Shown here: piece after piece, positions 1 to 36,849 of the stretch
Numbering within the stretch: the stretch's first letter is position 1
How the letters are laid out: every line of letters begins with the position of its first letter
IMG/VR virus record: IMGVR_UViG_2778261087_000007
Length of the DNA stretch: 36,849 nucleotides
Direction: 5' to 3' (one strand)
Source of the DNA: a virus
Taxonomy: Duplodnaviria; Heunggongvirae; Uroviricota; Caudoviricetes
Program-made: the position numbers and the translations under genes
Notes under the pieces: model-generated
Seen by the model: the letters and a program-made list of their open reading frames with translations, nothing else
The model's database searches: none
What the model was told of the DNA's origin: nothing

Positions 1-1293
<1,293 letters not shown>

Positions 1294-1313
1294 TACCCAA
1301 TTTTTCTGAATCT

Positions 1314-1336
1314 AAAAAGCGCCTGCGGGCGCTTTA
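1314..1336 (+). terminator. putative intrinsic terminator downstream of serS
   Basis: A-run, GC stem gcgcc/ggcgc with 4-nt loop, then TTT, about 25 nt after the serS stop. Confidence 0.45.
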
Positions 1337-1478
1337 AGAAGAAGTTTAACAATTTGAAAATAAATGGATTTTATTTTTAAGTGTCCATATAACGTCCATC
1401 TTTGAATGCAAAAAGCTCACAGTTCCTATGCTGTGGGCTTTGTTTTTGGTATCTTCATGAATGAGAGTACCAAAAAGA

Positions 1479-1515
1479 AAACCCGCAGTTTTACGCTGCG
1501 GGTTTCTGCTTTTGG
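1479..1515 (+). terminator. hairpin with T-rich tail (terminator-like)
   Basis: 8-bp stem acccgcag/ctgcgggt, loop ttttacg, followed by tttctgctttt; A-run upstream so could act in both directions. Confidence 0.4.
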
Positions 1516-1956
1516 ATGTCTATAGGGTGCCTTATCGACCTTAACCCTGGCAACCGATTGACGGGGAATTTGACTTCCCCGTCGCGGTTCCTTACTGTGT
1601 AGACTTACACTGTAAGAATGCCGCAATTTCCGTGCCTGCAAACCTGAATCGCAACTCACAAGGTGATGTGTGGAGGATCCAGATTATCGCTACTGTGGTT
1701 AAACACAGCAGCAAGGTTTTTAACGGAATTTGCGTCATAGCGCTTGCTCCTTTGCTGGAGAGGCGCTAACCTTCTACTTGCGAAGGTAAGAAGTGTTAGG
1801 GCCTCGGTTAAACAGAAAATGTTTTCCGGGGCCTTTCCACATCCGGCCTTCGGGCTTACCCTCCGACCATCAGCCGAAAGGCACCCGCAGCGATTCTAGC
1901 CTGATCATCTCTTCTGTTTCAATTGAATAACCTTATCCAGTTGAACCTTTTCTGCC

Positions 1957-2162
1957 GATCTTTATGATGCGATCGTCGCCCTGTTGTGATCCTTTTTTCA
2001 GTTTTATTTTACCCGTTAATTTTGCGCAGGCCGCGCCGTGTCTGTCTTCTTTGTCTGATGGTTGTTTGATGCGATCCCTTCGTGATCGTTTTTCGTCTCA
2101 CGTAAAGTATGAAAACTCTTTTAATATCATGCGGTTTTATTGCTCCAGCCATTTGTGCGATC
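1957..2162. promoter_or_regulatory. GATC-dense repeat block (6 GATC in about 200 bp; recurring T-rich ..TGCGATC.. motif)
   Basis: GATC at 1957, 1971, 1988, 2073, 2084, 2159; motif t(g/t)tgcgatc occurs three times; non-coding region. Confidence 0.3.
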
Positions 2163-2474
2163 GAAAAAATATCTCTTAAAATTGCAAAAAATTTCAAAGT
2201 GTGAAATTTCAGAACTTCGCTTTTCCCCCAGTTACTGCGCTGGCTGGCGGTCATTTTTGCACGACAGAAAACTGAAAAAGCGTTTCAACACAAAACCCGC
2301 GGGTTGGAGGGGGTAGCGCGGTTTACGTGACGTGACACTTTACGTCATGTCTGGCTGGTTATGCGCAAAATTGCCGCCTCAGTGAGGCGCTGTCGTAATG
2401 ATTTGATGAAAGGAGGGGTAACGCATGGGCATGGCTCATGCGTTATGTAACGCGTGTTTTACGTGGGATTTATG

Positions 2475-4214
2475 TCAGGCGATAAGGTCGCGGTATTTTT
2501 CCCGCAGGGAGGATGACTGTCTGGCATCACCGGTAAATTCACCACTGTTGGTGGGTGTGCCTGTGCCAGGATGTGCGTGTGTGGCAGCATGTGTTGCCAG
2601 TTGTTCAATGAGATCCAGAATATCAACGAACAACGTCATCAGGTTCAGGCTGTCGCCACCCTGTGAACCATTTCGGCCTATAAACAGGGTCGGCGCAGAG
2701 AGGGAAAGACCACCACTGGCGGTGGTGGTCTGTGTACCGCTGATGTTCTCTGTGATATTCCCGCTTACTGTGCTGTTAACATTACCGCCGATGGTTTCCT
2801 GCCTGTCAGCACTGATGCGGCGTATCTCTGCCTGTAATTCCGCAATAAGGCTGTTTGCTTTCATCCTGATATCACCGGTGGCCACAATACCGTAATCACC
2901 ATCAGAACCATGGACGATCTGCCCTGCCATCAGTGAACTCGTCCCGAGTACCGTGGTACTGTCTGTGGCCTGTACGGTTGTTGTGCGGGTTGTCGTCCGG
3001 CGGCTTTCCTGGTCGCTGGTTATGATTCTGTGTGCAGATTCTTCCCTGATTTTCTGGTCCGTTTCCCGGTGCCATGTGCCGTCACGGGTAACCCTCTGAA
3101 ATACTTCTGCACGCTGTTGCTGTAGCTGCTCGCCAGGCTGGATATCAGGAAGATTCAGTCCGGATGGGAGTATCTGCCTTATTACCGGTTTATCTGGCCG
3201 TCCTTCGATATGCGCGATTTCCACTATCGTTCCGGCTTCCGGATAAGAAAAACAACCGGCCTCATTTCCGGCCATGGGTACCGGAAGCGGCACGGCAGGA
3301 TATACAGGCGTGTTGTTGCTATCGTTGCCGTTTTCGTCCAGTAACTGCAGGTCAACAGCATAACGTGGGCGAAAACTGTCTGCCACATCGCCAAGCGTCG
3401 TGGATTCTGTTGGCGAGATAACGCGGGCCAGTCTTGGGCGTAATGTTCCGTCAGCCAGCTCCGGAAACTGCGATTCTGTCTGACGGCGCAGAGGTGAGCT
3501 GGATACGACAGAACCATCCTGGCGAAACCTGTCCCATGTCAGTGTCATGGTTTCATTATGAATGGCCACACGCGTGATCCGTCCTGCAGGAAGGTTAACG
3601 CCGGGGCGCAGAGTCTCTATCAACATGATATCCATACTGTTGCCGGCGCTGTGCCCCAGTGCATATTCATCAGGAATTTCCGGGATGGTCAGCGATGCAA
3701 AGCGTGAGTCACTGGCGCTGCCAACGAATACAGAACCATCCGGCATGGGATGCCAGACGTAATCCTGAATGCTGAATATCCTGCCAAGATGATCAAGCAG
3801 GCGGGTACCGCTTCCGCTGTGAGTGACGCAGGGTACTGGTGTGGATACATAGGCAGATGACGCGGTAATAAACACGATACCGCTCTTTTTTCCGAGATCA
3901 TCAAGAACATCACGCAGAGTCGGGTGCTGGATGACACACGGAAAACTGAAATCCAGTACCGCGGCAGCTTCCCTGATGAACAGACGGCGGGCGCCGTTTT
4001 CTGCCGGTTGATCGCGCTCAACGTAACCTGAGAAATAACGCCAGGCTTGGCCATCACGCCCAAAATCAATCTGAATCATGGCACCGGCCAGCGTGCTGCG
4101 CTGATTCGGCAGGGTGACAAAACCTCTTCCTGATGCGTTCAGTGACAGGACCAGACTGATGTCTGTTATTTCTGTCTGTTTACCGTTGACCATGCATCTC
4201 TGAATAATTTTCAT
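2475..4214 (-). CDS. baseplate hub / central spike-like protein (possible gpD-gpV type fusion)
   Basis: 579 aa; C-terminus LATHAATHAHPGTGTPTNSG resembles the His-rich apex of P2 gpV (..HTHKHPGDSGGTTG..); last gene of the tail operon; N-terminal similarity to hub proteins is only a pattern-level impression. Confidence 0.5.
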   Translation of the reverse strand: MKIIQRCMVNGKQTEITDISLVLSLNASGRGFVTLPNQRSTLAGAMIQIDFGRDGQAWRYFSGYVERDQPAENGARRLFIREAAAVLDFSFPCVIQHPTLRDVLDDLGKKSGIVFITASSAYVSTPVPCVTHSGSGTRLLDHLGRIFSIQDYVWHPMPDGSVFVGSASDSRFASLTIPEIPDEYALGHSAGNSMDIMLIETLRPGVNLPAGRITRVAIHNETMTLTWDRFRQDGSVVSSSPLRRQTESQFPELADGTLRPRLARVISPTESTTLGDVADSFRPRYAVDLQLLDENGNDSNNTPVYPAVPLPVPMAGNEAGCFSYPEAGTIVEIAHIEGRPDKPVIRQILPSGLNLPDIQPGEQLQQQRAEVFQRVTRDGTWHRETDQKIREESAHRIITSDQESRRTTTRTTTVQATDSTTVLGTSSLMAGQIVHGSDGDYGIVATGDIRMKANSLIAELQAEIRRISADRQETIGGNVNSTVSGNITENISGTQTTTASGGLSLSAPTLFIGRNGSQGGDSLNLMTLFVDILDLIEQLATHAATHAHPGTGTPTNSGEFTGDARQSSSLREKYRDLIA

Positions 4215-4786
4215 TATTCACCATCCTTCACGCTGCCAACACCTGTTTTATCCAGCCATCCTCCCAGCGTATTATTCACCGCTCCCCAGAATGCGTCCTG
4301 AGTATTGATTTGTTCGTTGTCAGACGTTGAACTGGTTCCTGTCTGTGTCTGCTGGTTAACCCTGGTTTTCTGTTCGCTGCTGCGGGCCTCTTTTTTCTCA
4401 GGTACGCTGAGTTTTTCCCTCAGGGTAAATGAGACCTGCCAGTTCATTTTCCCCTGTTGCTCCGTGACGTCGACACTGCCGGAGAAAACACCCTGTCGCA
4501 TATTCACCGCTCTGGCAGTAGCGTTGGCAATCCTGTAGCATTTTTTATCTCCTCCATTGCCTGTGGCTTCGGCCAGTTGAAAAAGGCGGGTCAGTATTTT
4601 TTCATCGTTGAAATCAACAATGCCCGTAACCTTCATTTCTTTCGCTTTGCAGCCTTTCTGGGCGCTGCTGGTACTGGTTGACTGACCTGACATATCCTTA
4701 TCCGGCAGGCGCAGACTGACGCTGACAGTGATATTGCGTAACAGGATCGCTTCTCCGTCCAGCGCCAGCACGATGATTTGTGTCAT
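4214..4786 (-). CDS. hypothetical tail-operon protein (possible baseplate or tube-initiator component)
   Basis: 190-aa ORF, ATG start; 1-nt overlap with the downstream spike gene and ATGA overlap with the upstream gene. Confidence 0.45.
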   Translation of the reverse strand: MTQIIVLALDGEAILLRNITVSVSLRLPDKDMSGQSTSTSSAQKGCKAKEMKVTGIVDFNDEKILTRLFQLAEATGNGGDKKCYRIANATARAVNMRQGVFSGSVDVTEQQGKMNWQVSFTLREKLSVPEKKEARSSEQKTRVNQQTQTGTSSTSDNEQINTQDAFWGAVNNTLGGWLDKTGVGSVKDGE

Positions 4787-5487
4787 TTCAGGGCACCTCT
4801 CAGCGCGGATAAATCCTCACCTGCAAAGAGCATAATAGTGGTCAGCACCCGGTCAGGGTGAGGAATGTTTTTTTTCATCATGATTGCGGCCTGCCTGGTA
4901 TCACCGGAAAAACAGAAACTCCATACCTGGCATGCCCTGTTTTGCGATTCCTGCTTTTCTCCGGTTAATCTGTCCATCAGGTTCTGGCGATCTTTTCTGA
5001 ACTGTGCCAGCGCCTGATCCAGCCCGGAAAAGGACAGCGGAGGAGGGGAAACGGCTGTGCTGATCAATTCAGTCTGTGCCAGACTCCTGGCTGTGCTGAG
5101 TGACAGGGTGGTGCTTTCCGGAAGTGTTGCCGCTACTTTTGCCGGGATCTGCATTTTGCTGACTGCCAGCGATAACTGGCTGGCGATCAGCCTGTTCATT
5201 CGCTTGATTTCCGGCAAAGGGAATACGTCGGCAAAACGTTTTGTCAGTGCAAGAAATTCTGAAGCTGAAGTGGCACTGAGCATCATTAGTACCATGTCGC
5301 AATCCCGGCTGCCCTCCAGTCTGTGCAGAATGGCATCAATGGCATTTTCCGGGCTGAGGTAAGCCCCTGAACGGGTGACGTTTCCCACACCTTCCGACCA
5401 TGGATGGAGACAAAGTTGTGAGCAGTTGATATTCATTGCAGCAGGCTTAAGAAGACTGCTTTTCCATTCCGCTGGCTGCATATTCAT
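4783..5487 (-). CDS. hypothetical protein, unknown function
   Basis: ORF 4783-5541 begins with TTG in the track; first in-frame ATGs at 5487, 5481 and 5436; no recognisable motif. Confidence 0.4.
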   Translation of the reverse strand: MNMQPAEWKSSLLKPAAMNINCSQLCLHPWSEGVGNVTRSGAYLSPENAIDAILHRLEGSRDCDMVLMMLSATSASEFLALTKRFADVFPLPEIKRMNRLIASQLSLAVSKMQIPAKVAATLPESTTLSLSTARSLAQTELISTAVSPPPLSFSGLDQALAQFRKDRQNLMDRLTGEKQESQNRACQVWSFCFSGDTRQAAIMMKKNIPHPDRVLTTIMLFAGEDLSALRGALK

Positions 5488-5643
5488 ACCATTTATTTCT
5501 GATGTGTTGTTGTTTTTTGATGTAATACACAAATTTAACAAAGTGTATGCAAGGCTGTTTAATATGCCATTCTGTAGTTATATGATCCCGGACGACCATA
5601 AGGGATACTGCACTGCAGTGTCTTCTCCCTTGGAAAACCTTTT

Positions 5644-5676
5644 CTGCCATACATTTGTATGGCAGGCTTTTTTTTT
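5644..5676. terminator. strong hairpin plus T9 run (plus-strand orientation) in minus-strand operon
   Basis: 9-bp stem ctgccatac/gtatggcag, 4-nt loop, then gc and 9 T; overlaps the stop of the DUF1353-like gene. Confidence 0.4.
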
Positions 5677-6059
5677 CAGCAACAGGTTCCCTGCTGCGTG
5701 TCGCTGTATTTCCCTTTCCCGAACAACCTTACCGCAAGATACATCAACCGTCTGCGCCAGCGTGGAACTCCCAGCACCGTCATCGCATCCAGAAATATCC
5801 TGTCCGCTTCCGCCTTCGTGCGCAGGGCATTGTCATACAGCCAGTCATGAATAATCGCGGCTTTCGCATAACGACCATGCGGCGGGAACAGTGCCCACAG
5901 AAGCCGGGGCACACTGGCAAGGTCCGTCACATATCCCTCCGGAACATAAATCACATCATCCGGGTTATCCGTCAGCCAGAATTCAAACGGCTCAACCAGC
6001 CGCCAGCGGTAATCATCCAGCATCTCCAGAATGGCCGGTGTGGTGAACTTACTCATCAT
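5676..6059 (-). CDS. DUF1353-like protein
   Basis: Motif YVTDLASVPRLLWALFPP...AAIIHDWLY recalls the DUF1353 family often found next to phage tail-fibre genes; start at MMSKF, overlaps the tfa stop. Confidence 0.5.
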   Translation of the reverse strand: MMSKFTTPAILEMLDDYRWRLVEPFEFWLTDNPDDVIYVPEGYVTDLASVPRLLWALFPPHGRYAKAAIIHDWLYDNALRTKAEADRIFLDAMTVLGVPRWRRRLMYLAVRLFGKGKYSDTQQGTCC

Positions 6060-6660
6060 CACCCTCTGGCCAGCCAACAGGATACGCACGAATATCCGGC
6101 AGTGCGGTCAGCCCTGCCACTTCTTCTTTCATCCGGCGCTGGCGTTCGTGGATTTTAAACCCCTGCATCACCATTGCCGCATTCATCGCAGTATCCAGTT
6201 GTATCAGCTCTTCCGGCGTCAGAGTGACATCCTGATTATCCGCATCCGTCCAGAAAAAATGCTCCGGCAACAGCCCGTTTCCTGCCACCGCAACAACAGG
6301 TGTCAGTCTGGACTGTGACGCCTTTCCGGCATCCCAGCGATGACCACTGAATTCAAAAACAAAACTGCTGTTCTCCTGGCTGTCACGCCAGCGACTGATT
6401 TCACCGTATTTCTGATTTCTGGCCTTTTCCAGTATCTCCTCTGTCACCACAAACGGCGTGACTCCACCCCAGGCCCCTGATATCAGTCCTGACCAGAGCC
6501 TTAACCCGAATTCTGTCGGGTCTGAAGCTCTGGCAGTATAAGGTACATATACCCGATGACTGTCATCAGAACGGTCTGCCATGAACACCTCACAGGTAAT
6601 GCTGCCATCTTCATTAAAACGGGCATTGCGGACGTCCGCTTCTGAATTCCTGGTATCCAT
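6049..6660 (-). CDS. tail fibre assembly chaperone (second copy)
   Basis: 203 aa immediately after tail fibre 2; C-terminal region typical of Tfa chaperones. Confidence 0.7.
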   Translation of the reverse strand: MDTRNSEADVRNARFNEDGSITCEVFMADRSDDSHRVYVPYTARASDPTEFGLRLWSGLISGAWGGVTPFVVTEEILEKARNQKYGEISRWRDSQENSSFVFEFSGHRWDAGKASQSRLTPVVAVAGNGLLPEHFFWTDADNQDVTLTPEELIQLDTAMNAAMVMQGFKIHERQRRMKEEVAGLTALPDIRAYPVGWPEGDDE

Positions 6661-8228
6661 TATTTCACCCTCAGAAAAAGCATTTTCTCTTCAGCTTCTG
6701 CATTTCCGCAGGCCATCCAGATTCCTGACTGTACCGGGTCAAGCCGCTCTCCGGCCAGTTCATCTCCGTAACTGACCGCATCCTGAGAAGCACAGAACAG
6801 GTAACTCCCCACTCCACCGGCTACCGGACGACCGGCGAACTGCCACCATGGAGTGGTACCCAGTCCGCTGTAAGCCCTGATGAATGCCTGTCCCATACAG
6901 TTAAGGAAAATCTGACCTGAAACATTCTCATTCGTCGGCACCTGCCACATCAGACCATATGCATAATTCCCCGCGGCACCCGGAACGGGGTGGTCTTCAC
7001 AGGCAAGGTAGTGGTTATATTTCAGCAACGGGAACTGAAGGTCAGAATACATAAAACCATGAGCCAGAATGCCCGTGAATTTTTTCGCAGTCTTTATCCC
7101 GTCTTCCGGGTAAACTCCGCTGGGCCCCATGGGTCCCTGAGGCCCCTGAGGGCCGGTGGCTCCCCGGGCACCGGTATCACCTTTATCGCCTTTCTCACCT
7201 TTTTCTCCCTGAGGCCCGGTATCGCCCCGGTCCCCTTTCTCTCCCTTTTCACCACGGGGGCCCTGTGGGCCGGTCTCCCCCTGCGGTCCCGGCTCTCCCT
7301 GTGGTCCTGGCGTTTTAGCAATCTCCCTGGCCTCCTCCAGTGCCTTCAGCGCCCCCTGCTCATGTTCACCTGCTGTCGTGGCACTGTCTGTTGCCTGGTT
7401 CGCTGACTGGCGTGTTTGTTCCACGGCCTCCTGATATGAGCATGTGGTTATCCTCAAATCTTCCCATACACCGCTTTCTGTTCTGTGAGCTAACGGTGCA
7501 ATATGACTGTGTTCATCGCATTCCGGAATGCTTTCGGCCAGGATCAGGCGATATCGGGTGACGGGGTACCCCAGGACTGTGAAACCATCCACCCATGCCC
7601 GGATACAAAGATAATCAGCACCTTCAGCAATAATGAGGGTTTCATCTTCAGTCTTTACCCTGAAGCCGGCAATATAGGCGGTGCCACCGGTACAGGTCAT
7701 CACATCATCCTTAACGGTGATGCGTCCACAGTCATTAATAAAAACGTGATGTCCGTAAAAATCGTGCAGTGTTTCGGCTCTTGTACTGGCTTCAGCTTTC
7801 AGCCATGAAGTGATATCCAGTTGCCAGCTCTGAGGGGGAACAGTAATATTCGCAGCCCTGGCCATTCCCTTATAAGCCAGGACAAAATTGCGTATTAATG
7901 TTTCGCCCTCCAGTTTTTGCCTTACCGGGGTGGTGATAATACCGCACAGTGTTCTGCCTGGCTGATGTACAAGACAAATACGGTTATATGTAAACTCCCT
8001 GACATCATGACCAATTGTCACGCTGCAGATAATGGCATCCTGATTGAGACGGCTGTATGTCAGCTCTGTGGCAGCAAATGTTATCTGTGAGTCTTCCGGA
8101 TAACTATCCGTCAGCATTGACTCGTTGTCTGATAAAGTAAAAAGAATGGCATCCGGTCTTGCCGGAATATTATCTGCAACGCAGTCAGCCATCCATTTTT
8201 CAAATGATTTGGTCAGCAGGGTGCTCAT
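6660..8228 (-). CDS. tail fibre protein 2 with collagen-like Gly-X-Y tract
   Basis: 522 aa; N-terminal 200 aa homologous to tail fibre 1 ([12 protein letters not shown]...PARPD vs MSTVITRQYEHW...PARPD); about 21 uninterrupted G-X-Y triplets. Confidence 0.8.
7116..7310 (-). repeat. collagen-like G-X-Y coding repeat inside tail fibre 2
   Basis: Residues about 307-371: [64 protein letters not shown]. Confidence 0.85.
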
Positions 8229-8247
8229 TTTTGATTATCTCCGGTTT

Positions 8248-8775
8248 TTATTTTGTTTCCGGTACAGCAGGCCAGTTAATTGCCTCAAAGTTATCCTTAT
8301 TATCAATGTCTGAAATATTCAGAGAATTAAGCTCACGGATATACATCATCCACTGAGTGAGTTTAAGCCTGTCATCGTCACTGATTATTCCAAGACTGAG
8401 CTCTGTCTGCCAGTCACTGGTAATACTCCTGGCTTCTGACAGTAACCTGTTGCGTTGTGTTTCAGCCTGTTGCCGGTAATCAACAGGAACCGGTAATATC
8501 TCACCATCCCTGTAATACCAGCGAGCCTCAATACAGAACCCTTCAGGAAGTTCGTCAACCTCCACAATGGAGAAACCTGCCGGATAGAGACGTGAAGCAT
8601 CCTCCGCCATGGAGTAAATCACTCCGGTGTCCGGATGAATGCACAATTTATATTTCTTCGTGAATTTATTGACAGAATCATAAAAATCCTGACCATCCTC
8701 ACTGCAGAAATACTGGATACCATCACCATAAGGCATGTCTTCAGGGTAATAGCGTGAAACGTTTCGGAGTTCCAT
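8248..8775 (-). CDS. tail fibre assembly chaperone (first copy)
   Basis: Start at MELRNVSRYY (ATG 8775, SD-like AAGGGA upstream); directly downstream of tail fibre 1. Confidence 0.7.
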   Translation of the reverse strand: MELRNVSRYYPEDMPYGDGIQYFCSEDGQDFYDSVNKFTKKYKLCIHPDTGVIYSMAEDASRLYPAGFSIVEVDELPEGFCIEARWYYRDGEILPVPVDYRQQAETQRNRLLSEARSITSDWQTELSLGIISDDDRLKLTQWMMYIRELNSLNISDIDNKDNFEAINWPAVPETK

Positions 8776-8786
8776 AATGTTGTCCC

Positions 8787-10340
8787 TTAACCGGATATGG
8801 TGCGCCATGCACCATTAATATAAATCTGTTTTGCTTTGTAATAGACACCGCCAATATTATCTGCAGAATGTGAGCCAGTTTCCTGAACGTTAATACCAGA
8901 AAGCACACAACCTGCCGGGGCACGGAATGTCCAGGAAATTTCATTACCACCTGGATTGTGAAAGGTTTCGTTTGTGTACTGTTCGTTCTGTACATAGCGG
9001 GCATCAGCTGCAGCCTGCGTCATTCCCGCTGAAATGGTGATATCCTTCGTACCATCAAATGCAACACCATTTATTTTTCGTGCGTTCTGTAATTTTGTGG
9101 CGCTGCCGGCATTACCGGTTGTGTTCTGGTTGCCCTGGGTATTCACACCCGGGAGACTGATATCTCCTGAACCATCAAAACTGACGCCGCCGATTTTCCT
9201 GCTGGTTTTTAATTTTGTAGCCGTACCTGAATTGCCTGATATATCGGTGATTGTAATATCTTCCGACAGTTCCTTACCGTTGACTTTCCTTGTTGACGGA
9301 ACGCGACGTTTTGCCTCATCCATAGCGTTCTTTACGGCTTTGGGAGTGGCGGCACGATCTTCCCTGTCACTGTCTGTATCACTGCAATATTGCGCAAATC
9401 CCTTTTCGTCCAGCGTGGCGTCAGGGTGATTGCGTGAGCGCACGTGGGCTGCCAGTGCATCGCTGTTTTCTTCATCAGGTGTCTGTGGACGGACATCCTC
9501 AACATGACCGGCAGATAATACTGCCAGTGGTGCAACATAATGTCTGAATCCGTTATTATCGGTGTACTCTTCAGTTACCAGGCGTGTATTCGTATTCCCG
9601 GCGTCTGGTTGTCTGGCAGTAAATACAAATACCGTTTTCCAGCAGCCTGATACATGTCCCTGCCAACTGGCATCAATCAGAATGATGTCATTTTCAGAGG
9701 CGGTAAGTGTGAAGGGCTCCGTTAACTGAACACGCAGGCCACCGATATAAGCCACACCGGCACTGATGGTAGCTGTGCTGTTAATGGCATCGTAACTGAC
9801 ATGCAGGCTGTTACCCAGACATGCGGCATCACCATAGTAATCAAAGGCCAGCAGACGACGCGATTCATCCATTCCTGTCAGTCTGGCAGTAAAATCAATC
9901 TGCCAGACGTCAGCGGTGACGTTTACCTGCATGGCTTCGGCTGCCCCTTCGAATTCCATGGCGAATGTGCGAATCAGGTTATTGCCCTGAATGCCATTGG
10001 CGGTCCTGATTTTCTGCTGTAGTGGTGTATGGGCAATCATACACAGTACATGGCTTTCTTCGTGATACAGCCCAATCCAGTTATATTCAAAATCACCTGC
10101 GGTGGTGTCCAGAATCACGGAAAATGCAACCGTATCAGGTTCAAGCATGCCGAACTGTGTTACCGGAACGCGGCAGACAATATATTTTTCATCCGGCAGT
10201 TCTTCATCCACCGATATCGGTGCACTGATATCCATATCCGGAATGCAGGCAAAGATAAAAGTGTCCGGTCTGGCCGGTTCGTTGCTGATAAGCTGGTTTG
10301 CACACCAGTGCTCATATTGTCGCGTAATTACCGTGCTCAT
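8787..10340 (-). CDS. tail fibre protein 1 (P2 gpH-like)
   Basis: 517 aa; contains HPDATLDEKGF...AATPKAVKNAMDEA matching the P2 gpH motif RHPDASLTAKGF...AATPKAVK; two ATKL..R.I.GV.FDG fibre repeats. Confidence 0.85.
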   Translation of the reverse strand: MSTVITRQYEHWCANQLISNEPARPDTFIFACIPDMDISAPISVDEELPDEKYIVCRVPVTQFGMLEPDTVAFSVILDTTAGDFEYNWIGLYHEESHVLCMIAHTPLQQKIRTANGIQGNNLIRTFAMEFEGAAEAMQVNVTADVWQIDFTARLTGMDESRRLLAFDYYGDAACLGNSLHVSYDAINSTATISAGVAYIGGLRVQLTEPFTLTASENDIILIDASWQGHVSGCWKTVFVFTARQPDAGNTNTRLVTEEYTDNNGFRHYVAPLAVLSAGHVEDVRPQTPDEENSDALAAHVRSRNHPDATLDEKGFAQYCSDTDSDREDRAATPKAVKNAMDEAKRRVPSTRKVNGKELSEDITITDISGNSGTATKLKTSRKIGGVSFDGSGDISLPGVNTQGNQNTTGNAGSATKLQNARKINGVAFDGTKDITISAGMTQAAADARYVQNEQYTNETFHNPGGNEISWTFRAPAGCVLSGINVQETGSHSADNIGGVYYKAKQIYINGAWRTISG

Positions 10341-10345
10341 GATGA

Positions 10346-20111: not shown

Positions 20112-21140
20112 TCAGTCTTTCCCTTTTGCATTTACGATTGTGACGGCTGATTCGTCGATCGCTGCATACAGCTCCGGATTCCCAAGGGCGTAACCTTCAT
20201 AACGCCAGTAGCTGTTCTCAAACTGTTTACGATCGCTGACGTCTTCTGCGCGACGACGACGCGAGCCCTGCAACGTCAGCACCTGCAGGTTCTGCAGTGT
20301 GGTGACCACAAGACGTTTTCCGGGCATGAATGGCGGACAGAAGGCGCGGCGACCGGCAATATTTTTGCTCAGTTGCTGTGCGGCAACCTGCTCTGACGGG
20401 CGATCCTCTTTGTTGTAGAGGCGGACCTCCTCCGCAGCGAGCAGGTCAGCGCCAACCAGGACAACAAGGTTTGGGTTATCCTGCCATTGCGCAGGAATGG
20501 CACTTCGGATAATGTCAGATGCTGCAGCATCCAGACCAATAAAATCACCGCCCTCGCCAATGGTGACCGGGTCTGTCAGAATTTTTGAGGTACGTCCTTC
20601 TTCTTCCCCCCAGTTTCTGGCGATCTGATGCCAGCCAATATTGACGTCCTGACCGAGCTTATTGGTTTCCGGATCTGAGTTTTCGGCCACGCTGGCCCCG
20701 TTAAAGCCGATACGTAAAATATCTTCGGCAAAGTTGTGAAGCGCGGCGTTGTTCATCAGATTGAAAAATTCCTGCTGGCTTCCCACATTGCCCCAGATGG
20801 CCAGTGTGTCCCATGGAATGATGTTGCAGGAATCGGTTTCGACCAGTTCGAAGGTATTACCGTCAAACGTTGACCCTTTGGTGAAACGTCCGTCTTTCAC
20901 GCGCCCGGTACGCAGTACAGAGTCGCCAATATTGATAACCTGACCTTTCGGATGTGGTACATCCATCATGGTGATCAGACTGAGGAAAGCCAGGTTTTCC
21001 ATCAGTGCCAGGCGAATGGCTGTTGAAAGCGGTTCAGTTAATGAGAATGATTTCCCGTCAGAGGTCTGGCAATTGCGGAAATTGCGATGAACGGCGTCGA
21101 TATACTGTCGGATCAGTTCGGTGGCTTTTGGTGTCAGCAT
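20112..21140 (-). CDS. major capsid protein, gpN-like
   Basis: 342 aa between scaffold and terminase small subunit; P2 gpN is 357 aa. Confidence 0.85.
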   Translation of the reverse strand: MLTPKATELIRQYIDAVHRNFRNCQTSDGKSFSLTEPLSTAIRLALMENLAFLSLITMMDVPHPKGQVINIGDSVLRTGRVKDGRFTKGSTFDGNTFELVETDSCNIIPWDTLAIWGNVGSQQEFFNLMNNAALHNFAEDILRIGFNGASVAENSDPETNKLGQDVNIGWHQIARNWGEEEGRTSKILTDPVTIGEGGDFIGLDAAASDIIRSAIPAQWQDNPNLVVLVGADLLAAEEVRLYNKEDRPSEQVAAQQLSKNIAGRRAFCPPFMPGKRLVVTTLQNLQVLTLQGSRRRRAEDVSDRKQFENSYWRYEGYALGNPELYAAIDESAVTIVNAKGKD

Positions 21141-21150
21141 CGTTTTATCC

Positions 21151-22023
21151 TTAAATCAGTTTAAACGTGTTGGTTTCCGGCGCTCTTCCAGGAATGGTGG
21201 TGGCTTCACGGCTGAGTTCGCTGAATGCGGTTTCAAGATTTTCCACCTTCTGTGCAATATTCACGATGGTGGAAAACATTTTCTGCAGTTGCTCTTCTGA
21301 CTGGGTGAAGGTGGCTTCAGTGCCTTCAGTCTTCTGCGTGTTATCCTGTGCATTCGTTGTCTTTTCTGCGTCAGGTTCTGATTTCTCCTGCGCTGACAGT
21401 TGACTGAACTGATTTTCCAGTCTGTCCAGGCGATCTCCGGTCTGCTGAATGGCGCTCATCATCTGGTTAAATTGTTCCTGGTTCATTGGTGCCTCTTCCT
21501 GTTTGTGAGGTGACGAAGTGAAAAAGCGGGAGAAAAAGCCCCGTTTGGCCTGCTCATCATCAGGCTGCAGCGTGAAATTCAGCGTTTCTGCATTCCCCAT
21601 GCGGACAGCGTTACCCTGTGAAAAGTGCAGGCGGGTGGTGTTAATGCTGGCCGGTGTGTCGGTGACAGCGATACCACTGAGCCAGAATTTGCCGGTGCCC
21701 ATGTAGTCATCGCTGATTTCCACGGATGTGAACAGCTTCTGTCCGGCTTTGTTGGCTTCCAGGAGGAAACGGTTCGGCACAATGCGGGCTTTGAGCTGGA
21801 TCCTGTCGCCGAATTTTTCGGTTTTCAGTTCCTCAATTGTGCCGTAGTTGTTGGTGAAGGCACGCCAGCCAGGGTCAGCATGATATGGCCAGAGCATGGC
21901 AGTGTATTCTTCCGCGTTATAGACCTCTGCGGCATCTGTCAGCCATTTTTCTTCAATATCGCGACCGTCAACAGCCTTTCCCGAGGTGGCGACCACAACC
22001 CAGTCTGTTTTCTGTTTCGTCAT
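21151..22023 (-). CDS. capsid scaffolding protein, gpO-like
   Basis: Start placed at MTKQKTDW (22023) by comparison with gpO N-termini; acidic Q/E-rich C-terminal half; track ORF extends to 22089. Confidence 0.75.
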   Translation of the reverse strand: MTKQKTDWVVVATSGKAVDGRDIEEKWLTDAAEVYNAEEYTAMLWPYHADPGWRAFTNNYGTIEELKTEKFGDRIQLKARIVPNRFLLEANKAGQKLFTSVEISDDYMGTGKFWLSGIAVTDTPASINTTRLHFSQGNAVRMGNAETLNFTLQPDDEQAKRGFFSRFFTSSPHKQEEAPMNQEQFNQMMSAIQQTGDRLDRLENQFSQLSAQEKSEPDAEKTTNAQDNTQKTEGTEATFTQSEEQLQKMFSTIVNIAQKVENLETAFSELSREATTIPGRAPETNTFKLI

Positions 22024-22208
22024 AGGAAATTTATTCACTGATAAAACCGTACTGCGGGTATTAGATGAATAATCCTGTGCCGGCGTCATCCTGTTTATTT
22101 CTGCTGTATTCGGATAAACCGGTATATCCGAAAATAACTGAATTCTGCTGTTCGTCTTCAGAAAGACCTTTTTCGAAAATGGTCGAAGTTTATTTATACG
22201 GAGGAGTT
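22024..22208. promoter_or_regulatory. divergent late-promoter region between scaffold and terminase operons
   Basis: 185-bp AT-rich spacer between divergent O and P starts; no TGT-N12-ACA Ogr box found by eye. Confidence 0.35.
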
Positions 22209-23987
22209 ATGGCTTATTCTGATGAAGTGATAGCTGCTGCCCGTGCGCTGTATCTGAAACGGTATACGCCGAAAGAAATACAAAAAAAGCTGGGGCTTAA
22301 CAGTCCGCGTATTGTTTATTACTGGGCAACAAAATATGAGTGGTATGCGCAGCTCAGTACCGAAGGTGTGGAGGAGGTGATCGCCCGTCGTGTGATGACG
22401 CTGACAGAGCGTGAACATAAAAGTCAGGAAGAGCGGGATGAACTTGATCGTCTTATCGGGCACCATGTGAAACTGATGTCTGCCAGACACAGACATACAG
22501 AACGAATGGCAGAAATTGAACATATGTCTGTTGAGATGGCAGACAGTTCGCCGGTATCCCGTGGTAACAGTGAAAGCGGTAAAAAAGAACGCCGACGTAA
22601 GGCTAATGATATTTCCGGACTGACGGCAGAGAGTTTTGAACCGTTTACTAAAAAACTGTTCGCTTATCAGTTACACCTTCGGAAAAACAAAATTCGCCGT
22701 GTACGTAATTTGCTTAAATCCCGTCAGATTGGTGCAACCTTTTATTTTGCCTTTGAAGCTTTCGAAGATGCTGTATTAACTGGCGACACTCAGATATTTC
22801 TGTCCGCTTCAAAACGTCAGGCGGAAGTCTTTCGTACCTATATTGTTAAAATTGCACAGCAAGAATTTGGGATCGCAATTAAGGGTAATCCTGTCAGGTT
22901 AAGTAATATGGCTGAGCTGTATTTTCTGGCAACGAACAGTAACACCGCACAGTCAAACAGTGGTCACGTGTACATTGATGAATATCTGTGGATCCCCGGC
23001 TTTGAACGTCTTAATACGGTTGCTTCCGGTATGGCCACACACTCGCGGTGGCGTCTGACCTATTTTTCTACACCGTCCGGTAAAACACACCAGGGATACG
23101 CGTTCTGGTCCGGTGATGAATGGCGACGCGGAGATCCGAAGCGTAAACAGGTTGAATTCCCGTCCTTTGATGAGCTGCGTGACGGTGGGCGCGAATGTCC
23201 TGACGGGCAGTGGCGTTACGTGGTGACGCTGGAAGATGCCATTGCCGGTGGATTTAACCTTGCCGATATCAACGAACTGCGCGAACGATACAGTGAGACC
23301 GCGTTCAGGATGTTGTTTATGTGCCAGTTCGTGGACGACAAGGAGAGCATTTTCCGTTTTGAAGATCTGGAGCGTTGTGGTGTTGACCCCCGAATATGGG
23401 AGGACTTCAATCCTGATGAACCGGCGCCGTTCGGTAATCGTGAGGTCTGGGGCGGTTTTGACCCGGCGAGAGGGGGGGATAATGCCACGTTTGTGGTGGT
23501 GGCACCGCCACTGGTCGAAGGGGAACGCTTTCGTGTACTGGAAAAACATCACTGGCGCAGCATGTCATTTCAGTATATGGCTGAACGTATCCGCGCCATT
23601 AAATCCCGCTATAACATGACCTTTATCGGGATAGATGTCACCGGGCTCGGGTATGGCGTTTATGAACTTGTTCAGGGATTTGCCCGCCGTGAAACCGTGG
23701 CCATTCATTACAGCGTTGAGAGTAAAAATCGTCTGGTGATGAAAATGCTGGATGTGGTGGATGCTCGGCGCATCGAATGGGATGAAGAGGCAAAGGATAT
23801 TCCGGCTTCATTCATGGCCATTCGCCAGGAAACCACAGGCAGTGGCAACAAAGTTACCTTTACGGCAGAACGTAGTGAGGAAACCGGCCATGCGGATGTG
23901 TTTTTCGCTATTGCCCATGCGCTCAGTAATGAGCCGCTGAATTACAAAAATAAACGCAAATCAACGTGGGTTTTTGCTGATGACTAA
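22209..23987 (+). CDS. terminase ATPase (large) subunit, gpP-like
   Basis: 592 aa from ATG at 22209 preceded by GGAGGAG; P2 gpP is about 590 aa; divergent from the scaffold gene as in P2. Confidence 0.85.
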   Translation: MAYSDEVIAAARALYLKRYTPKEIQKKLGLNSPRIVYYWATKYEWYAQLSTEGVEEVIARRVMTLTEREHKSQEERDELDRLIGHHVKLMSARHRHTERMAEIEHMSVEMADSSPVSRGNSESGKKERRRKANDISGLTAESFEPFTKKLFAYQLHLRKNKIRRVRNLLKSRQIGATFYFAFEAFEDAVLTGDTQIFLSASKRQAEVFRTYIVKIAQQEFGIAIKGNPVRLSNMAELYFLATNSNTAQSNSGHVYIDEYLWIPGFERLNTVASGMATHSRWRLTYFSTPSGKTHQGYAFWSGDEWRRGDPKRKQVEFPSFDELRDGGRECPDGQWRYVVTLEDAIAGGFNLADINELRERYSETAFRMLFMCQFVDDKESIFRFEDLERCGVDPRIWEDFNPDEPAPFGNREVWGGFDPARGGDNATFVVVAPPLVEGERFRVLEKHHWRSMSFQYMAERIRAIKSRYNMTFIGIDVTGLGYGVYELVQGFARRETVAIHYSVESKNRLVMKMLDVVDARRIEWDEEAKDIPASFMAIRQETTGSGNKVTFTAERSEETGHADVFFAIAHALSNEPLNYKNKRKSTWVFADD

Positions 23988-25029
23988 AAAGAATAAACAG
24001 TGCCGGCAGCAAGGTGATGTCGCAGTGAATACGCAAGGACAGTCAGCAGGCAAAAAAATGAGCCTGATTGAATTTGGTGATCCCGAGCCAGTTGCTGCCT
24101 GGGGAAGTTATAACGGCACATTCTGGGACGGTTATAACGGCTATTACCAGCCGCCTGTTGAACGGATGGACCTTGCCGTACTGGCCAATATTGCCCCCTA
24201 TCATGGGGCAGTGTTACGTGCGCGGGTTAATATGATTATGCAGGGATTTAAAAGTGGTGGCGGCATGAGTCACGCGGCAATGACAGCTGCTGTCACCAAC
24301 CTGCTGATATTCGGTGATGTCGGACTGCTGAAAGTGCGCAATGGTTTCGGGAAAGTGGTCAGGCTTGTCACGCTACCCTCCCTGTATCTGCGCCGCAACA
24401 GTAACGGTGGAACGGTGATCGTGCAGATGGCTATGGATGACACGGTATATGGACCTGATGAAGTGGTCTTTGTTGCCATCTACGATCCGCAACAACAGGT
24501 ATATGGGGTTCCGGACTATATCCATGGTATGGAGTCTGCCATGCTTAATGTGGATGCCACCCGGTTCCGCCGTAAATATTTTAAAAACGGCGCACACCTC
24601 GGTTACATTTTATATACCACGGATCCTGATATGTCGCCTGAGCTCGAGGATGAGTTTCGTAAAAAAATTGAACAGTCAAAAGGCGCAGGAAATTTTAAAT
24701 CCATGTTTATTAATATACCCGGAGGGAATGCTGAGGGGGTGAAGGTAATTCCTGTTGGTGATACCGGTACCAAAGATGAATTTCTGAATATCAAGAATAT
24801 CAGTGCGCAGGACCAACTTGTTGCGCACCGTTTCCCGCCAGGGCTGGCTGGCATTATTCCAGCCAATACTGCCGGACTTGGTGATCCGCTCAAATCACGC
24901 GAAGCGTACTACCGTGATGAAGTGATCCCCATGCGACGGCTGATAATGGAAAGTATCAACAGTGACCGTGATATTCTCCGCCTCGGGCGCGTGGTGTTTG
25001 ACCTTAATTTTGAAGAGCAGGGCAGATAA
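23980..25029 (+). CDS. portal protein, gpQ-like
   Basis: about 349 aa (P2 gpQ 344 aa); first ATG 23980 overlaps the end of the terminase gene; alternative ATG at 24058. Confidence 0.8.
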   Translation: MTKKNKQCRQQGDVAVNTQGQSAGKKMSLIEFGDPEPVAAWGSYNGTFWDGYNGYYQPPVERMDLAVLANIAPYHGAVLRARVNMIMQGFKSGGGMSHAAMTAAVTNLLIFGDVGLLKVRNGFGKVVRLVTLPSLYLRRNSNGGTVIVQMAMDDTVYGPDEVVFVAIYDPQQQVYGVPDYIHGMESAMLNVDATRFRRKYFKNGAHLGYILYTTDPDMSPELEDEFRKKIEQSKGAGNFKSMFINIPGGNAEGVKVIPVGDTGTKDEFLNIKNISAQDQLVAHRFPPGLAGIIPANTAGLGDPLKSREAYYRDEVIPMRRLIMESINSDRDILRLGRVVFDLNFEEQGR

Positions 25030-25094
25030 TGTGCTGTACAGGACGAGAGCGGTTAAAATCACCACGACCGAAGCAATCTGTCGGGAGGTGGAAC

Positions 25095-25352
25095 ATGCGC
25101 AGACAAAAGGCACGGTGTCATTGCTGTGGTTCGGTGGCCATTATTGAAAAAACTGTATGGAAAACGGACCATTTTGCCGATGTATATTACCGCTGTACCC
25201 GGCTTGACTGTGGGCATACCTGGGTGATGAATCTGACCTATTCTCATACGCTTGTCCCAAGCGGTCTGGATAACGGTGTACTGAAATTACTGATAGAACG
25301 CATGCGCCCGGAAGAAAAACAGATGGCGCTGGAATTGCTTCAGGCTGGATGA
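25095..25352 (+). CDS. Ogr/Delta-type zinc-finger late transcription activator
   Basis: 85 aa with exact C-X2-C-X22-C-X4-C spacing (RCHCCGS...YYRCTRLDCGHTW); ATG preceded by GGGAGGTG. Confidence 0.75.
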   Translation: MRRQKARCHCCGSVAIIEKTVWKTDHFADVYYRCTRLDCGHTWVMNLTYSHTLVPSGLDNGVLKLLIERMRPEEKQMALELLQAG

Positions 25353-25373
25353 GTGTGGTGATGAGGGTAACTG

Positions 25374-26000
25374 ATGTTGGACTCTTCTCTTTTGAATTTA
25401 CCATGGGAGGCACTTGTCACGCTTTCCTGTGGATATATTGGCTATTTCATATCAACTGTTGGGATCAACGATAGTCATAAACCTACAGAGATAACGTTTT
25501 CCACCCTGATTTTTGGCATGTTTTCCGCTATGGTTTACCATGCATTTGTATGGGCGGGTGTTGATGACTGGACGGCTACACTTCCAACGGTTTTATATGC
25601 TGTGGCGAGTGGCGCATACTGGCGTAAATATGCACGAGCATGGATGTACCGCTTCCTCAGAAAACATGATATCTCATGGTCAGACAGTAGTAGTTCTGCG
25701 TGGCAGTCGATGTTTGAACAGACTGATTTTCCTGTAACAGAGGTTTTAGTATTTCTGAAAGATGGCTCGGTATTACGTTCTCTTTTATCGGCTGATTTTG
25801 AACAGCTACCAAATGGTCCACTGACGCTGGGTAACAATGGTGACATTACTCTTTATGTTACACATTACAGAGATAATAACAGTCGTGAATGGATGAAATA
25901 TGATAACGTAATGGATAAGCAGTCTGGCAATCTGGCGACATGGATCCCTCGTGACCAGATTGTCAGAATGGATATCCGGAGGATAAGAACCGTACGCTGA
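25374..26000 (+). CDS. membrane protein of unknown function (cargo candidate)
   Basis: 208 aa; three N-terminal hydrophobic helices then basic stretch RKYARAWMYRFLRK and a 120-aa soluble domain; ATG preceded by GAGGG. Confidence 0.6.
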   Translation: MLDSSLLNLPWEALVTLSCGYIGYFISTVGINDSHKPTEITFSTLIFGMFSAMVYHAFVWAGVDDWTATLPTVLYAVASGAYWRKYARAWMYRFLRKHDISWSDSSSSAWQSMFEQTDFPVTEVLVFLKDGSVLRSLLSADFEQLPNGPLTLGNNGDITLYVTHYRDNNSREWMKYDNVMDKQSGNLATWIPRDQIVRMDIRRIRTVR

Positions 26001-26082
26001 GAGCCTGTTTAGGATTCTGTGTAAATGCCTTTTATTGTGCATGTTCTGCTCATCCATTTTCTGACGCGCTTTGCTTGTCCAA

Positions 26083-26143
26083 CCGGGAACAGGCGCACAA
26101 AGAATTTGCGCACCTGTTCCCGGTTCTCTTTAATTATTTTTTG
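26083..26143. terminator. long imperfect palindrome with T-rich tail between convergent genes
   Basis: 11-bp perfect stem ccgggaacagg/cctgttcccgg plus inner pairing, followed by ttctctttaattattttttg. Confidence 0.55.
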
Positions 26144-26625
26144 TTATGCCATCTGACCGCACCACCTGCCAGGATAACGGCTTTTTCAATATCCCGTTCA
26201 TAGCGTAAAGGCTGAAACACACCGTCGATGAAGTATTCACTGATTTCTGGCAGGAAAATCGTAAATCCTCCTGCTGCGTTTTTGTGCGGTAAGACTGCAT
26301 TCTCCAGTGCATCCTGGGCTTTTTTGAATTTCAGTGTGTAGTCAGTCGCGATTTCTTCCAGCTCAGCGATGCGCAGCTTCGCTTTTCCCAGTTCTTTTTC
26401 TGCTTTATCTGCACGTTCAGCCTCGGACCCGGCGAGCTGAAAGTAATGCCACTTTTCTCCTTCGTACAGGTTAACGTAATCCCTGAGCCTGTCCCGTTCG
26501 TCCAGGAGAGCCAGTACCACCGATGGTGTGGCCTTAATACGAAATGCCAGAAGTTTCTTTGGTGTTGCCACTTTTTCTGTTGCCGTTGCTGTGTCACGCA
26601 ACGCCTGATAATCGACTTCGTTCAT
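26134..26625 (-). CDS. hypothetical protein (coupled to upstream gene)
   Basis: 163 aa from ATG at 26625, ATGA overlap with the preceding ORF stop; central charged helical segment. Confidence 0.5.
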   Translation of the reverse strand: MNEVDYQALRDTATATEKVATPKKLLAFRIKATPSVVLALLDERDRLRDYVNLYEGEKWHYFQLAGSEAERADKAEKELGKAKLRIAELEEIATDYTLKFKKAQDALENAVLPHKNAAGGFTIFLPEISEYFIDGVFQPLRYERDIEKAVILAGGAVRWHNKK

Positions 26626-27053
26626 TGTGATGTTCTCCGGTGTTGTGTCGGCCTGGCGAATGAATTGCGTTGTGGTGAAAAGACCATTTCCGCCAGGGCG
26701 GCCTTGCGATTGACGACATTCAACATTCTGGCCAGCGCTGCGTTGTGTTTGTGTGCCTGTTCTTCGTGGTACTTCTGCATGATTTTCCCTGCAGGTGTGC
26801 ACGGCTCCGACTCCTCCGGCGAACGGCGGGTACGAACTGAGACAATCCAGCTCTTATGTTCATTTCCCGGCCGTCTGTTGAGTATATCTGTAATGGTGGT
26901 TTTCGTGGTGCGGTCAGGATTGACCACTGTGATTTCCAGTTCATCGCCGGGTTGTGGTCTCGTGGCAATGTTGTTCAGAGTCAGTAATGGCGTGCGCTGG
27001 CGCATCATGTTGTCAAAGCGCTGGCGCTGCATGGTGCAGTAAAAACGGGTCAT
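26622..27053 (-). CDS. hypothetical protein downstream of replication gene
   Basis: 143 aa; ATGA overlap with the replication gene stop. Confidence 0.5.
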   Translation of the reverse strand: MTRFYCTMQRQRFDNMMRQRTPLLTLNNIATRPQPGDELEITVVNPDRTTKTTITDILNRRPGNEHKSWIVSVRTRRSPEESEPCTPAGKIMQKYHEEQAHKHNAALARMLNVVNRKAALAEMVFSPQRNSFARPTQHRRTSQ

Positions 27054-29578
27054 TGTGGCCCCTCCGTTTTCTGTGCAGGGTTGAGCTCAATGCGGCGGGT
27101 GTTGTCGTTCCAGTACGCGGTGCGCCCGTCATCCAGGAGAACACGGGCCCCGTTACGCACGGAAATAATGGCTGCGTCAGGCAGTTGTACGCCCAGTGCA
27201 TCGAGTTCGCAGGTGATTTGTGCGGTGATGTGTGGCTCTGCTGTCAGTGCGACATCCACGCGAACGCCGTCAGTGGGCGCACTGATGCCGCCGTTTTTCA
27301 CGGTTTCTGTGTCAGGTGGCGGGTTTTTCAACTGCCGGGTGAGTTGTTTTCTCTGTACCGGTGTCAGCGACCTCAGCCATTCGGTTAAATCACCTTCCGG
27401 CAGGGTAAGTCGTTGCTCCCTGCGTCTGTCCTGTTGCCCTTCTGGCGTGGCATTACTGGTTAAATTCTGGTCATGGGGACAGTTATTGCCACGAGTCCAA
27501 GGGGCGACAAAGTCGCCCTCAACGTCAAAATCAGTTTCGCTGGCGCTGTCTTCACCTTCCGGCTTACGTCTGACCAGTTTCCAGGTGTCCGGATGGGTGC
27601 ATATGGTGTACTGCTCCCCGAGTGACGGTGCACGGACACCGTAAATACGTTGCGGAAATTCGCCGTAGTCGTTGGCCTCTTCGGCGGTTTCGTATGCGGT
27701 GCGGACCAGGTACGTGTTGCGGGGAATGAGTACACCACCCTGCCTGGTGATGTAGGTGGCAAAACATCCCACATCAGCGGCGGCCAGTATGGCGTCAATG
27801 TCTTCATTATCGAGGCGCTGTGGTGCCTTCGGGTTACGGGCTATCTGCCCGGCAAGACGGCGGAGTTCGCGCCATACCTGGCGTGGCGGGATACCGAAGA
27901 ACTGGAACTGGCGGATGCGGTGAAGGGTCGCCCAGCCGATGGCGTTCTCCACGGTTTCTGCCATTGTTTTGCCTGATTCCCTGTCTGCGTATGGTTTGCC
28001 GGTTTTCGGGTCATTCCCCATAAATACGCTGGCGTCCAGGTTCTTACCGATATAGGTCGCGATATAGCTTGCCGGGGTGCCTTTTGCTGGGTCGATTTTT
28101 TCGCATTTAAAACGCGGGGAGATATCATCACCCAGCTCTGCACGGTCCTCCCTGATGGCGGCGTTGCGCATGATTTCAGTGATACGGGCTTCGTTTTCCG
28201 GACTGGTGAATACCAGCATGTGCCAGTGCGGTGTGCCGTCGTGGTGAGGCTCCACGGTGCGTACACCGTACCAGCCCAGCCCGGCTTTGCTGATGGCCTT
28301 GCGGACGGCAGCGAAAAATCTGTAAACCAGGTAATCACTGGCATCGCGTACCGTTGCCCCGCAGAATTTCGGGTTCAGGCTGCCGTCATCGTTCACGCTG
28401 TGAAAACGGGAAGGGGCGGTGACGGTGACGAAAAACGCCACATCGCCGCGCGCTTCGGCGACCTGCTCCATTCCCCGGACGCAGGCCATCATCTCGTTGC
28501 GACGGTTGCGCGGATTGGCGAGTCCGGCCCAGTAGATATCCTCAAGGCTGAACCGCTCTCCCTCTTCGTTCTCGACATCCCAGGCTTTCAGAAAATCGCG
28601 GGTGCGCTGGCGTTTTTCGCGCCAGTCCAGTAACGCTTCATGGCTGATGTATACCGACTCCTTACGTGACACCAGACCTGCGGCGCGTAACAGCTCTTCC
28701 CGCCAGATGTCGCGAAGGTGTCTTAACTGACCGTTCCACCAGTTCGCGCAGGAAAGACGCATGACTGCACCCGGCACCTGTTCCAGGTCGGGGGCGGTGC
28801 GGCGGTCGGGTCTGATTTCCAGCGACGGCCAGCAGGGCGGGGTGACACCCAGTTTTAACGCCATATGTGCCAGCGGCTGGTAGGTCAGCAGCCAGGTGTA
28901 CAGGTCATCATCCCCCTTTCCGGTCCTTTTGATGGCCTCATCACATGCGCGCTCCAGTGCGGCGGAAAATGCGGTGGCGGTCAGGGTGGCAAGGCGCTGA
29001 ATGTCGTCGCGCTCCAGTTGCGGGAGTATCAGGAGTTCATCCAGTCGTTCGCGGGCAGCGGTGGCCTTAAATGCTGTAGTGGCAAACCGTTCATTCACCT
29101 GTCTGATGCGTTTCAGACGGGCGCGCAGCCCGTGGCGAACGAAGTTATCCGCTGCGTATGCGCTGTTGTTCTTAAGTTCTTTCTGACGGGCATCGTCCTG
29201 TTTGCGTCTGAAGAACGCCAGCCTGCGAATCAACGGTCCGGCGAGAAAGGCCGGAAGGGCGCGCAGCTCTGCCATGGCCTCGGATACCAGCGTGGGTGGG
29301 TTATCGCGTCTGTACCTGGCCAGCTTTTCCAGCCGTATCTGCCGCTCTTCGTCGTGATGAAGGTGCGAATTAATCTGCCTGCCTTTTTCTGTGCTTGTCA
29401 GGAAGACGACGGTTTCTTCATCCAGCCGGGCATTAATCCGGATGTCTTCGTTGATGTAGCTCTGAATTGCCCTGCGTAATGCCGTCGGCTTCTGTGGTAA
29501 CGCTCTGCCGAAGGTTTCCGGGTCGATAACGGGCAGTGGAGCGTTCCATGACCAGGCCCATTCGCGGTTGGTGTTCAT
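27050..29578 (-). CDS. rolling-circle replication initiator, gpA-like
   Basis: about 842 aa; HUH-type motif PHWHMLVF and paired tyrosines YIATYIGKN; ATG at 29578 preceded by GGGGAG (track start is GTG at 29587). Confidence 0.85.
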   Translation of the reverse strand: MNTNREWAWSWNAPLPVIDPETFGRALPQKPTALRRAIQSYINEDIRINARLDEETVVFLTSTEKGRQINSHLHHDEERQIRLEKLARYRRDNPPTLVSEAMAELRALPAFLAGPLIRRLAFFRRKQDDARQKELKNNSAYAADNFVRHGLRARLKRIRQVNERFATTAFKATAARERLDELLILPQLERDDIQRLATLTATAFSAALERACDEAIKRTGKGDDDLYTWLLTYQPLAHMALKLGVTPPCWPSLEIRPDRRTAPDLEQVPGAVMRLSCANWWNGQLRHLRDIWREELLRAAGLVSRKESVYISHEALLDWREKRQRTRDFLKAWDVENEEGERFSLEDIYWAGLANPRNRRNEMMACVRGMEQVAEARGDVAFFVTVTAPSRFHSVNDDGSLNPKFCGATVRDASDYLVYRFFAAVRKAISKAGLGWYGVRTVEPHHDGTPHWHMLVFTSPENEARITEIMRNAAIREDRAELGDDISPRFKCEKIDPAKGTPASYIATYIGKNLDASVFMGNDPKTGKPYADRESGKTMAETVENAIGWATLHRIRQFQFFGIPPRQVWRELRRLAGQIARNPKAPQRLDNEDIDAILAAADVGCFATYITRQGGVLIPRNTYLVRTAYETAEEANDYGEFPQRIYGVRAPSLGEQYTICTHPDTWKLVRRKPEGEDSASETDFDVEGDFVAPWTRGNNCPHDQNLTSNATPEGQQDRRREQRLTLPEGDLTEWLRSLTPVQRKQLTRQLKNPPPDTETVKNGGISAPTDGVRVDVALTAEPHITAQITCELDALGVQLPDAAIISVRNGARVLLDDGRTAYWNDNTRRIELNPAQKTEGPQ

Positions 29579-29583
29579 GGCGC

Positions 29584-29997
29584 TCACTCCCCGGCAGTTG
29601 CCCGTTGAAATGCGGCACGGTACAGCACAAGAAGGCGCCGGTATTCGTCAATAAAGCCTTCTGCCGTTTTAATCCCTTTCACTGCCACGCTGTGGGTTGT
29701 CATGTCCAGTACGAGCGCCATTTCTGACGATGACCAACTGATTACGCTGTGGTCGTGCCCGTTGATGTGGAACAGGCCCAGATTCAGGCTGTGATTCAGG
29801 TCTCTGACGTCAACACGGTAACGGTCATCAACGGTGAAGGAGAAATCACCTGATGTGGTGATACTGCTGGCTGCCTGTTTACAGGCGCGGCGGTAATAGT
29901 CATGCCAGTCATTGAGGCGGGAGGCGAGGTGTGGATCCACCGACCACATCCAGTTAAAAAAATCCTGAATATCTGAAAGTTCCTTAACGTTCTTCAT
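29584..29997 (-). CDS. hypothetical protein upstream of replication gene
   Basis: 137-aa ORF whose stop overlaps the replication gene start region. Confidence 0.5.
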   Translation of the reverse strand: MKNVKELSDIQDFFNWMWSVDPHLASRLNDWHDYYRRACKQAASSITTSGDFSFTVDDRYRVDVRDLNHSLNLGLFHINGHDHSVISWSSSEMALVLDMTTHSVAVKGIKTAEGFIDEYRRLLVLYRAAFQRATAGE

Positions 29998-30065
29998 GTG
30001 AACCTCCGGTAACAGACGTGCGGAAGCCTCCCGCGTACGGGTGCGGGATGGCTTCAGGATGTTGT

Positions 30066-30293
30066 TTAGTGGTGGTGTTGCTGGTTGATAAGGTTCTGCA
30101 GTTCCGCGAGATCATCCGCCAGGTAGCTGAAAACAGCGGCACAGTAACGGTTTGACAGGGCGTGAGTGCGCTCATGCAGCATATTGATGTGCATGATTTG
30201 CGCGACGCGTGATGCGCGGAAAAGTCTGCGGTTGATTTCGGTGCGGATGTGAAGGCGCTCAGCGCGGGCGCGCTGTTGTTTGCGGTTTGCCAT
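30066..30293 (-). CDS. small basic hypothetical protein
   Basis: 75 aa, Arg/Lys-rich N-terminus, ATG with GAGG about 9 nt upstream. Confidence 0.45.
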   Translation of the reverse strand: MANRKQQRARAERLHIRTEINRRLFRASRVAQIMHINMLHERTHALSNRYCAAVFSYLADDLAELQNLINQQHHH

Positions 30294-30470
30294 GGTGTGG
30301 CCTCGTATGTAGTAAGTTTTAAAAACTCACCATCCAGAGCTGCGAAACTGTGGGTGGCGAGACGTACGAGGTTCGCAGTACCGGCTACATACGATCCCGG
30401 CCCGACCGAAGTCGGCCCCGTACGCCCCGCCATAATTCTGATGCGAAAAAGACGTGGCAATGCAGTACGC

Positions 30471-30493
30471 ACAAAAAAACCGCTGGCGCGGTT
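30471..30493 (-). terminator. intrinsic terminator downstream of dam
   Basis: On the minus strand: stem accgc/gcggt with 4-nt loop followed by 7 T. Confidence 0.6.
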
Positions 30494-30581
30494 GTGCGCG
30501 TATGTAGTCAGCAGGCTGCGAAACCCGGCACCCGTTTTATAAGGTGCAGCGGGAATGTAACCCGACTGATTACGGCATGGC

Positions 30582-30631
30582 AAGCGGTTTTTTTGTGTGT
30601 GCATGGCGATTACTCAGTCCGGTAGCAGTTC
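30582..30631. repeat. direct repeat copy A (50 bp) spanning the dam stop
   Basis: aagcggtttttttgtgtgtgcatggcgattactcagtccggtagcagttc; identical to copy B except T7 versus T5. Confidence 0.85.
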
Positions 30632-31629
30632 ACGGAGTACGGCATCAGCGGTTGTTCTGCGGTGGAAGAGGTAAACATCGCGCTGTAAGTTGTATCTCCC
30701 GTCACCGTGCCGCAGTCCGGACAGTAGCCGCCGCCATGGCGACCACAGGCGTCGCACTGTCTCAGGGTGGCGATAACCTCCGGTGCTGGTTTTCGGGTTT
30801 TTGCGCCAACGCTTCGCGGTGCCTGGATGCGGTTCATCCGGTAGCCCTGATAAATGCGCCGTGCTTCCGGTGTGTCGGAGCCGGAAATGGTTATGCTGGT
30901 CATTCCACCTGTTTCCTGTGAAAGACGGTCAAGCGCTGCTCTCAGGCGAACGTGTTCGTCCTTCGTGAAGGGTTTTTCGTAGGCGGTGAAATTGTCCCAG
31001 CCACTGAATGACAGGTAAGGGGGATCGCAGTACACGCAAAGCGTACTACCTATGCTGAACAGGTGACTGGCAGTGTTCAGCGTTTTCTGAAAATCGCCAT
31101 GAACAAGCAGTGTTCTGGTGCTGTTTGCCTTGTCTGCAAATGCGCGGATTTCCCGTTCAGGGAAGTAGGGAGCCCGGTAGCCACCGAATGGGACATTAAA
31201 ATCCCCTTTTTCATTCACCCGGTACAGGCCATTAAAGCAGTGCCGGTTGAGGTATAAAAACATGGCGGCCAGCCGTAATTCGCGACGGTCGCTTATTCCC
31301 GTGCTCAGGAATGCATGATTCTCTGCATTAAAGGTGTTACGGATAGCGAGATAGTCAGTCCTGTTATTGTGTTCCAGGAACAGGTCTTTTGCTTCGTTGA
31401 TCAGACAGTCAGTGTTGTCCCGTGCTGCCCGACAGAAATTAATCAGTGCACCATTGGAATCACCCAGGATGTATCGGCTGTAACTGGTGTTCATGAATAC
31501 CGATGCGCCACCCACGAACGGCTCAACCAGGCAGTCCGCTTCTGGCAGATGCGCCTTCAGTGTGTTCATGATGCGGCTTTTCCCGCCCACCCATTTCAGC
31601 GGTGTGCCGGATAACAGTTCTTTGCTCAT
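30610..31629 (-). CDS. dam: DNA adenine methyltransferase (Dam family) with Cys-rich C-terminal extension
   Basis: 339 aa; N-terminal PLKWVGGK, FVGGASVF and catalytic DPPY motifs; C-terminal CDACGRHGGGYCPDCG zinc-ribbon-like segment; good SD AAGAGG. Confidence 0.85.
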   Translation of the reverse strand: MSKELLSGTPLKWVGGKSRIMNTLKAHLPEADCLVEPFVGGASVFMNTSYSRYILGDSNGALINFCRAARDNTDCLINEAKDLFLEHNNRTDYLAIRNTFNAENHAFLSTGISDRRELRLAAMFLYLNRHCFNGLYRVNEKGDFNVPFGGYRAPYFPEREIRAFADKANSTRTLLVHGDFQKTLNTASHLFSIGSTLCVYCDPPYLSFSGWDNFTAYEKPFTKDEHVRLRAALDRLSQETGGMTSITISGSDTPEARRIYQGYRMNRIQAPRSVGAKTRKPAPEVIATLRQCDACGRHGGGYCPDCGTVTGDTTYSAMFTSSTAEQPLMPYSVNCYRTE

Positions 31630-31676
31630 AACGCGGCCTCTTTGTTACAGGTTTCGTGTGTCAACAAATCCCATGA

Positions 31677-31724
31677 AAGCGGTTTTTGTGTGTGCATGGC
31701 GATTACTCAGTCCGGTAGCAGTTC
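31677..31724. repeat. direct repeat copy B (48 bp) spanning the stop of the gene upstream of dam
   Basis: Same sequence as copy A with a 2-nt shorter T-run. Confidence 0.85.
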
Positions 31725-32261
31725 GTACAGCACAATGTCGTCGGCAGTGCGGCGGCGACTGTAAAGAAGATATGCTGTGTTAGTGGTCGCTTTTATTTGC
31801 AGTGTGTGATTGATGTGTTTTGCTATCGCGGCGAATGTCATACACTGTTCATCACGTAGTTCTGTTACCAGTTCCACCAGGCGATCGCTGTATCTGGTCA
31901 GGTGGTGCAGATCTCCGCATTTCTGCAGTCTGTAACCACGTTTACTCAGGTGTTCCTGTACTGTGCGACGGGTACATCCCACCATGACTGCCATTTCCTG
32001 CGCTGTTCTGGTGTGACGGTTTCTGATGAGAAAATTGATTTCTTCTCTGCTCAGCGTCTTTCTCTTGCGACCAATTAATCCACGATCACGTAAAACACGA
32101 ATTCTGTGCATAACTGCGCTGCGGGTGCGTTGAATTCGTTCAGCCATCTGGTATGTGCTGTTTTCCTGATAAAGCGAGGTAAGCATCTCGTCTTCCTGCC
32201 GTGTCCATGGTTTCACGTGCGCAGGGGCTTTGCCTGGTATCCCCATTGGTTGAAGTATCAT
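31707..32261 (-). CDS. putative DNA-binding protein with repeated HTH-like segments
   Basis: 184 aa; three segments of pattern W..E(D/E)..L...... followed by R/K-rich helix (KPWTRQEDEMLTSLY..., LSREEINFLIRNRH..., TRYSDRLVELVTEL...). Confidence 0.45.
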   Translation of the reverse strand: MILQPMGIPGKAPAHVKPWTRQEDEMLTSLYQENSTYQMAERIQRTRSAVMHRIRVLRDRGLIGRKRKTLSREEINFLIRNRHTRTAQEMAVMVGCTRRTVQEHLSKRGYRLQKCGDLHHLTRYSDRLVELVTELRDEQCMTFAAIAKHINHTLQIKATTNTAYLLYSRRRTADDIVLYELLPD

Positions 32262-32287
32262 CGTGATAACCTCCGTGCCTGTGCCGG

Positions 32288-32539
32288 TTATTCGGTCGGG
32301 TTCAGGGTGTAATCAATGGCGTTTTCAATACGGCGTTTAAGCTCGCGGTGGATCTCACCCGGTGTTACTGGTGCGCCAGGACCGCTCAGCGTTGCCGTGA
32401 AGTCGTCGATTTCCTCCATCAGCAGATTGCGGAGTACAGCGATGTGGTGGCGTGCATCTTTTCCGGGTTTGCGTGCGTTGGTGGTGTACTTGCTGATCAT
32501 GGTTGCAGTTCTCCATAGCCGTGCCTTTCTGATTTCCAT
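32288..32539 (-). CDS. hypothetical early-region protein
   Basis: 83-aa ORF; alternative ATG at 32500 would give an ATGA overlap with the upstream gene. Confidence 0.4.
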   Translation of the reverse strand: MEIRKARLWRTATMISKYTTNARKPGKDARHHIAVLRNLLMEEIDDFTATLSGPGAPVTPGEIHRELKRRIENAIDYTLNPTE

Positions 32540-32748
32540 GCTCCCCGGATGGTCATCACTTCGCGTACGGTATTTGCGACTGCTGTGATTTGTGTGCCGT
32601 CAGTCAGATGGATGTAGAGATAATCAGCGTCTGACGGGCACGGCGTGGTTGTTGTGATCAAATAACTTTCCACCATGAATTCGCGGCCCACGGCATCGGT
32701 GAAATGCGTCAGCATGGTTCGCCTTGTGGCAGTGAATATGTTGTGCAT
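32497..32748 (-). CDS. hypothetical early-region protein
   Basis: Start placed at MHNIFTATRR (32748); track ORF extends to 32832 and would overlap the upstream gene. Confidence 0.4.
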   Translation of the reverse strand: MHNIFTATRRTMLTHFTDAVGREFMVESYLITTTTPCPSDADYLYIHLTDGTQITAVANTVREVMTIRGAWKSERHGYGELQP

Positions 32749-32761
32749 CGTCCCGCCCCCT

Positions 32762-33040
32762 TTATGCTGAAAAGCGACCTGACTGTGCCCGGAGTTCTGC
32801 CAGTTCGCGCTCAAGGCGGAGGGTTTTCGCATGGAGTGCGCCGATGATGTTGTTTGCTGACGTCATGAGCATGTTTTCTATTTGCAACGTCTGGCTGACA
32901 AAAAATGATGGGCTGTTATCGTAGTCCATTTCCGATAGCACTTTCTTTCTTGCATTAATCAGTTCTGCCAGCGCTTTTTGTGTGGCTGTGACAACTTCCT
33001 TGCTGGTAAACATTTCGCTGATTTTTTCATTGCTGCACAT
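32762..33040 (-). CDS. hypothetical early-region protein
   Basis: 92 aa, predicted helical; ATG preceded by ACGGAG. Confidence 0.45.
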   Translation of the reverse strand: MCSNEKISEMFTSKEVVTATQKALAELINARKKVLSEMDYDNSPSFFVSQTLQIENMLMTSANNIIGALHAKTLRLERELAELRAQSGRFSA

Positions 33041-33120
33041 TGTTTTTCTCCGTTTTCAAGATGAGTGAATTCCTCCGCGGGTGCGGATTGTTTGCTGGTT
33101 TTCCTGTTTAATCTGGCGTT

Positions 33121-33246
33121 TTATTTACGGCGTTTTTCGCCAGTAAATAATGATTCGATATCTTTTACGGAATCAATAATCCTTACGATGCCAATCGCGC
33201 AGAGCACGGAAATAATAAGAATCAGCCATGAGATAAATATATTCAT
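33121..33246 (-). CDS. small membrane peptide (41 aa), not in the ORF track
   Basis: MNIFISWLILIISVLCAIGIVRIIDSVKDIESLFTGEKRRK; single hydrophobic helix plus charged tail; ATGA overlap with the stop of the upstream 81-aa gene. Confidence 0.4.
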   Translation of the reverse strand: MNIFISWLILIISVLCAIGIVRIIDSVKDIESLFTGEKRRK

Positions 33247-33488
33247 GCTGCCACCTGTGAATAATAAGGTTCGATAATGTCAGAACCGTTAAACAGTTCT
33301 GCCACAATGCTTTTTAATTCTTCCTGTGCTTCTTTGTCGTCGCTGGCAAAGGCATGAATAAACAGTCCATAGATAGCCTGTTCCATTAATTCGCGTGCAG
33401 TTACGTCTTCCTTCACTCCCAGCTCTGCCAGGCGGAAGTGATAACGTTCCAGTGCATGGTTCACCAGTGTTTTATAGGCTTCGTTCAT
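33243..33488 (-). CDS. hypothetical early-region protein
   Basis: 81-aa acidic ORF, ATG start. Confidence 0.45.
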   Translation of the reverse strand: MNEAYKTLVNHALERYHFRLAELGVKEDVTARELMEQAIYGLFIHAFASDDKEAQEELKSIVAELFNGSDIIEPYYSQVAA

Positions 33489-33507
33489 TGTCTGAATCCT
33501 CCGTTTA

Positions 33508-33858
33508 TCACCTGCGATATTGAGGATGCTGAAAACTACGACCGCTGATTAATCGGTCTGCTGTTCTTAATGCTTCGTGCAATGTGAAATCCTGTCCGAA
33601 CTGGTCATCACCGCGAGTCAGGTAATAACAGGTGTTTCCGGTAATCGGGTTGCGTGCGCCTCTGTGTATGACAATTCCGGCATCATTAATCAGCCAGGTG
33701 TGTTTACCGGTTTGTTTAACCAGATACCCGTCAGGTGTGGCGTGTGTTTCCTGCAGGCTGTAGCGTTTTGCACTGACAGCACTGGTGGAGAAACGGTTAG
33801 CGTGGCGTTCTGCTCCGTTGCGGAAGCGTTGCTGTGAAGAATTGTGCTGTTGCTTCAT
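33508..33858 (-). CDS. hypothetical early-region protein
   Basis: Start placed at MKQQHNSSQQ (33858); track ORF extends to 33906. Confidence 0.4.
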   Translation of the reverse strand: MKQQHNSSQQRFRNGAERHANRFSTSAVSAKRYSLQETHATPDGYLVKQTGKHTWLINDAGIVIHRGARNPITGNTCYYLTRGDDQFGQDFTLHEALRTADRLISGRSFQHPQYRR

Positions 33859-34000
33859 ACAAAAATATCCCGCTGCTGTTGCGAATTTGTGCCGGGTTTT
33901 AACCATGCCCGGCGCATGGTTTTGTGGTATTTTCCCACCGCCCGCAGTCTTGAAGGGTCTGTAAAGGGCGCATGTTTAACAAACCACAAATGAGGTTTAT

Positions 34001-34237
34001 ATGACTCAAAAATCAGTACCTGTTTATACGCCCAGTGAACTTGAGTGTTTGAGCGTTAATAATCATGCCTGCCTACGTTTCCATTATGATTTAGGTAACG
34101 ATGCTGAGTTACCTAAAGCTGGAGAGTTGTTTACGGCCTTAACTCTTGAGCAAGCAAAAGATCTTGTTGTTTTTCTTCAGCAATACATCTCAAAGGCTGA
34201 GATTGCAGAATCCTTAAGCTCTAAATCACGTCATTGA
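34001..34237 (+). CDS. small hypothetical protein on the opposite strand of the early operon
   Basis: 78 aa; ATG preceded by GAGGT at 5-nt spacing; 3' end overlaps the convergent minus-strand gene by about 7 nt. Confidence 0.45.
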   Translation: MTQKSVPVYTPSELECLSVNNHACLRFHYDLGNDAELPKAGELFTALTLEQAKDLVVFLQQYISKAEIAESLSSKSRH

Positions 34238-34722
34238 TTCATGAATCCGAGGAACTTCCCTTTTTTGAAGTACCGCCGGTTCATTTTTACTGAGTCAACC
34301 TGAAGGCTTTGGCTTTCTTTTATATCGGGGGTGGCAGTCCCCGATATATTTCGTGATTCAATTAACATTGATTTGTTATTCATAATCTGCCTGTAAAGTT
34401 CCAGGGCTTCTTCGGCAGGAAAACGGAGCATGACACCGCATGCAGGTTCTAAAATCATTCCAATAGTTCCTTTAGCATCATCACGACAAAAATGACCGTA
34501 TTCATCGTCGTGACGCAGGGTGACATCTTTCAAATCTTCGCCATTCTGAAGCTTTGATTTTAATGCCATCAGGCCAGAGAACGTTCTGTGTAATTCGTGG
34601 TAGTCAACGCTGATTTCAACCTGTGGTTTACCCGGAAAAACCAGCAAAAGCTTCTGGTGTGGTTTTTCGTTTTTCAGGGTTTCCAGTCGTTCCAGTAGTG
34701 CTTTGTCTTCGTGGTTTGTCAT
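34231..34722 (-). CDS. hypothetical early-region protein
   Basis: 163 aa from MTNHEDKALLERL (ATG 34722). Confidence 0.5.
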   Translation of the reverse strand: MTNHEDKALLERLETLKNEKPHQKLLLVFPGKPQVEISVDYHELHRTFSGLMALKSKLQNGEDLKDVTLRHDDEYGHFCRDDAKGTIGMILEPACGVMLRFPAEEALELYRQIMNNKSMLIESRNISGTATPDIKESQSLQVDSVKMNRRYFKKGKFLGFMNQ

Positions 34723-34803
34723 TTCAAAGCCCCAGCTACAGTAACCATGCATCTCGCTGTTCTTTCTGGCGTGCAAAGAATGCGTCGACGCTATTGATGT
34801 TGC

Positions 34804-35331
34804 TTATGATAAATCGCTCTCGTGTTCCCTGCGTTTTTCCAGTTTTGAGCTTCTACCCATATAAACCCGTTTTCCGTTAACGGTTTGGCAGTCTTCTTTG
34901 TCTGCTGGAGAGAACTTTCTTTTCTGGCGGTCATACGTCCAGTAGCTTTTCCAGTTGTGCCATTCTGGTGGTTCGCACTCTGGTAGTTCGTCGGCCAACT
35001 TGTCCCACTCTTTGGCGTTAAACCACCATACGCCGTCTGAATCTTCATCTTCCGGGTTTGTACGTGTTTTATGCCCTGGCATTTGTCCACGTGCCACGGC
35101 AGTACGTAGTGCCAGTTTTGTTAACCCGACATATGCAGCACCTTTTTCCAGCGAGCAAAGTCCGGCGATTGGTCCATCTAGTCGAAGTGTTGCTCCTCTT
35201 TTGTAAGTGCGACGAGGTTTACTTTCCTGGTGTTCGCCATCGTTGGCGGCGTTAATGGAGTCGCTTGGTGCGTCACTTTCTTGAAGTGGCGGGAGGTCAG
35301 ATAACTCTTTATCGGCAATGATGTTCCGCAT
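34804..35331 (-). CDS. Cox-like excisionase / switch regulator with N-terminal extension, uncertain
   Basis: 175 aa divergent from the C repressor; segment VGLTKLALRTAVARGQMP...GVWWFNAKEW resembles the P2 Cox HTH region; ATG preceded by AAGAGGA. Confidence 0.45.
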   Translation of the reverse strand: MRNIIADKELSDLPPLQESDAPSDSINAANDGEHQESKPRRTYKRGATLRLDGPIAGLCSLEKGAAYVGLTKLALRTAVARGQMPGHKTRTNPEDEDSDGVWWFNAKEWDKLADELPECEPPEWHNWKSYWTYDRQKRKFSPADKEDCQTVNGKRVYMGRSSKLEKRREHESDLS

Positions 35332-35445
35332 TTGTTATCCTCTTGCGTTGGTGCGCTTATCGCGCCTTGTTATGGTTTGTTTTGGTTTGTTTTGGTTTGT
35401 AAAGATAATCGTACGGTTATCTTTGTGCGAGAGGTTAATACTCAA
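35332..35445. promoter_or_regulatory. immunity switch region (divergent promoters and operators)
   Basis: Three tandem tggtttgttt units (35373-35402) and near-perfect palindrome GATAATCGTACGGTTATC (35404-35421) between the divergent cox-like and C genes. Confidence 0.55.
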
Positions 35446-35787
35446 ATGGTTATCTTGTCAATAGACTATGCGGAAAAGTTGCGTCAAATACGTAAGGCAG
35501 AGGGGCTAACACAAAAGCAGTTTGCTGATATCACAGGACTATCTTTAGCAGCCATAAGGAACTATGAATCAGGGCAAAAAAGCGCCAGAGCAAAAATCGT
35601 TGAGACTGTTTTGCAGGTAGATCGATTCGAAAAGTATATGTTGTGGTTATTAAAGGATAAAACGCTACCTGCCGCCGGGCAAATAGCCCCGGCTCTCTCT
35701 CTTGATGGCTCTTCTCAGTCGGAGGGCGATCAGGCTTCAACCGACGCTATCCAAAAATCACCCCGATCAGGCCGCAATGCTGGCTGA
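35446..35787 (+). CDS. immunity repressor C (P2 C-like)
   Basis: 113 aa; LTQKQFADITGLSLAAIRNYESGQ HTH and FEKYMLWLLKDKTLPAAGQIAPAL closely parallel P2 C (..YYESG.., ..FTKYTLWFMTNQ..GQIAPAL). Confidence 0.8.
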   Translation: MVILSIDYAEKLRQIRKAEGLTQKQFADITGLSLAAIRNYESGQKSARAKIVETVLQVDRFEKYMLWLLKDKTLPAAGQIAPALSLDGSSQSEGDQASTDAIQKSPRSGRNAG

Positions 35788-35856
35788 CGCTACACATTGA
35801 GCGAATTGCATTTCGCAAGGAGTGCCTGATTAATTTATCCGTTGGAGGGGCTAATC

Positions 35857-36849
35857 ATGTCGATTAAGCAACTCAAAGACGGACGTTATAAGGTTGATGT
35901 AAGACCACAGGGTGCTGAGGGTAAGCGGATTCGAAAAACCTTCACCCTGAAATCGAAGGCCCAGGAGTTTGAGAGGTATGTTTTACAGAATTTTCATGAC
36001 AAGCCGTGGCAGGCAAAACCAGCTGATCAGCGGCGGTTATCTGAACTGATAGAGGACTGGTGGATGCTTGACGGACGTAATCAGCCTTACGGAGATTCCT
36101 ACAGGGTCAGGCTGGAAAAGGTGATACGTGAAATGGGAGATCCACGCGCCAGCCAGATGACGCGAAAATTTATGCTTGAATATCGGTCAGAGAAATTACA
36201 GGCCGGATTAATGCCGTCCAGCATTAATCGTGACTTGTGCGTTTTGTCAACGATGTTCTCAGTATTGATTGAGACGGAGGTTTTTCACAACGCGAACCCT
36301 GTACGCGGTATACGCAAACTGAAAGTTCAGAACACAGAAATGGCCTTTCTTTCTGATGATGAGATTGATCGGCTTCTTGAGCGACTCGAAGGTGATGCGC
36401 GTCGTGTCGCCATTCTGTGTCTTTCTACGGGAGCTCGGTGGGGTGAGGCGGCGGAATTACGCGGGGAGCATATCGTCGGTAATCGCGTGACGTTCTTCAA
36501 CACCAAGAACGGGAAGTCTCGTTCGGTTCCGGTGTCTGATGCTGTGCTCTCGCTGATTAAAACCCGCCGAACCGGGCCGCTGTACGATGTCGATTATCTC
36601 CGGTTTCGCGAGATCCTCCAGGAGGTGAAGCCTGATTTGCCAAAAGGACAGGCTACTCATGTGATGCGTCATACGTTCGCCACGCATTTCATGATGAACG
36701 GGGGAAACATCGTTACCCTGCAACGGATTCTGGGACATGCCACTATTCAGCAAACGATGACTTATGCGCATTTTTCACCGGACTTTTTACAGGACGCAAT
36801 CAACTTTAATCCGCTGGCTGAAAGTGTCCATAAACTGTCCATCGATTAG
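35857..36849 (+). CDS. int: tyrosine integrase (P2 family)
   Basis: 330 aa from ATG at 35857 preceded by GGAGGGG; arm-binding N-terminus MSIKQLKDGRYKVDVRPQG..GKRIRKTF and C-terminal HVMRHTFATH...LGHATIQQTMTYAH catalytic region; stop is the last codon of the window. Confidence 0.9.
   Translation: MSIKQLKDGRYKVDVRPQGAEGKRIRKTFTLKSKAQEFERYVLQNFHDKPWQAKPADQRRLSELIEDWWMLDGRNQPYGDSYRVRLEKVIREMGDPRASQMTRKFMLEYRSEKLQAGLMPSSINRDLCVLSTMFSVLIETEVFHNANPVRGIRKLKVQNTEMAFLSDDEIDRLLERLEGDARRVAILCLSTGARWGEAAELRGEHIVGNRVTFFNTKNGKSRSVPVSDAVLSLIKTRRTGPLYDVDYLRFREILQEVKPDLPKGQATHVMRHTFATHFMMNGGNIVTLQRILGHATIQQTMTYAHFSPDFLQDAINFNPLAESVHKLSID

Follow-up and report, generated by a model that had tools for sequence, protein, structure and literature searches.

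A gene for a 41-amino-acid peptide was found on the minus strand at positions 33121 to 33246 of the window, the 36,849-nucleotide stretch of DNA analyzed here, where it directly follows a DUF4754-family gene. This interval is almost certainly a protein-coding gene under purifying selection, and its product is very probably inserted into the membrane. The best explanation of the evidence as a whole, to which we give slightly less than an even chance, is an early, coupled inner-membrane peptide that acts through binding of its helix to a membrane target.

The element that carries the gene is a Xuanwuvirus (P88-like, Peduoviridae) prophage of the P2 family, roughly 34 kb of double-stranded DNA, beside the serS gene of Escherichia coli. 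Positions 1 to 2400 contain E. coli serS and, after it, a region annotated as a Hok/Gef family protein in RefSeq relatives; the prophage is thus integrated beside serS and adjoins a type I toxin locus. Further along the window are structural genes, a gene for the GPA replication protein (27050 to 29587), a D12 methyltransferase gene, and an Ash-family gene, and the other end holds a Cox-like regulator (34804 to 35331), an HTH repressor (35332 to 35787), and an integrase (from 35842). The local gene order, starting from the cox-like gene, is a 181-amino-acid open reading frame (ORF), a DUF4761-family gene, the DUF4754-family gene, the peptide gene, an 80-nucleotide gap, and a gene for a 92-amino-acid protein. 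The DUF4761-family gene (33508 to 33906, minus strand; Pfam PF15958, E = 2.8e-45) keeps its position in relatives from E. coli and P88. The DUF4754-family gene (33243 to 33488, minus strand; Pfam PF15946, E = 6.7e-17; phrog_2549) encodes a helical protein of 81 amino acids. The peptide gene lies within the Cox-to-A operon, which is read from the early promoter in P2 and 186, and orthologous loci of E. coli, P88, Citrobacter phage Shae_phiSM, and P884B11 likewise carry the gene downstream of Cox, in the operon of the replication genes. By synteny with P2 and 186, we infer that the gene is expressed early, although an opposite-strand ORF (34001 to 34237) interrupts the operon of this window between cox and DUF4761.

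The reading frame begins with an ATG at 33246-33244 and ends with a TAA at 33123-33121, comprising 41 codons plus the stop, and its product is MNIFISWLILIISVLCAIGIVRIIDSVKDIESLFTGEKRRK. The TGA stop codon of the upstream 81-amino-acid gene occupies 33245-33243, so that peptide start and DUF4754 stop overlap within a single ATGA (33243 to 33246, minus strand), which is identical in all 88 related loci. A Shine-Dalgarno (SD)-like AGGTGG (33251 to 33256, minus strand) lies within the 3' end of the DUF4754 gene, 4 nucleotides before the ATG of the peptide. Its duplex with the 3' end of the 16S rRNA was calculated at -5.9 kcal/mol, among the top 7.5% of random window positions, and every variant among the relatives contains an SD-like element of -4.2 to -9.3 kcal/mol, compared with a background mean of -2.2. 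The first-pass annotation, made from the letters of this DNA and a list of its reading frames, had described a clean ATG-to-TAA frame of 41 amino acids with a start overlapping the upstream stop; this was confirmed, with the frame placed on the minus strand. Its further proposal, that the peptide is coupled to an early gene, gains support from the invariant ATGA and from the place of the gene in the Cox-side operon of a P2-family prophage. The ATGA couples the peptide gene translationally to the DUF4754 gene. ATGA overlaps are a frequent form of packing in this operon, and coupling is for that reason not proof of a functional link between the two products.

Short ORFs are abundant in this region, with 60 of at least 25 amino acids overlapping the surrounding 4.5 kb, and an open frame of 41 codons alone is therefore not above chance. 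What raises the peptide frame above chance is its conservation among relatives. The frame is intact in 88 of 88 related loci, with a length of 37 or 41 amino acids, and these loci represent 37 distinct DNA variants. Among the 37 variants, variable columns fall 22, 11, and 35 times at the first, second, and third codon positions, respectively. The ratio of nonsynonymous to synonymous polymorphism (pN/pS) is 0.27 in the peptide frame and 1.2 to 2.0 in four of the remaining five frames. The fifth, an antisense frame that has its third codon positions in common with the peptide frame, gives 0.35 and is interrupted by stops in over half of the variants. The peptide frame is the sole frame open in all variants, and the pN/pS of the adjoining DUF4754 gene is 0.53. 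An antisense ORF at 33065 to 33277 on the plus strand was considered and rejected, as it is closed in most relatives. The two features whose absence the first-pass annotation held would speak against a gene, a translation signal and a reading frame conserved in relatives, are both present, the former as the SD-like element and the latter in all 88 loci.

Beyond the stop codon, the 80-nucleotide gap (33041 to 33120) contains a 5-bp hairpin on the minus strand at 33074 to 33087, of the form UCCGC-N4-GCGGA followed by GGNNUUC. Of the 84 related loci for which downstream sequence was available, 77 contain it, whichever gene comes next. Across 16 variants, the stem stays 100% paired, a C-G pair being replaced once by a compensatory U-A pair, and the loop is variable. 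The position corresponds to that of the internal early-operon terminator (tR1) in P2 and 186, whose terminators are followed by a similar GGNNUUC; the hairpin here has, however, no clear U-tract. Read on the opposite (plus) strand, the hairpin together with a T-run was flagged as terminator-like by a consensus scan. Candidate identities are a weak terminator of the tR1 type, a hairpin for processing or stability, a palindrome in the DNA, and a terminator of antisense transcription. Given where it lies, the first early segment closes with the peptide gene as its last cistron.

The conserved hairpin 33 nucleotides beyond the stop, together with the commonness of chance short ORFs in this region, is what might be cited for a nonfunctional peptide, the frame being either a chance ORF or a leader whose translation controls the hairpin. 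The distance from stop to hairpin is, however, 33 to 46 nucleotides among the loci, which is beyond the occlusion reach of a terminating ribosome, and a leader peptide for the hairpin was rejected on this distance and on the selection acting at the amino acid level. With a pN/pS of 0.27, 16 invariant or near-invariant residues, and open frames at 88 of 88 loci, the selection pattern already contradicts a nonfunctional frame of either kind, which we consider highly improbable.

The gene is the orthologue of P88 gp07 and of WP_267237464.1, and the distribution of the family is narrow among phages and broad among E. coli strains. A tblastn search of 50,697 phage records detected the peptide in 14, all of them Xuanwuvirus (P88-like Peduoviridae) or unclassified relatives, and in neither 186 nor lambda. 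The peptide was also found in 270 IMG/VR contigs, and a homologue is carried by 1,108 of 5,426 complete E. coli genomes (~20%), including O157:H7. Orthologues at 73 to 78% amino acid identity are P88 gp07, WP_267237464.1 (41 amino acids), and WP_000021655.1 (37 amino acids, O157:H7); all three lie directly after a DUF4754 gene with an ATGA overlap and share the design of a transmembrane helix plus tail. Five full-length representatives gave profile E-values of 3e-21 to 7e-12. While a word-indexed homologue search returned 5 clusters, an exhaustive profile search against 1.8e9 protein representatives yielded 16 matches, all of which belong to the peptide's own family, as members, fragments, or frameshifted copies.

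The description of the peptide as unannotated holds only for the ORF track used at the first stage, whose size cutoff concealed a gene already recorded publicly. P88 gp07 (YP_009113050.1) is annotated as a membrane protein, PGAP calls the orthologues (WP_267237464.1 and WP_000021655.1) hypothetical proteins in every E. coli record inspected, and a coding sequence is annotated at the locus in 12 of 12 rows sampled across the 1,108 E. coli genomes. The gene is thus already in public annotation, outside any described family. Scans of the peptide against Pfam, PHROG, NCBIfam, and PADLOC gave nothing or sub-threshold, transmembrane-like noise (TatA and a 5TM protein, 15 bits), and a profile search of the PDB with the peptide gave 0 matches. 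Over Pfam, PHROG, NCBIfam, PADLOC, the PDB, and the 1.8 billion proteins together, no homologue of known function was detected, and our literature search found no paper that names the peptide and no functional work on DUF4754, DUF4761, or Xuanwuvirus. Small membrane proteins are often missed or left "hypothetical," and this one is present in about a fifth of complete E. coli genomes.

Codons 3 to 21 (33184 to 33240, minus strand), encoding IFISWLILIISVLCAIGIV, form a transmembrane segment according to hydropathy and an AlphaFold2 helix, with a Kyte-Doolittle mean of 2.9 over the 19 residues. Codons 22 to 41 (33124 to 33183, minus strand) encode an amphipathic, basic tail, RIIDSVKDIESLFTGEKRRK, which is predicted to be cytoplasmic; it has a hydrophobic moment of 1.6, with residues 22 to 36 amphipathic. 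AlphaFold2 modeled the peptide as a single helix from residue 2 to residue 40 with a mean pLDDT of 82, rising to 91 to 94 in the hydrophobic part. All of the 35 protein variants have 0 charged residues at positions 1 to 21 and 3 to 6 Lys or Arg residues after position 21. The hydrophobic core thus has no Lys or Arg before it, and Arg, Lys, or Gln at position 22 follows it. By the positive-inside rule, the uncharged first 21 residues and the Lys/Arg-rich tail indicate an N-out, C-in orientation, and the peptide is strongly predicted to be a single-pass inner-membrane protein with this topology. The architecture of one hydrophobic helix plus a charged tail that the first reading had ascribed to the peptide was borne out by the hydropathy, the charge counts, and the AlphaFold2 model. 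Reading the peptide as a lipoprotein or a secreted peptide was rejected, as it contains neither a lipobox ([LVI][ASTVI][GAS]C) nor a basic n-region with an AxA-type site; the residue preceding C16 is L, A, V, I, or F, and C16 itself is replaced by M or F in 7 of the 35 variants.

Among the 35 protein variants, 11 positions are invariant and 5 more are nearly so. The invariant residues include M1, S6, W7, L10, G19, I23, I24, I30, E31, and F34, and the near-invariant ones are F4, A17, I20, K28, and T35, with A17 and K28 each present in 34 of 35 variants. Three residues of the hydrophobic segment, S13, A17, and G19, are small residues of the helix-packing type. Conservation has a periodicity of approximately 105 degrees per residue, which was equaled by 11 of 5,000 shuffles, a statistic that is only indicative because the compared sequences are related and not independent. 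This periodicity suggests one conserved face running along a continuous helix, and the conservation is that of a specific pattern, beyond generic hydrophobicity. Not all of the tail takes part in this constraint. In the P88 clade, a TAA at codon 38 shortens the product to 37 amino acids and removes the KRRK, with the old stop codon still present 12 nucleotides downstream, and this part of the tail is therefore dispensable.

Compared with P88, the peptide is 78% identical, DUF4761 71%, DUF4754 41%, and Cox 30%; the high value for the peptide is partly due to the composition of a short helix rich in Ile and Leu. In this comparison, no other early protein of the region is as well conserved as the peptide. 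Its 78% identity against the 41% of DUF4754 points to constraint from a slowly evolving partner, for example, host membrane machinery. Taken together with the invariant face, the high identity relative to the faster neighbors argues for a specific interaction rather than generic hydrophobicity.

In several P88-type copies (P0010, P0011, P0014, and P0020; phage 503458, L089:366-458), the A6 run of codons 27 to 29 (GTAAAAAAG) or its close vicinity is the site of a frameshift, which swaps the tail and spares the transmembrane helix. Either sequencing errors in the homopolymer or true slippage variants could account for these frameshifts. In phage 503458, the DUF4754 gene and replication genes are broken as well, so the record is degraded or rich in errors, and its frameshift was not counted as evidence.

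A partner nearer at hand would be the DUF4754 protein itself. DUF4754 and the peptide are common to the same 14 of the 50,697 phage records, and the pair is kept while the flanking genes change: upstream of DUF4754, the relatives carry DUF4761, a P88 gp05-type gene, or other small genes, and downstream of the peptide, at least five unrelated genes were found. The 92-amino-acid gene of the window and P88 gp05, whose homology would have meant a rearrangement, were compared and rejected as homologues. On this basis, the peptide could be a membrane anchor, its cytoplasmic helix tethering the soluble, helical DUF4754 protein in a two-subunit complex whose fixed proportion is set through translational coupling. 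The shared occurrence in 14 records, the ATGA that is invariant over 88 loci, and the persistence of the pair while the flanking genes are exchanged for members of at least four or five unrelated families are all in keeping with such a complex. All occurrences fall within one phage genus, however, so that the co-occurrence may equal shared ancestry, and DUF4754 diverges much faster than the peptide (41% versus 78% identity) without a matching change in the latter. Furthermore, one locus, L012 (IMGVR_UViG_3300021279_000026), mixes a P88-type DUF4754 with the other type of peptide. We therefore consider the anchor unlikely.

The L012 locus is a recombinant module in its own right, in which a P88-type DUF4754 is joined to the 41-amino-acid, E. 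coli-type peptide; the exchange point accordingly lies at or near the ATGA junction. For DUF4754, a homologue search returned 3 proteins, the AlphaFold2 model is helical and of low confidence (pLDDT 69.5), and a Foldseek search of the model against the PDB gave nothing below E = 5; none of these offered a clue to function.

The first-pass annotation had likened the peptide to kil-like or toxin-like phage effectors. This likeness proved to be an architectural analogy only, with no homology to Kil, DicB, Fil, or type I toxin families. Specifically, searches of Pfam, PHROG, and NCBIfam and the tblastn search of phage records gave no homology to Kil of lambda or Rac, to DicB, or to 186 Fil. Kil of lambda and Rac has its small size in common with the peptide, and both Kil and DicB are soluble proteins directed at FtsZ or MinC. 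The fil and dhr genes of 186 are host-directed genes that end the first early segment before tR1, and the peptide gene is likewise last before its hairpin; their products, Fil (75 amino acids) and Dhr (66 amino acids), nevertheless have no N-terminal transmembrane helix and no similarity to the peptide.

Type I toxins (Hok/Gef, TisB, Ldr, Ibs, and ShoB) are closer in form, being small and built, like the peptide, on one hydrophobic helix. A membrane-damaging toxin of this kind (Hok-, TisB-, Ldr-, or holin-like) would oligomerize and dissipate the proton motive force or form pores, bringing about early host shutdown or abortive infection. The size of the peptide and its N-terminal transmembrane helix with a polar or charged tail fit type I toxins, and S13, A17, and G19 could mediate self-association. 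The surroundings of the gene, on the other hand, fit such toxins poorly, since it is not a stand-alone locus but a coupled cistron of a long operon. The peptide gene starts inside the upstream gene and showed no promoter-like site on the minus strand, no Rfam antisense RNA was detected at the site (E ≤ 1), and promoter-like sites on the antisense strand are about as frequent as chance predicts (4 found versus 4.7 expected). Compared with Hok/Sok, TisB/IstR, and Ldr/Rdl, the peptide locus is thus without a detected antisense RNA, a transcription unit of its own, or a family match, and it appears to lack two defining features of the type I class, the antisense RNA and the independent transcription unit. 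In addition, the tail is conserved in a specific residue pattern and not in its charge alone, and depolarization early in infection would damage the phage's own replication. Such a toxin is accordingly improbable.

We favor, tentatively, the binding of a membrane target by the conserved helix face. Ribosomes ending translation of DUF4754 would reinitiate at the ATGA, aided by the SD-like element, and the peptide would be made early in lytic growth. Its N terminus would lie in the periplasm, residues 3 to 21 would cross the bilayer, and the basic helix of residues 22 to 37 would rest at or just under the cytoplasmic face. The peptide would then act through its conserved face, made up of S13, A17, and G19 in the membrane and of I23, I24, K28, I30, E31, F34, and T35 in the tail. 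The target of this face may be a conserved membrane component, and a host inner-membrane protein from the machinery of division or of the envelope is the most likely candidate. That the target belongs to the host is suggested mainly by analogy and is, in our estimate, equal in probability to the explanation as a whole or a shade below it.

Several small membrane proteins provide precedents for this mode of action, by analogy and not by homology. LysM (SglM), the 37-residue lysis protein of the single-stranded RNA (ssRNA) phage M, inhibits the MurJ flippase by wedging into it, and in its structure a transmembrane helix leads into a C-terminal amphipathic helix that lies on the membrane surface (PMC12506998). 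The peptide is similar to LysM in size and in its design of a transmembrane helix plus an amphipathic helix, with no sequence similarity between the two in the PDB profile search. More generally, the proteins of single-gene lysis, such as LysM and phiX174 E, are short and have one transmembrane helix, as does the peptide. In contrast to LysM, which serves the lysis of an ssRNA phage, the peptide is the product of an early gene of a temperate double-stranded DNA phage that is expected to have its own lysis genes, and it is not the sole lysis gene of a small ssRNA or single-stranded DNA phage. Nearer in timing are Gp11 of the Staphylococcus aureus phage PhiNM1, an early small membrane protein that binds MurG and DivIC (PMC11237401), and gp56 of the Bacillus subtilis phage SP01, which interacts with DivIC/FtsL (bioRxiv 10.1101/2020.02.06.938217). 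Both are early, small, single-pass membrane proteins; they bind membrane proteins of the host and block its division or wall synthesis, although the hosts are Gram positive and the sequences of Gp11 and gp56 are unrelated to that of the peptide. Gp11, gp56, LysM, and the fil/dhr genes of 186 are thus analogues of what the peptide may do.

Following these analogues, the peptide might specifically inhibit, in the manner of a "protein antibiotic," an essential inner-membrane protein of the E. coli divisome or lipid II pathway, acting early and perhaps within a two-part host takeover module with DUF4754; at this degree of detail, the proposal is a speculative one that we rate as rather unlikely. 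If the peptide does bind a host membrane protein, it would be a naturally evolved inhibitor of 37 to 41 amino acids and a handle for target discovery, and this would give the early DUF4754/DUF4761 module of P88-like phages its first function. Should it prove to have no phenotype, the gene would be an ordinary accessory gene.

T4 Imm and Sp are early membrane proteins and offer another model for the peptide, that of superinfection exclusion, in which it would, during lytic growth, keep the DNA of phages that arrive later from entering. A small inner-membrane protein that is encoded in an early operon and confined to one phage lineage is compatible with this role. The peptide nevertheless bears no similarity to the exclusion families in PADLOC or PHROG, and in P2 and 186 lysogens, this region is kept off by the immunity repressor, so lysogens would not be protected. 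Early exclusion therefore seems quite unlikely, less so only than a nonfunctional frame, and binding of a membrane target remains our preferred reading.

A small-protein sequence identical to that of P88 was found on a 226-kb contig (L006, NZ_JBQPOM010000071.1) of an assembly named "Vagococcus sp. WN89Y"; the Gram-positive label on this assembly is probably the result of mislabeling or contamination.

Elsewhere in the early region of the window, a 78-amino-acid ORF on the plus strand (34001 to 34237) with a GAGG ribosome-binding site breaks the operon between cox and DUF4761. It converges on the 181-amino-acid ORF of the minus strand (34231 to 34776), and the local GC content falls to 0.39 to 0.42. 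Neither of the two ORFs gave a family match in Pfam, PHROG, NCBIfam, or PADLOC, and together they look like an inserted accessory (moron-like) pair. At the site equivalent to 34001 to 34237, E. coli A36 contains a different gene on the opposite strand.

Finally, strong Rfam matches were found for a C4 antisense RNA (30350 to 30437, minus strand; 79.8 bits) and isrK (30473 to 30547, minus strand; 62.8 bits), along with a weak match to the c4-a1b1 target. The C4 and isrK matches are located inside the 5' part of the ORF at 29984 to 30604, which carries the Ash-family domain, and the region resembles a P1/P7-type C4 immunity module in a P2-family prophage.

Follow-up and report, generated by a model that had tools for sequence, protein, structure and literature searches.

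Genomic context of ORF78

The DNA analysed (IMG/VR record IMGVR_UViG_2778261087_000007, a member of the Caudoviricetes), the whole 36,849-nt stretch of which is referred to as the window, includes, at its right end, the immunity/early region of a Peduoviridae (P2-like) prophage. The integrase and repressor genes of this region are located on the plus strand, and the early operon is located on the minus strand. A plus-strand open reading frame of 78 codons (ORF78) is embedded between the second gene of this operon and a DUF4761 gene, in an arrangement consisting of the following features:

27050-29587, minus strand: gpA-sized ORF, on the replication side of the early operon
Beyond the DUF4761 gene, up to the gpA-sized ORF, minus strand: DUF4754 gene and further early genes
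33508-33858, minus strand: DUF4761 gene (PF15958, E = 2.8e-45), the next early gene downstream of ORF78
33992-33995, plus strand: Shine-Dalgarno sequence GAGG
34001-34237, plus strand: ORF78, ATG start, TGA stop at 34235-34237, 78 aa
34231-34722, minus strand: neighbour gene convergent to ORF78, second gene of the early operon, 163 aa from ATG
34804-35331, minus strand: Cox-family gene (profile search), first gene of the early operon, 175 aa
35332-35787, plus strand: HTH repressor gene, immunity region
35842 to the end of the window, plus strand: integrase gene, immunity region

[quoted passage not shown] Indeed, the GAGG motif is spaced 5 nt from the ATG start codon of ORF78, and the two convergent genes share a stretch of 7 nt (34231-34237), the stop end of the neighbour gene being located at 34231.

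The ORF78 family

The first homologues of ORF78 were found in Citrobacter (94% identity) and Serratia (68% identity). A profile search retrieved 38 clusters (90% identity level) of 41 to 87 aa, nearly all of 66 to 82 aa, which occur in prophages of many Enterobacterales genera, including Citrobacter, Serratia, E. coli, Yersinia, Erwinia, Pectobacterium, Photorhabdus, Salmonella, and others, and all of which are annotated as hypothetical without a Pfam domain. An exhaustive scan of 1.84 billion representative sequences with an ORF78 HMM returned only 19 matches (50% identity representatives). The small proteins among these are true members of the family; three long matches (442 to 2559 aa), with several short matched stretches, look spurious. 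A contig of 206 kb from a metagenome collection (L182; JACXXQ010000004.1) carries a copy that is 100% identical to ORF78 of the window, together with the same variant of the conserved element described below, and probably represents the same or a sister prophage.

Between the window and Citrobacter, the proportions of synonymous and nonsynonymous differences in ORF78 were 0.32 (pS) and 0.03 (pN), respectively, with a dN/dS of 0.08. In distant pairs, the synonymous sites were saturated, yet pN amounted to only 0.2-0.35. Judged from these substitution patterns and from a number of homologues far beyond chance, ORF78 is a real gene under purifying selection. Its shortness and the absence of an annotated family or fold match might suggest a chance open frame without a product. 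This explanation has a negligible probability, as length and sequence are conserved across genera despite the saturation of the synonymous sites and a confident structure model was obtained; the substitution pattern alone already refutes it.

The ORF78 protein has a mass of 8.7 kDa and a pI of 5.5, hence is mildly acidic, and contains neither a transmembrane segment nor a signal peptide or hydrophobic segment. The AlphaFold2 model based on the family alignment was confident (pLDDT 83.8) and predicted a beta-hairpin (residues 13-28), a short strand, and a long C-terminal helix (residues 49-75), so that the product is modelled as a small soluble protein consisting of a beta-hairpin and a helix. 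No match was found in Pfam, NCBIfam, PHROG, PADLOC, or by fold comparison. Similarly, screening of ORF78 and its neighbours against PADLOC-DB 2.0 gave zero matches, and none of the DNA-binding folds or profiles of antitoxins (HTH, RHH, AbrB, and Phd) was found in ORF78.

An exchangeable cassette in a conserved cargo slot

ORF78 is part of an AT-rich unit, the boundaries of which were indicated by a collapse of sequence identity and by GC content:

About 33990-34370, plus strand: cargo cassette, consisting of the Shine-Dalgarno sequence, ORF78, and the 3' UTR

The GC content is 40.4% for the cassette and 39.2% for ORF78, compared with 47-48% for the flanks and 50.7% for the window. E. coli prophages located next to dmsA are 90-97% identical to the window in both flanks, and identity falls to the background level within the cassette. 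The drop occurs at ~33990, thus at the Shine-Dalgarno sequence, and identity is regained at ~34350-34380. At the same position, these prophages carry other plus-strand ORFs, encoding a 155-aa protein of the ECs1072 family or a 60-aa protein. An even closer comparison was offered by a viral contig (L060; IMGVR_UViG_2737471860_000010) that is ~100% identical to the window over 31170-33220, 33570-33970, and 34420-36770, and in which ORF78 is replaced by an unrelated 60-aa ORF. Flanks of ~100% identity around a different cargo indicate a recent swap. From these alignments, ORF78 together with its 3' UTR is an AT-rich cassette for which near-identical phages have exchanged unrelated small ORFs, the exchange being most simply explained by homologous recombination in the conserved flanks. 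The same pair of sequences displayed a second mosaic patch at 33220-33570 of the window, where the DUF4754 region is only ~50-65% identical and its surroundings are ~100% identical.

The position of the cassette, referred to as the slot, was recovered in ~80 contexts and is always found between the immunity module and the replication module, in P2-type as well as in 186-type phages; the genomes of P2 and 186 themselves lack it. The flanking immunity modules are of the C/Cox kind, of several types, or of the CI/Apl/CII kind, and the replication modules begin with orf78-B, B, or DUF4761, or, in SEN4/SEN5, with cox itself. In the window, the immunity side consists of int, C, and cox plus one gene, and the replication side extends from DUF4761 to gpA.

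Among the cargos sampled, ORF78 was the commonest (14 of 73); its related loci were retrieved for the 20 closer sequences out of the 38. The other cargos, again mostly single ORFs of 30-160 aa, comprise the ECs1072 family, two families of 60 aa, a family of 91 aa, and several singletons, as well as an acidic peptide of 32-39 aa followed by a protein of ~155 aa with two transmembrane segments. Representatives of the cargo families gave no informative profile match (Pfam for all, PADLOC for three only), and no known defence system was recognised among them. Likewise, PADLOC returned no system when the cargo and neighbour proteins of the window and two E. coli loci were screened, the ECs1072 protein showing a weak, sub-threshold similarity to Cas7f.

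A few of these loci merit separate mention. One cargo family of 92-94 aa (L025, L059, and L117) matched GhoS just below the Pfam threshold (20.0 bits versus 21; E = 7e-4). GhoS is the antitoxin endoribonuclease of a type V toxin-antitoxin system. In Yersinia phage vB_YenM_42.18 (L007), the annotated 221-aa minus-strand gp08 (2547-3212) looks like a mis-call; the plus strand behind the conserved element contains a 39-aa acidic ORF and encodes a 155-aa protein for which the sequence suggests two transmembrane helices, homologues of which occupy the same slot in other phages. Another viral contig (L067) contains two tandem copies of the conserved element (10747-10763 and 11632-11648), 885 nt apart. 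The second copy is followed by a protein with two transmembrane segments, apparently a second cargo unit, and the first one by only a doubtful 39-aa ORF.

The location of ORF78 within a regulatory region and its small, soluble product, a property shared with many anti-repressors, would be compatible with a regulator of the life cycle of the phage itself, such as an anti-repressor or a modulator of Cox or C. However, near-isogenic phages carry unrelated ORFs instead, the family occurs together with heterologous immunity systems (C/Cox of several types and CI/Apl/CII), and several copies of ORF78 are pseudogenised (L147 and L150), which makes such a role quite improbable.

The convergent neighbour gene

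The neighbour gene was listed as an ORF of 181 aa starting from TTG (34776), and its more likely start is the ATG at 34722, which yields the 163 aa found in homologues. Loci with three unrelated cargos share 77-85% identity in the core of this protein (aa 1-120). The tail (aa ~121-163; 34231 to ~34362) is encoded antisense to the 3' UTR of the cassette, and the length of the protein varies with this tail, being 135, 162/163, or 202 aa. The ratio pN/pS was 0.21 for the core and 0.59 for the tail, based on small numbers, so that the tail is, as far as these substitutions indicate, under weaker constraint than the core. No match to a family or structure was found for the neighbour gene in Pfam, NCBIfam, PHROG, PADLOC, or PDB.

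The overlap of 7 nt arises because the reading frame of the neighbour gene runs into the inserted cassette up to the first stop codon, and it gives no sign of a functional pair. A convergent toxin-antitoxin or defence pair formed by ORF78 and the 163-aa gene was nevertheless considered, in view of the convergent orientation, the 7-nt overlap, and the presence of convergent pairs at the same position in the E. coli relatives too. As described above, only the tail of the neighbour changes and its 120-aa core is kept under any cargo. Moreover, the ORF78 family occurs without the neighbour: the Serratia homologue is located directly between cox and gene B, and the homologues in 186-type contexts are located behind a cII homologue. 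No toxin-antitoxin or defence profile was matched either. Such a pair was hence rejected as very improbable. The same observations speak against the antitoxin-like function that had been proposed for ORF78 initially; its sole candidate toxin partner is the convergent neighbour, with which it is not co-transcribed.

Putative expression signals of the cassette

Upstream and downstream of ORF78, the plus strand contains a set of putative expression signals:

33925-33933, plus strand: extended -10 element TGGTATTTT (TGnTAnnnT), consensus match, conserved across lineages
33939-33970, plus strand: leader stem-loop, at the predicted 5' end of the cargo mRNA
34321-34358, plus strand: terminator-like hairpin (34321-34348; TATATCGGGGG..CCCCGATATA) followed by TTTCGTGATT, at the 3' end of the cassette

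The initial annotation had named the stretch 33860-34000 for promoter prediction. An extended -10 element is present there, and no recognisable -35 element accompanies it, so that the cargo promoter is a candidate by consensus match only. The extended -10 was found in 66 of 82 distinct contexts, 0-9 nt past the conserved element, compared with ~3% expected by chance. Within the hexamer, positions 3-5 vary freely (TATTTT, TAATTT, TAGGAT, TACTAT, TATTCT, and others) next to an invariant T1, A2, and T6, a substitution pattern that is the signature of a -10 element. Transcription of the cargo is predicted to start near 33940.

The predicted mRNA would begin with the leader stem-loop. When folded one by one, all 20 distinct leaders of the class of the window formed a hairpin at the same position with different stem sequences; RNAalifold found nothing on the MAFFT alignment of these leaders, in which the hairpins are misaligned. 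A CA-rich unstructured tract (AACCAACCACAAGGA-like) extends from the leader hairpin to the Shine-Dalgarno sequence. This motif is shared by unrelated cargos, the copy of the window (33972-33990) being deviant (ACAAATGAGG), and it includes ACAAGGA, which resembles the CsrA binding consensus. Extended -10, leader, and Shine-Dalgarno sequence are thus common to different cargos.

A hairpin is located downstream of each cargo. That of the window lies inside the tail-coding part of the neighbour gene and is followed by a weak T-tract (T at four of the eight bases after the hairpin), and a simple terminator scanner made no call. The Citrobacter copy has kept the hairpin with a changed loop and a better T-tract, and the Serratia copy possesses a clean, textbook terminator of its own. 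With regard to the initial suggestion that ORF78 may split the operon into two units, the terminator hairpin of the plus strand is devoid of a U-tract in the minus orientation, and no conserved promoter was found on the minus strand downstream of the cassette. Because of these two observations, read-through from the early promoter across the cassette is the default assumption, as far as the sequence can indicate. Further terminator-like hairpins, GC-rich and present on both strands, were noticed within the 3' part of the repressor gene (35664-35693), where a covariance model (R1) gave a weak, chance-level match.

The initial suggestion of an independently regulated passenger gained comparative support, as the cassette is swapped, has a GC content of 40% versus 47-51% around it, and is provided with a conserved extended -10 and a terminator-like hairpin. 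Since a structured, strongly conserved element immediately precedes the -10, regulation may exceed that of a constitutive promoter. An establishment promoter similar to 186 pE or lambda PRE was rejected because of an unrelated sequence and the terminators behind the cargo; in particular, the sequence at the cargo promoter is unrelated to the CII half-sites of 186 pE (ATGTTTG / CAAACAT).

Alternatively, the unit could act mainly in cis or as an antisense RNA, with a conserved promoter opposing the early promoter and the identity of the ORF being secondary. The early genes and the lysis-lysogeny decision would then be tuned by transcriptional interference or RNase III cleavage, as for lambda OOP and, loosely, 186 pE. 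Indeed, the promoter, the leader, and the adjacent element are kept under any cargo, the slot, located immediately after cox, the 163-aa gene, or cII, is in every case oriented towards the early promoter, and the plus-strand transcript of the window would end inside the coding region of the neighbour, resulting in an overlap of 118 nt. However, purifying selection clearly acts on the proteins encoded by ORF78 and other cargos, and the strong Serratia terminator is located 127 nt before cox, leaving little or no antisense overlap. Also, P2 and 186 function without the slot, and the 186 pE/CII site is unrelated in sequence. A predominantly cis-acting or antisense unit is therefore considered unlikely.

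A conserved 29-nt element with two interleaved inverted repeats

Directly upstream of the extended -10, a short element was found that is conserved and covaries:

33891-33919, minus strand: 29-nt element composed of two interleaved inverted repeats (a-b-a'-b')

On the plus strand, it reads GCCGGG (33891-33896), TTTTAA, CCATG (33903-33907), CCCGGC (33908-33913), G, and CATGG (33915-33919). It lies 12-35 nt upstream of the next early gene; in the window, the DUF4761 gene starts 32 nt past it. Its position coincides with the -35/spacer region of the cargo promoter too. In part of the lineages (DUF4761 and B contexts), the element is preceded by another conserved block, GTTGCGAAT (33877-33890 in the window). 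Within the arm that reads CATGG on the minus strand, an ATG (33904-33906) is in frame with the DUF4761 gene and would yield an ORF of 132 aa. This frame is probably coincidental, as the RefSeq homologues use the later ATG and measure 116 aa.

The first collections of the element were anchored on its own sequence and hence displayed no variation; unbiased variants were obtained from loci retrieved through the cargo proteins. Both repeats turned out to vary in a compensatory way, namely as CCACG/CGTGG, CCCTG/CAGGG, ACCCC/GGGGT, and ATCCCT/AGGGAT for the CCATG/CATGG repeat, and as GCCGGA/TCCGGC, CCGAT/ATCGG, and CCGGC/GCCGG for the GCCGGG/CCCGGC repeat. Co-deletion of one pair occurred as well, and broken pairs were found in two copies accompanied by a pseudogenised ORF. 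A covariance-model alignment, in which one helix was modelled, contained 81 matches, 32 of which were distinct. Pairing was found in 95.1% of the alignment cells versus 90.5 ± 0.6% after shuffling, a value that none of 500 shuffles reached, and 14 cells were changed on both sides versus 3.9 ± 1.5 in the shuffles (0 of 500); these shuffle tests are inflated by sequence relatedness and hence provide support rather than proof. Pairs 4-18, 6-17, and 14-33 change on both sides, most of the covariation is carried by the unmodelled helix, and slid controls of the alignment gave only 16-43% pairing.

Read as minus-strand RNA, i.e., as part of the early-operon transcript, the element of the window fits an H-type pseudoknot with a stem S1 of 5 bp, a loop L1 of 1 nt, a stem S2 of 6 bp, no L2, and an A-rich L3 of 6 nt. 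Among the variants, L1 measures 0-2 nt, L2 0-1 nt, and the A-rich L3 3-9 nt. In plus-strand RNA, the two helices would be mutually exclusive, and the element is also located upstream of the predicted transcription start. The loop lengths thus fit an H-type pseudoknot on the minus-strand RNA only, and the repeats could instead represent two alternative hairpins or a structure at the DNA level. Wobble pairs leave the strand undecided (six cells for each), and the nested folds (-19 kcal/mol for the plus strand and -13 kcal/mol for the minus strand) cannot represent a pseudoknot. A scan of 33400-35400 on both strands against Rfam 15 in E-value mode returned four chance-level matches, none of them on the element.

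Several other identities of the element were rejected. An intrinsic terminator is contradicted by the T-run after the stem, which is not conserved on the plus strand, and by the lack of a U-tract on the minus strand. A sigma-54 promoter (TGGCAC-N5-TTGC) would require a fixed spacing; although GG-N10-GC is mimicked by the minus strand of the main variant, indels in the T-run alter the spacer by 1-3 nt between lineages. A rigid palindromic operator or class II activator site does not agree with a distance to the -10 of 0, 6, 8, or 9 nt, nor with the variable spacing inside the palindrome and the covariation of both interleaved palindromes. Finally, a coding sequence is contradicted by the indels in the T-run, which break the frames.

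In two loci (L166 and L167), the cargo promoter is kept and an intact adjacent element is missing; therefore, promoter and element are separable. As the element always accompanies the slot while the downstream gene varies, it is suspected to serve the early transcript at the point where the latter leaves the convergent cassette. It could protect or gate the replication genes once the transcript has crossed the cassette or, alternatively, could be riboswitch-like or an operator that binds a protein.

Comparison with known systems

Small H-type pseudoknots with an A-rich loop 3 include the operator of T4 gene 32 and the aptamer of the preQ1-I riboswitch. In its early-operon RNA reading, the 29-nt element likewise displays two interleaved stems of 5-6 bp, an L1 of 0-2 nt, no L2, and an A-rich L3 of 6-9 nt; it differs from these in that it has no Rfam family match and in that its wobble pairs do not settle the strand.

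As to the unit as a whole, lambda bor is transcribed opposite to its host operon and is expressed in lysogens. Such morons (lambda bor and P2 old, tin, and Z/fun) resemble ORF78 as extra AT-rich genes, presumably dispensable in the case of ORF78 too, that are absent or replaced in close relatives, that possess promoter-like and terminator-like flanks, predicted from sequence in the case of ORF78, and that are oriented against the surrounding lytic operon. Coding antisense to lytic genes is a characteristic of moron loci (PMC7067206). Unlike the known morons, the ORF78 slot is located inside the early operon, at the junction of immunity and replication, and its different cargos share one conserved putative promoter and leader. 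The moron positions described for P2 are A-Q and G-FI (PMC3573123), and the slot is at neither of them.

Similarly, the slot shares with the defence hotspots of P2 and P4 that a small locus between conserved phage genes carries unrelated cargo that turns over rapidly. The main P2 defence hotspot is located between gpA and gpQ (Rousset et al. 2022, PMC9122126). The ORF78 slot is situated outside of it, on the integrase side, between cox (plus one gene) and DUF4761, ~4.4 kb from the gpA-sized ORF. It falls inside the loosely defined 'integrase-primase' minor hotspot of P2 (NAR 2026, PMC13586616). The cargos differ from those of the hotspots, being mostly single ORFs, with no PADLOC system among the ones screened. 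Arrangements consisting of only proteins of less than 120 aa were discarded in the hotspot survey (PMC9122126); therefore, slots like that of ORF78 would be missed. In the literature, no description was found of the ORF78 slot, the ORF78 family, or the 29-nt element.

The cargo promoter further resembles lambda pO/OOP and 186 pE, in that it is located shortly downstream of the early promoter and directed against it, and in that its transcript can extend over the 3' end of an early gene, as predicted for the ORF78 unit. In contrast with these systems, the unit encodes a selected protein and has its own predicted terminator, with no read into the repressor gene and int; nor does it share sequence similarity with pE or the CII half-sites. 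Finally, the exchange of unrelated ORFs behind a shared promoter is reminiscent of integron gene cassettes, the left boundary of the slot being a ribosome-binding site. Unlike integron cassettes, the slot has no associated integrase or attC-like site.

Proposed role of ORF78 and its slot

Based on these comparisons of sequences, ORF78 is probably a moron, i.e., a self-contained accessory transcription unit placed opposite the early lytic operon in a conserved cargo slot. In the lysogen, the extended -10 would fire without a -35 while C represses the early promoter, resulting in the production of ORF78. The mRNA would start near 33940 with a protective stem-loop and end at the hairpin at 34321-34348. 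During lytic growth, transcription from the early promoter would cross the cassette in antisense and collide with the ORF78 unit. Tentatively, the ORF78 protein might bind a protein target in a conflict between prophage and host or between phages, for instance in the exclusion of competing phages. A more encompassing reading, which is possible and somewhat doubtful, would hold that the element functions as an RNA pseudoknot in early-operon transcripts of many Peduoviridae and is tied to the slot, that it forms an integron-like platform together with the extended -10 and the leader, and that ORF78 is a conflict effector.

On its own, ORF78 would be an ordinary prophage moron, though uncharacterised. 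Less ordinary is its locus, a hitherto undescribed cargo slot that lies within the early operon of both P2-like and 186-like phages and in which unrelated small ORFs, most of them too short for the cut-offs of hotspot surveys, are exchanged behind one conserved putative promoter and leader. Beside it is a short element with two interleaved, covarying stems and no Rfam match. Should the cargos turn out to be conflict genes, the slot would concentrate new small anti-phage or anti-defence proteins in one compact place. An element functional as RNA would, in turn, illustrate how an essential phage operon is kept working despite a convergent insert.

Elsewhere in the window, the region 1468-1898 is ~78-79% identical to a region of P88-like and Xuanwuvirus phages annotated with a 'MokW-like host killing protein' (hok/mok-type), whereas no other part of the first 25 kb matched isolated phages by megablast.

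Follow-up and report, generated by a model that had tools for sequence, protein, structure and literature searches.

Which of two regulators reads which of two kinds of repeated element is the question raised by the intergenic interval 35332-35445 of the virus record IMGVR_UViG_2778261087_000007 (IMG/VR, Caudoviricetes), whose whole stretch of 36,849 nucleotides, hereafter the window, was analyzed. This interval comprises the complete 114 bp separating two divergent genes, cox-like and C, and holds both a tandem array of 10-bp units and a palindrome. An earlier note, made from the letters of the DNA, had described it as an immunity switch and had considered the tandem units to be plausible operators of C, on the grounds that P2 C uses direct-repeat operators, and the palindrome to be the site of a second regulator.

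The gene to the left (34804-35331, - strand, from the list of open reading frames) encodes a 175-aa protein that matched Pfam PF10743 (Phage_Cox; 28.4 bits against a cut-off of 27.5, residues 58-129) and PHROG 23196 ('transcriptional regulator', E 1.8e-102), and its homologues are named 'Cox family DNA-binding protein' in RefSeq; a PDB sequence search with it gave no match. It is the first early gene and, as in a P2-type switch, a member of the winged-helix Cox family. Its Shine-Dalgarno sequence, GAGGA (35338-35342, - strand), was read from the sequence and is kept in all relatives as catTTGTTATCCTC. The gene to the right (35446-35787, + strand) encodes the C immunity repressor of 113 aa, which was recognized by Pfam HTH_3 (E 4.6e-10) and by its match to the P2 C structure (2XCJ/2L49, E 1.5e-15, residues 8-93), with an identity of 50% to Wphi C and 34% to P2 C. 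It is followed by the integrase gene int (35857-36849, + strand, from the same list), so that int and C lie on one strand and cox with the early operon diverges from them, the order that is also annotated in P2 and Wphi.

The host gene serS (430 aa) occupies the start of the window (1-1293) and the window ends exactly at the int stop codon. Related prophages are inserted between serS and dmsA, as is PhiECO5 of E. coli UTI89, and the nearest phage records are P88-like Peduoviridae with approximately 84% DNA identity. The locus controls the choice between lysis and lysogeny in a temperate prophage of the P2 type, P88-like and inserted in E. coli between serS and dmsA; the earlier recognition of an immunity switch between divergent cox-like and C genes was borne out by this P2-like context and by the Cox- and C-family matches. 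The switch type is common, with matches in 351 of 5,426 complete E. coli genomes. The slot directly after cox is a variable cargo position with other genes in each relative, and the two open reading frames adjoining cox in the window (34001-34237, + strand, 78 aa; 34231-34776, - strand, 181 aa) had no PHROG match. An Rfam search of the region gave no match either. P2 itself is regarded as not SOS-inducible. Phage P88 was obtained by mitomycin C induction (PMC5285337), and the literature on P88 held host-range work only and nothing on its switch.

Relatives were retrieved from complete E. coli genomes and phage records, together with contigs carrying C homologues of 99-61% identity, the UTI89 prophage, and IMG/VR loci (a sample of 80 loci out of at least 495 hits, with C identities of 100-42%). 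Scanning one genome per species for C homologues yielded a single close relative, and the protein search, the contigs and IMG/VR were more productive. Promoters were scored with a position-weighted sigma-70 score, which was validated by the recovery of the annotated P2 Pe as top hit; a strict sigma-70 scan of 35100-35700 returned zero promoters. With the position-weighted score, a predicted Pe was found on the - strand at a constant offset in every relative (TTGAC(A/G)-18-TA(T/A)CCT), and it outscored all other - strand candidates of each locus. The window version is TTGACA-18-TAACCT, with a spacer of 18 nt, a poor -10 (TAACCT, 35432-35437; TATCCT in most relatives), and a -35 (TTGACA, 35456-35461) placed inside codons 4-6 of C, as the -35 of P2 and Wphi likewise lies at the C start. 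The combination TTGACA-15-TATTAA was considered as Pe and dropped, as TTGACA-18-TAACCT is homologous to the TATCCT of all relatives.

The near-palindrome of 18 bp that had been noticed earlier (GATAATCGTACGGTTATC, 35404-35421) is present and forms the core of a 24-bp one, a zero-gap inverted repeat (AAAGATAATCGT/ACGGTTATCTTT, 35401-35424) in which 22/24 positions are symmetric. Its significance by itself was rejected, because the window contains seven palindromes of the 10-4-10 type with at least 9/10 arm matches against 1.3 expected; being unremarkable alone, it has to derive its significance from comparison with relatives. Two adjacent 24-bp near-palindromes, GACGGGGAATTTGACTTCCCCGTC (1560-1583) and TTACTGTGTAGACTTACACTGTAA (1592-1615), were also seen between serS and the hok/ogr end of the prophage, and could be terminators or att-associated.

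Part of the palindrome recurs nearby: GGTTATCTT has exactly two copies in the 36.8-kb window, at 35415-35423 and 35448-35456, the second of which overlaps the C start codon at 35446. This is the recurrence of GGTTATC at the start codon that had been pointed out before, and it acquires its meaning as part of a second dyad. Two 16-bp dyads of 6-4-6 geometry can be delineated, with the half-site ATA(A/C)(C/T)C that extends outward to AAAGATA. The distal one, AAAGATAATC-GTAC-GGTTATCTTT (35401-35424, core dyad 35405-35420), is the predicted counterpart of the C operator named O2 in P2 and Wphi, and spans approximately +2 to +25 of the Pe transcript; the proximal one, ATACTC-AAAT-GGTTAT (35438-35453), is the predicted counterpart of O1, takes up the Pe spacer and covers the C start codon. 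Their centers lie 33 bp, or three helical turns, apart, both flank the Pe -10, and together they form a direct repeat at that distance. When the window was searched with the operator consensus AGATAMYC-N4-GRKTATCT, allowing up to two mismatches, the only matches were 35403-35422 and 35436-35455, against 0.04 expected.

The proximal dyad is the weaker one, with a self-symmetry of just 4/6 in the window, and the distal dyad is 6/6 symmetric in close relatives. ATACTC, the left half of the proximal site, is nevertheless a legitimate half-site, since two relatives with the same C recognition helix as the window (L032 and L042) use it as a perfect distal half-site, ATACTC GTGC GAGTAT. Among the close E. 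coli relatives the arms of the distal dyad (AAAGATAAC/GTTATCTTT) are invariant around a 4-bp spacer that may be GTAC, AAAA, AAAC or AAAT, and in distant relatives the sequence of the palindrome differs while the 6-4-6 geometry and the position are kept. The register of the proximal dyad is fixed over the C ATG in every class, with the same hexamer as in the distal dyad, in such a way that the 'AT' of the ATG provides the last two bases of the spacer and codons 2-3 of C the right half. As these codons double as half of an operator, the N-terminal residues of C vary with the immunity type: MVIL goes with ATAACC, MVNM with TTCACC, MTNS or MTMS with TAGTT, MSIS with ATCCCC, and MITL with GTTACC (window 35446-35457, L018-L061).

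The elements, their conservation, their co-variation and their positional homology to mapped sites are observations. In approximately 40 distinct switch regions, residues 29-47 of C, i.e., the helix-turn-helix, determine the half-site, with six helix types, six half-sites and zero exceptions. The core ITGLSLA.IRNYESGQK, to which the window belongs, goes with ATA[AC][CT]C, LSLSTVRNYESGQKT with ATCCCC, LA[VI]STVRSYEGVGQT with ATAGTT, LSITTVKSYEGS.QP with GTAGTT, VSYGFLKQYESGHKP with GTTACC, and VSVGTIGNYESGYKP with TTCACC; in the last class the half-sites remain constant through eight spacer variants. C and the dyads are tightly linked, and co-inheritance contributes to this correlation. The Cox allele does not follow the same partition, as the window's own Cox helix variant was found with ATAATC, ATAACC and TTCACC dyads, and the UTI89 prophage has the Cox and tandem units of many E. 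coli relatives yet a different C and a different dyad (CTTCACC ATGT GGTGAAG). These combinations show C alleles, together with their operators, and Cox alleles, together with their units, being swapped as separate modules, one Cox allele being associated with up to three operator classes. In two mosaics (L018 and L044) the distal dyad is of the window type but the proximal region of the ATCCCC type, a combination pointing to recombination breakpoints inside the switch of approximately 110 bp. The palindrome had been assigned to a second regulator, a view that is contradicted by half-sites that strictly track the helix-turn-helix of C independently of the Cox allele.

Perfect 6-4-6 dyads were present in 16/42 distinct switch regions, with C homologues down to 42% identity, against 1.3% in shuffled controls, and they fall at two constant offsets; the same scan found none in P2 itself and in a few others. 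More distant P2-type switches repeat this layout with other sequences. Two Yersinia loci (L009 and L010) have three phased 10-bp units, AGTT(A/G)(G/C)AAC, followed by the dyad TCTATTCC AATT GGAATAGA, and a group of IMG/VR loci (L064-L075) shows the same layout with other sequences, namely phased CTTTAAG/TCCTAGG units followed by GTTCTT TTGT AAGAAC.

The closest characterized C protein is that of Wphi, in whose switch two C sites 34 bp apart flank the Pe -10 (Liu & Haggard-Ljungquist 1999; PMC1904268), and the O1 site of Wphi, TATTGGTGAC, was mapped by mutation (PMC1904263). Together with its left neighbor, this O1 forms a 5/6 dyad, GTAACC TATT GGTGAC, in the same Pe-spacer slot as the proximal dyad of the window. 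Both switches have two C sites, predicted ones in the window, approximately three turns apart around the Pe -10 (34 bp there, 33 bp here), a Pe -35 TTGACA where the C gene begins, and O1 in the Pe spacer. Unlike the window sites, which are 6-4-6 dyads with a nearly perfect distal one, the sites of Wphi were described as direct repeats of 10 bp; its Cox has 91 aa instead of 175 aa and the cox-box sequences differ as well. As the half-site sequences are different, Wphi and the window phage would be heteroimmune. Because the half-site tracks the C helix, the Wphi operator slot matches and the dyads flank the Pe -10, we have fairly high confidence that both dyads are C operators, to which C would bind. 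The earlier note had asked for a comparison with the P2/Wphi Pe-Pc region, and here its reading of the switch context held, while it is the palindrome, and not the tandem units, that occupies the mapped operator position around the Pe -10. Its expectation that C uses direct-repeat operators was partly right: a repeated site is apparently used, and the repeated element is the dyad (two copies, 33 bp apart) instead of the 10-bp unit.

The tandem units lie between the distal dyad and cox. Tandem Repeats Finder returned a period-10 array at 35367-35400 with 3.4 copies of TTGTTTTGGT (95% matches, score 61), in agreement with the three units originally described; on the + strand they read TTGTTATGGT, TTGTTTTGGT, TTGTTTTGGT, and TTGT, with one unit per helical turn. 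Two other tandem repeats of the window (7175-7202, 3.1 copies of the 9-bp TATCACCTT; 7261-7311, 2.8 copies of the 18-bp CCCTGTGGTCCCGGCTCC) have periods that are multiples of three and are located inside a large - strand open reading frame (6660-8228), a tail-fibre region as guessed from position. The phased pattern TTGY-N6-TTGY-N6-TTGY occurs at one place in the window, the switch, against 0.06 expected. The number of full units is two in L029 and three in L030 and in the window, although C is 100% identical in all (at the DNA level L029 is 90% identical to the window over their common 2.9 kb, and L030 80%). In all relatives the cox ATG and the distal dyad are separated by either 64 or 74 bp, and with two or three units the helical phase is preserved. 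The TTGT units accompany at least three different C specificities.

In our proposal the tandem units are, most likely, boxes for Cox that overlie Pc, from which C and int would be transcribed. Their sequence tracks the helix group of Cox, GLTK..ALR being found with TTGT units and GLTR..AL[EA] with TGTCGG units, and in a chimeric Cox (L061) the unit type goes with the helix portion. Relatives whose loci extend beyond int have phased TTGY arrays at just two places, the switch and the stretch immediately 3' of the int stop codon, next to the Int arm sites. The Int arm-type repeats GTCCATAAACTGTCCAT (36826-36842; arm-site consensus tgTGGaCa, PMC3448106) lie inside the last codons of int, and since the window stops at the int stop codon, the int-proximal att arm with the second TTGY array is located just outside. 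It can be read in L016, which is 99.7% identical to the window over 3.4 kb and has the att-arm sequence TTTGTTGAGATTTGTTCACCCTGTTTTGGTTT at its positions 3411-3442, where CTGTTTTGGTTT stands against TTGTTTTGGTTT in the switch. An expected co-variation between the type-specific parts of the att-arm and switch units was weakened by L022, where a group-1 Cox is paired with a Salmonella-type att arm; what remains solid is the TTGY core and the TGTTTTGG match, and because of that pairing only the TTGY core is clearly common to att arm and switch. Our confidence in the units as Cox boxes is moderate, as the co-variation between Cox and units covers just two Cox groups. Intrinsic curvature from phased T-tracts was also considered, and tracts every 5 bp argue against a net bend.

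The alternative that survives best keeps the dyads as C operators and leaves the units protein-free, as a slippage-prone T/G-rich spacer or as a C/A-rich, unstructured cox leader that sets the distance between Pc and Pe. A polymorphic copy number is what slippage would give, and on the Pe transcript the units read CAAACCAAAA, which is predicted to be unstructured. However, the length quantum is exactly 10 bp, phased TTGY is retained in divergent sequences including the Salmonella-type TGTCGG units, the same phased array stands next to the Int arm sites, a place where an mRNA leader would not be expected, and the cox-boxes of P2 hold the same slot. We consider protein-free units unlikely, if still deserving some weight, and retain Cox boxes as the preferred explanation.

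For Pc itself, the best candidate was TTGGTG-17-TGtTATGGT (35348-35376, + strand), which had the top + strand sigma-70 score (9.3) and is tentative. Its -10 is located at +40 from the cox ATG, compared with +38 for the annotated Pc -10 of P2, and it would place both the -10 and the start site within the tandem array. In relatives it is only weakly matched (GATGGT), it is absent from Salmonella-type loci, and no promoter appeared there in the strict scan. Promoter prediction on both strands, as suggested in the earlier note, was consistent for Pe on the - strand and yielded only weak Pc candidates on the + strand. The -35 of the candidate Pc is overlapped by a GC-rich inverted repeat, GGTGCG-N5-CGCGCC, followed by a T-rich run (35350-35366, + strand), which was picked up as terminator-like by a terminator scan and sits between the cox ribosome-binding site and the tandem units. 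Its RNA fold (-9.5 kcal/mol, z -0.25) is not significant alone; a compensatory G-C to A-T change (GGTACG..CGTGCC) was seen in L025, L060 and L065, and a T-G to T-A change in L057.

The distal palindrome could alternatively be mainly an RNA element, a 5' stem-loop stabilizing the early (cox) transcript, and not a protein operator. In the predicted Pe leader it does form a 5'-terminal hairpin (-11.8 kcal/mol, z -3.2), and conserved arms around a variable loop would also fit an RNA stem. A stem of this kind, however, would not be expected to change with the C recognition helix from one class to the next, to have its hexamer repeated in another, only partly symmetric site over the C ATG, or to coincide with the mapped operator positions of Wphi and P2, and we regard this explanation as very improbable. 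The hairpin and operator roles of the distal dyad are compatible, and the hairpin could be a secondary role of what we take to be a C operator.

Least credible of all, and to be given hardly any weight, is the model of the earlier note, in which the units are direct-repeat operators of C and the palindrome serves another regulator, which could be Cox. P2-family C proteins are described as direct-repeat binders (PMC2995052, PMC1904268) and the units are direct repeats inside the switch. However, the half-sites known for C are separated by 22-34 bp and lie on either side of the Pe -10 whereas the units are contiguous and 32-70 bp away from it, the same units occur with different C recognition helices and one Cox allele with three palindromes, and the units, whose conservation within an immunity type was at stake, vary in number among phages with identical C. 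Its broader idea of two site types for two different regulators is probably right, with the two regulators exchanged.

The mechanism that we propose combines these assignments: the two dyads would be C operators at Pe and the tandem units Cox boxes at Pc. As a whole we hold this model to be reasonably probable; the assignment of sites to proteins, the stoichiometry and the exact position of Pc are the parts of it that we infer. One symmetric C dimer would occupy each dyad, and C on both dyads would occlude Pe and keep cox and the lytic genes off. The 175-aa Cox-family protein would sit on the tandem units, one site per DNA turn, over the weak lysogenic Pc -10 and start; Cox made from Pe would polymerize on the units and C and int would be shut off. 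The function of the similar att-arm array, next to the Int arm sites, would be in excision.

This arrangement can be placed among known switches. As expected of the P2 type, the window has the gene order, a C homologue, a Cox gene, two predicted C sites around the Pe -10, and phased putative Cox sites. In P2, cox-boxes of the form TTAAA(G/C)NC(A/C), 10-11 bp apart, overlap Pc and are also present in attP (PMC3936717). The convergent promoters of P2 may be matched here by the predicted Pe and the weak Pc candidates. P2 and the window share the int-C/cox order, an intergenic region of 114 bp, operators (predicted here) that bracket the Pe -10, with O1 between -35 and -10 and O2 just downstream, and Cox sites at 10-11 bp spacing over Pc and in attP, which are predicted here from the phased TTGY arrays. 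In contrast, C is just 34% identical, the P2 cox-box consensus is absent from the window region, and the operators of P2 are direct repeats of 8 bp, non-palindromic and spaced by 22 bp (PMC2995052), and a search of P2 for a 6-4-6 dyad found none. Non-palindromic direct-repeat operators, a property of P2, P2 Hy dis and Wphi, were not found here, where the distal site is a 22/24 palindrome and dyads occur in six classes.

PhiECO5 of UTI89 was assigned to a tentative immunity class IX with a long 'group 2' Cox, a class whose 'function remains to be determined' (Nilsson et al. 2011, PMC3448106). It shares with the window phage the serS-dmsA insertion site, the long Cox family, the TTGT tandem units, and the switch layout, and differs in the C recognition helix (VSVGTIGNYESGYKP) and in the dyad. 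The TTCACC-type C proteins (L046-L058) are approximately 66% identical to the window C, which is below the class threshold of at least 95%. As both C helix and dyad differ, the window phage represents a different immunity specificity within the PhiECO5 subfamily and not class IX. The literature search found no paper mapping operators in this P88-like/PhiECO5 subfamily.

A dual role for Cox has a parallel in Apl of phage 186, which is both excisionase and switch repressor and whose direct-repeat sites, spaced by one turn of the helix, lie between the early promoters as well as at att (PMC7498355). Apl resembles what is proposed for the Cox of the window, i.e., a dual-purpose recombination directionality factor on repeats spaced by one turn. 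Phage 186 differs in having a cI/cII-type switch with a CI of 192 aa, and its Apl is small and belongs to a different Cox/Apl subgroup. A 186-type switch was rejected for the window, where C has 113 aa with a single helix-turn-helix domain and the open reading frames after cox match neither a PHROG nor cII. With respect to C, the P22 c2 and 434 repressors and C.Esp1396I are HTH_3 palindrome binders, and C.Esp1396I places two dimers on adjacent repeated dyads (PMC2995052). A symmetric helix-turn-helix dimer on a dyad with a non-contacted central spacer would be common to them and, as proposed, to the C of the window; unlike the window C, they are not close homologues, and the window dyads are 33 bp apart in what is predicted to be a convergent-promoter switch.

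Taken at the level of the family, these results suggest that operators are usually dyads and that only some members agree with the direct-repeat description. Whether in most of the P2 C family the operator consists of two 16-bp 6-4-6 dyads, each with one symmetric dimer, approximately three turns apart around the Pe -10, is in our judgment an evenly balanced matter. Following the same reading, the 'direct-repeat' operators of P2 and Wphi may be a half-degenerate version of the dyad layout, with GTAACC TATT GGTGAC at Wphi O1 as an example, a proposal for which we would give equal chances of being right or wrong. If true, the dyad layout would resolve the puzzle of a symmetric C dimer reading asymmetric repeats, and the window phage with its near-perfect distal dyad would be a clean test system.

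What is new in this phage is a member of the P2-type switch with an apparently new immunity specificity, whose operators are predicted to be dyads and not P2-like direct repeats; the basic picture of how a P2-type switch functions is unchanged. An uncharacterized intergenic region becomes a testable map with a predicted Pe, two predicted C operators, probable Cox boxes, and a candidate Pc, and hundreds of genomes of E. coli and Salmonella carry a switch of this type. Within one subfamily the analysis distinguishes at least six immunity specificities, and the natural pairs of helix and half-site could be used to work out the recognition code of C.
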